Below, in pieces: positions 1-64,000 of a stretch of DNA of 64,000 bases; positions within the stretch are counted from its first letter, which is position 1, and each line of letters begins with the position of its first letter. The position numbers and the translations under genes were made by a program. The notes under the pieces are model-generated. The model saw only the letters and a program-made list of their open reading frames with translations, had not been told where the DNA came from and did not search any database. The DNA is from Pseudomonadota bacterium (lineage in GTDB: Bacteria; Bdellovibrionota; FAC87; UBA2466). The stretch covers positions 74,771 through 138,770 of the forward strand of contig JAYSWN010000068.1 of the NCBI GenBank assembly GCA_043718025.1. The letters are read 5' to 3'.

Positions 1-341
1 GCCAAGAACAAATGTTCGGTGCTGATGAAATCATCTTTCAGAGCCTTGGCTTCTTCTTCTGCCTGCACCAACAGACGGTTGGTTTGCGCGTTCAAGTAAG
101 GTTGAACGTTACCGTGAACCTGCGGTTTTTTATTTAAATCGCCTTCGACGTCGGCCAGAATTTTTCCTGACGAACCTGCACTCATCGATTCAAGGCACGG
201 TGAAATTAACCCGTCCTTTTGCTTTAAAAGCGCGGCGAGTAAATGCTCCGGATCCACACTCTGGTGATTGCGTTTCACCGTCTGGCTCTGCGCGTCAACG
301 ACGGCTTCTTGAGCTTTCACCGTAAATTGGTTTAGATTCAT
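1..341 (-). CDS. clpB: ATP-dependent chaperone ClpB, N-terminal part (runs off the window edge)
   Basis: Not in the ORF track. Manual translation from ATG at 341 gives MNLNQFTVKAQEAVVDAQ...HQSVDPEHLLAALL...EEEAKALKDDFISTEHLFL, i.e. two Clp_N repeats. GAGG RBS upstream. Confidence 0.85.
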   Translation of the reverse strand, partial: MNLNQFTVKAQEAVVDAQSQTVKRNHQSVDPEHLLAALLKQKDGLISPCLESMSAGSSGKILADVEGDLNKKPQVHGNVQPYLNAQTNRLLVQAEEEAKALKDDFISTEHLFL

Positions 342-386
342 TAGTTACCTCAATAGCTTAGCGATTGGGTCTAAGTATGGAGTGCT

Positions 387-2207
387 TTGGCTGAAAGTCA
401 AAAATCAGAGGGCGTGCAAGCGTTCTCCGAAGGGGAAGAGAACCTACTGAAATCTTTAAGTTTTTGGGCTTTGATCGCCCGGTTTCGGGGGGCTTACTTT
501 AGGGGGATTCTGACGCTATTTTTAGTCGATGCGGCGAACGTCGCGATACCCCTGTGCCTAAAAAACGCGATCGATGCCATTAATATTTCGTATCGCGAAA
601 GAGTTTACGTCCTTGGGGCGGCCATTCTGGCGCTCTATTGTGTTCAAGCGGTGGGGCGGTACCTGTGGCGCATTTTTTTGATCGGCGCCTCTCATCGCAT
701 CATCTCGATCTACCGAAAAAAATTCTTCGAGCACGTGCTTAACGTTCCCGCCCATTCCCTAAAAATGAGCAGCGGAGATCTCTTGTCGCGTGCCACACAA
801 GACATTGAGTCGGTTCGCATGGCGCTTGGGCCGGGCGTGCTGGTAATTGCCGATTGTGTGATTTTATTTTTCCTAATCCTCCCCGCAATGTGGGGAATCT
901 CTCCTCGGTTAACGCTGGTGTCGCTGGCACTCATGCCCTTGGTGCCACTACTCACTTTTTTTTGCGGAAGCCGAATCGATAAACTATTTGAAAAGTTACA
1001 AGACCAGACTTCGGTGATGACCGGTTTCATTCGCGAACGATTTACTCACGTGCGTCTCATCAAAGCTTTTGCAGCCGAATCAATCTCCACAAATGAGCTT
1101 TCAAAGCTCAGCATTGCTTACCGCAACACGGGTAAGCAGCTCGCCGTAGTAGAAAGTTTTTTTTCGCCCGGTTTAGCATTTCTGACCAATCTGGGTACGG
1201 TGCTCATCTTAGTGGTAGGAGGGAATTTGGCGCTGGAGGGCACTCTAACCATCGGTGCGTTTATCGCGTTCCAAAGACTGTTAGTTCAGCTTTCTTGGCC
1301 GATGGAAGCCATTGGTTGGGGGGTCACGCTCACTCGTGAAGCCAAAGCCGCTCACCGTCGACTTAATCAAGTGCTCGACGTTCCAAGTGATTCAGAAATT
1401 GTCACACAAACCCCCGCAGTGAGAGGCCAACCCGTTCTAGAAATTCGTGACCTAAACATGCGGTTACCCTTTGCCGGCGGCCAAAATCCACAGCCCGGCA
1501 ACCAAATGACCCTCCGTGCCCAAGAACTTAAGGTCGAACCGGGTAAATGGGTTGGAGTAGTGGGGCCGATTGCGAGTGGCAAGAGCACGCTCTTCGATGT
1601 CATTTTGCGCATGTGGGATCCCCCCCCGGGTTCGGTATTCTTAGGTGGTACCGACATCACCAAGATTTCACGGCGGGAATTACGTAACCGGATACGTATT
1701 GTCGACCAGCCGATTACCCTGCTCGGTGAAAATTTATTTGCGAACGTAAGTCTGTCATTAAACGGCAACATGAACTCCGAAATGTTAGCCGCCTTGAGTA
1801 GGTTGGCTTCACTCAACGTGCATGAACGGTTTGGGGACAGCGCAATCGACGATAAACTTTCTGAACGCGGTAGTGACCTGTCCGGGGGGCAAAAACAACG
1901 TGTGGCTTTAATCCGCGCCTTGGCCACGAAACCTGATTTGTTGCTCCTCGATGATCCTTTCTCCGGCATCGATCTCATTACCGAGCGAGCCATATTTTCA
2001 AATATTCGACGCGAATACCCAATGACCGCGGCACTTTTTATCACTCACCGTTTTGAACTCATGGAAGAGATGGATGAGGTTTGGGTATTTGAACACGGGC
2101 AGTTGATCAAAAGCGGCACCCACCGCAGCTTGCTTCAAGAGACGGAGCTTTACCGGCGATTGGCCCAGATTCCCGAACCCCATGCGCGGCCAAGTGGAGG
2201 ACTATGA
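387..2207 (+). CDS. ABC exporter, TMD+NBD half transporter (MdlA/YheI-like)
   Basis: Six-TM N-terminal half, Walker A GPIASGKS, LSGGQ signature, Walker B LLLDD (Asp in place of the catalytic Glu). TTG start uncertain. Confidence 0.9.
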   Translation: MAESQKSEGVQAFSEGEENLLKSLSFWALIARFRGAYFRGILTLFLVDAANVAIPLCLKNAIDAINISYRERVYVLGAAILALYCVQAVGRYLWRIFLIGASHRIISIYRKKFFEHVLNVPAHSLKMSSGDLLSRATQDIESVRMALGPGVLVIADCVILFFLILPAMWGISPRLTLVSLALMPLVPLLTFFCGSRIDKLFEKLQDQTSVMTGFIRERFTHVRLIKAFAAESISTNELSKLSIAYRNTGKQLAVVESFFSPGLAFLTNLGTVLILVVGGNLALEGTLTIGAFIAFQRLLVQLSWPMEAIGWGVTLTREAKAAHRRLNQVLDVPSDSEIVTQTPAVRGQPVLEIRDLNMRLPFAGGQNPQPGNQMTLRAQELKVEPGKWVGVVGPIASGKSTLFDVILRMWDPPPGSVFLGGTDITKISRRELRNRIRIVDQPITLLGENLFANVSLSLNGNMNSEMLAALSRLASLNVHERFGDSAIDDKLSERGSDLSGGQKQRVALIRALATKPDLLLLDDPFSGIDLITERAIFSNIRREYPMTAALFITHRFELMEEMDEVWVFEHGQLIKSGTHRSLLQETELYRRLAQIPEPHARPSGGL

Positions 2208-3931
2208 AACGGTTTTTCGAAAAATGGCCTTCTCCGATAAAAAGTGCGCTCGTGGCCATGAAGTTTCGTTTCGGAATTGCGGGAGCGCTTTTACTCGTCT
2301 CAACTGGCATCGAAGTATTGCTACCTTTATTACAAGGTAAAATTGTTGACCTCATTCTGAAATCGTTCGGCAAAGAATCACTAAGCCGCGTTGTCTATTG
2401 GTTTCTAGGGGCGATAGTTCTTAAAGGGGTATCCGATGGGGTGCAGGCATACGTGGTTCAATCCATCGGACAGGACTTTACCCACAATCTGCGGACGGAG
2501 ATGTTTCGTCGGATGCTCCATTTTCCGGTGACCTATTTCGATAAGATCGCGTCGGGTCGCTTGGTTACGCGAATCATCACTGATCTGAGGTCAATGGGTG
2601 AACTATTTTCGGCCAGTATCTGTGTGGCGGGATTAGACGTTGTTGTCATCCTGGCTTCCGTAGTGATCATGGTTTGGCTTCAGCCGGTGCTTGCTATGGT
2701 ACTGCTGCTGCCCGTACCTTTTGCTTTTTACCTTATCCACCGCTACGGAGAAAAGGTGGCCGTGGCCTTTCGTATTGCGCGTTCGCGACTGGGAACCATT
2801 ACCGGCTTTCTCGGGGAGAATTTTGGGGCCTTAACCACCATTCAGCGTCTGGCGGGAGAAAAAGCCCAAAGTAAAAAGTTTTCGCGGCTGGTGCAAGATC
2901 ACCAAGACTCTCAGATGAATGCCCTGCGCGTTTTTGCCATGGCTCAGCCGATAATCAACGCCACAAACGGCTTAACCTTCAGTCTCTTGGTCATCTTCGG
3001 GGGGCTGGGGGTCATCGATAAAAGGTGGTCCCTCGGCGTGTTAGTGGCTTTTTTGGGCTACCTAAAGAATCTTTTCCAACCACTTCGCGATCTTATCGAG
3101 AAATACAACACCATCCTTGCCGCGCGGGTGGCGTTCGAACGCGTGTTCTCGATTTTTACTGAAAAGCTAGAGAGCGACTTGACGATAGGCAAAGAGATTT
3201 CCAAGACGAGCGAGTTTTCTATCGAGTTTGAAGATGTCACCTTCCGCTACCCTGAGGGTAAGGGCTTGGTGTTAAACCAAGTGTCTTTTACGGTGGCGGC
3301 CGGAGAGACCGTGGCGATTATCGGGCCTACCGGCGGCGGAAAATCGACTATATTTCGCCTGTTGCTCGGTTTTTACCGGCACTCCTATGGTCTGATTCGA
3401 ATTGCCGGCGTAGATTTGAGTGAACTAAACCTCGAAAGTTTACGGCAAAAGATTGGTTTCGTGGCCCAAGAGCTGTTTCTGTTTCGCGGTACGGTCAGAG
3501 AAAACCTGACGGTGGGAAGTGAAAAATGGTCTGAGGCTCAGATGCTTTCTTCATTGGAGACGGTTGGCCTCTGGGAGCGGATCAAAGAGCGCGGCGGCCT
3601 CGGCCTCTTTCTCGAAGAGGGGGGAGAAAATCTTTCGCTTGGCGAGCGGCAGCTACTTGCCATGGCCCGAGTCTTTTTAAGTAATCCGCCGTTGCTTTTG
3701 TTCGACGAAGTGACCTCGCAAATTGACGCGAAAACCGAGAGCATGATTTTAAATGCGCTGGAGATCCTAAGGCGGGGAAGAACCTGTTTGTTCATTGCTC
3801 ACCGACCGAAAGCGGCCGAGCTGGCCGACAAAGTGATTGAGATTCGTGAAGGAAAAGCCTACACCAAGGTTCAAAGCTCCTTGGTCGATAAAGGCAAGCC
3901 ATTGCCGGTTATTCCGTCGCTGACGACTTAG
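2204..3931 (+). CDS. ABC exporter, TMD+NBD half transporter (MdlB/YheH-like), partner of the upstream gene
   Basis: ATGA overlap with the upstream gene, Walker A GPTGGGKS, degenerate signature LSLGE, Walker B LLFDE. Confidence 0.9.
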   Translation: MKRFFEKWPSPIKSALVAMKFRFGIAGALLLVSTGIEVLLPLLQGKIVDLILKSFGKESLSRVVYWFLGAIVLKGVSDGVQAYVVQSIGQDFTHNLRTEMFRRMLHFPVTYFDKIASGRLVTRIITDLRSMGELFSASICVAGLDVVVILASVVIMVWLQPVLAMVLLLPVPFAFYLIHRYGEKVAVAFRIARSRLGTITGFLGENFGALTTIQRLAGEKAQSKKFSRLVQDHQDSQMNALRVFAMAQPIINATNGLTFSLLVIFGGLGVIDKRWSLGVLVAFLGYLKNLFQPLRDLIEKYNTILAARVAFERVFSIFTEKLESDLTIGKEISKTSEFSIEFEDVTFRYPEGKGLVLNQVSFTVAAGETVAIIGPTGGGKSTIFRLLLGFYRHSYGLIRIAGVDLSELNLESLRQKIGFVAQELFLFRGTVRENLTVGSEKWSEAQMLSSLETVGLWERIKERGGLGLFLEEGGENLSLGERQLLAMARVFLSNPPLLLFDEVTSQIDAKTESMILNALEILRRGRTCLFIAHRPKAAELADKVIEIREGKAYTKVQSSLVDKGKPLPVIPSLTT

Positions 3932-4838
3932 TCGAGTTCAGAATCTGGTGTTTTTCCAGCGCCAGAAAGAGCCTCTCCATTCCGATTGCCACCCCGGCTA
4001 CCGGTCCTACGTTCTGTTTGGCTGCTTCGATAAGATCTTTAGGAAAGGGGTGGCGTGTCTTTCCCGCCGCTTCACGCGTTTTTGACTCTTTTTCGTAACG
4101 CTTTTGCAGTTCAGTTGGAGACCAAAGCTCGGTGCAGCCGTTAGCGATTTCCATTCCGTGCCAGTAAATTTCAAAACGCTCGGCAAATTGACCATCACTT
4201 CCGGGCTTGGATAATGGCGAAACTGCGATTGGGTAATCGATAAGGGCGGTTGGCACACGGTGGGGAAGCACGGTCTCTACTTCATCCAAAACCAACTTAA
4301 AAAACAGATCCTCCCAAGAATCAGTTTGGGCAACCGATTGGTTTCCACGGCGCATCGCCTCTTGGTAAAAAATGTGAGTATTCGACATCTTGCTTAGTTC
4401 AATGCCAGTGTTTTCTTTGAGAAGCTCAGATATCGAATGTGTTTCAGCATGCAAAGGAGTCGGGCCACAGAGATGCCCAAAAAAGGCAAAGGTTTCGCTT
4501 AAAAGCTCCTTTGCGGAAAAGCCCACTCGGTAGAATTCCAGCATCGAAAATTCTATCTTATGAATAGGGGTGTCGGGATCATCGCGGAATGAGCGGCATA
4601 TTTGGTAGATTGATTGCGGATTGGTTGCCAATAGACGTTTCATCGCAATCTCTGGGGAGGTGTGCAGCTCAGCTTCACCTCTGCTCCAGGCAACCTTTAG
4701 GCAGTCCAGAGTGCTTTCGAACGCACCCACCGGCACCAGATGATTGGTGGTCACTTCAAGGTAGCCGCGAGCATCCAGAAACTCTCGAGTTTGCTTGAGA
4801 AACGCCGCCCATTCCCTAATTTTTGTTGGTCCATCCAT
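3909..4838 (-). CDS. epmA: EF-P lysine aminoacylase EpmA (GenX/PoxA)
   Basis: LHTSPEIAMKRLLA, FRDD...H..EFSMLEFYR, ERFEIYWHGMEIANG and GVAIGMERL motifs: LysRS-like catalytic core without the anticodon domain. Confidence 0.9.
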   Translation of the reverse strand: MDGPTKIREWAAFLKQTREFLDARGYLEVTTNHLVPVGAFESTLDCLKVAWSRGEAELHTSPEIAMKRLLATNPQSIYQICRSFRDDPDTPIHKIEFSMLEFYRVGFSAKELLSETFAFFGHLCGPTPLHAETHSISELLKENTGIELSKMSNTHIFYQEAMRRGNQSVAQTDSWEDLFFKLVLDEVETVLPHRVPTALIDYPIAVSPLSKPGSDGQFAERFEIYWHGMEIANGCTELWSPTELQKRYEKESKTREAAGKTRHPFPKDLIEAAKQNVGPVAGVAIGMERLFLALEKHQILNSTKSSATE

Positions 4839-4888
4839 CTGCCCGCAGGTTATAGTCTAACGCGAAGGGCAAAGCTACTGAGACCAAA

Positions 4889-5767
4889 ATGCGGATAGAC
4901 AAGTACTTACAAATTCAATTTCCGGGCCTCACACGTCGACAGATTGAAGAGGCCATTGCGGGTGGCTTGGTTGTCTTTCCTAGCGGAAAAAAGATTTCGA
5001 AGGGCGAACGGGCTTTTAAGGCTGAAGACCTAAACCTTGATCTTCTTCACGCCCATTTGCTAAAGCTCACTCACGGAAATACTTCTCTGATCATCTACCA
5101 GCTTGAAGATCACGCTGACTTTTGTGTGGTGGATAAGCCCGCCGGCACCCCATCTCATCCTATTTCACTACTCGATTTTGACACGATTTCTCATTGGGCC
5201 CTGGCAAAGTATCCGGAAATCGCAAAAGAGTTTTCGGAATGCCAACCCACGGTTACTCCGCACCGGTTAGACACAGGCACCTCCGGCGTGTTGGTGGTCG
5301 CCAAAACGAAAAACTCCTTTCTTAAATGGCGCGAGCATTTCTCCGCTAGAGAGATCACCAAGAAATATCTGGCCTGGTGCTGGGGGAACCCGAAAGAAGT
5401 GAGTTTCGTTGTCAAAAATCATTTGGCGCATGACAACGCCGACGCAAGAAAAATGCGTGGGGGCAAAGAGGGCGATAAGGGGGTGCGCCCTCCTTTTCTC
5501 GCTGCCCACTCCACGATGCGGGTGGAAAGGCGGCTTAAAAATAAATTTTTGATGAGTATTGAGTGCAGCACGGGAGTGACTCACCAAGTTCGAGTACATT
5601 GTGCAGAGCTGGGCTTTCCGTTGGTGGGCGATTCTTTATATGACCCGGAATTTAGCGACCGTTTGGATAAACCAGCTTGGCACGAGCTTAGGGCCGTGGC
5701 CGTCATCGGCCCCGCTTTTTCTTTCAAGGCCCCCGACGCTGATTTCTGTAAGAAATATCAGGACTAG
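4889..5767 (+). CDS. RluA/RluD-family pseudouridine synthase with N-terminal S4-like segment
   Basis: MRIDKYL start, VDKPAG, catalytic HRLDTGTSG, TGVTHQVRVH and GDSLY motifs. Confidence 0.92.
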   Translation: MRIDKYLQIQFPGLTRRQIEEAIAGGLVVFPSGKKISKGERAFKAEDLNLDLLHAHLLKLTHGNTSLIIYQLEDHADFCVVDKPAGTPSHPISLLDFDTISHWALAKYPEIAKEFSECQPTVTPHRLDTGTSGVLVVAKTKNSFLKWREHFSAREITKKYLAWCWGNPKEVSFVVKNHLAHDNADARKMRGGKEGDKGVRPPFLAAHSTMRVERRLKNKFLMSIECSTGVTHQVRVHCAELGFPLVGDSLYDPEFSDRLDKPAWHELRAVAVIGPAFSFKAPDADFCKKYQD

Positions 5768-5770
5768 AAG

Positions 5771-7855
5771 TTGGACATAAAAGCGCAAAATCCAATCGAG
5801 AAGCAGGTAATTTTGGTGGGGGCTGGCAATGCTCACCTTGTTTTCATAAAAAAATGGCGCATGAAGTCCAGCCCGCGTGTTTCGATCGTGCTCATTAACG
5901 AATCGGCTGAAATGCCCTACTCCGCAATGATTCCCGGATTTTTGGCCCGGGAATACTGGCTAAATCAAGTTACTGTAGACTTAGTTCGCCTCTGTCGCTC
6001 AGCGGGAGTTCGTCTAATTGCAGGCAATCGGGTAACCGAGATCGATCTTAACGCAAAGCAGGTAGCGCTCTCCGCTCGGCCGACCCCTATGCCTTTTGAT
6101 TTTCTGTCGTTGAACGTCGGTAATGTAGCTGGTGAATCCGCGGGAGTGGCTTCCTCTGTTTTTCCTTTGCGTCCTCTCTCTCTTTTTCTTTCACGGCTTC
6201 CCGAACTCGATGAATTGGCAAAACGAGAGAAAACGATTGCCGTAGTGGGTGCGGGTCCATCGGGCTGCGAGGTGGCACTTGGCTTGGCTAACCGTTACCG
6301 CGATAGACCCGTCCGGATCGAAGTGTACGAGAGCGCTGACCGGGCCGTTCCCGAATTTCCTAAAAGGGCAGCAGACTGGTTTCAGCGGCGGTTTCGAAAA
6401 AACCAAATTCTATTTTTTCCAAACCGACAGTTAGATGAAAAATCTTATAAAGATTTTGGCGCAGTCATAATCGCCACTTCGCCGAGGCCAGAGACTTGGT
6501 TCACGCACTCGGGCCTAGATTGCGATGGCCGCGGGTTTGTAAAAGTTGGGCCAACTTTACAGTCAGTGTCTCACGAGTTTGTTTTTGCGGCGGGTGATGT
6601 AGCCGCGGTGCAAGGGGTTCGTCCCTTTGCGAAGAACGGTGTTTACTCGGTTCGCATGGGAGAAACCCTCTATCATTCGATCTCGGCCGCATTGCAATCT
6701 CAACCATTCCCAAAATTCCGCCCCCAGCCGAGGTATCTTGCGCTAATGAACGGAGGGCAGGGCGACGGCATGTTTAGTTATGGCGCGTTCACGCTCTATG
6801 GTCGCTGGGCGCGCAAATTGAAGTCACGCATCGATGAGGCTTGGGTATCGAGTTTTTTGAGTCCCGCGATGGCCGAAGATGAAGTGCCAGAGCCCATGCG
6901 CTGCTTAGGTTGCGCAGCAAAGGTGTCCGGCGCAGTGCTGAACGATAGCCTCGATAAGCTATCGCTCCTAGAGCGCGAAGACTCTACGATTGAAGAGCAT
7001 GCAGACTGTGAAAAGGTATCTCTAAAGTCGGTAGATTTTCTTTCTTTGTTTTTGGATGATCCCTTCACGTTTGGAAAAATCGCCGCGCTTCATAGCGTAA
7101 GCGACATCTACGCTATGAATGGTTCGCCGCAAACCGCGTTGGCCATTCTTACGGTTCCCTGGTCGGCCGAGAGGATCCAGAAGCAGTGGATTTTAGAAGT
7201 GATGAATGGTGCCGCGGAGATTGCTCGCCAAGAGGGGTTTGCGATCAACGGAGGTCACACTGGTGAGGCTGACCGACTCTCTTTTGGCTTGAGCGTAAGT
7301 GGCGAGGCCTTCAAATCGAAGTTGTTTTTAAAAAGCCAACTCCAGCCCGGCGATATTTTGGTGCTCACGAAAAAGTTGGGAGTCGGAACTCTCCTCGCTG
7401 CGTGGATGCGATCAATGGCCACCGCCGGTGAAATGAAAGAAGGTCTCGATGAAATGCTGAAGAGTAACTCTCTGGCCAGAATGGTCTTCGATGCAGTCGG
7501 AGTTAAAGCCGCCACTGACGTGACCGGTTTCGGTTTGGCCGGCCATCTTGGTGACATGCTCGATAAAAGTGGAGTCTCGGTTCGATTTGAATTTGACGCT
7601 TCGTTCGCGTTGTCTAGTTTTCAACGGCTGAATGGATTAGGAATTCACAGCACGATTTATCCTGAAAACAAGCGATACGGTTCCCGCTTTTGCGAAGCCC
7701 TGCCTGAAATCTTTTTTGATCCACAGACTTCCGGGGGGCTCTTAGGAGCTATTCCCAGCAATAAGTGGAATGCTTTTGAAAAATTATCGGTTGATAGAGG
7801 GCTGTTTTATTCGAAACTGGGGATCGTAGAACCCCCTAAATCGGCTTTAAATTAG
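5771..7855 (+). CDS. selD: Fusion of an FAD/NAD(P)-dependent oxidoreductase and selenophosphate synthetase (Cys-type SelD)
   Basis: N-terminal LVGAGNAH, VVGAGPSGCE and FAAGD motifs; C-terminal CLGCAAK, SVDF, SDIYAMNG, GGHT, ATDVTGFGLAGH and DPQTSGGLL SelD motifs. Confidence 0.9.
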   Translation: MDIKAQNPIEKQVILVGAGNAHLVFIKKWRMKSSPRVSIVLINESAEMPYSAMIPGFLAREYWLNQVTVDLVRLCRSAGVRLIAGNRVTEIDLNAKQVALSARPTPMPFDFLSLNVGNVAGESAGVASSVFPLRPLSLFLSRLPELDELAKREKTIAVVGAGPSGCEVALGLANRYRDRPVRIEVYESADRAVPEFPKRAADWFQRRFRKNQILFFPNRQLDEKSYKDFGAVIIATSPRPETWFTHSGLDCDGRGFVKVGPTLQSVSHEFVFAAGDVAAVQGVRPFAKNGVYSVRMGETLYHSISAALQSQPFPKFRPQPRYLALMNGGQGDGMFSYGAFTLYGRWARKLKSRIDEAWVSSFLSPAMAEDEVPEPMRCLGCAAKVSGAVLNDSLDKLSLLEREDSTIEEHADCEKVSLKSVDFLSLFLDDPFTFGKIAALHSVSDIYAMNGSPQTALAILTVPWSAERIQKQWILEVMNGAAEIARQEGFAINGGHTGEADRLSFGLSVSGEAFKSKLFLKSQLQPGDILVLTKKLGVGTLLAAWMRSMATAGEMKEGLDEMLKSNSLARMVFDAVGVKAATDVTGFGLAGHLGDMLDKSGVSVRFEFDASFALSSFQRLNGLGIHSTIYPENKRYGSRFCEALPEIFFDPQTSGGLLGAIPSNKWNAFEKLSVDRGLFYSKLGIVEPPKSALN

Positions 7856-7867
7856 CGTTTAAAAGGC

Positions 7868-7903
7868 AAAAAAAAGGCCCGGCAGCAGAGCTACCGGGCC
7901 TTT
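7868..7903 (-). terminator. Intrinsic terminator after rpoC, probably bidirectional with selD
   Basis: Stem AAAGGCCCGG/CCGGGCCTTT, A8 tract on + (U8 on -), located between convergent stops. Confidence 0.85.
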
Positions 7904-7917
7904 AAAATGTTTGTGGC

Positions 7918-10900
7918 TTACAACTTCGCTTCTGCGTTCAACGCATCTTCGTCGTCTAAAGACGTCGGAATATCAAGCAGCTCTTCTTCGGTCTGCTCGG
8001 CTTCCTGCACGTCGATCATGACGCGTCGGTAAATGTCGATACCCGTACCGGCTGGGATGAGACGTCCCATTATGACGTTCTCTTTCAGGCCGCGGAGGCG
8101 ATCGACTTTTCCTTGAATAGCCGCTTCGGTAAGAACCTTTGTGGTCTCTTGAAACGAGGCCGCCGAGATAAAGCTCTCGGTGCTCAAAGATGCCTTGGTA
8201 ATACCGAGTAGTAACGGTGCGGCTTCCGCTGGGCGCTTGCCCAACTTCTTGACGCGTTCGTTCTCTTCCTCAAACTTCCACTTCTCGATATGCTCGCCAA
8301 GTAGAGTGTCGGTATCACCTGGGTCGGTGACGCGAACTCGCTTCAACATCTGACGCACAATCAATTCGATGTGCTTGTCATTGATGCGCACACCTTGCAG
8401 ACGATAAACTTCCTGCACTTCGTCTACTAGGTACTTTGCTAAGGCCTTGTCGCCCAAGATCTGAAGAATATCGTGCGGATTTGCCGCGCCATCCATTAAG
8501 GCCTCACCAGCACGCACGTGGTCACCCTCGCGTACGCTGATGTGCTTACCCTTAAGGATCAGATATTCCTTTGGCTCGCCGTGTTCAGGAGTAATCAGCA
8601 GCTTGCGCTTACCTTTACTATCCTTACCAAACGAAACCACGCCATCAACTTCAGCAATCGCCGCAGTGTCTTTCGGTTTCCGCGCTTCAAAAAGCTCAGC
8701 TACACGAGGGAGACCGCCGGTAATGTCCTTGGTCTTGGTGGTTTCTCTAGGAATCTTAGCAATTGCGTCACCCGGAAGGATCTCTTCTCCATCCGTTACA
8801 ACGAGATTCGCGCCCATGGGAATAAGGTAACTCACTTTTGGCGTCTTCTTAGCGTCCTTTTCCGGTAGATTCGGGTCGATAATCAATATGCGAGGTCGCA
8901 AATCGCCATCTCGTGAATCGATAATGGTACGCCGGCTTAGGCCAGTAACCTCATCCACTTGCTCGCTGAGCGACATACCTTCGGTAATATCGACGTAAGC
9001 AATTTTACCGCCCTGCTCGGTAAGAACAGGAATGGTATAAGGATCCCAGTTAGCAACAACTTGACCGCGCTTCACTCGCTCGCCGTCATTGACGTTTAAG
9101 CGGGCACCGTAAACCAACGGATACCGTTCACGCTCGCGACCTGTGTCGTCAAGAATGGCGATTTCACCATTTCGGTTCATTGCGGTAAAGGTTCCATGTC
9201 TGTCTTTCACGGAGTTGACGCGAATCAACTTCACGACACCATCATGGCGCACTTCAAGAGAACTCTGCTCAGCTCTTCGGCTCGCCGTGCCACCAACGTG
9301 GAACGTGCGCATCGTTAACTGAGTGCCGGGTTCACCAATACTCTGTGCTGCAATAATACCGGCGGCTTCGCCAATATTTACTAAATGGCCGCGAGATAAA
9401 TCGCGCCCGTAGCAGTAACAGCACACACCAACTTTTAGTTTGCAGGTTAAGGCTGAGCGAATGATGACTTTTTCAATGCCGGCTTCTTCAACCAAGCGCA
9501 TTTTTTCTTCGTCAATCATCCCGTTCATCTCAACAAGCATTTTGCCGGTGTAGGGATCGTTGATGTCATCCAAAGCCACACGGCCAAGGATACGGTCACC
9601 AATTGGTTCAATTACCTCGCCGCCTTCAATCAGCGCCGAAATCTCGATACCATCAGTGCTCTTACAATCTACTTCGGTCACTACGATATCCTGCGCTACG
9701 TCGACTAAACGACGAGTGAGGTATCCGGAATGCGCGGTTTTAAGTGCTGTATCAGCCAAACCTTTTCGCGCTCCGTGAGTTGAAATGAAGTACTGAAGGG
9801 CATCTAGACCCTCGCGAAAATTCGCGGTGATCGGAGTTTCAATGATCGCGCCCGAGGGGCGTGCCATTAATCCACGCATACCTGCAAGCTGACGAATCTG
9901 GGCCGCGCTACCGCGGGCACCGGAATCGGCCATCATGTAGATCGAGTTCAAGCTGGTCATCGCGACCATCTTGCCGTCTTTGTCCTTCATCTTTTCGGTG
10001 GACAACTCTTCCATCAACTCTTCGGCAATCTGCTCAGTTACCTGCGCCCAAATGTCGATGACTTTGTTGTAACGTTCACCGTCCGTAATCAAGCCTTCAA
10101 TGTACTGATTCTGAATCTCTTGGACTTCCGTGTAGGCTCCATCGAGCAGCTCTTTCTTGCGTTGCGGGATTTTCATGTCCTGCATGCAAATACTAATGCC
10201 GCCTTTAGTTGCGTACTCAAAACCCAACGTACGTAGCCTGTCCGCCAGCATTACCGTGCGTTTATTGCCGGTCGAGCGGTAGGTGTTGTCCATCAAAGCC
10301 GAGAGGGCTTTTTTGTTCATCACGCAGTTGTAGGTATCGAATGGAATCTCGATAGGGCAAATTTCACGGAGAATTAAACGACCCGGAGTCGTTTCATACC
10401 GTTTCATCACGCCATCTTTATCAATTACGCGACAAGTAATCTTAGCGTGAAGATCGAGCTCACCAATCTCATGCGCATAAATTGCTTCATGTGGATTTGC
10501 GAAAGTCTTGCCTTCACCCTTTTGATTAATGCGCTGCTGGGTCATGTAATACACGCCCAACACAATGTCCTGCGTAGGATCGATAATCGGTTTACCGAAT
10601 GCGGGCGAAAGGATGTTGTTCGTAGACATCATCAGCACGCGGGCTTCCAATTGGGCTTCCACGCTCAAAGGAACGTGAACGGCCATCTGGTCACCGTCGA
10701 AATCGGCATTAAAAGTGGAACAGACCAAAGGATGCAACTGAATCGCTTTTCCTTCGATAAGAACCGGCTCAAAGGCCTGAATTCCCAAACGATGCAATGT
10801 CGGAGCACGATTCAGCAGAATCGGATGCTCTTTCACCACTTCTTCGAGAATGTCCCAAACTTCTTCTTTTTCCTTCTCCACCATCTTCTTTGCGCTTTTG

Positions 10901-12084
10901 ATGGTGGTTACGTAGCCACGCTCTTCAAGTTTGTTGAAGATAAAAGGCTTGAACAACTCAAGGGCCATTTTCTTTGGCAAACCGCACTGGTGTAGCTTCA
11001 GTTCAGGACCAACGACGATTACGGACCGACCAGAAAAGTCGACGCGTTTTCCAAGTAAGTTCTGACGGAATCGACCCTGCTTGCCTTTAAGCATGTCAGA
11101 GAGCGAACGAAGCGGACGTTTGTTCGGACCGGTAAAGGTGCGACCACGACGACCATTGTCAAAAAGGGCATCTACCGCTTCTTGCAGCATTCGCTTTTCA
11201 TTATGAATAATGATTTCAGGGGCGTTTAGCTCCTGGAGGCGCTTCAAACGGTTGTTTCGGTTGATCACGCGGCGATACAGGTCATTCAAATCGGAGGTCG
11301 CAAAACGACCACCATCCAAAGGCACCAGGGGACGTAAATCCGGAGGAATGACCGGAATCACATCAAGCATCATGTTTTCTGGGCGGTTTCCCGAGTTCTT
11401 AAAGGCTTCAACCACCTTTAAGCGCTTGGCCAACGCCTTTTGGATCGTCTCGCTAGAAGTCTTTGCCAATGCGGCACGAATGTCGCGGGCCAACACTTCA
11501 ACGTCGATCTCTTTCAACATGTCGCGAACGGCTTCGGCACCCATCGCGGCTTTGAAATCTTGTTTATATTCTTTTCGAGCGGCCGTGTGTTCATCCTCAG
11601 AAAGGACTTCGCCCTTTTTCAGGAGAGTGGATTTGCCCGGGTCCATTACAACGTATGCTTCACAGTAAAGAACTCGTTCTAAGTTCTTCAGGCTGATATC
11701 GAGCATCGCGCCGATTCGGCTTGGAAGTGATCGCAAGAACCAAATGTGAGCAACTGGAGTTGCCAATTCAATGTGGCCCAACCGCTCGCGGCGAACCTTG
11801 GATTGGATAACCTCAACCCCACACTTTTCGCAAACCACGCCTCGATGCTTCATGCGTTTATATTTTCCGCAGATGCATTCGTAGTCTTTTACAGGTCCGA
11901 AGATTTTGGCGCAAAAAAGCCCATCTCGTTCCGGTTTGAAGGTTCTGTAGTTGATAGTTTCCGGCTTTTTCACTTCGCCGTAGGACCATGAGCGGATCTT
12001 CTCTGGGCTAGCCAAAGAAATTTTTACCGCTTTAAAAGAAAGTGGATCCTTCGGTTTATCGAAAAAGTTTAAGAGGTCTTTCAT
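7918..12084 (-). CDS. rpoC: RNA polymerase beta' subunit
   Basis: NADFDGD catalytic motif, zinc-binding Cys motifs, 1388 aa. Confidence 0.99.
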
Positions 12085-15000
12085 AGTGCTCCGTCCTCCA
12101 TAAGCTCGATATCGAGGCCCAAGCTCTGAAGTTCTTTTACTAAGACGTTAAACGACTCGGGTAAGCCTGGCTCGAGCACATTCTCACCCTTAACAATGGT
12201 TTCAAACATTCGGATACGCCCGGCGACATCGTCTGACTTCACCGTGAGCAGCTCTTGCAAGCAGTAAGCGGCGCCATAAGCTTCAAGCGCCCAAACTTCC
12301 ATCTCTCCAAGTCGCTGACCACCGAACTGCGCTTTACCACCCAGCGGTTGCTGCGTGACTAAAGAATAGGGGCCAATGCTTCGAGCATGAATCTTTTCAT
12401 CGACCAAATGATGGAGTTTCAAAACATACATCACCCCTACGGTGACATCATGTTTGAAAGGTTCACCGCTACGGCCGTCGAATAAGATCTGCTGTCCGTT
12501 GGTGTTCAAACCAACCGCACTCAGCGCCGCTTCGATTTCGAGTTCCTTGGCGCTATCAAATACTGGACTTGCCATGTGCAAGCCACGCTTCAAGCGCAAG
12601 GCAATCGTTTTCAAGGCGTCGATGCTCAAGCCATCCAACTCAGCCGAAAGATTTTTCGAAGTGAAAATTCGTTTCAACATTTCGCGAATAGATTTGGCGT
12701 TGGTTTCGTTCCAAGCGCGCAGAGCCTCGGTCATTTGACGACCAACTTCAAAGCCAGCGCGGCCAAGATGCGATTCCAAGATCTGTCCGACGTTCATACG
12801 CGAAGGAACGCCGAGGGGGTTCAACACGATTTGAACAGGGGAGCCATCTTCCATGTACGGCATGTCTTCCATCGGAAGAACGCGGGAAATAACCCCTTTG
12901 TTTCCGTGACGACCAGCCATCTTATCGCCCACCGCAATGCGGCGTTTGATCGCAACATAGACCTTAACCATCTTGATGACGCCGGGAGGTAGCTCATCAC
13001 CCTTTTTCAGTTTTTTCACTTTCTCGTCAAAGATAGTGCGAATGGTCTGAATCTGAGCGTCAACGGCAGAAAGGGTTGTCCCCACTTGATATTCCGCGTC
13101 CGAGGACAATGGAATATGGCGGAGTAGATCATAGTGTACGGATTCATATTCCGCCTCAGTGATCTCTTGACCCTTTTTCAACAATTGGTTTTCACCCGAA
13201 GAGTCCAGTAGCTTACCCGTGGTGGTCTGGCCAACGATGAGCGCGGAGACCTTTTTCTTAGCGGCTTCCTGAAGAATTCTAACTTCAGTGCCCTCGTCTT
13301 TGCGAATACGGGTCTCTTCGTCTTCGACCAAGCGAGCGGTACGCTCATCTTTGTCTGCGCCTTCGCGCGAGAAAACTTGAGCACCAATAACCGTTCCGAC
13401 GATACCCGGCGAAACACGTAGGGACGTATCTTTAACGTCGCCTGCTTTTTCCCCGAAAATAGCGCGAAGAAGCTTCTCCTCAGGAGAGAGCTGAGTCTCA
13501 CCTTTTGGAGTGATCTTTCCGACGAGAATATCGCCAGGTTTCACTTCAGCGCCGATGCGCACTATTCCTGAGCTATCCAAATTCATCAGCTGTTCTTCGC
13601 TGACGTTCGGAATGTCGCGGGTGACCTCTTCTTTACCGAGTTTGGTATCTCGGGCTACGCATTCAAACTCTTCAATGTGAATGGAGGTGAAGGTGTCTTT
13701 CTCTACCAGCTCTTCGCTGATTAGGATCGAATCCTCAAAGTTGTAACCACCCCACGGCATGAATGCCACGAGGATGTTTTGGCCCAAGGCCAATTCGCCC
13801 ATGTCCGTTGCGGGACCATCGGCAAGAACCTGACCTTTTTCCACCCGCTCACCCATCTTAACGATAGGCTTCTGATTAACGCAGGTGTTCTGGTTCGAAC
13901 GACGATACTTAATTAAATTGTAGATATCGACGCCTGGACCCTTAGTGGTCTGGCCTTCGGTGCGCACCACGATCCGGGTGGCATCTACGAAATCAATGAT
14001 ACCGTTACTCTTGGCCACTACGGTTACCCCGGAGTCGCGAGCCACGAGTTTTTCCATACCCGTTCCGACAATCGGAGCGTGAGTACGAACTAATGGTACG
14101 GCTTGACGCTGCATGTTGGAGCCCATCAGCGCGCGGTTCGCATCATCGTTCTCGAGGAACGGAATGAGCGAGGCGGCAATGGACACCAGCTGGTTCGGCG
14201 AGACGTCGAGAAGATCGATATCTTCACCACGGGCCAAGATGGTTTCACCTTGGCGACGCGCCGGAACGAAGTCCGGAATTACGCGGCCTTCTTTAACCGG
14301 AACGGTTGCCTGAGCAATCGTGTGGTTTTCTTCCTCAAGGGCCGAGAAAAACACCACCTCTTCAGAAACTTCTCCGTTCACCAGTTTTCGATACGGGGTT
14401 TCAATGAAACCGTAATCGTTCACCCGGCCAAAAGTGGAGAGAGACGAAATAAGACCAATGTTTGGACCTTCAGGGGTCTCAATCGGACAGATACGACCGT
14501 AATGGGTAGAGTGTACGTCACGGACTTCAAAGCCAGCGCGTTCACGAGTCAAACCTCCGGGCCCGAGGGCGCTCAGACGACGTTTATGCGTCACTTCTGA
14601 AAGCGGATTGGTCTGATCCATAAACTGTGAAAGTTGCGAGCTACCGAAGAACTCTTTAACCACTGCCGATACCGGCTTGGCGTTAATAAGATCATGCGGC
14701 ATTAGCGTTTCAACGTCTTGCAAGCTCATGCGTTCACGAATGGCGCGTTCCATGCGAACCAAGCCGATGCGGAACTGATTTTCTAAGAGCTCACCAACCG
14801 CGCGAACGCGGCGATTGCCTAAATGGTCAATGTCGTCAATCTGGCCTTTGCCATTTTTCAAATCGACGAGGTACTTCACCACCGCCACAATGTCTTCTTT
14901 AGTCAAAGTGGTGTGTTCGAGAGGAGTAGTGAAACCAAATTTATGATTGATCTTTAGTCGCCCCACACGGGACAATTCGTATTTAGTGGGGTCGAAGAAT

Positions 15001-16193
15001 AAGCCGTCAAAAAGCACTTGCGCGGTTTCAAGCGTTGGGGGATCCCCGGGACGCAACCGACGGTAAATTTCGATAAGGGCTTCTTCTTTGGTAGAAATCT
15101 TATCTTGCGTAAGAGTGTCGCGCAGGTAAGTGCCTACGTTAATTCGGTCAGTATAAAGAATTTTGAATTCGGCAATTTTACGATCCGCAAGAAGGTCTAG
15201 CTTATCGTCATTGATTTCTTCGTTGCACTCAAGAAGAACTTCGCCTGTTTCTAAATCTACAACGTCAACGGCGCAGAATTTTCCAATCAGCTGTTCCCGT
15301 TCGATTGGAAATTTTTTGATCTTAGCTTCATCAATTTTCTTAATTAGGCTTTGAGTGAACTTTTTGTTCTTCTCAACGATGACCTTTCCGTTCTCATCCA
15401 TCCAATCAAAGTTGGCTCTTTGGCCACCGTACAGTTTAGGCTCGAAGGTTAGGAGCATTTTACCGCCCTTACCAATCGACACGGTCTCGTGATCGTAGAA
15501 ATAGGAAAGCAGCTCTTCAACCGAAAAGCCTAACGCTTTTAGAAGCACAGTGACATGCAGTTTTCGGCGGCGGTCGATCCGCACATAAATGATGTCTTTA
15601 TGATCGAATTCGAAATCCAACCAAGATCCGCGATAGGGGATAATGCGGGCAGAGTAGAGCAACTTTCCGCTGCTATGAGAGGTGCCTTTATCGTGGTCAA
15701 AGAATACGCCAGGCGAACGGTGTAGCTGACTCACCACAACACGCTCAGTGCCATTGATGATGAAGCTGCCACGGTCGGTCATGAGCGGAATTTCACCCAA
15801 ATAGACCTCCTGCTCTTTTACGTCCTTAATGGAGCGGGTCTGGGTCTGTTCGTCGACATCCCAAACTTCTAGGCGAACTGTAACTTTAAGGGGCGCGGCG
15901 TAGCTCATGCCGCGGCTACGACACTCATCCACGTCATACTTCGGCGTTTCTAGAGTGTAGGATTCAAACTCAAGCGCAGCCGTGTTGTTGAAGTCATGAA
16001 TGGGGAAAACCGACTTAAACACCCCTTGCAGGCCAGTATTGCTCCGCTCAGGCGCAGTCGTTTCTGACTGCAGAAATTTTTCGTACGACTTTTTTTGGAC
16101 TTCAATGAGATCCGGAATCTCGATCCGGGGAGGAAATTTACCGAACTCTTTTCGAAAACGCTTTTGGTCAAAAAAGCGTGTGGTCGTCGACAT
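12081..16193 (-). CDS. rpoB: RNA polymerase beta subunit
   Basis: [20 protein letters not shown] and [12 protein letters not shown] motifs. Start placed at ATG 16193 (GGGG RBS-like run upstream). ATGA overlap with rpoC. Confidence 0.99.
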
Positions 16194-16272
16194 GCAATAA
16201 CCCCATTTCAAGGATCAGCCGTTGCGAGAAAACTAACGGCCTAAAAATTACTTTAAGACACAAAAAGACATA

Positions 16273-16332
16273 TGGAGAACCAAGATAGATCGATCCCTCA
16301 GTTTTTTAAGGAATTGATATTTTGGTTCTCCA
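16273..16332 (-). promoter_or_regulatory. Long stem-loop in the rplL-rpoB spacer (attenuator or processing-site candidate)
   Basis: Perfect 11-bp inverted repeat TGGAGAACCAA/TTGGTTCTCCA enclosing further imperfect pairing. Confidence 0.5.
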
Positions 16333-16358
16333 CCTAAATTGGCTAAATCGAGGGAAGA

Positions 16359-16736
16359 TTACTTCAACTCGACTTTGGCGCCTACTGCTTCAAGCTTTTT
16401 CTTGATCTCTTCAGCTTCTTTCTTGCTAATGCCCTCTTTCAAGGTCTTAGGCGCGCTTTCTACGAGATCTTTAGCTTCTTTCAATCCGAGCGTGGTGAAC
16501 CCACGGATCTCTTTAATGACCTGCACCTTTTGGGGGCCGCCATCCGTCAATACGACGTCAAAAGCAGTTTTTTCTTCAACGGGGGCTGCAGAAGCAGCAC
16601 CGGCGGCAACTCCAACCGAAACTGGAGCGGCAGCGCTAACGCCATAACGAGTTTCAAATTTCTTAACGAACTCGGAAATGGTTAACAGGTTTGCACCATC
16701 AAAAAACTCAAATACCTGATCCTCTGTGACTGGCAT
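16359..16736 (-). CDS. rplL: 50S ribosomal protein L7/L12
   Basis: [18 protein letters not shown] and [11 protein letters not shown] motifs; expected gene order. Confidence 0.98.
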
Positions 16737-16772
16737 GGAATACTCCTTCTTCTCTTCTTCAATAATTAAAAA

Positions 16773-17306
16773 TTAAGACTGGGACTCTTTCTCTTTTTTA
16801 GCCTTCAAGTCACCCAATACGTATCCCAAGCGTTGGGGAGCATCTTTGAGGGCATAAAGAAACTTTGTGGGCGAAGATTTGAGGGCCCAAAGGAAAGAGA
16901 CGAGCAATTCGTTTCTTCCTGGGAGCTTCGAGAGTGCCTGGTACTGGCTCTCGCTCATTAACTGGCCCATTGCTGCGCCAGCCTTCACCTTTAGACTAAA
17001 ACCTTCTTTGGAGGTCCATTCAGCTACGGCCTTGGCCGTAAGAACGGCATCACCTTTGCTGTAGACAACCATTGTGGGGCCGGTCAAATGCTCGCCAACG
17101 GCAGCAAATGGGGTCTTTTCAAAAACTCGCTTGGCGAGTGTATTTTTGACGACCTTGACCCGTACATTTTGTTTCGCCAAACTAAGGCGAAATTGGGTCA
17201 TCTGGTCAACCGTGAGCTTGTTAAAGGAAACAAGGGCAAACGACTCTGCCGTTGAAATGCCATTCGTAAATGCAGAGACAAACGTCTCTTTTTGTGCCCG
17301 GTTCAA
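16773..17306 (-). CDS. rplJ: 50S ribosomal protein L10
   Basis: KVVKNTLAKR and LTGPT motifs; TTG start with GGGGAG RBS; expected gene order. Confidence 0.97.
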   Translation of the reverse strand: MNRAQKETFVSAFTNGISTAESFALVSFNKLTVDQMTQFRLSLAKQNVRVKVVKNTLAKRVFEKTPFAAVGEHLTGPTMVVYSKGDAVLTAKAVAEWTSKEGFSLKVKAGAAMGQLMSESQYQALSKLPGRNELLVSFLWALKSSPTKFLYALKDAPQRLGYVLGDLKAKKEKESQS

Positions 17307-17369
17307 AGCAAACTCCCCGAAATATAAACTGCCATTTAAATCCTCAATTCTTTATTACGTCAAGCAGCA

Positions 17370-18083
17370 TTAAACTGCTTGAGCGGCGTTAACTAACGCA
17401 CTGGAATCCAAAATAATTCCTGGGCCCATGGTAGGGGCAATTGCGATCTTTCGAATGTAGATACCCTTAGACGTGGTTGGTTTGGCCTTAAGCACGGCAT
17501 CAAAGAAAACCATGAAGTTTTGTTTGAGTTTTTCGGGGCCAAAAGATTTTTTGCCGATGATGGCATGGAGCACGCCGGCTTTTTCTACCTTGTATTCCAC
17601 CTTGCCGAGCTTTTGTTCTCTGACGGCTTTACCGATTTCGGCGGTAACCGTGCCCGTTTTTTTGTTCGGCATTAAGCCCTTGGGGCCCAAAGTTTTTGCA
17701 AGCTTGGTAAGGTCTTTGAGGCTATCAGGCGTGGTTAACACGCGATCAAACTCGAGCCAGCCACCGGCAATTTTTTCCATCAAATCGTCATTGCCAACGT
17801 GATCGGCCCCGGCTTCTCGAGCCTCTCGCTCGGCATCACCGCGAACAATACAAACGATACGTACGGGCTTACCCAGACCATTTGGAAGGGTGGTTGCACC
17901 GCGAACCATCTGATCAGATTGTTTGGGATCGACGCCAAGGTTGATGCAAACTTCAATAGATTCATCAAACTTACGGTTTTGGAATGAATCGACGATGTTA
18001 AGAGCGTCGTCGAGGCTATATTTTTTACCCAACTCTACTTTTGCCGCGTTGGCGCGGTAGATTTTTCCTGCTTTGTGTTTCAC
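17370..18083 (-). CDS. rplA: 50S ribosomal protein L1
   Basis: FDESIE, LGVDPKQSDQMVRG, LGPKGLMPN and TMGPG motifs. Confidence 0.98.
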   Translation of the reverse strand: MKHKAGKIYRANAAKVELGKKYSLDDALNIVDSFQNRKFDESIEVCINLGVDPKQSDQMVRGATTLPNGLGKPVRIVCIVRGDAEREAREAGADHVGNDDLMEKIAGGWLEFDRVLTTPDSLKDLTKLAKTLGPKGLMPNKKTGTVTAEIGKAVREQKLGKVEYKVEKAGVLHAIIGKKSFGPEKLKQNFMVFFDAVLKAKPTTSKGIYIRKIAIAPTMGPGIILDSSALVNAAQAV

Positions 18084-18095
18084 TACTTACCTCAA

Positions 18096-18127
18096 TCAGG
18101 TGCAAACGACTGGTTAGGTCTCCCTGA
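18096..18127 (-). promoter_or_regulatory. L1-binding autoregulatory mRNA element between rplK and rplA
   Basis: mRNA reads UCAGG-GA-GAC-loop-GUC-GUUUGCA-CCUGA: stem, GA, stem-loop, 7-nt G..A bulge, stem. Same architecture as the E. coli L1 site, directly before the rplA RBS (GAGG). Confidence 0.7.
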
Positions 18128-18134
18128 GCGTTAA

Positions 18135-18560
18135 TTACATTCCAGAAACTTCTAAACCCATGCTACGGGCAGTGCCCGCCACTTGGCTCATCGCCGATTT
18201 CAAATCAATGGTGTTCAAATCAGGCATCTTGGTCTTGGCGATCTCTTCGATCTGGGCCTTGTTTACCGTTCCCACCTTATTCTTATTCGGAATGCCCGAG
18301 CCCTTTTCGATATTGGCTGCCTTTTTAAGGAGCTCAGAGACCGGCGGGGTCTTTGTAATAAACGTAAATGAACGATCTGCAAAGATGCTAATTACGACTG
18401 GAATTACCATGCCGCCCGCATTTTGCGTTCGGGCATTAAAAGCCTTACAAAATTCCATGATGTTTACGCCATGTTGGCCAAGCGCGGGACCAACTGGGGG
18501 AGACGGATTGGCTTTGCCTCCCGGTATTTGCAATTTCACCATTGCGGTTAACTTTTTCAT
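18135..18560 (-). CDS. rplK: 50S ribosomal protein L11
   Basis: [29 protein letters not shown] motif. Confidence 0.99.
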
Positions 18561-18585
18561 TTCTGCTCCTCAAAAAACCAGCGTT

Positions 18586-19266
18586 TTAATTCTTTTCAAC
18601 CTGCACGAAATCGAGCTCGACCGGAGTAGAACGTCCGAAAATGCTGACCATCACGCGCAGTTTGCCTTTATCAGGCTTAACTTCTTCCACGACACCATTA
18701 AAGTTGACGAACGGCCCATCGATAACACGGACGCTTTCGCCTTCCTCAAATTGAACCTTGGGACGGGGTTTTAATGTGCCCTGCGTCATTTGGTTCGTGA
18801 TGCGGGCAACCTCTTCTTCCGGCACCGGAGGAGGGGTTAATGCATTTCCCACAAATCCAGTGATTTTGGGAGTGCTTTTCACCAAATGCCAGGTGTTGTC
18901 GTTCAAAATCATCTTCACCAGCATGTAGCCGGGAAAAAATTTGCGGCTGGTGGTCTTCTTTTCACCGCGAACCAACTCAATTACGTTCTCTGATGGTATT
19001 AGCACTTCAGCGAAGAACTTTTCGGCCTTCTGCTGTTTGACTCGCTCTTTTAGCGCTAACCGAGCCTTTTGCTCAAAACCGCTATAGGTATGGACAACGT
19101 ACCAACGAACGCTCTCATCATTGCCCGCGGTGCCGATAGTCTGCACTTCGGCGGAAGGCGATGTCGCGATCGTTACCTCGGCCGCCGCTGGAGTCTCTTT
19201 GGCGGTTGAGATTTGATCGTCAGGTTTGCCCGACTCTGGATTCTGATTGTTTTCTTGGGTACTCAC
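18586..19266 (-). CDS. nusG: Transcription termination/antitermination factor NusG with a low-complexity N-terminal extension
   Basis: [16 protein letters not shown] and KOW motif ([11 protein letters not shown]). Start set at GTG 19266 behind an AAGGA RBS; the ORF-track start at 19347 overlaps secE. Confidence 0.95.
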
Positions 19267-19310
19267 CAAACTGTTCCTTAACCTTCGGTCCTTAAATAAA
19301 TCAGACTCGC

Positions 19311-19685
19311 TTACGTGTTTAAGAGATAACCAATGACTTGCCCCCACAGGAGGTCAAATCCGGCGAGAATAAAGCTGGCGATCAAAATGCAAATGAGCAC
19401 CACCGTAGTGGATTTCATTACGTCATCTTTACTTGGCCAGGTCACCTTTCTCAATTCACTGACGACCTCATCCATGACCGTATTGGCCCTGGGGTGTCGA
19501 AGCAAAATCGTAAAGAGGGCAATTCCCAAGACTACGGGAAGCATTTCCCTCAGCACGCCTACGGCGGCATAACGGCGGATGGCGTAGAACGTGTGGTACG
19601 TCCACTCGATGAACGAGCGGGATAAGAACCATAGCACCGCGCTACAGACCATATAGAAGGCCAAGATGAGTTTTCTATTGTCCAT
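19311..19685 (-). CDS. secE: Preprotein translocase subunit SecE (three-TM type)
   Basis: ELRKVTWPS motif followed by a TM helix; immediately upstream of nusG. Confidence 0.95.
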   Translation of the reverse strand: MDNRKLILAFYMVCSAVLWFLSRSFIEWTYHTFYAIRRYAAVGVLREMLPVVLGIALFTILLRHPRANTVMDEVVSELRKVTWPSKDDVMKSTTVVLICILIASFILAGFDLLWGQVIGYLLNT

Positions 19686-19813
19686 GATTGCGGGGTACTC
19701 TGCCCCAGAGTGTTAATTAATTCAAGAAAATGAATGATTAAATGAGTTCCGGTTAGGATTTTTTTTGAAGTCGCAACCAAGGGCAGTTACCCTCGGGTTT
19801 TGCGGGGTTAAAC

Positions 19814-20641
19814 TTGTCATCAAAGATCATTCTCCAAGTCCGGAAACTAGCAGCCTCTGCCGGAGAGGTCGCCTACCTTTCTTTGAACCGTCCCGATGTC
19901 TCCAACGCATTGGATGGAGAAATGATCCGCGAGATGGGGCAAGCTATTAAAACTATAAAAGAAATGGGCTTAAGGTGCCGCCTTTTGGTGCTACGTGGGG
20001 TGGGCAAAAATTTTTGCGCCGGCGCCGATCTGGAGTGGATGCGACAGTCTAAATCGTTAGGTTTGGAGCAAAACCGCAAGGAGGCCTCAGAGCTTTCCGC
20101 TCTATTTCGAAGTCTTTACGACTTGGAAACGCCCACATTGGCGTTGGTTCAGGGGGCGGCCTACGGTGGGGCGGTGGGCCTAGCGGCTTGCTGCGATATC
20201 GTTTTGGCGACTGAAAACAGTAAGTTTTGTCTAAGCGAAGTGAAAGTGGGCTTGGTTGCGGCGGTGATCTTGCCATTTCTCCACCTTAAGATTCACCCCG
20301 GTCACTTGCATCGCTTTGTTTTAGGAGCCACCGTTTTTGGGGGGGAGGACGCTCGGCACGCTGGTCTGGTGGCCCGAGTGGTGGACGAAGACAAGCAGGA
20401 CGAAGCGCTCTTGCACGAAATCAATTCGATCTTGGCCGGAGAGCCAAACGTACAACGAGCGTTTAAGAAAAACCACCGTCTGCTATTGGAGCGAGACTCG
20501 GCCTGGTGGCAAGCGCAGTGTGAAATTGGGGTGGAGACGATTGCCGCGGCAAGAATCTCACCCACCGGACAAGAAGGCATTTCCGCCTTTTTTGAAAAGC
20601 GCAAACCCAATTGGGCCGCCAAAGTTGAGGAGATCGGATGA
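19814..20641 (+). CDS. Enoyl-CoA hydratase/isomerase (LiuC/AtuE-like)
   Basis: [36 protein letters not shown] and [14 protein letters not shown] crotonase motifs. Confidence 0.9.
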
Positions 20642-22236
20642 GCAGCAAAGACTCGGCAAAGGAAATTAAGGAGACCGACCCCCGCATTCTTAATCGTCAG
20701 GCCATGGACACGTTACTGGCCCGTCTTGATGGGGCCCTTCAGTTGGCGAATTTGGGCGGAGGAGAAAAATATAACGACCGCCATGTGAAGCGCGGAAAGC
20801 TATTGCCGCGCGAACGGATCGATCGACTCCTGGATCCCGGCTCATACTTTTTGGAGTTGATGCCGCTCGCGGGCCATGAAATGGCGGGCGAGCTGACCGG
20901 TGCTGGCGTTATTGGTGGCGTCGGTCTGGTGGCCGGATCACCGTGGCTTATCGTCGCCAACGAATGCACCGTGAAAGCCGGAGCCATTAGCCGCGTGGGC
21001 GTGCAGAAGCTGTCACGCTTAGCCGTCGTGGCGATGGAGAATCATTTGCCGGTTATGTATTTAGTAGAGTCGGCCGGTTTGGAATTGCCGACGCAGGGAG
21101 AAACTTTTGTGCCGACCGGACGAGAGTTTCGGGATTTGGCGCGGCGGTCAAAAATGCGTTTACCGACGGTGGCGGTGGTGTTTGGGACGTCGACGGCCGG
21201 AGGGGCATACCTTCCGGGAATGTCCGACTACGTAATTTTAGTGCGAGACAAAGCCCACGTATTTTTGGGGGGGCCGCCCCTAGTGCGAATGGCTACCGGT
21301 GAAGTGATGGACGAAGAGAGTCTGGGGGGGGCCGAGATGCACGCGACAAAGTCGGGGCTTGGTGATTTTTTGGCCGATGATGAAGAGCAGGCCCTCGGGA
21401 TGGCACGCGAGATTGCTGGGCACATTAGAAGAGTAGGAGTGCAGAAAGCGGATCGAGCCTCGGTAGACCCGGAAAAAAATCCGGAAGAGCTTTTGGAGAT
21501 TCCTTCGGCGAATAAACGGATCCCTTTTGAGGCGAGAGAAATCTTAGCGCGCATCGTGGATGCGGGAAGTTTTTTTGAATTTAAACCGCTATATGGGCCC
21601 AGTTTGGTCACTGGATGGGCCAGAATCCATGGTTTTTCGGTGGGTTTTTTAGCCAATAATGGGGTGTTAGACGCTCAATCCGCCGCAAAAGGGGCCCATT
21701 TCATAGCGCTTTGTAACCAGAGCAACACGCCGATTTTATTCTTTCAAAACACTACAGGCTTTATGGTGGGCAAGAGTTACGAAGAGACGGGTATTATTCG
21801 CTACGGTTCGAAACTTGTGGCGGCGGTTTCTAATTCCAAAGTTCCGGCCATCACCATAATGATGGGCTCAAGTTACGGCGCCGGGAATTATGCGATGTGT
21901 GGGCGTGCGTATGAACCGCGGTTTCTCTTCAGTTGGCCGAATCACCGGATCGCGGTGATGGGTGGTGCAGAGTTAGGTGGCGTGATGTCGCTCATCAAGC
22001 GGGAGTCTGCAGAGCGCGAAGGGCGGCCGGTCGATGAAGCTGCCTTGGCCGCCGCGGCAAAAGAGACCGAAGCTAAAATTGAATCGCAATCAGACGCCTT
22101 TTACGCCACCGCCCGGCTTTGGGACGACGGTATTTTAGATCCGCGCGACACGAGAAATGTTTTGGGAATTTGCTTGTCGCTGGTTAACGAAGCTGGGTTC
22201 GAAGGAACCATGGCGTGGGGAGTGGTACGCCATTGA
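20638..22236 (+). CDS. Acyl-CoA carboxylase carboxyltransferase (beta) subunit (MCC/geranyl-CoA carboxylase type)
   Basis: [38 protein letters not shown] and [12 protein letters not shown] motifs. Confidence 0.92.
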
Positions 22237-24212
22237 AAACAAGAGAAATTAGAAAAGTATTCGTGGCTAATCGCGGTGAAGTGGCGTGCCGAATTATTCG
22301 GGCCTGTCACGAGTTAGGAAAAGCCGCGGTAGTTGGTTATTCCGAGGCGGATAAAAGATCGATGGCGGTCGCGCAAGCAGATGAGGCAGTGTGTTTAGGG
22401 GCTGCCGTTTCTGCAGAGTCCTATCTCAACGTGGCTAAAGTGATTGGCGCCGCAAAAGCGACTGGTTGCGATGCGATACATCCTGGTTATGGTTTTTTGT
22501 CGGAAAATTCATTGTTCGCCGCCGAAGTGGAAAAGGCCGGTCTGATCTTTATTGGCCCGACGGCAAAAGCGATGGAAGCGCTGGGTGACAAATCAAGGGC
22601 CAGAGCCCAGGCCGAGAAGGCTAATGTTCCAGTTCCCCCGGGATTTTCTAAGGCTGACGCTACCGCGAAGGAATGGAAACAGGCCGCGGATAAAATTGGG
22701 TATCCCGTCTTAGTGAAAGCCGTAGCCGGCGGCGGTGGCCGGGGAATTCGAAAAGTGAATCAGGCCGATGAATTGGATTCGGCGATTGAGTCGGCGCAGG
22801 CCGAGGCGCAGAGTGGCTTTGGACGTGGCGAAGTGCTTTTGGAAAAGTGTCTGGACCGGGCGCGCCACATTGAAGTGCAAGTGATTGGGGACACTCACGG
22901 CAATGTAGTGGCCTTAGGGGAACGGGAATGTTCTCTGCAACGGCGTCGCCAGAAAGTTTGGGAAGAAAGTCCGGCGCCAAAACTCTCCGCAAAAGGCAGA
23001 TCGGCACTACTCACCGCAGCGGTGACCTTAGCCAAATCAGTGGGCTACCATAATGCCGGTACGCTTGAGTTTTTGGTGGGAGACGACGAAACCTTTTTCT
23101 TTTTGGAGATGAATACTCGTTTGCAGGTAGAACATCCGGTAACCGAAATGGTGACGGGTACTGATTTGGTAAAGCTACAAATTGCGGTGGCCGAGGGCAA
23201 ATCGCTTCCTTTTACCCAAGAGCAAGTGAGATCACTCGGTAGTGCCATCGAGGTACGTCTCTGTGCGGAAGATCCGAGCGAAGGGTTTCGCCCGTCGACT
23301 GGCAAACTGTTGTTGGTTGAGTTCCCCTGCATGGACAATGTGAGAATCGAGACGGGCTTTCAGACCGGGGACGAAATTCCCATGGAGTACGACTCGCTAC
23401 TGGCCAAAATTATTGCTTGGGGCGAAACCCGCGCGGAGGCAGTGGCCAAGTTGATCCAGGCGCTCGAGGGGACTTCAATCTTGGGCATCACCACCAACCG
23501 TGACTTTTTACTAAAACTCGCGAAGGACGAACCAGTAACAAAAGGTGAATTTGATATTTCGTACGTTGAAAATGTTTTTGTGAAAAAACAGGCGGATCGC
23601 TCGAATGTTGAATTGGGAACGTTGGCCGCGGCTACCGCGATATTTTTACGCCAGCGCCAAGAAGGATTAGGCTGCGCGCCGCCTGGGTTTCGTAACAACC
23701 GGAAGGCGTGGGCGTTCGTTGATTGGCAGGAAGAGGGCGCTAAGACCGCCACGCGAATACGATATAAAAGTTATGCGACACTTGAGTGGGAGTTTGCGAT
23801 TGATGGCAAAGAAGGCAAAGGAAGAATCCTTTTTGAAAAAGACAACCGGGTGGTTTGGGAGTGGGGCGGGAAGAGCCGGCCGGTTACCTTCGCGGTGGTA
23901 GGAAGCCGTATTTCGCTTGCTTCGCCTGATTCTGTGCGTAGTTTTTCGCTTGCCGAAGTGTCGGCGGCTCATTCATCGCGGCGGAAAAAGGGGCAGGTGA
24001 GAAGCCCCATGCCCGGTAAAGTTTCAAAAGTTTTAGTTGGAAATGGAGACGTGGTTGAAGAAGGGCGGTTGCTCGCCGTTCTCGAAGCCATGAAGCTCGA
24101 ACATTCCATTCGGGCGCCGCACGCAGGGAAGGTTCAAAAGGTTCTGGTCAAAGTAGGTCAGAACGTAACCCTTGGCGCCGAATTGATTCTAATTGAGGAG
24201 ACTCAGGCGTGA
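22233..24212 (+). CDS. Acyl-CoA carboxylase alpha subunit (biotin carboxylase plus biotin carrier)
   Basis: [31 protein letters not shown] motifs and C-terminal EAMKL biotin site. Start set at the TTG overlapping the upstream stop. Confidence 0.92.
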
Positions 24213-24553
24213 CGGTGAAGTTAGCGGCTGCGATTGCCCTTTCTTTTTTTATCGGAATTCTCGTCGACCACTATTTAGTGAGCCCGGCCCTACTGAATGT
24301 TTGGCCCACGTGGGTGCGACACCGACCCGACATTGCGGATGCAAGAATAGTATTGCGCGAAGATACGGCCCAAAAATGGGAAGGCGGGCTGGAGACGTTT
24401 GGCATTAAGTCGGGCGATCTTTTGATTAGTATAAATGGAGTTAAAGACCAGACGATGTTTCAAGAGCTGGTCGATGGCTACAACCGCGGCAAAGTATGCG
24501 TGCTTTACGAACGGGATGAAAAACAACGTGAAGTCTGTTGGGCGAAAAAATGA
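24209..24553 (+). CDS. Small membrane-anchored PDZ-like protein
   Basis: N-terminal TM segment; GIKSGDLLISINGV PDZ motif; GTGA overlap with the upstream gene. Confidence 0.6.
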   Translation: MTVKLAAAIALSFFIGILVDHYLVSPALLNVWPTWVRHRPDIADARIVLREDTAQKWEGGLETFGIKSGDLLISINGVKDQTMFQELVDGYNRGKVCVLYERDEKQREVCWAKK

Positions 24554-24587
24554 GTTTGAGGTAGCCCTCGAAAGCCGGACACGGTTT

Positions 24588-25814
24588 TTAGAACTCGCGC
24601 CACAAAACACCTGAAGCCAGCTTCGGGAAAAAGAAAGTTGATTTTTGGGGCATGCATTTGCCCTCATCGGCTACGGCCAGAACGTGTTCTACTTTGGGCG
24701 GAGCATGAAAAATAATTGCTTGCGCCTTGGCCCGTTTTTCCCACAGCGGATCAATGTCTTTGCCGTAGGTGACGTGTTCGCGGCGGTTTTCGTCGTTGAC
24801 TCCCAGGAGCGGAAGCAATTTACGATCGGACCAAGTGACCGAAACCTGAGTGAGCGCTGGACCCCATTCAGCCTCTTCAGGCAAGCCACGTTTTGGCGTG
24901 GCCAAATAGAGATCGCCTAAGAAATAGAGGCCAAATGCCGCCACCGGAAGGGGCTTAGACAAAAACTTTTTCATCTCGCCCGGAGACACCCGGTGGAGAT
25001 CAAAAAATGGCTCAAGTAAGGTGAGCGAAAGTGACTCGGCATTTAGCCCCGACACATAGCGGTGCGTGGGCAGTACCAATAACGCCGGATCTGAAGCGTT
25101 GGCGATGGCGAACATGGTCCAGGCTTCTGGCTTATCGAGATTACCCAGCGAGCCCGTCTCGCGCGCCAGTTGCAGTGCGCTTTCGTAGCGGTGATGACCG
25201 TCAACTAGATAGATCGAACGCGACGAAAAGAAGTGGGTGATATCGTCCGAGAAAATCGCCGGCACCTGCCAAATGGCGTGGGTAATGCCATCGTCGGTCT
25301 TGCTCTCAAAGAGCGGAGCGGTAGAGGCGACTTTTTCGTAGATGGACGACAAATGATTTTCTTTGTCTTTCACCATGCCGAAGATGGGGCTTAAATTCGA
25401 TTGCGTCTCTTTCGTAAGCCGAAGACGGTCTTCTTTGTATTTTCCAAAAGTATTTTCGTGCGGGAGGATCGCTTTTTCGGCGTACTCGGCCAGAGCGCCC
25501 AAACCAAAAAGGGTGCTGCGACGGCGCGGAGCTCCGTTCCACGGGTAGCTTTGCTGATACAGATAGAAGCTGGAAACAGATGAACGCTTTACTACGTGGT
25601 CAATTTTCCAGGCCTTAAGTAGTTCCGCGCTATGTTGATAGCCGGCATCATCGGTGGTGGGAACATCCACATGAACAAAATTGTAAGGGCTGCGATTGCG
25701 AAAGATTTCTAACATTTCCGGGCTGATCACGTCGTAAGGCGGAGTGATGACGTCCGAGAGGGTAAGCGACAGGGGCTCAAAATGAGTGCCGGTAAAAGGG
25801 CGAAACTGCGACAT
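24588..25814 (-). CDS. DUF1015 family protein
   Basis: PPYDVIS, PHENT, YLVDGHHRY, PTHR and MPQKSTFFFPKLASG motifs. Confidence 0.88.
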   Translation of the reverse strand: MSQFRPFTGTHFEPLSLTLSDVITPPYDVISPEMLEIFRNRSPYNFVHVDVPTTDDAGYQHSAELLKAWKIDHVVKRSSVSSFYLYQQSYPWNGAPRRRSTLFGLGALAEYAEKAILPHENTFGKYKEDRLRLTKETQSNLSPIFGMVKDKENHLSSIYEKVASTAPLFESKTDDGITHAIWQVPAIFSDDITHFFSSRSIYLVDGHHRYESALQLARETGSLGNLDKPEAWTMFAIANASDPALLVLPTHRYVSGLNAESLSLTLLEPFFDLHRVSPGEMKKFLSKPLPVAAFGLYFLGDLYLATPKRGLPEEAEWGPALTQVSVTWSDRKLLPLLGVNDENRREHVTYGKDIDPLWEKRAKAQAIIFHAPPKVEHVLAVADEGKCMPQKSTFFFPKLASGVLWREF

Positions 25815-25823
25815 ATGATGTAC

Positions 25824-27083
25824 CTATATATTTCCTACATCCGTTCTAAAGAAGCGCCCCTCGAATGTCACTTTTTCAAGTCGTTGGTACGCAAAAAGTC
25901 GCGCTTGGGCACGATCTTTGCCGCGCCCACAAGCGCCGAGCACCCGGCCGCCCGAGGTTATGAGGGTTTCACCCTTCTTTGACGCGCCGGAATAAAATAA
26001 CCAGGCCTCTTCGCTATCGGTTCCCGAATCGGTGATCTCTTTGCCTTTTTCGAAGTGGCCCGGGTAACCTTGGCTAGCGGCCACGACGTAAACGGTATGC
26101 ATGGGGTCGAACGCAATAGAAGGGGGGGCGTCGCCCCTCGCCACGCTCTGTAAAATTTCAAAGAAATTGCCCAGCACACGCGGCAATGTGGCTTGGGTTT
26201 CCGGATCCCCGAATCGAGTGTTGAATTCGAGAACGTACGGGTCCCCTGCCGGCGAAATCATAATTCCAATGTAGAGCGCACCTCGATAATCAAAGTTTTC
26301 TTGTTCAAAGCCATTAAGCACGGGCCGAACGATTGTTTTTCTAATCTTTGTCGCAAGCTCCGGTGTTTCGTAAGGAGAGGGAGAGATCACTCCCATGCCC
26401 CCGGTATTTGGCCCGGCGTTGCCATCGTGCGCGCGTTTATAATCGGTGCCGGAAGGTAGGGGAATAAATTTTTTACCGTCGCAGAGGCCGATCCACGAGA
26501 TCTCGGTGCCGGGCAAACAGTCTTCAACCACGATGGCCTGGGGGCCCGGGCCGAATTCGTGTTGTTGCCAAACGCGGTTCGAAAACTCAAGTGCCTCGGC
26601 TCTGTTTTGCGGAAGCACGACCCCCTTTCCGGCCGCCAAGCCGTCGAGTTTTAGCACGGTAGGGTAGGCGACGGTGTTGAGGATGGCTTCGAGAGCTTCC
26701 GGACTGCGCGCCACCTGAAATTTAGCGGTGGGCACATTGTGCCGGCTTAAAAATTCTTTGGCGAAAACTTTGCTGGTCTCCAGCTGCGCGGCGAATTTAC
26801 TAGGGGCACAAACATCGAAGCCCTTGGACCGTAAAAAATCGGAGTAGCCGTCGTCTAAGAGAAGCTCTGGTCCAATGACGACGAGATCGATTTTTCTTTC
26901 GCTGATCAGCTTGGCTAAAACGTCGCGATCTCTAGCCTCAGCGGGCAGAACGGGAAAGCCACTGCGCTCAATTCCCGCGTTGCCGGGGTAGAGGTAAACG
27001 TTTTCTTTTTTGATGTCGCGGGCCAAACGCCACGCTAGCGCGTGCTCTCGACCGCCGCTTCCCATAACCAAGACTTTAGGCAT
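25824..27083 (-). CDS. purD: Phosphoribosylamine-glycine ligase
   Basis: GSGGREHALAW, GLAAGKGV, GPNTGGMG and EFNTRFGDPE motifs. Confidence 0.98.
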   Translation of the reverse strand: MPKVLVMGSGGREHALAWRLARDIKKENVYLYPGNAGIERSGFPVLPAEARDRDVLAKLISERKIDLVVIGPELLLDDGYSDFLRSKGFDVCAPSKFAAQLETSKVFAKEFLSRHNVPTAKFQVARSPEALEAILNTVAYPTVLKLDGLAAGKGVVLPQNRAEALEFSNRVWQQHEFGPGPQAIVVEDCLPGTEISWIGLCDGKKFIPLPSGTDYKRAHDGNAGPNTGGMGVISPSPYETPELATKIRKTIVRPVLNGFEQENFDYRGALYIGIMISPAGDPYVLEFNTRFGDPETQATLPRVLGNFFEILQSVARGDAPPSIAFDPMHTVYVVAASQGYPGHFEKGKEITDSGTDSEEAWLFYSGASKKGETLITSGGRVLGACGRGKDRAQARLFAYQRLEKVTFEGRFFRTDVGNI

Positions 27084-27197
27084 GGGCGTAAACTAATGGT
27101 GCTTGGCGGAGGATTCAAGCGCAACCCTCGGACCGTGGCGAAATGCTTCTGTAGCTTGCGCTATAGCTGAAACTAACGGGTTGTTAATTCGGCATTT

Positions 27198-28943
27198 CTA
27201 GAACGTGCGCGAAAGAACGATAGCGGGGATGTAAGTGGGGTGCCGGGTTAAGACATTGCGAATTTCGCCTTGGGCTTCGTCAGTACGGTGCAATCGTTTG
27301 TTGACCACGGCGAGACTGAAATGGGCCAACGCCGAAGTGGGCTCTAATTCGGCTGATTTTTTAAAATCGGCGTGGGCATCGGTGATTTGTCCCATACGCA
27401 AGCGGGCTTCGCCGCGCAAGATGTAGGCGTAATAGCCAAACTCAGAAAGTATATTGGGCAACCGGCCAGTGGCCACCTTTAACTCTTCAAGCGATGCCTC
27501 CCGGGCCAGCACCACTTTGAGGGCTAGCACCTTGGCCATGGTGCCACTGGAGACGGCGACGGCTTCGAGTTTGGGCCCTTCCGGGCCTTGTGGTCCATGA
27601 TTAAGATAGTTGAGATAGAGCTTACCCAATTCTTTTTCTTCGCTGAGTGAGTCGCCCATCACCTTGGTGAAACCTTTTAAATAGTCTTCGTAATCGGTCT
27701 TTTCACGGTAGAAACCCCAAGGCGCCGGACTGTTCACTTCGAACAGGGGATCGCGGGTGAGCATTTTTTTAATGGTGGCCTGCGCCAACTCTTTTTCGCC
27801 GTGATCGGCCAGCACTACCGCGTAGTAGAGGTAGCTCACCCAGCGATCGGGAGAGGCAAGTATCGCTTTTTGAAAAGAGGCTTTTGCCTCGGCGTAGTGG
27901 CCCAGTTCTAACTTTGCCCGCCCTTTGAATAAATGGATGAGCCACAGGTCAGGTCGCTCAAGTTCCGCCAATTGAAAGTAGTCAAGCGCCTGGGAGTACT
28001 TCGACTGCAATAGATATGAGCGGCCCAATTCGAAACGGGAAGCCACTTCTTTAGTGTTGATTTGTAGTGAATCTAAAAAATGACTTTCGCCCATGTCGCC
28101 CTCGGCTAGGGCGAGCAACAAATACCCCATCCAGTGGTGAGCCTGGGCTTTTACGGCCGGTGGAGTCGAAGAAGAGGTAAGCACTTGCTCTAAAAATTTT
28201 CTGGCGCGTTGGGGAGAATCACTTTCCATAATGAGTAATGCCGAATAAGGGACCAGATATTCCAGATCACGCTTATCAGTATTCTTTTCGTGGAAACGGG
28301 TGAGCTCGGCCAAGGCGGATTTGGTTTCCCCGCGCTCAATCAGATCGTACACGTTTTTTAACATCGGCGAGCTGCCGCTCGAGGTTACCGGGCCCAAAAC
28401 TTGATTGCGCGCTTTTGACTGACCCGGATTATTGCGCATTTGACTGATTACCGCCGCGGCGATTGCGAACAGAAAAAGAAGCGTGATTAGCGGCGCTATT
28501 TTGCTGCCATTTCTTCGTGGTGCCGGGTGAGGCTGATGTTTCGTGCGGGCGTGCGGCGCCGGCTGATTCATGGGGTGTGACATTTGGGGATGCGGCGGCC
28601 GCGATTCAAAATCAGGAGTCGGGGTGAGGTCTTCTGCGCGACTCTGAGGAGGAATGGCGTGAGCCGAGGTCACTCCATGGTCATCCTCCTTGTTGTTCTC
28701 ATTGGGGCCTTGGGACGACGTGCGGGTGAAATGCTGGCTGCGGGTGCTGGTGCGAGTAAATTCATCGGCGTCGCGATAGCCAAGTGCCTGAGCCGAGATC
28801 CATTGCCCCTGCGTGGGGGCAATCTCGTCATCGAGGGAAAAGGCTTTTTTTTGCAGCTCATCCCATAGCTCGCGTTGCGAATAGGGGCCAAGGACTTCTC
28901 CTTCGCGTGTTCGCACCAGCCATTCTTTAAGTGAATTGGTCAT
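27198..28943 (-). CDS. Single-pass membrane protein: GYF_2-like N-terminus, Pro-rich linker, TM, TPR array
   Basis: WLVR..GEVLGPYS...L...W pattern, Pro/His-rich linker, hydrophobic helix, then several TPR-like repeats. Confidence 0.7.
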   Translation of the reverse strand: MTNSLKEWLVRTREGEVLGPYSQRELWDELQKKAFSLDDEIAPTQGQWISAQALGYRDADEFTRTSTRSQHFTRTSSQGPNENNKEDDHGVTSAHAIPPQSRAEDLTPTPDFESRPPHPQMSHPMNQPAPHARTKHQPHPAPRRNGSKIAPLITLLFLFAIAAAVISQMRNNPGQSKARNQVLGPVTSSGSSPMLKNVYDLIERGETKSALAELTRFHEKNTDKRDLEYLVPYSALLIMESDSPQRARKFLEQVLTSSSTPPAVKAQAHHWMGYLLLALAEGDMGESHFLDSLQINTKEVASRFELGRSYLLQSKYSQALDYFQLAELERPDLWLIHLFKGRAKLELGHYAEAKASFQKAILASPDRWVSYLYYAVVLADHGEKELAQATIKKMLTRDPLFEVNSPAPWGFYREKTDYEDYLKGFTKVMGDSLSEEKELGKLYLNYLNHGPQGPEGPKLEAVAVSSGTMAKVLALKVVLAREASLEELKVATGRLPNILSEFGYYAYILRGEARLRMGQITDAHADFKKSAELEPTSALAHFSLAVVNKRLHRTDEAQGEIRNVLTRHPTYIPAIVLSRTF

Positions 28944-29014
28944 AAAAAATAAGGGTCTCTCAATTTACTTTTCGGTTGGAACGGCGAAAAGATTTAACCG
29001 GCTGGCGCGGCGAG

Positions 29015-30679
29015 TTATCCTGGGTTTTCGGGTGCCACTATTGGCGGTTTCAGTCGAGAAAGATCGGCGGGGCAAGTGTGCGTGGACGGCTCGCCTCCGG
29101 CCACGGGATAGAGCGCGCTGACCTCATTTCGGAGAGCGGCTAATTTCGTTTCATCATAGCGTGCGCTGAAATTGGCGACGTGGTATTCAGCCGCCTTTCT
29201 CACCGTGGCATCCGAGGAGAGGTGCATCTGGCGGAGGATTGGCCACCATCTCGGTGAGGCAACGACCGAAGACGGGGCGTTATGCAGAGCCGCGGCGCGC
29301 AGAGGGAGGGGCGTTTTTTTATCCCCGATCAGATTTAGCATCTCCTTCTCCAAAATTGGATTGCCGTCGGCGTAATGGATGAGGAGACGCAAATAGCCAA
29401 ATGGGGAGTTTGAACTCTTATTGGCCATCACGGCCGATGCCACTTTAGGGTGTGAACTATCGATAGACGTCGCGGTGGAATACTGGTTAGAGAGATTCAG
29501 GGCGCGGCGCACTTCGCTGGCATCAAAGTGATTTACCAGTTCACTCAGCGTTTTCTCGTCCAAGGTAGTTTGAAAACTATTCGATATTTCGATCAGCAGT
29601 TCTCTGGCGAAAGGGACCTTCTTTTTTTCATGAGTGTGGAGACCTTCAAGTACCGCAACCAACTCGGGACCATAGATTGGGCGACGGGTAAGTTCGCTGT
29701 AGACGCGTCTCAAATTCGGATCGGTCAGTTGGGGTCCCGCCTGCCCTGAAACGTGAGCAACGCTTCCTACGATGATTACTGCGGTGCTTACTCTATGGCG
29801 AATCAGACGCGCGAGGTTTTTTTTAGTTAAGAGCCGCTGCGTCTCTTTCTCCATCTCGACAACCGCTAGTTCGTCTGGCATGTGGAGCCAGCGAATCAGC
29901 TCGGTTAACTCTTCTGGTGGAGCTTCGACATGCCGACGTAGCTCAAAATGATCTTTGGCGATCATACGAACCAGCCCACGGGAGTAGAGTTCCTCGCTAT
30001 ATTTTGAAGTTCGGCGACCGAAGAAGAGATCGCGAGCCGCATTTTTGTCGATGAGGCGCATCAGCATCAAACGATTGTAAGCGGTGACCTTGGCCGTGAG
30101 GTCAGTGCCGTCGGTGCGGCTGATGTGAAAATGGTAACTCACTGGTTGGCCTTTGGCGGCGATCGGGGCATTCAGCGCTGCTTCGATGCCAGCCATTTTC
30201 GCAAAGTGGGTGATTCGTTTCAGGTACGCCGCAGGATCATTGGTGCTACCGTTAAATTTGATTTCCATTTTGCCATTGTCGCGGTGCCAAATCATGCCTT
30301 CGAGAGTGGCTGCGTCGTCCCCATTGAGATCATGGCGTAGAGGAGGCTGCCCGTATGCCGAGGCGAGAGCGATTACAACTTCTGCCTGGATTTTGGGATC
30401 TCGTTGGTTGAGCGGTTGGCTTTTCCAGCGGACGTATTTTCTCGCTAACGCACGGGGCAATGCCTTCGGGTTTTTTTCAATTTCGTTCTCTACCCAACCC
30501 CAATCAAATAGGGGCAGCAGCGGCTTTAGCTGAATTGCCGATAGCTCTACTTCCATCGCCATTTCGTAACGCCCCTTTTTATCTGCCAACGAGGGTTCTC
30601 CAAGAACCAATGTGGAAAATAGGGCGAGGATCAGGCAAAGCAATGGAATCGTCTGTTTAAACGGTGAGCTTAACCTCAT
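29015..30679 (-). CDS. Secreted hypothetical protein, putative amidoligase (COOH-NH2 ligase) fold with a HEAT-like C-terminus
   Basis: Signal peptide, then MEVE, MEIK, YHFHIS, RGLVR and FELR motifs in the order expected for the family. Confidence 0.5.
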   Translation of the reverse strand: MRLSSPFKQTIPLLCLILALFSTLVLGEPSLADKKGRYEMAMEVELSAIQLKPLLPLFDWGWVENEIEKNPKALPRALARKYVRWKSQPLNQRDPKIQAEVVIALASAYGQPPLRHDLNGDDAATLEGMIWHRDNGKMEIKFNGSTNDPAAYLKRITHFAKMAGIEAALNAPIAAKGQPVSYHFHISRTDGTDLTAKVTAYNRLMLMRLIDKNAARDLFFGRRTSKYSEELYSRGLVRMIAKDHFELRRHVEAPPEELTELIRWLHMPDELAVVEMEKETQRLLTKKNLARLIRHRVSTAVIIVGSVAHVSGQAGPQLTDPNLRRVYSELTRRPIYGPELVAVLEGLHTHEKKKVPFARELLIEISNSFQTTLDEKTLSELVNHFDASEVRRALNLSNQYSTATSIDSSHPKVASAVMANKSSNSPFGYLRLLIHYADGNPILEKEMLNLIGDKKTPLPLRAAALHNAPSSVVASPRWWPILRQMHLSSDATVRKAAEYHVANFSARYDETKLAALRNEVSALYPVAGGEPSTHTCPADLSRLKPPIVAPENPG

Positions 30680-30770
30680 TAGCGCAATCCTTATCTAGTT
30701 CTATCGGCAAGTTAGATGGGTTCGATGATAGTCGAAGCGCAATTCATAGACGCTCTGCGGCAGCGTGGGG

Positions 30771-32300
30771 TTAGTGGCGAAAATGGCGGTGGCCGGTAAA
30801 GACCATGGCCATTTCATTTTCATCACAGGCGGCGATCACTTCAGCGTCGCGTTGTGACCCGCCGGGCTGCACAATGGCGGAGATTCCCAGGCCCTTCATC
30901 GCGTCGATGTTGTCGCGGAAGGGGAAGAAAGCGTCGGAGGCGACGACGGCACCTTTAATTTTGCCGCTCGCTTTGGCCTTATAAATAGCCGACTCCATGG
31001 CGTCGACTCGGCTGGTTTGGCCAGATCCAATGCCAATCGTAACGCCATCTTTTACGATAACGATGGCGTTAGACTTGGCGTGCTTTACCACTTTCCAGGC
31101 AAATTCTAAGTCGTGTTGAGCGTTACCCAAAAGTGGTTTTCGAGTAACCGTCTTTAAGTCGCCCAAGTCAGAGCGGTTGTCGGTGGTCTGAGCGAGCCAG
31201 CCGCCGAGACTTGGACGCACTTCGAAGGTGCCTGACGCCGGGGTGGGCCACTCGATGAGACGCAAATTCTTTTTGGCCGCCAGCGAGTGGAGAGCCGCCT
31301 CGCTAAATTTGGGCGCTACGATCACTTCCACAAAATATTGGGAAATGGCTTGGGCGGTCGGTCCGTCTATTTCGCGGTTCACCGCAATGATGCCACCGAA
31401 GGCCGACTTAGAGTCAGACTCCCAAGCTTTCTCAAAGACTTTAAGCAGTGGTTCTTTATCGGACCCAGTCGCCACACCACACGGCGAGTTGTGTTTGATG
31501 ATCGCAACGGCCGGGTTAATAAATTCGGCGGCTAAACGCACGGCCGCTTCGGCGTCGAGCAAGTTGTTGTACGAAAGCTCTTTGCCTTGCAGCACTTTCC
31601 AGTTGGCTTGAGGAGTGCGCACATAAACCGCGGTTTGGTGAGGGTTTTCGCCGTAGCGCAAATTTTCGTGGGGCGTGAGGGCCAGTTTCTCGGGGATTTC
31701 AATCGGCGCGGATTTATTCTCGTTAAGCCACGCCGACGCGATCATGCCGTCGTAGTCTGAAGTACGGCGAAAAGTTCGCGCCGCCATCCGCTTGCGAAGC
31801 TCAAGCGAGGTGCCGCCAAAGGCCGCGAACTCTTTCAAAAATTCATCGTAATCGGCGGGGTCGGAAAGCACCGTGACCGATTTATGATTTTTGGAGGCCG
31901 CGCGAATAAGGGATGGCCCGCCGATATCCACAAAGCTGGCCTGCTTTTGGGTGGGTTCGTTCAAATGATCCCAAAAAGGGTAGAGGTTCACTACCACTAA
32001 ATCAAAGAGGGGAAGCTCGTAGCGCTTGCACTCTTCCATGTCCTTGGCTTCATCGCGGCGGGCAAGAATGCCGCCGAAAACGCGGGGGTGAAGGGTTTTT
32101 ACCCGACCGTCGAGCATTTCAGGAAACTGGGTAACGGATTCGACTTCCGTGATGGTGTAACCGCAGGAGTCTAAAAACTTGGCGGTGCCGCCGGTAGCGT
32201 ACAGGCCGACCTTTCTTTCAACCAACTGCTGACAAAGCTTTTCAAGCTGAGCCTTATCGGAAACACTTAGCAATGCTTTGGAAATGGGCAGATGCGTCAT
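30771..32300 (-). CDS. purH: Bifunctional AICAR transformylase/IMP cyclohydrolase
   Basis: ALLSVSDK, GRVKTLHP, DIGGPS, LRYGENPHQ, ASDAFFPF and RHFRH motifs. Confidence 0.98.
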   Translation of the reverse strand: MTHLPISKALLSVSDKAQLEKLCQQLVERKVGLYATGGTAKFLDSCGYTITEVESVTQFPEMLDGRVKTLHPRVFGGILARRDEAKDMEECKRYELPLFDLVVVNLYPFWDHLNEPTQKQASFVDIGGPSLIRAASKNHKSVTVLSDPADYDEFLKEFAAFGGTSLELRKRMAARTFRRTSDYDGMIASAWLNENKSAPIEIPEKLALTPHENLRYGENPHQTAVYVRTPQANWKVLQGKELSYNNLLDAEAAVRLAAEFINPAVAIIKHNSPCGVATGSDKEPLLKVFEKAWESDSKSAFGGIIAVNREIDGPTAQAISQYFVEVIVAPKFSEAALHSLAAKKNLRLIEWPTPASGTFEVRPSLGGWLAQTTDNRSDLGDLKTVTRKPLLGNAQHDLEFAWKVVKHAKSNAIVIVKDGVTIGIGSGQTSRVDAMESAIYKAKASGKIKGAVVASDAFFPFRDNIDAMKGLGISAIVQPGGSQRDAEVIAACDENEMAMVFTGHRHFRH

Positions 32301-32414
32301 TTGACACCTAAAAGCCTAGTCGTTACTTAACTTTAGGTAGTCCGTCAAACCGTGGGTATTACCTTTGCTGCCTTGCTTAAAATGGCTTGGTGGTGAGAGC
32401 GGGTAATCAGGAGT

Positions 32415-33605
32415 GTGATCGTGTCGGAAAATGTAAATGATGTTCCAAATAAAAATTGGAAATTCGAAACCATGGCCGTGCATGCTGGAGTAAAACCCGA
32501 CCCGTCCACCGGCGCCATCATGACGCCCATTTACGCCACCAGCACCTACGTGCAGAAATCGCCGGGTGAGCACCAAGGCTACGATTATTCGCGAGCCGGA
32601 AACCCTACGCGTAGCGCGCTCGAACAGAGTTTGGCTGCGCTCGAAGGTGCCAAGTACGGGTTTGCCTTTTCGTCGGGCTGTGCCGCCTCGGATACCTTGT
32701 TGCATTTGCTAAAAACCGGTGACCATTTAGTTTCGGTCGACGATGTTTACGGCGGCTCCAGTAGACTCTTCCGCACGGTTTGGGCTCAACACGGAATGCA
32801 GGTCACTTTTGGTGACCTATCTAAAAGTAGTCCGGCCGATTTCGCCAAGCCCAACACTAAAATGATCTGGATCGAGACCCCCACCAACCCGTTGCTTAAG
32901 GTGATCGACATTCAGCGCGTCGTGGACTGGGCCGCTAAACAGAATCCGCGCCCGCTGGTTATCGTCGATAACACTTTTGCGACGCCTTACTTTCAGCAAC
33001 CACTTAAGCTTGGTGCCGATGTAGTTTTGCACTCCACCACGAAGTACATTAACGGCCATAGCGATGTGATCGGCGGCGCCTTAATGACCAATAACCTTGA
33101 GTTGAGCGAGCGCATTTATCACATTCAGAAGTCGGCGGGTGGAGTGGCGAGCCCTTTCGACGCCTTCTTAACGTTGCGAGGAATTAAGACTCTGGCCCTG
33201 CGCATGAAACGGCATCAGGAGAGCGCTTCGGAGCTCGCGGAGTGGCTGGAAAAACACCCTCAAGTTGAGAAAGTGATTTATCCCGGTCTGACGTCGCACC
33301 CAAATTACGGAGTGGCTAAAAAGCAAATGTCGGGCAGCGGCGGCATGATCACTTTTTTCTTAAAGGGCGGATTGGCCAATGCGCGGCGAATGCTTGAAAA
33401 CGTGCGCCTGTTTGCTTGCGCTGAGAGCTTGGGCGGGGTGGAGTCGCTGATTGAACACCCGGCCATCATGACTCATGCGTCGTTGCCCAGCGAGACTCGG
33501 GCGTCGTTGGGAATTTCGGATACGCTGGTGCGCTTAAGTGTGGGCATTGAGGCGTTAGACGACATAAAGGCCGATCTCGAGTACGCTTTGGCCAAAGCGA
33601 AATAA
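32415..33605 (+). CDS. Cystathionine gamma-lyase/synthase (PLP-dependent transsulfuration enzyme)
   Basis: YSRAGNPTR, ETPTNP, DNTFATP, HSTTKYINGHSD (PLP lysine) and AESLGGVESL motifs. Confidence 0.93.
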   Translation: MIVSENVNDVPNKNWKFETMAVHAGVKPDPSTGAIMTPIYATSTYVQKSPGEHQGYDYSRAGNPTRSALEQSLAALEGAKYGFAFSSGCAASDTLLHLLKTGDHLVSVDDVYGGSSRLFRTVWAQHGMQVTFGDLSKSSPADFAKPNTKMIWIETPTNPLLKVIDIQRVVDWAAKQNPRPLVIVDNTFATPYFQQPLKLGADVVLHSTTKYINGHSDVIGGALMTNNLELSERIYHIQKSAGGVASPFDAFLTLRGIKTLALRMKRHQESASELAEWLEKHPQVEKVIYPGLTSHPNYGVAKKQMSGSGGMITFFLKGGLANARRMLENVRLFACAESLGGVESLIEHPAIMTHASLPSETRASLGISDTLVRLSVGIEALDDIKADLEYALAKAK

Positions 33606-33611
33606 CGAAGC

Positions 33612-34559
33612 GTGAAAAATACAGTCATCATTTGGGGCGGCGCAATACTTTGCCTTTTTCCGTTTGTGACTTCAGCCACGGCTTTGGTAGCTGGTCTATT
33701 TTTAAGCCTCGGCCTCAACATCGTAGCTAATTCCGATCAGAAAAAAGCGGCGAAACTGGCGATGCAGCTTTCGATCGTTTTTTTAGGGTTCGGTATGGAT
33801 CCGTCGGCCGTGGTGCGAGCCGGAACCCACGGTATTTTATTTACCGCGGGTTCCATTGCTTTCACTTTATTTGCCGGCTGGTGGCTGGCGCGTTGGTATG
33901 GCGTACCCAAACGCTTGGGCACATTGCTTGCGATGGGTACCGCCATCTGCGGGGCTAGCGCAATCGCCGCCGTCACGCCGATAATCAAAGCGGAACACGA
34001 AGAGGTTGCGGTAGCCCTAGCCGTAGTTTTTCTTTTGAACTCTACGGCACTTCTCTTTTTTCCGGAGATGGGCCACGCCTTGGGAATGACGGCAGTGAGT
34101 TTTGGCACCTTCGCCGGCATCGCGATTCACGACACGAGTTCGGTGGTGGGAGCCGCGGCCCGTTTTTCAGAGGCCAGCCTTTCTGTCGCCACAACCGTAA
34201 AGCTTACCCGGGCGCTGTGGATATTGCCCATCACTTTAGTTCTGGGGGCGCTGTCTACTCATGATGCGACTCAAAAATTTTCGTGGAAGAAAGCAATTAA
34301 GGCGGGGTTACCCTGGTTTATTCCCGCATTTTTGATCGCGGTGGCCATTCGTGCGGTATGGACGGGCGGCATGACGGTGTTCTTGGTGCTCTCGCGAATT
34401 GGTAAGGCAGGATTAAACGCAGGAATTTTTCTAATCGGCGTGCAAATGAGTAGGGCGGCCCTAACCAAGGCCGGCGCTCGCCCGTTAATGATGGGCGTAA
34501 CGCTTTGGGCCGTTGTTATCGTGATGACGTTGATTTTGGTGCTGAACGGCGTTTTTTGA
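33612..34559 (+). CDS. YeiH/PSE-family putative sulfate exporter
   Basis: GTAICGASAIAA, AIHDTSSVVGA and VKLTRALW motifs; about 10 TM segments. Confidence 0.9.
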   Translation: MKNTVIIWGGAILCLFPFVTSATALVAGLFLSLGLNIVANSDQKKAAKLAMQLSIVFLGFGMDPSAVVRAGTHGILFTAGSIAFTLFAGWWLARWYGVPKRLGTLLAMGTAICGASAIAAVTPIIKAEHEEVAVALAVVFLLNSTALLFFPEMGHALGMTAVSFGTFAGIAIHDTSSVVGAAARFSEASLSVATTVKLTRALWILPITLVLGALSTHDATQKFSWKKAIKAGLPWFIPAFLIAVAIRAVWTGGMTVFLVLSRIGKAGLNAGIFLIGVQMSRAALTKAGARPLMMGVTLWAVVIVMTLILVLNGVF

Positions 34560-34632
34560 TTAAAGCGAGAACGCCGAATATTCCCCAGGGTCGCGCCTAA
34601 AGAAGCATCGTGGTGGTTGTTCAACAGCCTGC

Positions 34633-35298
34633 TCACTTGGTTCCAAACTGGTAGGCAACCTGGGAATCGTCGGAGAAGATCGGATTGCGAACGAAAAAGG
34701 CCGCCTGCACGGTAAATGGACGACGGGCGATCTTAGATTCCGCCTGGCTCGACAAGGCACCGACGATATGAAAACGAACAAAACAATTCTCGGTCGTGGG
34801 ATTGACGGCATGTTGCTCGCTGATGCGCCGGGGTAACAGTGGACACGTTTCGCTGTCCATTTTTGTGTCGCCGCAGAACGTAACTGTCTTGATATGACGA
34901 TAGCTCGCGCCGGAAGACCAAGTTCCCAGCTCTTCATCCGTTAACGTTTCATAGAATACGGTATGGCTCACGGTATCTAAACGAAAGCGAACCTCCGTCG
35001 TGTCGCCCGTGGGTGGCCGTTTAAAGTCGACGGAGCATTGAAGCGTTGTTTCATTCGCTTCACGGCAGCCGCTCGGACTTACGCCCGGGACCACACTGGC
35101 GGCCCGGCCAATTTTGAGAATGTGGTCGGTGAGCGCGGTAACACTCTCTTCCATGGCCGACCGATCCGAAAATAGGAACGATAAGAAAGTCTGGTTGCCA
35201 CCCACCCTGAGAAATAGGGTCGTGGCGAGCGAAAGGAGGACCATTACGATGAGTGTTTCAAGCAATGTGAACCCTTTATCGGAATAGATTTGACGCAT
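34633..35298 (-). CDS. Prepilin-type N-terminal methylation protein (PilW/PulJ-like minor pilin)
   Basis: Class III signal KG|FTLLETLIVMVLL; four Cys in the globular domain. Confidence 0.8.
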   Translation of the reverse strand: MRQIYSDKGFTLLETLIVMVLLSLATTLFLRVGGNQTFLSFLFSDRSAMEESVTALTDHILKIGRAASVVPGVSPSGCREANETTLQCSVDFKRPPTGDTTEVRFRLDTVSHTVFYETLTDEELGTWSSGASYRHIKTVTFCGDTKMDSETCPLLPRRISEQHAVNPTTENCFVRFHIVGALSSQAESKIARRPFTVQAAFFVRNPIFSDDSQVAYQFGTK

Positions 35299-35299
35299 T

Positions 35300-35893
35300 T
35301 TATTTCTCCAAAATTAGCAGCGAGAGTTGAACTTCTTTTTCTTCGAATCCACCACTGCGTGCCGCCACCCAATTAGCCACCACCGAAACCAGTAGAGTTT
35401 GATTTGGGCTTAGCGGGAATTCCGCTGGGGTTTTGCCGCAAGCTTTGGAATTTACTTCTCGCGTGATGCGATCGATCACCTCGACTCGGTAATAGCGATT
35501 AAGCGTCTGCATGGTGCCAACATTTTCTGGCCCCCCTTCATTCGCCGCAGAGCCGGCTAAGGGGTCGGGCAGGGCGACGACCCCCGTTGCCCGATCAAGC
35601 CGATTAATATCGGCACAAAAAGCGTAAGGAAGGCTCGTTGGATCGACGGGGTTTTTGCCGAGGTACGCAAGGAGCGTGTTGTTTTTCATTGAACGAAAGA
35701 ATTCGGCAAGCTCGGTTGCACTCGATTGAGCAATCACTCGCTGCTGCACTCGTGCCATCGTCTTGCGCGATGAGACCTCTCCCACCAACATGATGAAGAG
35801 GGCCAGCGAGATGATTAGCAGGGACATCACAAACGATAAAAGAGTGAAGCCACTTTTACCCCGGAGGTAAGAGTGCGGTTTAAAGTCTCTCAT
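35300..35893 (-). CDS. Minor pilin-like protein (PilV-like position), lacking Glu5
   Basis: KSG|FTLLSFVMSLLII followed by a hydrophobic helix; Cys pair; C-terminal VSVVANW strand. Confidence 0.7.
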   Translation of the reverse strand: MRDFKPHSYLRGKSGFTLLSFVMSLLIISLALFIMLVGEVSSRKTMARVQQRVIAQSSATELAEFFRSMKNNTLLAYLGKNPVDPTSLPYAFCADINRLDRATGVVALPDPLAGSAANEGGPENVGTMQTLNRYYRVEVIDRITREVNSKACGKTPAEFPLSPNQTLLVSVVANWVAARSGGFEEKEVQLSLLILEK

Positions 35894-35895
35894 GT

Positions 35896-38040
35896 TTATT
35901 CCTTTCCCACGGGTTGAAATTCAGTCTCTTCAGGATACGGTTCGCCCGGAGGGTAGCTCATGGTTTTACCTCTTCCGAGCATTCCGTTGCTGTTGTAGCC
36001 TTTGCAATACGCTCGTTCCGTAGTCTCAAGGCAACTAATGCGAAACAAGCTCGAAAGAACGCGTGTGATTTTAGGGTGGTGGGGCAGGTTTGGCCTTTCC
36101 CACAAAACCGGCTTTTGTATGAACGCGGGAGTGGCGCCGTAAGTTCGTCCCCAATAGAAGAGTTTTCCCGATTTTTCTTCGGCGACGATTTGGCCGTCAA
36201 AGGTTCCCAACAATTTTGTAGTGCCAGAGTAGTTAGCCACCCCTTCGGTCTCCACGGCACGCGGAGTGTAATCCCACGGAATGTGGTAGCTCGTCGGGGA
36301 ATTGAAAGAGAGGTAATCTGGGGGAACGTGGCCCGGGGGACGGGTAACGACGGGGCCACGCCCGAGCAATCCGCTATAACCCGTATGCCCCCAACTCGAT
36401 AGTTTACCGTTACGGTGAACTGCGAATACCACATTGTTGATACAGGAGAGGTTGAGATCGTTTTCCGTTTCGCCGGGTCCCAGCAAAGACGCCAAGTTGA
36501 GCTTATGAGGCGGCGTTGTGGAGTTTGATCCGATTCGGACCGTGTGAGGATGCACCAGAATATCTCGCGATGAATTCTCTCCCGTGGTGTACCAACTGCC
36601 GCCGCTGGTCTGCAGGTAAATGGCGTTTCCGCAGGCATTCATTTGGCTCCATTTTTCATTGTTTGCGGGAACTTGGAAGTGCGTGCCGTCGTTGGCGTCA
36701 TTTCCGCAAAATGACCAGGTTAAGCGAACGGGGTCATAGGAAATTCCGGAGCCCAAACTTGCTAACGAGTTTTCCTTTAAGAGATAAACACCCCAGCCGC
36801 TGTTTATCCGGCCCCAACAGTAGATCTCCCCTTCAGAAGTAAGACCGCAGGTCTGTTGGTCGAGTACTGCGACGTCCGAAAAGGCGGGGACTGGCTTGCC
36901 CTCCGGAAGACGCATGGGAAGAGGCTTCTTGGAACAGATTTCTTCTTTCAAACAAATGTCTGGAGCCTTTCCCCCTTGTCCGAGCAGACCATAATCTGAG
37001 GAGGAGGCCTCGTTCTCTCTCTCGTTAACTTGATCGAGCCCCCAGCAGTAGAGTTTCTTATCTTTGGAAAGGCCACAGAACCGATGTGCCCCGCCAGTAA
37101 TTTTAGTGAAAGTCTTCTCGCCGGACATTGCGGAGGTGTCCACGGGTAGTGGAAAAGACGCACAGAGTACCGGATGTGTTTTTGGTGCCGGCCAAGCAAG
37201 GTCCTCTTCCGTCGTGCACGGTTCGAGCCCTTTCGTACTTTCTCCAATTCCAAGACTGCCTCTCATGTGCTCTCCCCAGCAATAGGCCTTTCCCGCTCGG
37301 TCGAGGCCGCAAACGGCCTCCCCATTGGTGGCTAGTGATACGATGGGAATGTCTCGTCTGCCGGCAGGCGTGGGAGTTGGTGAAGGACTTGGACTCGGTT
37401 GTGGATCCGGATCCGGACTTGGACTGGGTGACGGATCGGGGCTCGGCGATGGATCCGGATTCGGCGTTGGCGTGGGACTTGGCAAAGCATCCGGACTCGG
37501 CGTTGGAATGGGGCTCGGTGTGGGGGACGGAGTAAGTGGGGTCTTTAAGGCGAGGCAAGTTTGAATCATAGTACCATTCATTTTTTTTCGACCGCAAAGA
37601 CTGGCTCCGCTAAGAAGAAAATGGGTAGGATTTTTGGGATCGACGGGGGGTAACTTTACGGAGAAATCTCCCCCCGAAAACCGTTTCATCGCGCTTGAGT
37701 AAATTGGTTTTGTCGGCGTCTCATTTTCCTTAGGTTCGGCGACGCCATTCTCGATGAAGTCGACGCGGCGAATGCAATCCCCGGCGCTGGCATCAATGAC
37801 TTCAGCTTTTACGGCATAATATTGATTCAACGCCACCACTTCTGCATCGAGCACAGCCTGCTGGGAGTTCAGCCGTGTCGTCTGGCGCCGAACGTGAACT
37901 GAACTCAGCACTTGAATCGCGGTTACCCAACTCATGCTCAGGGTCAATAACAGGACGGCCGTAGCGACGAATACATCGCCCTTGCTGTTTTTTAGTCCTC
38001 GACGAAGTTGAATCTTAAAAAAATGTGAGTGCAGAGGCAA
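35896..38040 (-). CDS. PilX-like pilin N-terminus fused through a Pro-rich linker to an RCC1-like beta-propeller (putative pilus-tip adhesin)
   Basis: [15 protein letters not shown]; repeated CG(L)...G..YCWG and G.LG.G RCC1/BLIP-II motifs; TTG start with AGGAG RBS. Confidence 0.75.
37367..37540 (-). repeat. Coding low-complexity (PT/PS/PD)n linker
   Basis: Encodes [56 protein letters not shown]. Boundaries approximate. Confidence 0.85.
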
Positions 38041-38113
38041 TGTCGCTCCTAAAGTGGATTTAATGAATCTGGCTTAGGTGTACCTTTAGACTACGCAAAG
38101 GCCGGTTTCTGCT

Positions 38114-38134
38114 CCACCTACGAATTTGGTGCGA
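38114..38134. promoter_or_regulatory. 21-bp motif, copy 1 (upstream of the pilin/RCC1 operon)
   Basis: CCACCTACGAATTTGGTGCGA; a minus-strand TAGTCT -10 box (38088-38093) lies exactly 20 nt away. Confidence 0.75.
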
Positions 38135-38184
38135 TGGGTTGCAACTTGCGTGGAAAATGAGTGGTGGTGAACGTCGTAAATGAC

Positions 38185-38230
38185 GAAGGTCTCCCTTCTC
38201 GTTAGGTGGGTAACGAAAAGGGAGACCTTC
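38185..38230. terminator. 20-bp stem hairpin between the EF-hand gene and the pilin operon promoter
   Basis: GAAGGTCTCCCTTCTCGTTA / TAACGAAAAGGGAGACCTTC with one mismatch (G-U on the minus strand). The U-tail is weak. Confidence 0.55.
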
Positions 38231-38299
38231 TTTCTGCGAGATTACTAGGGGGAATATAGCTAGAGGGTAACACTTTCGGAAGGGGGGGCTTGCGGAGTT

Positions 38300-38905
38300 T
38301 TAACGATAGACATTGGCTGCCGCCGTGATTTCATCATTGTCTAGCCACTGGTCTTGATTGAGATCGACCCAACCATGACGTGCGTAGCATTCCATCTTTG
38401 GTTTCGTGGAATTGAGCAGGTACTCCGCGACCAAAAATGAAGCGCTGCGCAGTGCTGTCTTCTCCGTCGTCGAAAGAGCACCATCTTTATTGGTATCAGC
38501 CTTTGAAAAATAGACCAGCTCGGCAACCAGACAGTTGTGAATTGAACTTCGGTCGGAGAGATCTGTAAATGCATACGTCTCGATTGACCGACGGTTTACG
38601 AGACCGAGCAAGGACTTCACGATTTCACTATCGAAAGCACTGATGACTCCGTCGCGGTTCAGGTCAAACATTTGATTTTGCGTCGTGATTCGAGCCCCCA
38701 AGTTATTCATGATTCCTCCGTAGGCCTCATGGTATTCTCGAGGGGTAAAAACGCCGTCCCCATTTGTGTCTAATAAGCGCGAAAACATCTGATGTAGTTT
38801 AAAGCTGGTACGTCCATTCAATTGGTTCACGCATTCCGCGTGGGCTCGCGTTGAATTGATGACGAGGGCCAGCAATAGTAGCGGTAGGCCGAGGGTAATT
38901 TTCAT
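38300..38905 (-). CDS. Secreted EF-hand (calcium-binding) protein
   Basis: ATG 38905 with AGGAG RBS; signal peptide ending AHA; four loops DTNGDG, DLNRDG, DTNKDG, DLNQDQ. Confidence 0.8.
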   Translation of the reverse strand: MKITLGLPLLLLALVINSTRAHAECVNQLNGRTSFKLHQMFSRLLDTNGDGVFTPREYHEAYGGIMNNLGARITTQNQMFDLNRDGVISAFDSEIVKSLLGLVNRRSIETYAFTDLSDRSSIHNCLVAELVYFSKADTNKDGALSTTEKTALRSASFLVAEYLLNSTKPKMECYARHGWVDLNQDQWLDNDEITAAANVYR

Positions 38906-38970
38906 GTCTTTCACTCCTGTTATGGTTGGGGGGCTGATGTACTTAGAATACGGAGAATGCGGTGAGTGGC

Positions 38971-38991
38971 CCACGTACGAATTTGGTGCGA
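38971..38991. promoter_or_regulatory. 21-bp motif, copy 2 (upstream of the EF-hand gene)
   Basis: CCACGTACGAATTTGGTGCGA; a minus-strand TATTCT -10 box (38945-38950) lies exactly 20 nt away. Confidence 0.75.
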
Positions 38992-39087
38992 AGTCTTGGG
39001 CAGAGAAACAGTATCCCTTCCGAAATTCATTTCCAGAAAGTACCCATTAGCTTGCTTATCATTTTTGGAAACAGAATGGGTGAGAGG

Positions 39088-40014
39088 TTAAAAACCAACT
39101 GCTTCGAGAGTGTTGCGCTCGCCACTACGGGAGGCGCTAGAGTCGCCAGTGCTGCCGGTGACGCCTCGGAATGCGCCCGCGCCTGAATCCACGGGGGGGC
39201 CGCCCGCCAACTCAGAGAAATGGTACATCCAGTTACCGACACCATCCAAGCCGTTATAAATGAAACCGCCGAATCGATAACTTACCGATCTTCCGCCACC
39301 CGTCTTAATAACATCCTCCGAATGAATCTCGATGTAATCACTTCCGGTCGGGGACATGGAGCCGGCAGAAATGATTGCGCCGCCCGAATATTTAACCTGG
39401 CCATTGGCATTTAGTTTTGCCGTCACAATGATGGCATCGCGTTTCTCAATATGAGTAAGCCCATCTTCATGGTTTGTGGGCTCAGCAGCAACCGCCGCGG
39501 CCTCAACAATATATTCTTGATCTGGCTCAGGAGGACTCGAACCAATAGCTGCGGTGCGAGCGGCACTGTTTTTTCGCTCACTTAGTGGTTTCCAGACAAT
39601 TGGAATCAAGGGGAAGGGATTTTCATCGTACTCGGTCAAGTAGACGGTTTTCGCCCCGATGGAGAACGGTTCGGGAGGACGAGAAAGGCGAATTGCTTTC
39701 TGTCCTGCAGTGTCACCGCCAGCGGGGTCTTGGGCCACCACGTAGCCATTTTTTGTTACAAACAAAAATCTTAGCGCCCGTCCCGTTGCGTAGTTCCCCC
39801 TGCCATCTTCGATCGTGGTCATCGGGGAATTCGGGTGCAAGGACCAAGCAATGGCCACGGCTCCAGAAATGCCAGTGGTAGTTCCGGCACCGGTGGTGAC
39901 ACCGCCTCCCTGGGGGCGGGCACATTGCCCAATGCCTACGGTGGAAAGGCCGATGAGAAGGTAGCCTAACCATCTCCAAGCCTTAAATGGTTTTGTCGGC
40001 AATGGGCGCATCAA
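39088..40014 (-). CDS. Hypothetical exported protein, probable lipoprotein
   Basis: Basic N-terminus, hydrophobic stretch, GIGQC lipobox-like site, Gly/Thr linker. Start is 40014 (TTG) or 40011 (ATG); GAGG RBS. Confidence 0.65.
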   Translation of the reverse strand: MMRPLPTKPFKAWRWLGYLLIGLSTVGIGQCARPQGGGVTTGAGTTTGISGAVAIAWSLHPNSPMTTIEDGRGNYATGRALRFLFVTKNGYVVAQDPAGGDTAGQKAIRLSRPPEPFSIGAKTVYLTEYDENPFPLIPIVWKPLSERKNSAARTAAIGSSPPEPDQEYIVEAAAVAAEPTNHEDGLTHIEKRDAIIVTAKLNANGQVKYSGGAIISAGSMSPTGSDYIEIHSEDVIKTGGGRSVSYRFGGFIYNGLDGVGNWMYHFSELAGGPPVDSGAGAFRGVTGSTGDSSASRSGERNTLEAVGF

Positions 40015-40089
40015 CCAATTACCTCGTTGGGGGGAATAATGAATAGAGGCTCCCTTATTGTAGGTGTTTCTGAGATTGGGTGAAATTGC

Positions 40090-40104
40090 GCAATTTCGAT
40101 GCCA
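40090..40104 (-). promoter_or_regulatory. Sigma54 (-24/-12) promoter of the lipoprotein gene
   Basis: TGGCATCGAAATTGC on the minus strand: GG-N10-GC with TGGCA and TTGC, about 75 nt upstream of the start. Confidence 0.7.
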
Positions 40105-40158
40105 GACGGATATCTTAATTGGGCTGAGAAAGATGAGGGTTTAAGCAAATTGTGTTGG

Positions 40159-40179
40159 GCACGTACTAATTTGGTGCAA
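40159..40179. promoter_or_regulatory. 21-bp motif, copy 3 (in the regulator's own promoter)
   Basis: GCACGTACTAATTTGGTGCAA, 18/21 identical to copy 2, covering the -35 position of a plus-strand TATAAT at 40190-40195. Confidence 0.65.
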
Positions 40180-40212
40180 CAAGTTTGATTATAATTACGG
40201 AGGGGAGAACGA

Positions 40213-41718
40213 ATGGGCTCGACGACAAAACCTTCTCTAAAGACACAGCTTTTGGAAGAAATTGATGTCGCTATTCGGGAAGGGCGAAAAGACGATGCGC
40301 GCAAATTACTGCGCGCAAATTTTTCGGAGCGGTCAAAAATACCAAGACCATCGCTCTCCCGAATCGCCAATCTGCTTCGCCGCTCCGACATGCCAATGTC
40401 AGCCATCTTTGCGTTGAATCCTGTCGTACGGCCGAGTTCCCGTTCCCCATCTCAAGCCACCGACGGCGAGAGGCTCGAATACGCAGCTTCGCTCATTAAC
40501 ATTGGGGCGCCGGAGGAGGCGTCAGGGATATTAAGCAGCGTGGACGCTTCTAAAAACCCCGATACTTGGCTATTTCGCGCCTTTGCGTCAGTGGCCAAAT
40601 GGGATTATGCGGGTAGCATCGGTGAGTTGAAAGCCTATCTCTCGGTAGCTACGCTTGCTCCTTACGCCCAGTTAGTCGGCAGAGCCAACCTCGTGGCCGC
40701 GTTGATTGCGGAAGACAAGAACGTCGAGGCCGATGAAGTGTTAATTCCGCTTTTGGCAGCCACGAGAGAACAAAAGCACGAGTTGCTTCACTCTTCCGCC
40801 ATGGAGCTTGCCGCGCGTAACGAATTTAGCCGACAACGATGGGACGCTTTCGACGCGAGATTGGCCGAGATGACCTTGCGGCAATCTTCCTTAGATTCAT
40901 TTCAACGGTTCATCATCAAAAAGTGGTCAGTTTTGAAAGGCGTTATTCAAAGCAAGGGCGAGCCCGAAGCACTACTCGCCTTGCAGGAGTTAAGGCAAGA
41001 AGCGGAGACAAGGGGGCACTGGGAAACCGTAAGGGACTGCGATCGCTATTTTGCTACTACACAAAAAAACTTTCCACTTTTTACACATCTCTTTTTTGGC
41101 ACCGAATCTGCGATCTATAGATCAAAGCTGCATACCGCATGGACCGGACATCCTAAATTACCGAGCCACTACGAGTGGCATTTGCTTGTGAAAAAGAGTT
41201 CACCGGTTCTACGGCTTGAGACCGGAGAATGGGCCGGCAAAAGTCACTGCATTAAAATTGGGCAGTTGACCCAGCGAACCTTTCAGGCCTTTTGCAGTGA
41301 CTTCTATCGGCCGCTTCGATTGGCAAGTTTGCACTTTCGCCTCTATCCGAAAGAATATTTCAACCCCCACTCTTCGCCCGATCGCGTGCACCGGGCGATT
41401 CGATTGTTTCGAGAATGGTGTCGGAGTCATAGAGCCCCTTTTCTCATCCAAGAAGCAAATCACAACTATTCATTAGGCACCGCAAAACCCGTTGCCATTG
41501 AGGTGGCGTCTCCAGATTTGGTTCGGGACAATGTGGGAGCAAAACTCTTGTTGCTGCAAAAAAAAATGGGGGCAGAACAGTTTACGATCGAAGAGGCTAC
41601 GGCGACGCTAAAAATTTCTCGCAGTGCTTTGCACCGTCTGTTTCGGGAAGCGATGGCAAAGGGCTCTATTCAACGGCAAGGAAATGGCGCGGCAACGGTG
41701 TATAAAATTGCGGCCTAA
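40213..41718 (+). CDS. Putative transcriptional regulator: helical TPR-like N-terminus plus two winged-HTH-like segments
   Basis: OmpR-like segment RLYPKEYFNPHSSPDRVHRAIRLFREW; C-terminal wHTH FTIEEATATLKISRSALHRLFREAMAKGSIQRQGNGAATVY; GGAGG RBS. Confidence 0.7.
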   Translation: MGSTTKPSLKTQLLEEIDVAIREGRKDDARKLLRANFSERSKIPRPSLSRIANLLRRSDMPMSAIFALNPVVRPSSRSPSQATDGERLEYAASLINIGAPEEASGILSSVDASKNPDTWLFRAFASVAKWDYAGSIGELKAYLSVATLAPYAQLVGRANLVAALIAEDKNVEADEVLIPLLAATREQKHELLHSSAMELAARNEFSRQRWDAFDARLAEMTLRQSSLDSFQRFIIKKWSVLKGVIQSKGEPEALLALQELRQEAETRGHWETVRDCDRYFATTQKNFPLFTHLFFGTESAIYRSKLHTAWTGHPKLPSHYEWHLLVKKSSPVLRLETGEWAGKSHCIKIGQLTQRTFQAFCSDFYRPLRLASLHFRLYPKEYFNPHSSPDRVHRAIRLFREWCRSHRAPFLIQEANHNYSLGTAKPVAIEVASPDLVRDNVGAKLLLLQKKMGAEQFTIEEATATLKISRSALHRLFREAMAKGSIQRQGNGAATVYKIAA

Positions 41719-41787
41719 TTATGCACGTCCTGCGGTGGCCGGACAAAAAACTGTATCTATGCGTTCGATTTAAGTGGAGCAGAAACG

Positions 41788-41823
41788 AAAAGAGCCTCTA
41801 CCGTAACGGAAGAGGCTCTTTTT
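41788..41823. terminator. Bidirectional intrinsic terminator
   Basis: AAAAGAGCCTCT...AGAGGCTCTTTTT between convergent genes. Confidence 0.85.
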
Positions 41824-41848
41824 AACAATTTGAAAGTGGACCTTAAAA

Positions 41849-42178
41849 CTACCAGCGGCCGCGCGTTCTGATAACCGTTCTGCTGTGATAAGAGTGGGTC
41901 GGTACTGTGTAGTACGTCTGATAAACAGGGTACGTGTATAGAATCGGCGTCGGTTGGTAATACACAATCGGAGCCGGTTGATAGTAATAGATAGGAGCTA
42001 CTGGAACGTAGTAGCCGCCGCCGTATCCGCCCCCGTAACCACCGCCACCATTTCCTGAATTGATATTGATGGTTCCACTGTTGTTGTTAAAGCTGTTGTT
42101 GTATTCCTGCGCGAAACTCGGAGAGCTCACGAGAAAACCGACCATAAAGAAACAAGCAAACATAATATTTTTGATCAT
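41849..42178 (-). CDS. Small secreted Asn/Gly/Tyr/Pro-rich protein
   Basis: Signal peptide ending SFA; (GGGY)n then PxxY repeats; RBS present. Confidence 0.75.
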   Translation of the reverse strand: MIKNIMFACFFMVGFLVSSPSFAQEYNNSFNNNSGTININSGNGGGGYGGGYGGGYYVPVAPIYYYQPAPIVYYQPTPILYTYPVYQTYYTVPTHSYHSRTVIRTRGRW

Positions 42179-42244
42179 TTAAATTCCCTTCCTTTGACTC
42201 AGCGTATAATTGTCATAAGCTTTTTTTCTTGGCAAGAGGCTAAA

Positions 42245-43315
42245 TTGAAAAATCGACTCAACAAAGCAGTATTTATCGCGTTGGCGCTTGGAACTTTTTT
42301 TCTATTCTATCGACGTAACCAAAGTGAAACTGTGGACGAGAAGTTGTCCACAGTTTCGTCCGCCCCTTTGGCCAAAACCGATCGGGTGCAGGCTTTGATT
42401 CGATTGCCGCGCGCTACACCAAAACCGGTGGAAACGGCCGCGCTCGTCAAGGCCGACCCCATTTCACCCGAGTGCCGAACGCAGTGGAAACTGCTTAATG
42501 ATTTAAACCTACAAAGGTATCTCGATAACCCCGAGTCGCTACCGGCTGAGCTTGCCGTTAATAAACAGTGCAACAACCTCCCAAAGAGTTTCGCCACACC
42601 AACCGAGATGCTTAAGAACGGTTGCAAGCCCGGCGATGCCTCGGCCCCTTTGAAGTCGCGCGAATTGCAGCACCAGACCTGCTACCAGGCTCTGGTGATT
42701 TATCGCGCCATGATTGCTGACTTTGATAGTCAGAATCTATCAGCGGATCAGATAAGCGATCCGCGTCTGCTCTCCGACAAACTCATAGCCAATCTATTTA
42801 AGAACCTGACCGACGGCCTTCCTTATGCCGAGCGTCTTTTGGTGATTGAGCCAAATTTCGCACCCGCCGCCAAGATTGCCGCCGTGTTGCAGTTGGTTTC
42901 TGCCGATACAAAAACGGGAATTGGCACTATGGAAACCGCAAAAAGTTCGTTGGAGAGAGCCGAACGACTGGATAATTCTGACCCAAGATTCTATTCAATG
43001 CTTCGTGATTCGGTGGAGATGGCGGCGGCTGATTCAGTCGCTATGCAGATTGAAGTGGCAAAGAAACAGGCTCACGCGCAGGAGGGCACGGCCAACGCGG
43101 CCTTTCTTTCTTCATTCGTGGCTTTTAAAGAAGGGCGATTGGCAGAGGCCTCTCAGCGGTTAGCCGACGCTCTTCGAGCTGACCCAAATAATATTGATTA
43201 TCAGGCGACACAAAAAGAGCTGCAGGAGCTGATAGAAAAGCGGGTTAAAAACCCTGCTGAGCAAAGGATATATAGCCATTCTTATCCTTTGGACATCACC
43301 AAGCTAATTCCATGA
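42245..43315 (+). CDS. Membrane-anchored hypothetical protein with C-terminal TPR-like repeats
   Basis: N-terminal TM segment; ALRADPNNIDY and LLVIEPNFAPA TPR-type ends. Start moved to TTG 42245 (GAGG upstream). Confidence 0.65.
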   Translation: MKNRLNKAVFIALALGTFFLFYRRNQSETVDEKLSTVSSAPLAKTDRVQALIRLPRATPKPVETAALVKADPISPECRTQWKLLNDLNLQRYLDNPESLPAELAVNKQCNNLPKSFATPTEMLKNGCKPGDASAPLKSRELQHQTCYQALVIYRAMIADFDSQNLSADQISDPRLLSDKLIANLFKNLTDGLPYAERLLVIEPNFAPAAKIAAVLQLVSADTKTGIGTMETAKSSLERAERLDNSDPRFYSMLRDSVEMAAADSVAMQIEVAKKQAHAQEGTANAAFLSSFVAFKEGRLAEASQRLADALRADPNNIDYQATQKELQELIEKRVKNPAEQRIYSHSYPLDITKLIP

Positions 43316-43349
43316 GAAAGAGCCTTAAGAAAAGGGCGCTGAGGTTAAC

Positions 43350-44144
43350 CTACGGTTTCTTCGTATAGGTGATAGCCCCAGATTTCGAAGTTGCGACCTC
43401 GCTGTCAGCCTTTGGGTTTTCAAAAAAAATGGAACCGTTGTTCGTGGCGGCCTCAACTAGAGTGCCATGCTGATTCACCACCCGGATCTCGCCGTTATTC
43501 ACCTTGGCGCTAATCGTGCCCAAACCATTTTCTGCAACAATGTCGCCGTTGGAGGTCGTCAACGAAAGAGGCCCTTCAAAATCGACTACTCTAAGCGTGC
43601 CGTTGGCGGCTTGAATTTTTCCTCCCCCCATTGCGGTAAGCCCGTTGGTCATGATGTCACCGTTACTGGTCGTTGCCGTTAAAACTCGCCCCTCGGCTAG
43701 ACTCCCCGCAAATCGCCCCAAAATAGAAATTTCGCCATTTTGAGTGGTGATGGACAGATTTTTTAAAAGGCGCTGAGGAATTGCGATTTCCAACTTTACA
43801 GAACGAGCCGGTGGTAAGGCGTCACCGGGGCCGAGCACGATAATGTCATTCGTGGCCGTCTTTGGGGGGTAAAGCACCTTAATGCTGGCTTCTTCAGTGC
43901 CAAAGCCCTCTACCGCGACGCTAAATTTATCTTTATGCTTTGTGGTGGCCCTAACTTCCACTTTATCGGTGGTGGACTCCCGTATTTCGCATGGGCCATC
44001 TCTGTTTTCCAGAGCGAGCGAAAAGATCTGCTTCTCTACAAAACTGTGTTCCAGCGGTTTCTGTGCTTCAACCTCAAGGATTTGGGCAAACACAGAAGAG
44101 GTTAGTACTGAAAGTGACCACAGGATGATTCGTTTAGTGTTCAT
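43350..44144 (-). CDS. DUF4097-like beta-strand repeat secreted protein
   Basis: Signal peptide; repeated T(S/Q)NG(D/E)I units. Start set at ATG 44144. Confidence 0.8.
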   Translation of the reverse strand: MNTKRIILWSLSVLTSSVFAQILEVEAQKPLEHSFVEKQIFSLALENRDGPCEIRESTTDKVEVRATTKHKDKFSVAVEGFGTEEASIKVLYPPKTATNDIIVLGPGDALPPARSVKLEIAIPQRLLKNLSITTQNGEISILGRFAGSLAEGRVLTATTSNGDIMTNGLTAMGGGKIQAANGTLRVVDFEGPLSLTTSNGDIVAENGLGTISAKVNNGEIRVVNQHGTLVEAATNNGSIFFENPKADSEVATSKSGAITYTKKP

Positions 44145-44366
44145 AACGAACCGGCATAGCAAGAAAAGGGCGCATAACCAATGACTATCAGCATTATTTT
44201 TAAATAATGGGTCTGCCGTGGACAAATCTGAAGATAAGGCATTTAACGCGAGACCGTTTCTTTTCTTACCCTTTATTTGTAAGTTTTTCCTGATTTGTCA
44301 TCAGCCCGACTCGCTAGCTACTTTTTTCCAATCTTTAAGAGTAAAATTTCTGCCGGAGGTGGTGAG

Positions 44367-45650
44367 GTGATAGGGCAATCGTGGGGGCGGCGTTCGCGCC
44401 TACCGCAAAAACTGCTCCCTATTTATTGGCGTGACGAAGATTGGTTTCGTGACGTGGCTTTGCCAAAGCGCCTTCCGCGCGGAGCTGGTCGTTCTTACGG
44501 CGACCTTTGTCTAAACACTCAAGGGATATTGTTACAAACCCAGGGGCTTAACCGTTTCCTCCACTTTGATGAAGAACGCGGTACGATCACCTGCGGCGCC
44601 GGTCTTACCATCGGTGAAGTTCTTGCGGTTACCATGCCGCGGGGGTTTTCGTTCTTCACTTGTCCCAACTCAATCGGTATCACGGTGGGCGGGGCCGTCG
44701 CTGCTGACGCTCACGGCAGAAATCATTACTCTCAGGGCTCTTTTGGAAACCATATTGAATCATTCGAATTAGTTCGCACTCATCAAGGCTCTGTTGTCTG
44801 TTCGGCAGAGGAGAATTCTGAACTGTTTCACGCGACGATAGGTGGTCTGGGACTGACTGGAGTCATCACGTGGGTAAAGATTCGTTTAAAACCAATTGCT
44901 TCAGACTACGTGGAAGGCGAGAAAAAAAAGGTAGAGAGCATCCACGATGGGATACGCCTGCTTTCTGAATGGCACGAGAAATATGAGTACGTTTGTTTGT
45001 GGTGGGATCTCTACTCGAAAAGTCGCGGGGTACTAGTAGGGGCGAACCATGCCGCGAGAAAAAGTGTTGAAGCTACGGGGCGATTTTATTCGCGTCTCTC
45101 GGTACCTTTTGATTTTCCACGTTTTTTGATCAATCGGCGATCGATGAAACTCTTCAACAAGGCTTACTATTTATTCAAACGAGACGCTTTGTTTCGACGG
45201 CCGCTGAAGAACTACCTCTTTACTCTTGACCAGCTAAAAAACTGGAACCGACTGTTTGGTCGTCATGGTTTCATGCATTTCCACTTTGTGATTCCGCGAA
45301 GAAACGAGAACCAAGTGCCAGAGATTCTCGAGCAGATGCGCGCTGATGGAGAAACCCCTGCTCTGTGTATTATCAAACGTTTTGGTGAGGTTCCCGCACG
45401 GGGCGCATTGTCTTTTCCTATCCCGGGCATCATGGTGGCCACCGATTTTAAATTTTGCGGTCAACGAACCGTCGCGGCCTTTCGGCGTTGGGAAAAAAGT
45501 GTCATCGCTTTGGGGGGGCGCCTCTATTTAGCTAAAGATTTAGTACTTACTCCCGACGGGTTTAAAACCAGCTACCCAAACTGGAATTCCTTTGCCACCT
45601 TTAAAGATCCACTTTTTTCTTCAGATCTTTGGGAGAGGCTAATGCCGTGA
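44367..45650 (+). CDS. FAD-binding oxidoreductase, DprE1-like
   Basis: SWGR, RGAGRSYGD, TVGGAVAADAHGRNH, ATIGGLGLTG, GGRLYLAKD and FSSDLWERL motifs. Start set at GTG 44367. Confidence 0.85.
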   Translation: MIGQSWGRRSRLPQKLLPIYWRDEDWFRDVALPKRLPRGAGRSYGDLCLNTQGILLQTQGLNRFLHFDEERGTITCGAGLTIGEVLAVTMPRGFSFFTCPNSIGITVGGAVAADAHGRNHYSQGSFGNHIESFELVRTHQGSVVCSAEENSELFHATIGGLGLTGVITWVKIRLKPIASDYVEGEKKKVESIHDGIRLLSEWHEKYEYVCLWWDLYSKSRGVLVGANHAARKSVEATGRFYSRLSVPFDFPRFLINRRSMKLFNKAYYLFKRDALFRRPLKNYLFTLDQLKNWNRLFGRHGFMHFHFVIPRRNENQVPEILEQMRADGETPALCIIKRFGEVPARGALSFPIPGIMVATDFKFCGQRTVAAFRRWEKSVIALGGRLYLAKDLVLTPDGFKTSYPNWNSFATFKDPLFSSDLWERLMP

Positions 45651-46351
45651 AAGCAAAAAACGCTCTAGTTTTCGGCGCCAGTTCACAAATCGCCCTCGAA
45701 CTTTGTCATGAGTTGGCTAGGGGCGGAACCCGGTTAACAATGATTGCCCGAAGCGCAATGCGCCTAGAAGAGATTGCTAATGATTTGAGAATTCGTTACG
45801 GGGCATTGGTCCAATGGCAGCCCGAAAGCGACGAGGCGCTAGGTCAAGGCTTAGAGCGGCTAGATGCTTTTGACCTAGTTGTTGTGGCGTACGGCGTGTT
45901 GGAAGGGCCTTTGGCGACTTTGATCGAAACTAACCTGACCAAAGTTGTTTTGCTTCTTTCGCAAATTGTCGCTCAGGCCGATTCTGAGAGACCACTTTCG
46001 ATTCTGGTGTTTAGTTCTATAGCGGCCGACCGTCCCAAGGAAAGAAATCTGGCTTACGGTGCGGCGAAGGCCGGGCTAGATTTTTACTTAGCGGGCGTGA
46101 GAGAGCAATGTCGGGCTACAAAAATTAAGATCATAACGGTGAAACCTGGGGACACTTTCAGCCCAATGACTCGCGGACGAAACCTTATCTTTCCTTCAAA
46201 TGCCACCGACGTGGCACGTTCTTTAATTGACCGATTCCCGCTGTCTCCCGGTACTGTTTATTCGCCCCGGTTTTGGGGACCGATCATGACCGCAGTGCGA
46301 ATGATGCCAAGGTGGTTATTTCGTATTACGGAAAGGTTTCGCCGGATTTAG
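45647..46351 (+). CDS. Short-chain dehydrogenase, DprE2-like
   Basis: VFGASSQIA, SSIAADR, YGAAKAG and VKPG motifs; GTGA overlap with the DprE1-like gene. Confidence 0.8.
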   Translation: MKAKNALVFGASSQIALELCHELARGGTRLTMIARSAMRLEEIANDLRIRYGALVQWQPESDEALGQGLERLDAFDLVVVAYGVLEGPLATLIETNLTKVVLLLSQIVAQADSERPLSILVFSSIAADRPKERNLAYGAAKAGLDFYLAGVREQCRATKIKIITVKPGDTFSPMTRGRNLIFPSNATDVARSLIDRFPLSPGTVYSPRFWGPIMTAVRMMPRWLFRITERFRRI

Positions 46352-47856
46352 TACAATTTGAATTCCTCGCAACCCGCCTGTCGTGGGGCGAAAAGGCTTA
46401 AGGATTCGGTCGTTGGCTTGCAGCCGTACTTCGTTAATTCGACTTCCCACTTGGGCCACGATGAAACGGGTGATTTGAAATGGGTTACCACCAGATCGAA
46501 TTCATGAAAGTTTTTGACTTGGTCTGCAGTTAGCTCATCTTTCGTGCTTAGGGCCCACGTAGAAATAGACGCGTTTTTCTTTTTTAAAGTCAAATTGTGT
46601 GGAAAATTCTGGGTTTTAGTACGCTTAGAGTCCAACTGGTAACCTTGCTTTAATGCGAGCCATTTTATTTGCTCTAATATTATCCAGTCTTCGATCACGA
46701 ATCCAACCCTCTTTCCGCTCCCGAGCGAGCTCATTTTGGAGTTCATGAGTGTTTCTCGGTAAAGGTACCCCTCCTTTAGTCCTCGCCAAAAAAGTGGAGC
46801 GATACTAATTGAGGATATGAACCGTGCCCCGTCGTGTGAATAGAAAACCGAGTTGGCTCGCGGTAAAATATACTGCGCGCAGAAGCAGAATACGGCCGCG
46901 GCGGTGAGAACTACGCGAAACCAACCCTTCTGTTGCGTGAGGTAGCGCAAACCTTGCAATGCAAGTAACGCGAGAAAGGGGATCGCATACAGAAAATATT
47001 TGGGGGTAGTATAAGTGGGGAAATAAGCGGCCGCGATTGGTACGAATGCCAGCAAAACAAGAAACAGAATGCGCCGTTCTTCCGGTTTGATTCGCGATGC
47101 AAACACACCTAAACAAAGAGAAAAGGAAATTAGCCAAGTAAAAACCGAAGCAAGGGATTGTTGAGCTAAAGTCCAATGCAAAAAACCATTTCGATGATGT
47201 ATTTGGTACTCATTAGACATATTCAATAGAAATGCGGGGTTTCCCATCGAAAATAAGAGAAGAAGCAGAAAAGTGCCCGCCGCAAGAGGTACATCGTCTC
47301 TCGAAATTTTTCCCCAGGCTATAGCAATAAACAAGATCGCCGGGGCCAGCAACACGGCATCGATACGAATCCAAATCGCAATCGCTAGAATCAAGGCGGC
47401 CAACAGATTAAGGTACCGCTGGGCATACGATGCCAGCAACGCTGACGATAGGATAAAAGGTGCCGCCAGCATGTTTGAATTGGCGTAGTAGCCAGATACA
47501 TAGACTTCTTGAAAGAGGAGCAGCACCAGACCGCATTCGGCCCAAGGCCTTTTTGTAAGTCTAGCGATGAAGGTGGCGGCGACAAAAATGAAGGCTACAC
47601 AAGCCAGTGCCGTGAGCGCTCCGTACACCGTCAAAATATTTTGCCCCGTCATTTTAGAGAAGACTTTAAGAAGGACGTAGGTGCCGCGAAGATTTTTGGC
47701 CTGGTAGCCAACATCGATTCCGATTTGGCCGGTCATTTGCATTTGGGCGGCGTTCGCTACGGCAAGATCATCGCCCTCCACCGCCACCAGTGGGTAGAAT
47801 CCAAGGACAATGTAGGCCAGTAAAACGATAAATAGCACTGGCGCCAATCGCTTCAT
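46348..47856 (-). CDS. Polytopic membrane protein, GT-C glycosyltransferase-like
   Basis: EGDD acidic motif after TM1, about 11 TM segments, IRID and PKYFLYAIPF motifs, soluble C-terminal tail. Confidence 0.55.
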   Translation of the reverse strand: MKRLAPVLFIVLLAYIVLGFYPLVAVEGDDLAVANAAQMQMTGQIGIDVGYQAKNLRGTYVLLKVFSKMTGQNILTVYGALTALACVAFIFVAATFIARLTKRPWAECGLVLLLFQEVYVSGYYANSNMLAAPFILSSALLASYAQRYLNLLAALILAIAIWIRIDAVLLAPAILFIAIAWGKISRDDVPLAAGTFLLLLLFSMGNPAFLLNMSNEYQIHHRNGFLHWTLAQQSLASVFTWLISFSLCLGVFASRIKPEERRILFLVLLAFVPIAAAYFPTYTTPKYFLYAIPFLALLALQGLRYLTQQKGWFRVVLTAAAVFCFCAQYILPRANSVFYSHDGARFISSISIAPLFWRGLKEGYLYRETLMNSKMSSLGSGKRVGFVIEDWIILEQIKWLALKQGYQLDSKRTKTQNFPHNLTLKKKNASISTWALSTKDELTADQVKNFHEFDLVVTHFKSPVSSWPKWEVELTKYGCKPTTESLSLFAPRQAGCEEFKLY

Positions 47857-47975
47857 GGACTAAGAGTAACACGGCCTAATATAAATTCACCGGTCGTCAG
47901 ACTGGGCTTGGCGCAACTTTAGCGGTTCGTGAGCGGTGAGGGTGGCGTTTGCGTTGAAACCATTAATGGCTGTTT

Positions 47976-48281
47976 TCAGTTTTGCCCAGGGATTTGAAAT
48001 AGGTTTCCTGCCTTTTCCACCGGCGACGCGCTTTTTAAATCAGTCTTGGCCGAAGTCTCCCGCTGGTTAATGTGGGCCTGGCAGGGTTGCGAGAGATCTT
48101 TACCGTGGTCGTGCAGGCACTTATGAACGGCGGTCTTCGCGCTGTCTCCGCAATGAGTTTTAACGTCTATTTGGCAGGCCTCGGCCACCGGAGCGGCCGG
48201 CAAATTGAGAGTTGGTTTCTTCTCGGCGGCCAGTGCCGTGGTGGCTAGAAGGCAAACGGTAAATGCAAAACGAATCATCAC
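47976..48281 (-). CDS. Small secreted cysteine-rich repeat (GLG1-like) protein
   Basis: Signal peptide; C..D....C...CL..H...LS..C pattern. Confidence 0.7.
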   Translation of the reverse strand: MMIRFAFTVCLLATTALAAEKKPTLNLPAAPVAEACQIDVKTHCGDSAKTAVHKCLHDHGKDLSQPCQAHINQRETSAKTDLKSASPVEKAGNLFQIPGQN

Positions 48282-48336
48282 TACCCCCTCAAAGGAGACA
48301 TCCTACTTTCTGCTAGAATAGAGGGCAACTTTTTCG

Positions 48337-49554
48337 GTGGGGGATGACACTGTGCGCTGCTTACTAATTGGGGTTTTGATTCTGGGGCTGGAATCGACGG
48401 TTTTCGCTTACGACGCCAAGCAGGTGGTTTTGGTAGACGTTTCTATCGAAAACGCGGTGTTCGAAAGCAACACTCGAGATCGCAAGCGATGGGAAGTAGA
48501 AGTTCGCGACCAATTACACTTTTTAGTTTCACAGTTGCGTCCCTACCGTGCCACCCCGGCTCTATTTCACACGCTTTCAATAGAAATAAAAAAAGTTGCG
48601 AAGGGCAATCACGCTACGAATCGCGTCGAGTACTCAGCAAAACTACTAGCGAGCTGGCGGCGAGACCAAGGTTTTCCGGTCAGCCTATCTGTGGTGCTTC
48701 CGCTACGTGCCGACGCCGAAGGTTTATCGGCTTTTGAGAAAAATTATGGGGAACTGTGCGGACACGCGCCACTTTGGTATTACTACACTCCCACGAAACC
48801 CGGTTGTGTCCTTGCCAATCAAACTCCCGATGACGCGCAGCGCATCGTCATTGATGCCAATGTCTCCGAAGTGAATACTTCGGGAAAGTACCCAGAGTAC
48901 GAAAAAATTTGGGAAGACGGCCGACTGGTCATCACCCACGTTATGGGGAATACCAAAGCGCGCTCAAATGGTGAAGCCGCCGACGATGAACTTCACCGGA
49001 ACATTGCCCAAGAATATTCAAACGTAAGGCACACCGAAACCGATAACTTTAGCCACGTGACTCAGACCAGCACCTTTTACACGGGGGCGGGCCAAGTTCA
49101 GCTTAGGACCATGCGCATTCTTGACGGCAATGTGCAGGGGGTGAATGAAAAATTTAGAAATCAGTTTACGGATTATCAAAAAGATTCCGACGTGATCAGC
49201 TACAACGGCCACGCGGGTCTTGGAGAAAACGTGCGGGCATTTTTGCGGATGGTTAGACCCGCGCCAGGGAAATATTCGATTTTGTGGATCAATGCCTGTG
49301 TGCCGTTTGCCTACTTTGATGACTCAGCCATCGACGCCTTTAAAATCGCCAATCCTGGGGTAGCCTGGTCAAAATATTTAGATATGCTCATCGTTAGTGA
49401 AGTGGGCACTTTTGCCGAAGTAAAAGACATTCAGGACTTGATCCGAACGCTGCCTACGAAGGCGCTACGATTTACCGAGTTGACCCCGAGCATGATGAAC
49501 TACGCCCCGGTGGTAATCGGCGAAGAGGACAACGCTTGGCCTAAACCGTTTTAA
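48337..49554 (+). CDS. Secreted hypothetical protein with a clan CD-like His/Cys dyad
   Basis: Signal peptide ending VFA; ISYNGHAG and ILWINAC motifs. True start may be GTG 48352. Confidence 0.6.
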   Translation: MGDDTVRCLLIGVLILGLESTVFAYDAKQVVLVDVSIENAVFESNTRDRKRWEVEVRDQLHFLVSQLRPYRATPALFHTLSIEIKKVAKGNHATNRVEYSAKLLASWRRDQGFPVSLSVVLPLRADAEGLSAFEKNYGELCGHAPLWYYYTPTKPGCVLANQTPDDAQRIVIDANVSEVNTSGKYPEYEKIWEDGRLVITHVMGNTKARSNGEAADDELHRNIAQEYSNVRHTETDNFSHVTQTSTFYTGAGQVQLRTMRILDGNVQGVNEKFRNQFTDYQKDSDVISYNGHAGLGENVRAFLRMVRPAPGKYSILWINACVPFAYFDDSAIDAFKIANPGVAWSKYLDMLIVSEVGTFAEVKDIQDLIRTLPTKALRFTELTPSMMNYAPVVIGEEDNAWPKPF

Positions 49555-49557
49555 AAG

Positions 49558-50367
49558 CTACTTGGCACGCTTACGGGTGGGACGAGGGGCTTGGTTTCGC
49601 GAGTACAAAAATAATCCGGTGGCGGCAAAAGGAATGATGAGCAAAGAGATCATCTGGCCGTAGCTTAACGCACCGTCAAATACGAAGCCCCGGTAAACAT
49701 CGCCGCGAAAAACTTCGACCGTAAAGCGCAAAATTGAATAAAAAATCAGCCCGTGGAAAAAGATCTGGCCGTCGTATTTGCGTTTATCCATTCGGTAATT
49801 CAAATAGAGATAAAGCAAAAACGCTCCGAACGCCTCATAGAGCTGCGACGGATGGAGCGGAATATTGCGCGCGCTGGTGAAGGCTTCGGGGTGGGTGAAC
49901 TTTACCGCCCACGGCATGTCGCAAATTTTACCCCAACAACAACCCGCCAAAAAACAGCCGACTCGGCCCACGGCAATGCCTAAAGCCGTGGCCGGAGCCG
50001 CAAAATCAACAAAATGCAAAAACCGAATCCGTTGGCTCTGACAGTAAAAATAGATCGCCACAATCGACGCTATAATGGCGCCGTAAAGAGTGTATCCACC
50101 TTCCCATACCGCAAAAATTTTACCGGGGTGTCGTAGGTAGAACGGCAGCTCTTCGAACAGCACGTGAAACATTCTGGCGCCAATGATTGAGGCGAACACG
50201 ATCCACAAGAAAAGGCGTTCGATGTGTTTGGGATCATCGCCAATCTTAATCGCTCGACGAAGCGCATCAAAGTAGGCAAGGGTGAAGGCCAGGGCCAAAA
50301 ATAGACCGTAAGTGGGAATGCGAATGGCGTGGCCGTTTAAATGGGCATCAATGAGGTAGGGGAGCAC
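49558..50367 (-). CDS. lgt: Prolipoprotein diacylglyceryl transferase
   Basis: IGARMFHV, GRVGCFLAGCCWG, HPSQLYE and RFTVEVFRGD motifs. Start set at GTG 50367 with AGGAG RBS. Confidence 0.95.
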   Translation of the reverse strand: MLPYLIDAHLNGHAIRIPTYGLFLALAFTLAYFDALRRAIKIGDDPKHIERLFLWIVFASIIGARMFHVLFEELPFYLRHPGKIFAVWEGGYTLYGAIIASIVAIYFYCQSQRIRFLHFVDFAAPATALGIAVGRVGCFLAGCCWGKICDMPWAVKFTHPEAFTSARNIPLHPSQLYEAFGAFLLYLYLNYRMDKRKYDGQIFFHGLIFYSILRFTVEVFRGDVYRGFVFDGALSYGQMISLLIIPFAATGLFLYSRNQAPRPTRKRAK

Positions 50368-51991
50368 GCATTTTTCTCCTGAAGGTGAGCACCGTCGCCA
50401 GAACGAAAGCGGCACACAGGGCAACGAACCATTCACCCCACCTTAAGTATAACGTGACCGGAGGCGGTTGAAGCGGAAGATCGATGTTTTCGACCAAGAA
50501 CCCCTGTTCCCATATGCCCGTACTACGGCTCATTCTGCCTAACCTATCGACAAAGAGGGAGATGCCGGTGTTGGTGACGCGCATTTGCGGAATTCGACTC
50601 TCCACCGAACGAAACGTGGACAACGCCGCGTGATGTTCTGGCTCGGTGGTGGGACCAAACCAGCTATCGTTGGTGAGGTTCACGACCCCCATCACGCCGG
50701 GGGCCACGGTCTTTCTAAAAAAATCGGGCAGAATGGCCTCGTAGCATATGGTGACCCCGAGCCGAATTTGGTTTGGAAGAGTAAAAAAATTTTGCTCGGT
50801 GCCCCGGGCAAAATCGGCCACCTGGGGAAACCATCGGTAAATTGCTGGAAACGTTTCGCCCAATGGAAAGTACTCACCAAACGCCAGTAGTACATTCTTG
50901 CGGTAAATCTCGGTGTAGGAGTCAGCGAGCAAGCCAATTTTTTTAGCCTCAAGTTTTAACGTCGGAGAAAGCAGGAACGCTGCATTGTATTCACGTGACG
51001 GATGATCAGGGTGAGAGGAATAGGCACCGGTAAGAAGCGAGGTGCCAATTTCTTTCGAGAAATTATAGATCTCGGTCGCCAGCGCCGACGGGCGATCGAG
51101 CTGAATCGGCATCGCCGTTTCAGGCCAGAGCACCAGATCGGGCTTAGATCCTGAAGCAATTGCTGCCACGGTGAGCTCTTTGTATTTATCGATTACGTAA
51201 CGCACCTTGGGGTAGTACCCTTTTTTCGATTCCACTTTTTCAAGGGAACCGATATTGGCCTGAATCAGGGCGACGCGGAGTTTTTTGCTTTCCGGCGGTT
51301 TTTCTGCCACCCGTGCGATTCCAAATCCCAAGGTGAATACGAGCAAAATCCAAGGGAGACTGAAGAAAGGCCAGGAGATCGGAAGCGCCCTTTTATTTTT
51401 GTAGAGTAACATCACGAAGGCACCGGCAAAACTCATCGCTAGAAAAGAAAGTGAGAGGGCCCCCGTGAGTTCGCTGATTTGGGTCAACAGCGTCAGCCAG
51501 TAAAGCGAGTGGCCGATGTAGACCGGAAACAGTTTGGGCACCAGCCATTCGATCACTACGAAAGCGGCGGGAACCACCACGACCAGCCAAAAGCCTCGCC
51601 AAGTGGCACTTAGCGATTCAATTCGGTAGCGTCGACTGAAGTAGGTTGTGAATAAACTAAATACCGAGAAGTTCAGCGCGCCGAAACCGCAAAAAATCAG
51701 GAAAATTAGGGTCGAGATCCAGTAAGGCAGATAACCGAAAACGTGGATGGTGTAGATCATCCAGAAAAAACCCAAGCTATTCATCAAGAAAGAGACGGTA
51801 AATCCTACCCAAAAGGAGCGGCGTAGATCTTTGGCGATGAGGCTCGCCCAAAGCAACAAGGTGGTGTGAACCAACAGCAATGGGGCAATGTGAAAAGGAG
51901 TGAAGGCCAGCACCAGGCAAAAGCCTGAGATCATGGCCAACCAAATTTCAGGTTTTAAATTTTTTCGTGACACTCGCGCTGTATCTTTCAA
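50348..51991 (-). CDS. lnt: Apolipoprotein N-acyltransferase
   Basis: QANI, WPETA, K..LLAFGEYFP, ICYE, NDSWF and TNTGIS motifs. Confidence 0.95.
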   Translation of the reverse strand: MKDTARVSRKNLKPEIWLAMISGFCLVLAFTPFHIAPLLLVHTTLLLWASLIAKDLRRSFWVGFTVSFLMNSLGFFWMIYTIHVFGYLPYWISTLIFLIFCGFGALNFSVFSLFTTYFSRRYRIESLSATWRGFWLVVVVPAAFVVIEWLVPKLFPVYIGHSLYWLTLLTQISELTGALSLSFLAMSFAGAFVMLLYKNKRALPISWPFFSLPWILLVFTLGFGIARVAEKPPESKKLRVALIQANIGSLEKVESKKGYYPKVRYVIDKYKELTVAAIASGSKPDLVLWPETAMPIQLDRPSALATEIYNFSKEIGTSLLTGAYSSHPDHPSREYNAAFLLSPTLKLEAKKIGLLADSYTEIYRKNVLLAFGEYFPLGETFPAIYRWFPQVADFARGTEQNFFTLPNQIRLGVTICYEAILPDFFRKTVAPGVMGVVNLTNDSWFGPTTEPEHHAALSTFRSVESRIPQMRVTNTGISLFVDRLGRMSRSTGIWEQGFLVENIDLPLQPPPVTLYLRWGEWFVALCAAFVLATVLTFRRKMRAPLPH

Positions 51992-52409
51992 ATAGCTTGG
52001 TGAATTCTTTGGTAGCTAAGGCGCTGGCCATGGATTTTAACAACGCCGGTACGGGCAGCTCTACCTCAAGCTTAGCGCGAAATTCCACCTGGCAAGCGTG
52101 AGTCTCTTTGAAGGTCCATTGGGCATGGAGCTGGCCCATTCCGCCGCCGGCATCAGGGAAGGCTTCAATGCTTTTGCCGGGCTCGATTTTAAATTTTGTA
52201 GAAAATTTGAAATCGAGAGAGTAGCCGGAATAGGCGATCGGCTCGAATTGCCACAGGAAAGTGTCGGGGCCATTTTTTTTCACGGCCTGCAGACCAGGAA
52301 AGTGCGCCGGTAGGGCCACTTCAACGTTTTGAAAGTAGGCAAAGACCTCCGTAGCGCTCTGCGAAAAGCTCCAAATGGTGTGATAAGGAATTTCTACTTT
52401 TACCGCCAT
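51948..52409 (-). CDS. SRPBCC/CoxG-like (START fold) protein
   Basis: Size and pattern consistent with the fold (HFPGL, beta-rich core, C-terminal helix); overlaps lnt. Confidence 0.6.
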   Translation of the reverse strand: MAVKVEIPYHTIWSFSQSATEVFAYFQNVEVALPAHFPGLQAVKKNGPDTFLWQFEPIAYSGYSLDFKFSTKFKIEPGKSIEAFPDAGGGMGQLHAQWTFKETHACQVEFRAKLEVELPVPALLKSMASALATKEFTKLFERYSASVTKKFKT

Positions 52410-52447
52410 GTGGCTATCCTACTTGGCGGCCGAAGCTAAAGGCAACC

Positions 52448-52762
52448 CTATGAGTTTATTTCGTCTTCATCGGAAAGGGGGGCCTTAGAATGGTGCCGCT
52501 TGCGGCTCGCCACTAGCGAAGTTACCCACCACCAAGGCCCAATCAATAGGTAGCGAGGGCTCTTAAAAAAGGCCGGCGGTTTGCCTTCGAAAGCGTGGCC
52601 GATAAATTGAAGGGCCCAGCCCACAACGAATAGCGCCAGCGCCCACCGCCACGAAAAAAAAAGCGCGCCTAATGAAACCACGATCAGTGGAATGCCAAAA
52701 TTATGACACAGGCGGTTGTAGCGGTTTTGGTGTGAAGCTTTGTAAGTGGCTAACCAGTCCAT
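52448..52762 (-). CDS. DUF962/Mpo1-like membrane protein
   Basis: SHQNRYNRLCH..GIP and QFIGHAFEGKPPAF motifs. Confidence 0.88.
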   Translation of the reverse strand: MDWLATYKASHQNRYNRLCHNFGIPLIVVSLGALFFSWRWALALFVVGWALQFIGHAFEGKPPAFFKSPRYLLIGPWWWVTSLVASRKRHHSKAPLSDEDEINS

Positions 52763-52840
52763 CTCTCACCCCTTAACATTTATCAAGCCTTGGCAGCAAG
52801 GTGACTTGCTCCGCCGCCGGCATATCGTTAGCCTTTTGCG

Positions 52841-54070
52841 ATGAAACAAATTGGAAAAATTTTTGTGCCGGTTGCTTTGGCCCTATTCGCACTCTTTGGC
52901 ATGGGCATGGGGCGCGATAACTTACGACTCTCGGCCGAGGCGAAAAGGATCCATGCCGAAGCGTTGGTTATTGATGGCCACAATGATCTGCCTTGGCAGC
53001 TAAGAGAAATTAACGACCTGGCGCTTGAACAGACCAATCTCAATGAACCGCTGCCTAAGTTTCATACTGATATACCGCGTCTAAAAAAAGGCGGGGTGGG
53101 GGCGCAGTTCTGGTCGGCGTACGTACCGGTAGAAATGGCGGCGAGCGGCACGGCGGTCAAGGCTACCTACGAGCAAATCGAAGTGGTGCACCGAATGGTC
53201 GAAAAATTTCCGGATACTTTTGAGTTCGCCCGTACCGCCGCCGATATTCGCCGAATCAAAGCCAATGGAAAAATTGCGTCGCTGATCGGCGTTGAAGGGG
53301 GGCACTCCATTGGAAACTCTTTGGAAACCCTACGCGATTTTGCAAAAAAAGGGGTGCGCTATCTCACCCTCACCCACTCGGCCAATACACCTTGGGCGGA
53401 TGCCTGTACTGACAAAGAGAAAAATGGCGGCCTCAATGCTTTTGGCGAAAAAGTGATCGAAGAGCTAAACCGCAACGCCATGTTCGTCGACATCTCTCAT
53501 GTCTCGGCAAAGACCATGGCGCATGCGCTGAGAGTGACCAAGGCACCGGTGATAGCGTCGCACTCTTCGGCTTACGCCGTGAAAAAACACGTGCGGAATG
53601 TTTCGGATGAAATTCTGAAAGCCGTGGCCGTTAACGGTGGTGTGGTGATGGTCAATTTTTTTCCCGCTTTCATTGGCCGCGATTCTCGCCCATTGGCGGC
53701 AAGAGAAGCGGGACGTTCGGCAGAGCTCATGAGCCTACCCGGTTTTGTTGGCATGGTTCACGATCACGATCAAGAAATGTGGGATGAATTTGTGGCCACC
53801 GACAGTTTTCCCCGGGCCAACGTGGGAACGGTGGTGGACCACATTGAGCACATCGTGAAGGTGGCCGGCATTGATCACGTGGGGCTGGGTTCAGATTTCG
53901 ATGGGGTTCCCTACATGCCCGAGGGGCTGGAAGACGTCTCTAAATATCCGGCGATCACCGAAGAGCTGCTTAACCGCGGTTATTCTGAAAGCGATATTAA
54001 AAAGATTCTCGGTGAAAATCTACTGCGGGCTTTCGAACAGGTGGCAGCGGTGGCGGCCTCGCTCCGCTAA
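52841..54070 (+). CDS. Exported membrane dipeptidase (peptidase M19)
   Basis: IDGHNDLPW, GVEGGH, TLTH, DISH, SHSS and GSDFDG motifs. Confidence 0.93.
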   Translation: MKQIGKIFVPVALALFALFGMGMGRDNLRLSAEAKRIHAEALVIDGHNDLPWQLREINDLALEQTNLNEPLPKFHTDIPRLKKGGVGAQFWSAYVPVEMAASGTAVKATYEQIEVVHRMVEKFPDTFEFARTAADIRRIKANGKIASLIGVEGGHSIGNSLETLRDFAKKGVRYLTLTHSANTPWADACTDKEKNGGLNAFGEKVIEELNRNAMFVDISHVSAKTMAHALRVTKAPVIASHSSAYAVKKHVRNVSDEILKAVAVNGGVVMVNFFPAFIGRDSRPLAAREAGRSAELMSLPGFVGMVHDHDQEMWDEFVATDSFPRANVGTVVDHIEHIVKVAGIDHVGLGSDFDGVPYMPEGLEDVSKYPAITEELLNRGYSESDIKKILGENLLRAFEQVAAVAASLR

Positions 54071-54239
54071 CGCGTTTACGGACTGAAGCCCTGAAATCAG
54101 ATCTCCCCTAAGCCAGTGCGCGGAGTGTCAAGGAAACGTGGGGCTTTCCGTCGAAGCCATTCTCATGCGATGGTGAATGCGCTTAGCGCCATGAGCCGTT
54201 GAGTGCGCTATACTCTGCTGGCGATGATTCATCTTAAAT

Positions 54240-55484
54240 ATGAATAACAAAATCTTAGGCCTCGCTTTCTTTGTATTGTGTTCGTCTCGAGTTTTGCTTG
54301 GCATGTCGTGGGAGAAATGCGTCGAAGCGGCTAACAGTAAAAATCCCGAGCTGCGCGCAGCCAAAGATAGTTTGCGGGCGGCTGAGCTGGCCGAACGGGC
54401 CGCATACAATGGCTTTTTTCCTTCGGTTTCGGCAGCGCTGAGCTACGATCACGGTACTGCAATCGGAGGCACCGGAGCGGCTTCCACCTACACTGCTTCA
54501 CTCAATGCAAAACAGAATCTATTTTCGGGGCTGGCCGATGCCGGTGCGGTAAAGAAAGCGGGCGGCAACGCGCTCGAGATTCAAGCTAAGATGAAGGCCG
54601 TGCGGTCGCGCGTAAGTTACGATCTTAAAGCGGCCTTTGCCGGAGTCAGTTTTGCAAATAAGAGTCAGGCGCTGTCGGCAGAGATCGTGCAAAGGCGCGA
54701 GGCCAACCGTAAGTTGGTGGACCTGCGTTTTCAGAGTGGCCGTGAGAATAAGGGGTCGGCGTTACTTGCGGGCGCGTACTTAGAACAGGCTCGGTTGGAT
54801 TTGTTACAGGCCACAAACACTCGCGAAACGCAGAAAGCGCTTATGGGCCGGGTGCTGGGCGATGAGCTGGCCCAGGTTCCAGAATTGACCGGAGATCTGC
54901 CCATCACTGAGCCTCCCGATTTGGCGGCCATCGAAAAGCTGGTGACCGAAACTCCCGACTATTTAAAAGTGGTGGCACTGGAACAGCAGGCCGAAGCCAC
55001 GATGGTTATCGCCCGGTCTGGTTTTTTTCCCACCCTAAATTTGACTGGCTCCACCGGTAATTCAGATAACCAATTCTTTCCCGGTAATAATCGTTGGTCG
55101 GTGGGGGCGTCGCTCGTCTTTCCGCTTTTTAATGGCGGTAGAGATTATTACGGCACACGGGCGGCGGCGGCCGACTCTCGTGCCGCAACGCTTGCCCGCG
55201 AAAACGCCATTCGCGTCGGGCGGGCCACGTTGCGCGACGTTTTGGCAAAGTTTCGCGAGGCGGTGCAAAAGCAGAAAGTGGATCAGGCCTTTGCCGAGGC
55301 GACCACGGCGCGATCAAAGATTGCGCGTGAAAAGTACAATAACGGGCTTCTGACTTTCGAAGACTGGGACGTGATCGAAAACGACCTGATCGTGCGCCAG
55401 AGAAATTATTTGCAAAGCCAGCGAGATCGGATAATTGCCGAGGCCGCGTGGGAACAAGCTACGGGTAGAGGAGTTTTTCAATGA
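54240..55484 (+). CDS. TolC-family outer membrane efflux protein
   Basis: Signal peptide; two OEP repeats (NPEL, FFPSV, FFPTL, PLFNGG). Confidence 0.9.
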   Translation: MNNKILGLAFFVLCSSRVLLGMSWEKCVEAANSKNPELRAAKDSLRAAELAERAAYNGFFPSVSAALSYDHGTAIGGTGAASTYTASLNAKQNLFSGLADAGAVKKAGGNALEIQAKMKAVRSRVSYDLKAAFAGVSFANKSQALSAEIVQRREANRKLVDLRFQSGRENKGSALLAGAYLEQARLDLLQATNTRETQKALMGRVLGDELAQVPELTGDLPITEPPDLAAIEKLVTETPDYLKVVALEQQAEATMVIARSGFFPTLNLTGSTGNSDNQFFPGNNRWSVGASLVFPLFNGGRDYYGTRAAAADSRAATLARENAIRVGRATLRDVLAKFREAVQKQKVDQAFAEATTARSKIAREKYNNGLLTFEDWDVIENDLIVRQRNYLQSQRDRIIAEAAWEQATGRGVFQ

Positions 55485-56449
55485 ATGCCGGGACAACTAG
55501 AAAGAAAAAGATAGCGGTCGTGGTGTTGCTCGCCCTACTGGTGATCATTCCCGTGGTCAGGTTTTTAACGAAGGGGAGCGATACGCCGTCCGTTCGTGAG
55601 CACATTGTAAAAAAGGGCGATATTGAAATCACCGTTTTGGCCACCGGGGTGGTGGAGCCCGAAAACCGAGTGGCGATCAAACCTCCGATTAATGGACGGG
55701 TAGAGCGCATTTTAGTGAAAGAAGGCGACAGAGTTAGAAAAGGACAAATTTTGGCCTATATGAGCTCGACCGAGCGCGCGGCCCTACTCGACGCCGCCCG
55801 GGCAAAGGGAGCGGAGGAGGTGAAAACTTGGGAGGACATGTACAAGCCAACTCCGATTGTCGCGCCGATTTCGGGCACGATTATCCAGCGAAATTTGGAG
55901 TCCGGACAGAGCTTTACCTCGGCGGATGCGGTGCTGGTAATGTCAGACCGGCTCACCGTGAAAGCTCAGGTCGATGAAACCGACATTGCCAGCATTAAGG
56001 TAAAGCAAACAGCGCTGATCACCCTCGACGCCTACTCTGCCCAGCCCTTGCAGGCGGTGGTGCAACAGATTGCGTTTGATGCCAAGACCGTAAACAACGT
56101 GACCACTTACGAAATCGACGTGCTGCCCGTGGAAACTCCAGAATTCATGAGGAGCGGGATGACCGCCAACGTAGTTTTTGACATACGGGCTACCCGCGCT
56201 GTGTTGGTGGTTCCTAATTCTGCGGTACGGAGTAAAGACGGGGCCGTTTTTATTACCGTGAGAGAAAAAGGCAAGGACGTGGAACGTGCGGTAACCATTG
56301 GGGCCGGCGACAACAAATTCGCCGAAGTGGTTTCAGGACTGCAGGAGAACGAGATTGTAATGGTTCCAGAGTATCGCGTTGGTGATGGTAAAAAATCTCG
56401 TGGCGGACCCTTTGCTCCCCCGGGCAATCGTCGGGCTAGAGGGCATTAA
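55481..56449 (+). CDS. macA: MacA-like periplasmic adaptor subunit
   Basis: N-terminal TM, GDRVRKGQIL, APISGTI, VDETDI and RSGMTA motifs. Confidence 0.85.
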   Translation: MNAGTTRKKKIAVVVLLALLVIIPVVRFLTKGSDTPSVREHIVKKGDIEITVLATGVVEPENRVAIKPPINGRVERILVKEGDRVRKGQILAYMSSTERAALLDAARAKGAEEVKTWEDMYKPTPIVAPISGTIIQRNLESGQSFTSADAVLVMSDRLTVKAQVDETDIASIKVKQTALITLDAYSAQPLQAVVQQIAFDAKTVNNVTTYEIDVLPVETPEFMRSGMTANVVFDIRATRAVLVVPNSAVRSKDGAVFITVREKGKDVERAVTIGAGDNKFAEVVSGLQENEIVMVPEYRVGDGKKSRGGPFAPPGNRRARGH

Positions 56450-56450
56450 A

Positions 56451-58403
56451 ATGATCCAGCTTCGTGATATTCGCAAAACCTACCGCATGGGAGATAGCGA
56501 AGTTCACGCCTTAGACGGGGTTAGTTTCCACATTGAGAATGGTGATTACGTTGCGATCATGGGCCCGTCCGGATCGGGTAAATCTACTTTAATGCACGTG
56601 TTGGGATTGCTCGATGTGCCGAGCTCAGGCTCTTACCTCATTGACGGAAGTGAGGTAGCTCAGCTTTCCGAAGACGAGCTTGCGGTTTTACGTCGAGGTG
56701 CCATTGGTTTTATTTTTCAGCAGTTTAATCTGTTGCCGCGCTTGACCGCCGCTGAAAACGTGGCGCTGCCGCTACTCTATTCCCAGAATACGGTAGATCT
56801 TAAGTTAGCCGAGACACTCTTAAATCGCGTTGGACTCGGCCGGCGCGTTGGTCATCGCCCCAATGAGCTCTCCGGTGGTCAGCAACAGAGAGTGGCCATT
56901 GCGCGATCGCTGGTCAATAAACCACTCATGATCTTGGCTGACGAACCAACCGGTAATTTAGATTCCACCAGTGCGGTGGAGATACTAAATATTTTAAGAG
57001 AGTTGAATGAGCAGGGAATTACCATCGTGGTGGTCACCCATGAAGAGAACGTGGGACGACAAGCCAAGCGGCTGATCCGAATGCGGGACGGGATGATTCA
57101 GTCCGACGAGCGCATCGCCCCAATCGTAAAACGAGAGGCACAATTAGGGGGCATGAATCGAGTTGCAAAAAGTGATGGCGCTCTAAGCGAAACGCTCGAA
57201 TATTTTCGCCAGGGTTTTAAAACGTTACTCGGCAATAAGGTACGCACTGGCCTTTCGATGTTGGGCATTTTAATCGGTGTGGCCGCGGTGGTGGCGATGC
57301 TCGCTATCGGACGTGGCGCCCAAAAAGACATCGAAGCCAGTCTATCTTCGTTGGGATCTAATCTGTTGATTTTACGACCGGGTGCCATTCGCCGTTCGGG
57401 CGTTAGTCAAGAGAGCGGCGGCACCACTCGCCTAACCTTGGATGATGCCGAAAAGCTGGCCGCAACTATCACTTCGGTTCGCCAAATAAGCCCATCGGTG
57501 CAGGGGCGAGCGCAGGTGGCGTTCGGAAATAAGAACTGGAGCACGCAAGTTCAAGGTGTGACTCCAGCTTACGAAAAAATGCGCGCCTCCACTCCCACGG
57601 CCGGCCGGTTTTTTACCGTGGAAGAGAGTCAGAAGCGAAGCCGGTTGGCGCTAGTCGGCACCACCGTGGTGCGCGAGCTTTTTGGCACCGCCGATCCGGT
57701 GGGTGAAATGATCAAGGTCAACAAGATCAGTTTTCAGGTGATTGGGGTACTGCCCGAAAAAGGCAGCGGGGGCATGCGCGACCAAGACGATACGGTGGTC
57801 ATTCCCTTAGGCACGGCAATGTATCGGGTGTTGGGAAAAGCCTACGTCGACTCGATCGAAATGGAGATCAAAGACCCTTCACTAATGGATGCCGCGCAGG
57901 AGGAAATTTTAGATTTAATGTACGCCAAGCACCGGGTTGCGCCGTCGCAGCAAGCCCAAGCTTTTGAGCTGCGCAATCTCGCCGATATTCAGGCGGCATT
58001 GACCCAAACCAGCAACACACTAGCGCTACTGCTCGCGGCCATTGCCGCGATTTCCCTTTTAGTCGGTGGCATCGGCATTATGAACATTATGTTGGTTTCG
58101 GTTACCGAGCGTACGAAAGAGATTGGTCTGCGTAAAGCCATCGGCGCGCGTCGGCGCGACATTCTGCTTCAGTTCTTGGCCGAGGCAGTGGTGGTAAGTG
58201 TCATCGGTGGTCTGTTTGGGATTTTGTTGGGATGGTTGATTACCATTTTGGTGACGAGCATTGCGGGCTGGTCGACCTCGGTTTCAGTTGGCTCAGTGAT
58301 TCTGGCGTTTGTTTTCTCGGCGGCGATAGGAATTATCTTTGGCATTTATCCGGCTAGAAAAGCGTCGGCCCTTCATCCCATTCAAGCGCTGCGATTCGAA
58401 TGA
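56451..58403 (+). CDS. macB: MacB-type fused ABC ATPase/permease
   Basis: GPSGSGKS, LSGGQQQRV, ADEPTGNLD and GGIGIMNIMLVSVTERTKEIG motifs. Start set at ATG 56451. Confidence 0.92.
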   Translation: MIQLRDIRKTYRMGDSEVHALDGVSFHIENGDYVAIMGPSGSGKSTLMHVLGLLDVPSSGSYLIDGSEVAQLSEDELAVLRRGAIGFIFQQFNLLPRLTAAENVALPLLYSQNTVDLKLAETLLNRVGLGRRVGHRPNELSGGQQQRVAIARSLVNKPLMILADEPTGNLDSTSAVEILNILRELNEQGITIVVVTHEENVGRQAKRLIRMRDGMIQSDERIAPIVKREAQLGGMNRVAKSDGALSETLEYFRQGFKTLLGNKVRTGLSMLGILIGVAAVVAMLAIGRGAQKDIEASLSSLGSNLLILRPGAIRRSGVSQESGGTTRLTLDDAEKLAATITSVRQISPSVQGRAQVAFGNKNWSTQVQGVTPAYEKMRASTPTAGRFFTVEESQKRSRLALVGTTVVRELFGTADPVGEMIKVNKISFQVIGVLPEKGSGGMRDQDDTVVIPLGTAMYRVLGKAYVDSIEMEIKDPSLMDAAQEEILDLMYAKHRVAPSQQAQAFELRNLADIQAALTQTSNTLALLLAAIAAISLLVGGIGIMNIMLVSVTERTKEIGLRKAIGARRRDILLQFLAEAVVVSVIGGLFGILLGWLITILVTSIAGWSTSVSVGSVILAFVFSAAIGIIFGIYPARKASALHPIQALRFE

Positions 58404-58467
58404 GAAAAGCAAAGTTGGTGAGGCAATCAAAAGTAGGGTCGGTGAAACAATTCACGTTACCCGAAGT

Positions 58468-59082
58468 CTACTCTTCCTGCTTTCCGCACCTGCGAAATCT
58501 GAGGCGGTAGTGCTGTTTAAGTCGACCATCGGTGGAGTCGACCGTGAGTAATGCGCGACTTTTCCCCCCGCTTCGCACAATAATTGCGGTATCGATGGTG
58601 AGGGGTAACGGCTTTTTGCAGTTCTGCCAGGGGTGGTCTTCTTTTCCCACTGAGTTGCGCACCATGTAGTCATTGACGAACGGCCCGGTGAATTCGCTCT
58701 TTAATACCGGCCCGCGGTCTTTGAAGTAGAGGTTGCTTCTTTGTTCACCCACCGCGCCTTTTTCGATATTTGCGAAACCTCTAAAATCGACTTGTGCCAC
58801 TGTGTAGGACCAACCGGGCGGTATTCGCAGGTCGGCAATAATGCGGCACTCTTTCTTTGCTCGTTTTACTTCGACGTTCGGACCGGCTTCCACCGTGTAT
58901 TGGTCGAACAGTAGAGTGAAGGTGTTTTCGTCGTCAGAGATAATGTCGACTACCGATCCTAATGGGCAGCCGCTGCCAGCGTAAGAAATTTTATTCAACC
59001 TCACCTCCCCCGGCTTGGGCCGGTCCGCTTGTGCAGACAGACCCAAGAACAGGGTTAGCTGGAGCATCCTTATTACCGACAT
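58468..59082 (-). CDS. Secreted DUF4360 family protein (copy 2)
   Basis: YAGSGCPLGS, FTLLFDQY, C...L..P.GWS and DFRGFA motifs. Start set at ATG 59082 (59067 is an alternative). Confidence 0.85.
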   Translation of the reverse strand: MSVIRMLQLTLFLGLSAQADRPKPGEVRLNKISYAGSGCPLGSVVDIISDDENTFTLLFDQYTVEAGPNVEVKRAKKECRIIADLRIPPGWSYTVAQVDFRGFANIEKGAVGEQRSNLYFKDRGPVLKSEFTGPFVNDYMVRNSVGKEDHPWQNCKKPLPLTIDTAIIVRSGGKSRALLTVDSTDGRLKQHYRLRFRRCGKQEE

Positions 59083-59750
59083 CGTTGCCATTGCAGTCCG
59101 TATTGATGAGTGAGTTGCCCATCCACCGAGTCGAGGGTCATCAGCGCCTGCTGGCGGCCCGAAGTAATTACTCTGACTTGGGTGTTTAAGTTTAGGGCCC
59201 GGTTTACTCCGCACGGCGACCAGACGGTGGCGGCTAAGCCCAAGCTGTCGCGAATGCGGTAGTCATTGGTGTAGGGCCCGCGAAAATTCGACTGCATCGA
59301 GGCCGTCTTTGGTTGGCCGGCGAAGTAGTACGACGTTTTTTGCGTTCCCACCGCCCCAAAATCAACGTTGGCGTAGCCACGGTAATCGACCTGAAAGATC
59401 GTAAACGACCAACCTTGGGGGAACTTCATGTCGACGGCGATCTGGCAGTTTTTTCTTCCCGCGCTTAAAGGAATTCCCGGGCCGCCTTCGGCCACGTAAG
59501 AATCAAAGAGCAGGGTGAATGCCTTTGCGTCGTCGGACAGGACATTGGCCACCGTGCCCGCCGGGCAACCGGTGCCGGCGTAGCTGATTGATTTGATATG
59601 AACCTCCCTTGGATCGGGACTACTGGCTAATGAACTTTCTGCAGACATCTCGCTGAGATCGGGAAACAGTTCGAAGCTATGTGCGCTTGAAACGGCGGGC
59701 GCGAAGGCTATCGCGGCGCCACCAAGCCAGGTGAGTGCCCTTTTTTTCAT
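59073..59750 (-). CDS. Secreted DUF4360 family protein (copy 1)
   Basis: YAGTGCPAGT, RKNCQI, DYRGYA, WSPCG and LQWQRC motifs; ATG 59750 with AGGGG RBS. Confidence 0.9.
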   Translation of the reverse strand: MKKRALTWLGGAAIAFAPAVSSAHSFELFPDLSEMSAESSLASSPDPREVHIKSISYAGTGCPAGTVANVLSDDAKAFTLLFDSYVAEGGPGIPLSAGRKNCQIAVDMKFPQGWSFTIFQVDYRGYANVDFGAVGTQKTSYYFAGQPKTASMQSNFRGPYTNDYRIRDSLGLAATVWSPCGVNRALNLNTQVRVITSGRQQALMTLDSVDGQLTHQYGLQWQRCR

Positions 59751-59834
59751 GGAATCCCCTTTGAATTTTGGTTTTTTTTGCGACGACAAAAGCGGGAGCG
59801 ACTTCCGAAGAGAACGGGGTCAACTAGAGGCGAA

Positions 59835-59849
59835 GCAAGCCGCGTGCCA
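59835..59849 (-). promoter_or_regulatory. Sigma54 (-24/-12) promoter of the DUF4360 pair
   Basis: TGGCACGCGGCTTGC on the minus strand, matching the TGGCACG-N4-TTGC consensus. Confidence 0.8.
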
Positions 59850-59901
59850 GTGAGGTTGGGCGCGCAATTTAGCGAGAGCAGGAAAAACGGATTGATTGCG
59901 C

Positions 59902-59918
59902 GGTGACACAAAGTCACC
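59902..59918. promoter_or_regulatory. Palindrome, candidate enhancer-binding-protein site
   Basis: GGTGAC-N5-GTCACC about 50 nt upstream of the sigma54 -24 box. Confidence 0.4.
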
Positions 59919-59956
59919 ACTGGGGACAAAGGGCGCCCATTAGCCGAGGTTAAAAG

Positions 59957-61210
59957 TTATTGATCTGGGGGACGATTCGTAACGCGTAGTACTGGTTGCC
60001 CGATACTAACCGTGATGGTTAGGGGAATGGTCAATTGGGCAACTGGGGAGTGCCGCGCTTCGAGCATTTCGTTTACGCAACGGTTCATTTGATGGGGGTG
60101 ATGGGAAATTTCGGCCGCCCAGGTAGGCACCGTCCTTGAAATTAAACCTGTTCCGTCTATCGTTTCAAATTCGGTTTTATCAATCGTAACGTCGCGAACA
60201 AAAGAAAAGTGATCGCGTTCGGCAAACTGTTCGGTCCAACCGTGGCGAAACTCATCTCCGGTTTTTGCCATAACCTGAACTAGGTTTCCAAAACCCAGTC
60301 GCGGATCCTTCCATTGGTTTCGCCCATTAATCATCAATGGAGAAGCTCCCGATGCCTCATAGTATTTAGTCCGGGAGCCTTTCTTAACTTTGAAGCCATC
60401 CATCTTGTTGAAGACTTCCCAAACGACGAGCGTGGGAACAAAAACTCGCGGGCCTTCGTACGTGAATCCCCCCACGGTAATCTGCTTTCCCCGCGGAATG
60501 ATCCTTCCCGTAGAAAAGAGGCCGTAACCATTGGCCAGTGAGTGGATAAGCGGCCAAGTTCCCTCTTGGGCAAACAGCGCGTTGGCATGAATCACGTCGC
60601 CCCACACCAAGTTTTGGGGTTGGTAGTAGCGTTCGGCCACCAAAGGTTCCCAATGCTTGAAAAGGCCCTTTGGCATAAACCCGCTGATGTACGGCGACGC
60701 CAACGGCCGAGGAATTTTGATACCCAAAGGGGCTAGTCGTTTTTCGATTAATAGCTCTTCGTACGTTGGACTATCGTAGCCCGGTAGACAGTCTAAGAAG
60801 GTGTTACCGAGCCTATCCACCGCGATCATGCCGAGGATCTCTTCTCCTATTCCTAGTGGAAACGGGTCTGTGGCATTGAGGCGGGCGCGCGGGTTGCCCC
60901 GATGAAGCACCATAATTTCATCGTGCGCCGAGAGTTTTTCCCAATTGAATAAATTTAGCCTTAAATCAGTGGCCTCTTCATTAGAAAGATTGGCTCGCTC
61001 GGTGTAGTGCTCAAACCGCAGTTTATCCAAAAATAGGGCGGCTCGACTACGTTCGATGGCCTCTTCACAATTTTGCGCGGCATCTCGTACCGTCGTGAAG
61101 AAAGTGGCCTTCATCGGCTCGCCTTTGTAATGAAAGGACACGGTCATGCGTTGGTGTAAGGCCGACGCAGAAAGGGGGAGCCACAAAAGTAGCAAGGCGA
61201 GTGACTTCAT
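59957..61210 (-). CDS. Secreted hypothetical protein
   Basis: Signal peptide ending ASA; 417-aa ORF; ATGA overlap with the TetR gene. Confidence 0.7.
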   Translation of the reverse strand: MKSLALLLLWLPLSASALHQRMTVSFHYKGEPMKATFFTTVRDAAQNCEEAIERSRAALFLDKLRFEHYTERANLSNEEATDLRLNLFNWEKLSAHDEIMVLHRGNPRARLNATDPFPLGIGEEILGMIAVDRLGNTFLDCLPGYDSPTYEELLIEKRLAPLGIKIPRPLASPYISGFMPKGLFKHWEPLVAERYYQPQNLVWGDVIHANALFAQEGTWPLIHSLANGYGLFSTGRIIPRGKQITVGGFTYEGPRVFVPTLVVWEVFNKMDGFKVKKGSRTKYYEASGASPLMINGRNQWKDPRLGFGNLVQVMAKTGDEFRHGWTEQFAERDHFSFVRDVTIDKTEFETIDGTGLISRTVPTWAAEISHHPHQMNRCVNEMLEARHSPVAQLTIPLTITVSIGQPVLRVTNRPPDQ

Positions 61211-61869
61211 TTGAGACCGCCCCGCTTCAATGCTTCTTCTGTCGTCAGTTGCACGAAGACGTCGCGCGCAATGGTTAGTTCCGTACTAAAAAATTCGACG
61301 CAACGGCCTACAATTAGGCTGTGAATCGCCATTGCGGTTTGTCGGCGCGCAGAATTGGGCTGTATTTCATCGCCAAATAAAATGGCGTAAACTCGTTCGC
61401 CGCCAAGGCGTTTTAATTCGCTACTAAGCGCCCGGTATTTTTTTTCAAAGGTGGCCAGGTGCCAAAGCAGAGTGATCGCTGCACCGTGATCAGGGTAGGC
61501 GGTTAGCCAGTGAAAGGTGCCTTCGATATAGGCCGTCAACATTTGTCGGGGGGTCTTGGCTTCGCGCAAATAGTCACCCACCACGGTCTGCCCGGTGGCG
61601 TAGGCAAACTGAAGAGAGGCGTGTATCAGTTCATCCCACTTGGGGTAGTGGTAGGCCACGTGCGGTCGTTTCATGTTGCACCTTTGCCCCACCGTTTCGT
61701 AATTCGTGTGGAGCCAACCCTTTTCGGCCAGAACTTTGAGGGTGGCCTCGATAATTTCGAGTTTGCGCAGCTCCCCTTTTTTTAACTCTACCGGCATTAT
61801 CGCCCTGAAAATATTAGAGTTTTTGGCCGCGCGGGTGGCGGGCTTATGGCGTGTTGTGGGTTGCGGCAT
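61207..61869 (-). CDS. TetR/AcrR-family transcriptional regulator
   Basis: HTH IIEATLKVLAEKGW..TNYETVGQRCNMKRPHVAYHYPKWDEL. The true start may be further downstream. Confidence 0.88.
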   Translation of the reverse strand: MPQPTTRHKPATRAAKNSNIFRAIMPVELKKGELRKLEIIEATLKVLAEKGWLHTNYETVGQRCNMKRPHVAYHYPKWDELIHASLQFAYATGQTVVGDYLREAKTPRQMLTAYIEGTFHWLTAYPDHGAAITLLWHLATFEKKYRALSSELKRLGGERVYAILFGDEIQPNSARRQTAMAIHSLIVGRCVEFFSTELTIARDVFVQLTTEEALKRGGLK

Positions 61870-61948
61870 GCGGGTGAGGCTATACCAGAAAACGCCTCAC
61901 TACCTCAATAGCCTTGCTGGCCGGCCTTTTACGGGTTTGATTATAAAT

Positions 61949-61964
61949 TTTAACCAATGTTAAA
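61949..61964. promoter_or_regulatory. AT-rich palindrome, candidate TetR operator
   Basis: TTTAAC-CAAT-GTTAAA in the divergent spacer between tetR and the 62048 gene. Confidence 0.35.
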
Positions 61965-62047
61965 TAATTCTTGACGGTCATGCGAAGCGGGAGGATTGAC
62001 GTGATGCGGTAATCATTTGGCAACGGCTCGTTTGGAGAGGTTTTTAA

Positions 62048-63901
62048 ATGCGCTTTTTAAGTTTGGTGCTGGTGGTCCTTGCTCTGTGCCTAACCCAGTT
62101 GGCGAAAGCCGAAGACATTCGCGTGAAGAAAGACGAGGCGATTCACTTCATGCGGGTTATCGAAGATCTGCAGCACCTGTTGTCGGCCGCGGCCGGCAAA
62201 CTGACGACCCCCGAGGGAGTGCGCCAGTTCCGTGATTTAGCTGAGGCGTTGCGCCTGCATCAAAGAACCTTGGCCGGTTTGCGGGGACAGAACCAGGAGA
62301 GTTTCGCGCTGCTCATGGTCCAAGCCGATCCGTGGGTCAATCGTAATATTGGTTTCGCCGACAGTGAGAATGGCGGCGGTAGTGCATTCAAAAAAATGTT
62401 CGACATGCTAGATACCCATTCCGACGTCGCTATTTCGGCTAGCCGCCAATTCCAAGCTCCGCTTATCAACGCTGCGGTAAGAATTGAAAACACTTCGGGA
62501 TTAGAACTCGCTTCGGGTGGTGCCGATCCCCGTGGCGTGGTTATCACCGGTCAGGACTTAGAAGCCGCCGTGGCTTTCGCGGCCATTGGATTGGCCACTT
62601 TTCCTGGGAAAATAGCCGCCGGGAACGAAAATGCCTACTACGCCCTACCCAAAGTAGATTCTCTTATCTACTTACACACTTTTTTAAATAATCCAGAGGC
62701 GCTTGCGGTTTTGCAGAAGCGCGCTCGCACTTCAATTCACGCGGCAATTGCCTTGCGAGTGGTGAGCAGCCGCGATTTTTCGAAGGCGATGAACCAAATT
62801 CCTACTACGCTTATTCGCCAGGGTGAAGGCTACGGCAGTTACTACCTCGTTTCCGACGAGCAAAAATTTAAGACTTACGTTGGTTTTTTAATGGGGGCCG
62901 CAGGCTTAGCTAAAGAGGAGGCCGAAGGCTCAATTCCACCTTCGCAAGTGATGATGCCGCGGTCGCCGGTGCAGAAGGGCAAAGACAAGTTTGAGGAAAA
63001 ACACGGCGGGCTAGATGGCGACGACGCTGAAGCCATGGGCATCGTAATCAACGCCCTACTGCAAAACTTGGGAAACGTGAATGAAGTGGCTAAAGACGCT
63101 CCCGCAACGATTCAAGAAAAAGCCATGGCCTTATCGGTGTTATCGTTGACGCCGCTACTGGAGTACTTGGCCAAAAACCCTGACAATCACCTGCTCAAAC
63201 AATTGATGTCGGCAAGCCCCTTTAGCACGCGAAATTTACTATCGTTGGGACGGGTTGAATCTGGTACGTCGGTAATGAAGAGGCTTAAGGACGCGGTATT
63301 CGCTGAACGCGGAACCGCAGACGTGTTGCAGACGATTGAGGGTATCTTCGCGCAGGAATCGCTCTCTCAGCCCGGACGACGACTTGAACTCGACGTACAA
63401 CATTTGGATAGTCTCGAAGTTCATTACACCGTTTCATTTGCCGTCGGGGTGGCGGTGGCCGCTTTGCAAGCTTTACCCGCCGGACTGATTCAGAGTGTGA
63501 AACGTTTGGATAACCCAGCCTTGGCCGCCTACACGGTACAGCAGGTTCGCGCGGCGCTTATCTTCGTAGCGCGCCGCCAAGTAATTTTGAAGGGGTTTTT
63601 GGCCGATCTCGAGGCAACCAAGCCCAAGGCCCTCCTTACTCAACAAGTTCGCTCTGCAGTGGCGGTCGCTGCCGATGTCGGCAACGTGCTGGAGGCTTTA
63701 CATTTTCTGGAAAATGGCTTTCTGGCCAACGATGGCGCTGCAGGGCTCACAAAATTGTTCTCTAACCAAGTTGGAGCTCAACAGTTGAACGACCTCATGA
63801 CGTCGCTGCAATATCCGGCGGGCTTGGTTTTGAATGGGGGCGATAAAGATTGCGTCACCGGGATCACTAATCTTGGCCTAACCCGCAAAAATCCGAACTA
63901 G
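62048..63901 (+). CDS. Large secreted, mostly alpha-helical hypothetical protein
   Basis: Signal peptide ending AKA; GGAGAGG RBS; followed by a terminator. Confidence 0.8.
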   Translation: MRFLSLVLVVLALCLTQLAKAEDIRVKKDEAIHFMRVIEDLQHLLSAAAGKLTTPEGVRQFRDLAEALRLHQRTLAGLRGQNQESFALLMVQADPWVNRNIGFADSENGGGSAFKKMFDMLDTHSDVAISASRQFQAPLINAAVRIENTSGLELASGGADPRGVVITGQDLEAAVAFAAIGLATFPGKIAAGNENAYYALPKVDSLIYLHTFLNNPEALAVLQKRARTSIHAAIALRVVSSRDFSKAMNQIPTTLIRQGEGYGSYYLVSDEQKFKTYVGFLMGAAGLAKEEAEGSIPPSQVMMPRSPVQKGKDKFEEKHGGLDGDDAEAMGIVINALLQNLGNVNEVAKDAPATIQEKAMALSVLSLTPLLEYLAKNPDNHLLKQLMSASPFSTRNLLSLGRVESGTSVMKRLKDAVFAERGTADVLQTIEGIFAQESLSQPGRRLELDVQHLDSLEVHYTVSFAVGVAVAALQALPAGLIQSVKRLDNPALAAYTVQQVRAALIFVARRQVILKGFLADLEATKPKALLTQQVRSAVAVAADVGNVLEALHFLENGFLANDGAAGLTKLFSNQVGAQQLNDLMTSLQYPAGLVLNGGDKDCVTGITNLGLTRKNPN

Positions 63902-63924
63902 ACCCAACCCAAACCGAAACTAGT

Positions 63925-63956
63925 AGCCGCGGAGGTCCCCCTTCCGCGGCTTTTTT
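63925..63956 (+). terminator. Intrinsic terminator
   Basis: AGCCGCGGA...TCCGCGGCT stem followed by a T run. Confidence 0.88.
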
Positions 63957-64000
63957 ATTGGTTCGACTGCATATCCTGATTGGTTTGCGCTCGGCCCAGC

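Follow-up and report, generated by a model that had tools for sequence, protein, structure and literature searches.

In a 64,000-nucleotide stretch of a Bdellovibrionota genome (the window), we found a 501-residue protein, a predicted one-component transcription factor, that on balance probably binds an 18-bp motif, activates the sigma-70-type promoters of a pilin operon, an EF-hand gene and, on a separate contig (C17), a gene for a small lipoprotein, and likely damps its own promoter through a further copy of the motif. Its two winged helices would read the imperfect dyad of the motif, which runs into a weak −35 hexamer, and would recruit RNA polymerase, with the TPR domain as the putative sensor. 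The output would be an alternative tip trimer of the I/J/K or V/W/X type, bearing an RCC1 propeller, for a pilus or pseudopilus whose machinery would be encoded elsewhere.

All six ORFs of the block were found at the positions and in the orientations reported in an earlier, sequence-only reading, and the bounds given there were also borne out: a convergent gene ending at 34559 on the left and the bidirectional hairpin past the regulator gene on the right (Table 1). The EF-hand and pilin units are set apart by the other hairpin. Contigs from two sequencing runs, possibly those that yielded this DNA, span the stretch with flat depth and no alternative letters. A composition anomaly of the block was ruled out, its GC of 0.48-0.55 being the same as that of the remaining window.

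Table 1. Features of the regulator locus, in window coordinates
Feature	Position	Strand	Basis or remark
Minor (pseudo)pilin, 221 aa	34633..35298	-	PF07963 and TIGR02532 above cut-off
Pilin-like protein, 197 aa, likely GspI/PilV-type	35300..35893	-	Sequence and place in trio
RCC1-like pilin, 714 aa, predicted tip adhesin	35896..38040	-	RCC1_2 above cut-off; WD40_RLD 1e-23
Predicted -10 box TAGTCT	38088..38093	-	21 nt past motif copy 1
Motif copy 1, likely activator site of pilin operon	38115..38132	-	Rank 1 in genome with relatives-trained matrix
20-bp hairpin, terminator-like	38185..38230	-	3' of EF-hand gene; -36.9 kcal/mol, z -8.1
Exported EF-hand-like protein, 201 aa	38300..38905	-	EF-hand and dockerin models above cut-off
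Predicted -10 box TATTCT	38945..38950	-	21 nt past motif copy 2
Motif copy 2, likely activator site of EF-hand gene	38972..38989	-	Rank 2 in genome with relatives-trained matrix
Predicted lipoprotein, 307 aa	39088..40011 (or 40014)	-	Lipobox
Predicted sigma-54-type promoter CTGGCATCGAAATTGCG of lipoprotein	40088..40104	-	Pattern match
Motif copy 3, likely autoregulatory	40160..40177	.	Overlaps predicted -35 region of regulator promoter
Predicted -10 box TATAAT of regulator gene	40190..40195	+	Sequence
Regulator, 501 aa	40213..41718	+	TPR superhelix and two predicted winged helices
Bidirectional terminator-like hairpin	41787..41823	.	Folds with z -5.3 on one strand and -4.4 on the other
Exported Gly/Tyr-rich protein, 109 aa	41849..42178	-	Convergent with regulator; outside the bounds first proposed

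The motif, CACSTACKAATTTGGTGC, which reads GCACCAAWTTMGTASGTG toward the genes, occurs once in each of the three spacers. It had been described as the same 21-bp element in each; the three copies are indeed there, one per spacer, but the common core is 18 bp and the flanks within the 21 bp differ between copies. Three copies compare with 0.10 expected in the window, a number reached in 0/100 shuffles, and the impression that the motif is absent elsewhere in the window proved correct, with no other match at up to three mismatches. The motif is an imperfect 17-bp dyad, with 10/17, 12/17 and 10/17 symmetric positions in the three copies. Genome-wide (the genome is termed G000 here) there are only four copies at up to two mismatches in 4.14 Mb, a count that rules out the widespread site of a global regulator raised by the earlier reading, and the 37 other genomes of the order hold only two single matches at one mismatch. 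The fourth copy (G000:C17:5789, one mismatch) lies 33 nt upstream of a co-oriented gene for a 98-aa lipoprotein, on a contig without any regulator paralog. The candidate regulon is thus not wholly self-contained, as had been proposed, one of the four copies being outside the window.

A TAnnnT −10 box lies exactly 21 nt past the motif in three of the four copies (1, 2 and C17). Given a 17-nt spacer, the last two motif bases lie inside the −35 hexamer, and the hexamers at copies 1 and 2 are poor (TGGAGC and TGGGCC), those at the relatives' sites likewise being unlike TTGACA; the site is therefore directly next to a weak −35, which is typical of activator sites. OmpR/PhoB and SARP (AfsR) activators share this arrangement of a site at a fixed distance before the −10 box with a poor −35. 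Copy 3 is placed differently: it ends 12 nt before the TATAAT of the regulator gene, on the minus strand the 21-nt position reads CCTCAT instead of TAnnnT, and the copy sits 56-73 nt upstream of the sigma-54-type promoter predicted for the lipoprotein gene (the sigma-54 consensus is TGGCAC-N5-TTGC). Since copy 3 has no box at the common distance and the lipoprotein gene has a sigma-54-type promoter, the lipoprotein is probably the usual neighbour partner of the regulator family rather than a third target of the motif. Control of all three left-facing units through the motif, as first suggested, is accordingly narrowed to the two whose copies have a TAnnnT box. The spacers that contain copies 1 and 2 gave no match to the sigma-54 pattern, and the motif itself was ruled out as a sigma-54 promoter, there being no TTGC at −12. 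Sigma-70 sites were not in excess in a simple promoter scan, which did not pick up the motif-linked boxes either.

The earlier description of the regulator as a TPR-like protein with two winged helices agrees with its AlphaFold2 model (pLDDT 90, pTM 0.85), in which a TPR superhelix (residues ~1-310, helices from residue 9) precedes two predicted winged helices (~350-425 and ~440-500) whose helix/strand pattern spans 350-500. The TPR part holds residues near-invariant in the family, including N159. In a wide fold search that covered the TPR part only, this part matched Rap (8rte, Z 17.3), NprR (Z 16.1), MalT domain III (Z 15.6) and PlcR (Z 15.1); the scores of Z 15-17 for RRNPP-type proteins are tied with other TPR proteins and are thus not specific. 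Foldseek returned nothing from the PDB at E 0.001 or better. The last domain weakly matches MarR_2, CooA and DeoR, and the middle domain reaches an hhalign probability of 0.6% against OmpR-type domains; the topology of the model agrees with a Trans_reg_C winged helix, PF00486 (Trans_reg_C) is matched by 1 of 22 family members (E 0.018), and Atlas neighbours with TPR and Trans_reg_C were found at 0.89. Like MalT-type regulators, the protein joins a predicted winged helix to a putative TPR-like sensor. Unlike OmpR/PhoB, SARP and MalT it has no receiver, BTAD or ATPase domain among its Pfam/NCBIfam matches (no family model was above cut-off), its order is TPR-wHTH-wHTH, and its putative site is an imperfect dyad instead of direct repeats.

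The regulator is one of seven paralogs in G000 from a large Bdellovibrionota family of about 2,100 sequence clusters, for which neither Pfam nor NCBIfam has a name or model. Literature searches on it, with most subscription papers outside their reach, returned nothing relevant. Each paralog may read its own variant of the motif, so that small regulons would be kept apart. A de novo motif, aaTCcngCCAAAnt, obtained from 74 spacers beside homologs with the window excluded from training, has a likelihood of 86 versus 45-50 in three shuffles and scores window copies 1 and 2 at 12 bits. Beside homologs in the order the 21-nt spacing is kept at 7/95 RCCAWW sites, compared with 1/70 on the reverse strand and 3/438 beside other genes (p about 1e-4), the seven sites representing five loci of related genomes, some of them noticed by eye before counting. 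A 14-of-18 match shared by the two flanks of a regulator gene, directed away from it, occurs at 16/105 loci versus 33/662 other genes (p 3e-4); four such variants have no additional copy at two mismatches in their own genomes, and in G016 two paralogs each have a different variant. A matrix from seven sites of relatives ranks copy 1 first, copy 2 second and the C17 copy fifth in G000, the training-site pattern being modelled on the window geometry and alone giving 46 matches in that genome; the sixth-ranked site precedes a tagged lipoprotein that belongs with another paralog. The 21-nt spacing was not repeated in 57 more distant loci (2/64 vs 8/379) or in 23 metagenome loci (1/17; core 4/33 vs 6/33 reversed). 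Most homolog loci have no repeated spacer motif, the best 18-mer pair reaching at least 16 in 8/62, window included; the locus scan was run with a 6-row alignment, a 22-row alignment being too diverse. The pairing of paralogous regulators with motifs, proposed earlier as a check, is therefore seen as private variants beside some paralogs but not as a repeated motif at most loci. If each paralog does govern a private set of surface proteins, Bdellovibrionota would switch adhesins, pilus tips included, module by module, and the candidate operator and promoter layout makes the family directly testable though the host is uncultured.

The same protein and site would also fit a repressor that covers the −35 hexamer and is released when the TPR domain binds a signal. 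The intrusion of the motif into the hexamer suits such a role, copy 3 likewise overlaps a promoter, and the last winged helix is weakly like the repressor DeoR. With −35 hexamers this poor, however, the bare promoters would be weak, and a rigid −10 distance across loci suits polymerase contact, as is established for PhoB/SARP-type activators, over occlusion; we regard repression as unlikely. It is also improbable that an unlinked factor, such as a different paralog or an enhancer-binding protein of the NtrC/Fis type, reads the motif, with the adjacent gene incidental or a mere target. The six other paralogs in this genome could be the readers instead, the fourth copy lies on a contig that has none, copy 3 is upstream of a sigma-54-type promoter, and TGCACCAAATTAGTACG resembles the NtrC site (TGCACCA-N3-TGGTGCA). 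Yet three of the four copies lie within 2.1 kb of the regulator gene, the sigma-54 pattern has no match in the spacer of either copy 1 or copy 2, and homologous regulators of other genomes are flanked by private variants of the core.

Motif and TAnnnT box might together be the promoter of an alternative sigma factor, with no operator and with the TPR/winged-helix protein acting elsewhere, and the fixed spacing and the strand bias (19 vs 3 of 74 spacers at ≥10 bits, in-sample) are promoter-like. We consider this very unlikely: the conserved block is a dyad centred near −45, upstream of the sigma region 4 contact, it varies between paralogs in a way unlike a single sigma consensus, and copy 3 has no matching −10. 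That the copies are leftovers of a local promoter duplication, of no present regulatory meaning, is hardly credible, even with copies 1 and 2 being 73% alike across 56 nt, as the identity is concentrated in the dyad and the −10 box, the C17 copy retains both on another contig, and unrelated loci retain the same core and spacing.

For the activator that we favour, the least certain element is the input, which may be a Gly-rich N-terminal peptide of a neighbouring exported protein with the family tag GNGxxYxG. By a pattern defined after the sequences were seen, a tagged exported protein is encoded by 46/211 adjacent genes versus 13/846 others and 20/3607 genome-wide; a held-out test gave 4/25 vs 3/70 (p 0.075). 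The tagged neighbours, 161-989 aa long, are large, unrelated (lipo)proteins encoded in any orientation, with the tag inside the mature chain; the third codon positions of the tag vary (synonymous), which rules out a DNA-level reading. The candidates at this locus would be the sigma-54-driven lipoprotein and the convergent 109-aa protein. The former has a Gly-rich tether after its Cys and no canonical tag (tag score −1.5, rank 822 of 3607), and homologs were found neither in 40 relatives nor as a usable Atlas match, a blank that does not prove absence. The latter carries SGNGGGGYGG (tag score 22.8, rank 2 of 3607, in low-complexity sequence) and is a candidate second partner for the regulator. 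A complex prediction for a homolog pair with the canonical tag, the regulator of locus L028 (alignment of 34 rows) and a 36-aa segment around the tag (33 rows), scored 0.01 and is neutral for the peptide input.

More broadly, and tentatively, these loci could represent an undescribed Bdellovibrionota signalling system in which TPR/double-winged-helix factors sense a neighbour's GNGxxYxG-type peptide and switch surface proteins from paralog-private operators near −45, a possibility that we think doubtful. RRNPP regulators (Rap, Rgg, NprR, PlcR, PrgX, AimR) share the TPR superhelix fold, paralogous families, a gene next door whose exported product bears a short conserved peptide, and a private operator per paralog, which is a proposed one here; in RRNPP systems the mature peptide is re-imported and bound in the TPR groove. 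They differ in having an N-terminal Xre HTH, versus two predicted C-terminal winged helices here, and a small propeptide, versus a tag inside large, unrelated mature (lipo)proteins, with the 109-aa exported neighbour in the window carrying a similar Gly/Tyr stretch; the host here is also a diderm. The tag peptide would be outside the cytoplasm and the TPR domain within it, which counts against this input. If the TPR input is indeed the neighbour's tag, RRNPP-style peptide-receptor control of transcription would extend to diderm bacteria, with an RRNPP-like circuit in a Gram-negative predator lineage for which this locus would supply the first operator, promoter geometry and regulon, one that swaps a pilus tip.

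Among the predicted targets, the EF-hand-like protein has three DxNxDG loops (at 46, 81 and 137), and a homolog search of 719 candidates returned the protein itself only, again a blank that does not prove absence. In the pilin operon, the class III signal peptide of the 221-aa pilin passes both models, while the starts of the other two proteins have a Gly followed by hydrophobic residues, no Glu5 and scores below the cut-offs. The model of the 221-aa pilin (pLDDT 69) has a GspJ/PilW-type fold, with best matches to EpsJ (Z 8.7, rmsd 4.7, 129 aligned), XcpW (Z 8.7, 3.1, 118), TTHA1219 (Z 8.5, 3.7, 133) and GspJ (Z 8.0) and the first non-pilin row at Z 5.4. The 197-aa protein, with a G/FTLLS start, a weak ComGC match and homologs in 14/37 other genomes of the order (one weak), is likely of GspI/PilV type, its role being read from its place in the trio. 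The 714-aa protein likely comprises a GspK/PilX-type N-terminus, a Pro-rich linker and an RCC1-like beta-propeller. Trio proteins of the genomes G026 and G017 match it over the N-terminal part and differ in their C-terminal domains, and the distal domain of homologs is RCC1, DUF5122, Golvesin_C or none; a search with residues 1-160 found no homologs, which does not prove absence.

The trio occurs without the regulator at 18/18 other loci examined, which rules out the conserved 7-kb cassette expected from the sequence-only reading; what survives of its exchangeable pilus-tip cassette is the GspJ/PilW-type fold and the swapping of tip domains among homologous trios. Judged from these loci, the trio stands on its own in the order, as a module whose tip domains can be exchanged, and its link to the regulator is local. 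Literature searches on RCC1 minor pilins in Bdellovibrio, with most subscription papers outside their reach, gave nothing relevant. Several alternative minor-pilin tip sets per lineage, with variable distal domains, are described in two papers (PMC12075869, PMC8833165). PilV-W-X/PilY1, GspI-J-K and the Myxococcus Kil/Tad Tips are likewise three co-transcribed pilin-like genes with a GspJ/PilW-type fold, but here the unit has no PilY1, FimU or pilus assembly genes, and the Pro-rich linker joins the propeller to the K/X-type subunit. T2SS and T4P folds tie, and other prepilin genes of G000 lie on contigs C41, C82, C234 and C19.

The genes of the block lie in the places and orientations that the sequence-only reading had claimed, and each of its three spacers carries one copy of CACSTACKAATTTGGTGC, and the rest of the window, where that reading had noticed none, has no match even with three mismatches allowed. 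Only 0.10 copies would be expected in the window. The 4.14-Mb genome holding it (G000) contains three exact matches, four when one or two mismatches are allowed and eight when three are, and 37 other genomes of the order yielded two single one-mismatch matches. The units are bounded by hairpins, and contigs of two runs, possibly the source of the stretch, cover it evenly. With modest confidence, we regard the locus as a candidate small regulon that would comprise the regulator, four sites and two or three activated units, probably with autoregulation. No description of such a system was found in the literature searched, which comprised abstracts and a passage of PMC12546842.

Sites and boundaries at the regulator locus and at the fourth motif copy
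Feature	Position	Strand	Remark
Motif CACSTACKAATTTGGTGC, copy 1	window 38115		
Motif, copy 2	window 38972		
Motif, copy 3	window 40160		
Motif, fourth copy	G000:C17:5789		same orientation as 98-aa lipoprotein gene, 33 nt upstream of it
Sigma-54-type site for lipoprotein	window 40104-40088	-	
Palindrome ATTGCGCAAT	window 40085-40094		perfect, 10 bp
Hairpin	window 38185-38230		
Hairpin	window 41787-41823		

In the direction of the genes the motif reads as an imperfect 17-bp dyad, and exactly 21 nt past it stands TAGTCT at copy 1, TATTCT at copy 2 and TAAAAT at the fourth copy, on contig C17. If a 17-nt spacer is assumed, the -35 element would be TGGAGC or TGGGCC and overlap the motif end, which places the site near -45, the position occupied by activators of the PhoB/SARP type. 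By this geometry the motif would fit an activator site; rival readings of the same sites are that the regulator acts there as a repressor, that an unlinked factor reads the motif and that the motif is itself part of a sigma promoter. At C17 the TAAAAT lies only 6 nt ahead of the ATG of the Cys-rich 98-aa lipoprotein (locus L001:5459-5806), which suggests a leaderless message. Copy 3 had been proposed as a third target site, and the motif is indeed present, but the target role is not borne out: CCTCAT replaces the TAnnnT-like box at the 21-nt position, and a sigma-54-type site serves the divergent lipoprotein gene. Copy 3 ends 12 nt ahead of the regulator's TATAAT and covers the -35 region of the regulator promoter, so that autoregulation appears more likely than a third target. 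The palindrome ATTGCGCAAT overlaps this sigma-54-type promoter in its -12 part.

A de novo search for sites at homologs of the regulator, run on 74 flanking spacers from 61 loci of G000 and its order relatives (set 1, window excluded) returned aaTCcngCCAAAnt, which reached 86 versus 45-50 in three shuffles, is strand-biased in-sample and gives copies 1 and 2 12 bits each. Counted from RCCAWW, the window spacing recurs in set 1 as a same-offset peak (7/95 versus 1/70 reversed and 3/438 controls; p about 1e-4), the seven sites coming from five loci of kin and some having been spotted by eye beforehand. In G000, a matrix built from seven relatives' sites places copy 1 first, copy 2 second, the C17 copy fifth and a site ahead of another paralog's tagged lipoprotein sixth, the pattern that selected its training sites matching 46 places in G000 by itself. 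Across sets 1 and 2, an outward-pointing 14-of-18 match is common to both flanks of 16/105 regulators versus 33/662 other genes and 21/619 cross-locus pairs. Four site variants, each defined from its pair of copies, recur nowhere else in their own genomes at two mismatches, and two of them sit at different paralogs of one relative (G016). The spacing was not repeated in set 2, 57 new loci among 71 fetched, mostly Bdellovibrionales at 24-36% identity (2/64 versus 8/379), where the motif core flanks two loci on both sides (L151, L152); in set 3, 23 new loci among 36 from metagenomes, it was found in 1/17 and the core is not in excess. The predicted regulator/motif pairs in relatives therefore hold for a minority of close homologs. 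Since sets 2 and 3 do not repeat the spacing, only 8/62 loci have a spacer pair alike at 16 of 18 and the seven sites come from kin, the reading of the sites as private operators appears good for the window locus and that minority and unproven family-wide.

The AlphaFold2 model of the regulator (22-row alignment; pLDDT 90, pTM 0.85) has helical repeats to residue ~310, followed by two domains whose helices and strands are ordered as in winged helices. By fold, the TPR part resembles LGN, Rap, NprR, MalT III and PlcR at Z 15-17. Matches of the last domain to MarR_2, CooA and DeoR are weak, the middle domain reaches only 0.6% against the OmpR type, and no Pfam or NCBIfam model reaches its cut-off. 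This domain plan excludes the regulator from both RRNPP and OmpR/SARP, and in the proposed reading it would work like TPR-sensor winged-helix activators. Homologs, annotated at source as hypothetical or TPR proteins, occur in 22/40 relatives, all inside the order, with seven paralogs in G000; the family numbers 2,104 clusters at an E-value of at most 1e-30, and Atlas clusters and most record titles indicate Bdellovibrionota.

Genes adjoining regulator homologs are lipoproteins in 60/211 cases versus 80/846 other genes, and 46/211 versus 13/846 carry a G[ND][GA]xx[YF]xG-type tag near the N-terminus, a pattern composed after inspection of the sequences that gave 4/25 versus 3/70 on held-out loci. 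It matches 20 of 3,607 ORFs in G000, where each of the three lipoproteins bearing a GNG-[ED] tag adjoins a paralog. Relative to the regulator, the tagged genes are divergent (18), co-oriented (16 and 5) or convergent (7), and their tag codons vary at third positions, which indicates constraint on the peptide. Sigma-54-type sites precede 12/43 regulator-adjacent lipoprotein or tagged genes (order relatives, window included) versus 23/456 other genes, with 0/43 on the reverse strand; the distant set gives 2/32. In the window, the tether of the divergent lipoprotein is Gly-rich and lacks the tag, and the convergent 109-aa exported protein has SGNGGGGYGG within low-complexity sequence. By analogy with RRNPP, the TPR part might read the tag-type peptide of the neighboring exported protein, a doubtful proposal; the peptide could conceivably reach a cytoplasmic TPR as a precursor before export or by cleavage and import.

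Another paralog adjoins a small exported Gly/Tyr-rich protein (L003:428-871, G000:C40) like that at window 41849-42178. At L039:6498-13682 (G026:C1) regulator/lipoprotein pairs stand in tandem, every lipoprotein carrying a tag-like peptide and having a sigma-54-type promoter, and small FHA-like genes, their motif seen by eye, repeatedly adjoin regulator homologs (L005, L036, L058, L063, L129). A 96-aa exported protein with three GDVG(G/S)NGQ repeats has no adjoining paralog (G000:C182:8410-8700). Two tandem units at G000:C31:4799-8674 each consist of a ~275-aa protein, which we take to resemble the HTH plus DUF4423/TIGR02147 family, and, after it, an exported protein whose N-terminal tag is Gly-rich (GGGTDFGG; GGNEKGGAG); they may represent a second regulator family with tagged partners. 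Window 58468-59789 (-) holds two tandem exported proteins, alike.

In the pilin-like trio, the 221-aa member carries a prepilin signal, and its predicted fold is of the GspJ/PilW type. Homologs of the 197-aa gene occur in 14/37 other genomes of the order, at most four per genome, mostly with the other two trio genes in varying order, and all 18 trio loci examined elsewhere lack a regulator homolog and the window motif. Eight large-subunit homologs scanned end in RCC1 (1), DUF5122 (2), Golvesin_C (1), DUF4214 (1, weak) or no known domain (3). The trio thus appears to be a tip module that stands on its own and whose distal domain is interchangeable; its control by the window regulator was probably acquired locally. 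Passages of PMC12075869 and PMC8833165 describe alternative tips in Myxococcus, which the trio resembles as a tip module with an exchangeable distal domain. The EF-hand protein, with three DxNxDG loops, is encoded in its own transcription unit; that calcium plays a role at the tip is conjecture. At L031:6744-9414 (G010:C346) a regulator homolog adjoins two other pilin-like genes and a lipoprotein with fn3 repeats, apparently a second, unrelated pairing of the family with pilin-like cargo.

Follow-up and report, generated by a model that had tools for sequence, protein, structure and literature searches.

Three copies of a 21-bp motif stand close to a putative regulator gene in the window, a stretch of 64,000 nucleotides from a member of the Bdellovibrionota, and the locus raises the question of which protein reads them and to what effect. 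The original prediction assigned the motif to the 501-aa product of 40213..41718 (plus strand), in which a TPR solenoid is followed by two domains, D2 and D3. The present analysis argues for this assignment: the motif is very probably the operator of this regulator, a single chain of which would bind it in a fixed orientation, activate -35-less promoters from positions -54 to -35 and repress its own gene. Support comes from a fourth copy in the genome, a site frame recurring beside homologous regulators, covariation between residues and bases, and the position of the motif at the promoter of this gene, unique among the seven paralogues of the source genome.

The three copies were confirmed on the minus strand at 38114..38134 (copy 1), 38971..38991 (copy 2) and 40159..40179 (copy 3), differing from copy 2 at 1, 0 and 3 positions, respectively; in 100 dinucleotide-shuffled versions of the window, the mean number of matches was 0.00. 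Exactly 20 nt separate copy 1 from TAGTCT (38088..38093) and copy 2 from TATTCT (38945..38950) on the same strand, as had been claimed, each hexamer being the nearest TANNNT downstream of its copy. From these -10-like hexamers, starts are predicted near 38081, on sigma-70 geometry, and near 38938. The absence of a canonical -35 at copies 1 and 2 also stood, as TTGACA is matched at 3/6 positions at most for spacings of 16-18 nt; the hexamers 17 nt upstream of the two -10 boxes are TGGAGC and TGGGCC, and a consensus promoter scan returned no sigma-70 pair at copies 1-3. Copy 3 is reversed with respect to the regulator gene and does lie over the -35 position of its TATAAT (40190..40195, plus strand), where TAATTT occurs at 17-nt spacing, the copy ending 10 nt before TATAAT. 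In its activating direction, copy 3 is followed at 20 nt by CCTCAT, which is no -10, and its score with the family model is only 0.8.

What is conserved is a 20-mer that has no symmetry, spans -54..-35 and leaves out the last two bases of the 21-mer first described. This core covers 38116-38135 in copy 1, the 21-mer of which would occupy -53..-33 of the promoter of a minor-pilin/RCC1 operon, and 38973-38992 in copy 2. The CAC-N11-GTG dyad of the original prediction is present in the window copies but is no feature of the family, with a dyad pairing of 0.27 at centre -42, approximately the chance level. A sigma-54 reading of the motif was rejected, the GG and GC doublets of the usual consensus being missing. 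An 11-bp direct repeat (TCGCAC/TCGTAC), attractive in the window copies, was also discarded, as the period-11 identity across family sites is only 0.23.

The predicted target of copy 1 is a minus-strand gene (35896..38040) starting with TTG after AGGAG and encoding a 714-aa protein with RCC1 repeats (RCC1_2, E 3.5e-14), a Pro-rich linker and an N-terminus that reads as pilin-like in the sequence. It is likely co-transcribed with a prepilin-like gene carrying GFTLL (35300..35893, minus strand; weak ComGC match, E 0.0096, below cut-off), and likely also with a prepilin gene having an N_methyl motif and a TIGR02532 match above cut-off (34633..35298, minus strand). Copy 2 would serve a 201-aa EF-hand protein (38300..38905, minus strand; EF-hand_5, E 1.6e-10) with a signal-peptide-like N-terminus and an ATG after AGGAG. 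Between this gene and copy 1, a 20-bp hairpin (38185..38230, minus strand; z = -6.7 for 38160-38245) is likely the terminator parting the EF-hand unit from the copy 1 unit.

A whole-genome search yielded a fourth copy with 2 mismatches (G000:C17:5788-5808), whereas no site has 4 mismatches and ten have 5. The genome scan suggested with the original prediction, based on a matrix from the three window copies alone, gave this copy a score of 29.1 versus 18.0 for the next site. Exactly 20 nt after it stands a -10-like TAAAAT (the frequency of TANNNT in the genome is 0.0092), and a small lipoprotein gene lies downstream on the same contig. Copies 1, 2 and 4 thus each have a -10 hexamer at 20 nt and, further downstream, genes for exported or pilus-type products. 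Outside the source genome, the motif was matched once, always with 2 mismatches, in each of 4 of the 33 other genomes of the family (a reversed control pattern gave 1 match), and a metagenome search gave 3 exact matches. These matches were read as chance because none of the seven has TANNNT at 20 nt and no regulator gene is found at the three metagenome loci.

It had been foreseen that the copies might be what is left of a dispersed repeat, or the product of a promoter duplication. Copies 1 and 2 do have 10/20 spacer bases and 5/6 -10 bases in common, and duplication may be the route by which sites spread. Yet identity is 17-20/21 inside the site versus 12-23/60 upstream and 5-11/34 downstream of the -10, and flanks so unrelated speak against any dispersed repeat. 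With such sharp boundaries, a position kept in other genomes and the residue covariation given below, this explanation is already largely excluded and has next to no chance of being right.

The regulator belongs to a Bdellovibrionota family of 1,435 clusters (E <= 1e-30) with up to 11 copies per genome. Homologous loci carry private variants of an asymmetric frame, (W/C)TCNCGCCA-W5-NTNAGT, at -54..-35. Of 77 regulator loci, 9 gave de novo in-register pairs (at least 16/20) at -54..-35, versus 0-2 at four other windows and 4 of 191 control tiles; the pairs of L099 and L054 and the second pair of L098, being out of frame, were dropped by eye. Training excluded local repeats at five loci (L091, L093, L042, L035 and L079), and on leaving out one locus at a time all 14 training sites ranked 1-3 among 46-141 candidates. 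When frozen and applied to 101 held-out non-redundant loci (2,628 anchors within 300 nt of regulators), the 14-site model called 12 sites in 11 loci at the exact spacing and 0-3 sites at each of 12 other spacings, whereas control anchors gave 3 in 7,567 and 1,000 column shuffles a mean of 0.35 (maximum 3). An iterated model, applied to 33 later loci mostly from other families, called 7 sites, spread over 5 loci, at the exact spacing versus 0-3. The site was detected in only 11 of the 101 homologue loci by the strict model and in 27 of 77 by the iterated one, and without anchoring the orientation contrast in the first held-out set was modest (13 versus 7 of 71 at a score of at least 9).

In 31 called sites the distance to the -10 is kept exactly, a few others deviating by one nucleotide, and -35 matches at the family-site promoters are at background level. 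These features bear on the idea that the regulator binds its site as a repressor, or as a mere switch between divergent promoters, instead of as an activator. TPR regulators can activate or repress, and copy 3 looks repressive. A repressor, however, needs no fixed phase, and the site stops at -35, leaving free a core promoter whose -35 is no better than background, so that repression as the sole role is very unlikely.

In whole-genome searches with four locus variants, none of the ten exact matches was more than about 7 kb away from the paralogue to which it belongs. One genome (G016) contains two different variants, each beside its own paralogue, with site identities of 17-18/20 within a locus and 8-14/20 between loci. 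The motif might be suspected to be a promoter element read by some unrelated factor, either an alternative sigma or a global activator with these loci in its regulon, since sigma elements also show a fixed -10 spacing and the source genome contains other fixed-spacing motifs unrelated to the regulator family. Such a global factor should nevertheless impose one consensus per genome, contrary to what the G016 paralogues display, and the site bases track residues of the regulator; moreover, a 22-nt gap is unlike the spacing of sigma-70 or sigma-54 elements. The chance left to an unrelated factor is even slimmer than that of a pure repressor.

In the regulator favoured here, residues ~9-310 form an all-helical TPR solenoid according to AlphaFold2 and structural neighbours. 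D2 (~319-432, with H393) is the first winged helix and D3 (~440-499, with S471 and R475) the C-terminal one. For residues 319-432, AlphaFold2 (pLDDT >90) predicts a beta-sheet, three helices, a loop between helices 2 and 3 (residues 379-389, with an aromatic at 383 in 149 of 150 sequences) and a C-terminal beta-hairpin wing, and D2 is likely a winged helix of the OmpR/PhoB type. HHalign aligns it with Trans_reg_C over 89 columns in register at a weak E of 0.023, and an OmpR profile scores at least 8 bits in 9 of 150 D2 segments (maximum 18) versus 0 of 150 reversed ones. Pfam matched D2 in a single member out of 40, with a score below cut-off, and the Atlas values of 0.83-0.84 serve as a lead only. 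D2 is poor in the single-sequence fold of D2-D3 (mean pLDDT 63), and the corresponding fold searches therefore tested D3 alone. No Pfam family covers the regulator across 40 members, NCBIfam has no match for the window protein, matches to solved structures are weak (best E 0.0027), and a literature search, with most subscription journals outside its coverage, returned no account of the family or its site. This family of TPR regulators with twin winged helices is likely undescribed.

Covariation was examined in 40 regulator-site rows, split into discovery and validation sets; the discovery set did not include L088, where two paralogues occur, or L106, which yielded no intact ORF, and the L044 regulator lacks D3. 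Arg at 475 goes with C-47 in 17/17 discovery rows versus 0/7 without it (validation 12/13 versus 1/3), Arg at 393 with C-36 in 4/4 versus 0/20 (2/3 versus 0/13) and Arg at 471 with G-49 in 18/18 versus 3/6 (8/9 versus 2/7). The pairs 393/-36 and 475/-47 are the top two of 23,171 tests, with family-wise p values of 0.009 and 0.083, whereas 471/-49 was spotted by eye and has a family-wise p of 0.98. The window regulator, with H393, R475 and S471, agrees with its sites, which have G-36, C-47 and A-49. A tree-aware independent-pairs test, underpowered with only 1, 2 and 4 pairs on supported branches, was not significant (sign-test p 1, 1 and 0.25), and Mantel comparisons of whole-domain with site similarity reached p 0.012, uncorrected, in 1 of 28 cases.

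The combination of H393, a residue other than Arg at 471 and R475 is common to four of the seven source-genome paralogues (those on C40, C200 and C41 besides the window regulator), so the code by itself cannot tell the window regulator from the other three. The site could thus be bound by another paralogue or be common to several, the adjacent gene being just one target; copy 4 indeed lies on another contig, and the assembly is 92% complete. Against this, three of the four copies are within 2.1 kb of 40213..41718, one of them over its promoter, and the window variant was not found at the ends of the other paralogues, where the best of the top family-model sites reaches 13/20; elsewhere, variants stay beside their own paralogue. 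A clear candidate site exists at only one of the six other paralogues (C209). Binding by another paralogue is therefore unlikely, although it keeps more weight than the other alternatives.

The promoter position of the proposed operator recalls the ToxR-like activators. In Vibrio cholerae, TcpP at toxT covers -52..-43 and -41..-35, and its transactivation loop contacts alpha-CTD, the contacting aromatic lying in the helix 2/3 loop of the downstream unit (PMC12802830). The footprint predicted here, with halves at -53..-46 and -39..-35, is nearly the same, and both proteins would be one-component activators with an OmpR-type fold. TcpP, as described there, is membrane-anchored and binds a direct repeat as two identical protomers, whereas the window regulator would place two unlike winged helices of one soluble chain, behind a TPR domain, on a site that is neither repeat nor dyad. 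The ToxR/TcpP/CadC layout of an N-terminal winged helix, a TM helix and a periplasmic sensor is replaced by the order TPR-wHTH-wHTH, ending at the second winged helix, and the N-terminal receiver of OmpR/PhoB by the 310-residue TPR solenoid. The site position agrees with tandem winged helices over about -52..-35, their two-domain occupancy being deduced from the covariation.

By analogy with the TcpP dimer at toxT, the regulator would lay D3 and D2 over -53..-35. D3 would read the upstream half, with R471 facing G-49 and R475 facing C-47, and the OmpR-like D2 the downstream half, with His or Arg at 393 facing G or C at -36. With D2 on the downstream half, its 379-389 loop would be next to RNA polymerase, as in the downstream TcpP protomer, and its partner may be alpha-CTD or sigma region 4. 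Exported or pilus-type genes would be activated from copies 1, 2 and 4, whereas the reversed copy 3 over the regulator's own -35 would ensure autorepression.

Other activators resemble the regulator in part. In SARPs such as AfsR, which binds the afs box, an N-terminal OmpR-type domain is followed by BTAD and 11-bp direct repeats lie at -40..-19 (PMC10936776). SARPs, so described, combine an OmpR-type DNA-binding domain with TPR-like helices and activate promoters with a poor -35, as predicted here, but the window regulator has its TPR at the N-terminus, two DNA-binding domains and a site at -54..-35; BTAD matched none of 40 members at E <= 0.02, and the period-11 identity of 0.23 leaves the family sites without the SARP repeat. 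HilA has TPR-like repeats and an N-terminal DNA-binding domain. Unlike the window regulator, it possesses a single winged helix and governs a T3SS regulon. This Salmonella SPI-1 protein is an OmpR/ToxR-family activator usually encoded beside the secretion genes under its control (PMC7232297). A palindromic operator, as expected for homodimers of the CRP/FNR or MarR type, was not found across family sites, where dyad pairing is 0.09-0.33 for centres from -47 to -38.5.

If true, these predictions provide a large family with an operator, a promoter geometry, a polarity of domains over half-sites and a three-residue code, and in uncultured predatory-type bacteria the exported, lipoprotein and pilus genes of the regulons become predictable from sequence. 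An activator that is monomeric, has two domains and recognises a long, orientation-specific site open to retuning would also make a useful orthogonal part.

The TPR domain may gate activity through a ligand, possibly a peptide of the partner lipoprotein, which is the least certain step of the mechanism. In RRNPP systems, the TPR binds a cognate peptide that has been exported, processed and re-imported, and those members that bind DNA do so as dimers, with the HTH at the N-terminus. The TPR part of the window regulator has Rap, NprR, PlcR, AimR and MalT domain III among its best structural neighbours (Z 13.5-17.1, rmsd 4.5-6.2), tied with generic TPR proteins (LGN, Z 17.4); identity is 6-10%. 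As in RRNPP systems, the gene of a cytoplasmic TPR regulator adjoins one whose exported product bears a short conserved tag, the likeness being one of genomic association. For L083, modelling the regulator in complex with its partner, the tagged lipoprotein (residues 18-50), gave a score of 0.01 (mark 0.32), which speaks neither for nor against binding. A bolder and rather doubtful scheme is that the family fuses both TcpP-like protomers in one chain, that paralogues re-write their 20-bp operators through residues 393, 471 and 475, each with a private exported or pilus regulon, and that the TPR pocket reads the GNGxG[YF]xG lipoprotein tag as a Gram-negative counterpart of RRNPP. In the window, the divergent neighbour is a 308-aa lipoprotein-like protein (39088..40014, minus strand) with no family match, and the tag, canonical in other partners, is missing from it. 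Upstream of this gene lies TGGCAT-N5-TTGC (40089..40104, minus strand), which resembles the usual sigma-54 -24/-12 element, a pattern with 77 matches in the genome. The first TANNNT after copy 3, TAAGAT (40112..40117, minus strand), comes at 41 nt, that is, 20 nt plus two helical turns, and might, speculatively, be an alternative -10 of the divergent gene.

The 21-bp motif at 38114-38134 (copy 1), 38971-38991 (copy 2) and 40159-40179 (copy 3) is very probably the operator of the 501-aa regulator encoded at 40213-41718 (+), as the original prediction had proposed from sequence, and support comes from a held-out fourth copy, a site frame found across the regulator family and residue-base covariation. 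The three copies were recovered at these positions in one shared orientation, with 0.00 copies expected by chance (100 shuffles of the window). Downstream on the minus strand, a 20-nt spacer separates copies 1 and 2 from the -10-like hexamers TAGTCT and TATTCT, respectively; copy 3 overlies the -35 position of the regulator promoter, ending 10 nt ahead of TATAAT. A mismatch scan of the 4.14-Mb assembly returned one extra copy, at 5788-5808 of contig C17 (copy 4), and no sites between 3 and 5 mismatches; by a matrix trained only on the three copies in the window, copy 4 scores 29.1 and the next site 18.0. Copy 4 precedes TAAAAT by exactly 20 nt, and because a 98-aa lipoprotein-like gene starts (ATG) only 6 nt past this box, a leaderless transcript is suggested. 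Identity among the four copies is 17-20/21 within the site and falls to background beyond its borders, which largely rules out a dispersed repeat. The spacers of copies 1 and 2 have 10/20 bases in common, possibly the trace of an old duplication.

Genes, the predicted targets included, were called as simple longest-ORF picks. Downstream of copy 1 come the gene for a 714-aa protein with RCC1 repeats and a pilin-like N-terminus, then two prepilin-like genes; downstream of copy 2 is the gene for a 201-aa EF-hand protein whose start resembles a signal peptide. A 20-bp hairpin lies between the two units. Copy 3 points to a divergent 308-aa lipoprotein-like gene, with no -10 at 20 nt in that direction; its retention without an in-phase -10 would fit a repressive role. 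The divergent gene has three other candidate promoters, namely TAAGAT 41 nt from copy 3, a sigma-54-like TGGCAT-N5-TTGC (40104-40089, minus strand) and TTCACC-16-TACAAT (40084-40057). Sigma-54-like -24/-12 sequences, read by eye, also occur upstream of the divergent genes of homologue loci L010, L012 and L029, suggesting dual control of partner genes beside several family members.

As the exact motif is specific to this genome, the homologues' own variants were looked for, a search prompted by local repeats noticed beside several of them. Non-coding 20-mer pairs in register with a [TC]ANNNT box were sought de novo in 77 regulator loci (one duplicate), the search window, -54..-35 relative to the predicted start, being taken from the geometry of the 64-kb window itself. 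Pairs with at least 16 matches occur there in 9/77 loci, compared with 0-2 loci at four other windows and 4/191 control tiles. Seven of the nine pair-bearing loci, chosen by eye, share one frame, and in leave-one-locus-out runs the six-locus matrix ranks the sites of the seventh 1st-3rd of 46-141 candidates. On 101 held-out non-redundant loci, a frozen model of 14 sites retrieved, at most 300 nt from the regulator and exactly 22 nt from a -10 box, 12 sites in 11 loci (2,628 anchors), against 0-3 sites at 12 other spacings, 3/7,567 anchors on 40 control stretches and a maximum of 3 sites over 1,000 shuffles of the columns. Extended to 6 kb, the exact spacing gave 18/11,383 anchors versus 1-5 at the other spacings. 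The iterated consensus of 40 sites, (W/C)TCNCGCCA-W5-N-T-N-AGT, shows no dyad and no direct repeat, so the CAC-N11-GTG dyad formerly regarded as a site feature is incidental. The best -35 match of 31 family-site promoters is background-like (1-4/6). Sites that face away from a regulator span that regulator's own promoter or start (22/30 rows between -60 and +40 relative to the start codon, with one row duplicated and training loci included).

Site variants are paralogue-specific. For the four locus patterns searched, 10/10 exact matches stand beside the pattern's own regulator; of the 2-mismatch matches, one is at another place in that genome and four are in different genomes. In genome G016, identity is 17-18/20 within a locus, a value partly circular for training loci, and 8-14/20 between paralogues; held-out multi-site loci give 14, 14 and 17/20. 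A site is detectable in 11/101 loci with the strict model and 27/77 with the iterated one, and the other loci may have diverged in specificity or lost their sites. Copy 3 is poor on the family model (score 0.8); it shares T at -52 with copy 4, which is in phase.

The regulator is modelled confidently by AlphaFold2 (pLDDT 94.9, 150-row alignment): up to about residue 310 it is a helical TPR solenoid, residues 319-432 form a beta/three-helix/wing domain (D2), and the chain ends with a winged helix (D3). Among structural neighbours of the TPR part, Rap, NprR, PlcR and MalT domain III tie with generic TPR proteins. D3 resembles MarR/ArsR-type winged helices (Z 7.6-8.7), and D2 aligns in register, weakly, with OmpR-type C-terminal domains (HHalign E 0.023), the OmpR profile reaching at least 8 bits on 9/150 D2 segments versus 0/150 reversed; Atlas matches for D2 (0.83-0.84) serve as a lead only. 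On the features tested, the regulator falls outside the ToxR, SARP and response-regulator groups. Its family comprises 1,435 clusters at E <= 1e-30, with titled records mainly from Bdellovibrionota-type metagenome assemblies; seven members occur in this genome, and the family was detected in 35/201 genomes of the phylum and in 18/32 other genomes of the same taxonomic family. In the literature searched, neither the family nor its site is described.

Whole-domain Mantel tests of protein against site similarity were weak. Pairing of Arg471 in D3 with G-49 was first noticed by reading the alignment, and in 16 further loci, called with the -49 column masked, G-49 accompanies it in 8/9, versus 2/7 without. 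A blind scan (23,171 residue-base tests, 40 rows) ranked two other predicted recognition-helix positions highest: residue 393 of D2, paired with base -36 (r 0.91, family-wise p 0.009), and residue 475 of D3, paired with base -47 (r 0.87, p 0.083); 471/-49 did not reach family-wise significance there. C-47 occurs in 29/30 rows with R475, and A-47 in 9/10 rows without it (S, I, L, E, N or K). As protein information played no part in site calling, the association is not built in. A TPR-only tree, star-like with support for 7/37 branches, implies 8 changes in R475 and 8 in C-47, and the conservative independent-pairs test on this tree had too few pairs for significance. The window protein carries H393, R475 and S471, and its four sites all have G-36, C-47 and A-49.

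The covariation would place D3 on the upstream half of the site and D2 on the downstream one, which ends at -35. In the TcpP-toxT complex, a pair of winged helices occupies -52..-43 and -41..-35; the downstream TcpP contacts alpha-CTD via its helix 2-3 loop, where one phenylalanine is critical (PMC12802830). The equivalent D2 loop ranks with the best-conserved segments of the family (P379, E381, N384, P385, S388, P389), with an aromatic at 383 in 149/150 rows. From this contact, the conserved loop and the covariation polarity, we infer that the regulator works like the TcpP tandem, one chain bearing both winged helices and recruiting RNA polymerase; the same binding, reversed over the regulator's own -35, would block its promoter.

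Genes adjoining regulators are lipoprotein-like in 69/207 cases versus 55/728 control genes, and a GNGxG[YF]xG-like tag, tuned on the same data with duplicates only partly removed, marks 23/69 of these lipoproteins versus 0/55 control lipoproteins. It lies 2-40 residues past the lipidated Cys in otherwise unrelated partners (e.g., L083:4115-4783, L071, L092, L093, L222). By a crude heuristic, the protein start resembles a signal peptide for 21/30 genes 3' of called sites versus 252/664 controls. Since the window's divergent 308-aa gene has no canonical tag, peptide sensing is a hypothesis at the family level only.

Outside the window, a high-scoring family-type site at C199:1179 (-) of the same assembly (19.0, with correctly spaced CACGAT) stands 5' of a 319-aa lipoprotein-like gene with a GDGTYG tag near the contig start; being unlike the window's variant, it may belong to another or unassembled paralogue. 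A candidate site of the C209 paralogue (C209:17828, minus strand) lies just 3' of the paralogue's own gene, with TATACT at 23 nt. Contig C106, with no regulator family member, carries a two-copy motif, ATCGGCGCAGAT..GA.TGC (35010 and 24970, minus strand), each copy 20 nt ahead of TAAAAT or TATTCT, in a frame akin to the family's with halves 1 nt closer. A GGTGACA-N3/4-TTGC..CTT promoter motif recurs about 21 nt before a -10 box (C58:4764, C63:22575, C185:17773, C198:317, C216 at ~13.5-27 kb). At locus L091, an identical 20-mer flanks the regulator locus (1788-1808 and 7407-7427), one copy lying beside an apparent tRNA 3' end and overlapping a family-type site; this is possibly a second site or the scar of an integration. 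Several families of non-coding dispersed repeats of at least 100 nt, often at contig ends, occur on C26, C59, C60, C117, C140, C27, C38, C49, C21, C51, C102 and C180. Small secreted Gly/Tyr-rich proteins (GGGYGGGY) flank two paralogues (window 41849-42178, minus strand, and C40:428-871), and pairs of an FAD-oxidase and a short-chain dehydrogenase, presumably DprE1/DprE2-like, lie within a few kb of two paralogues (window 44295-47856 and C200:13007-15099).
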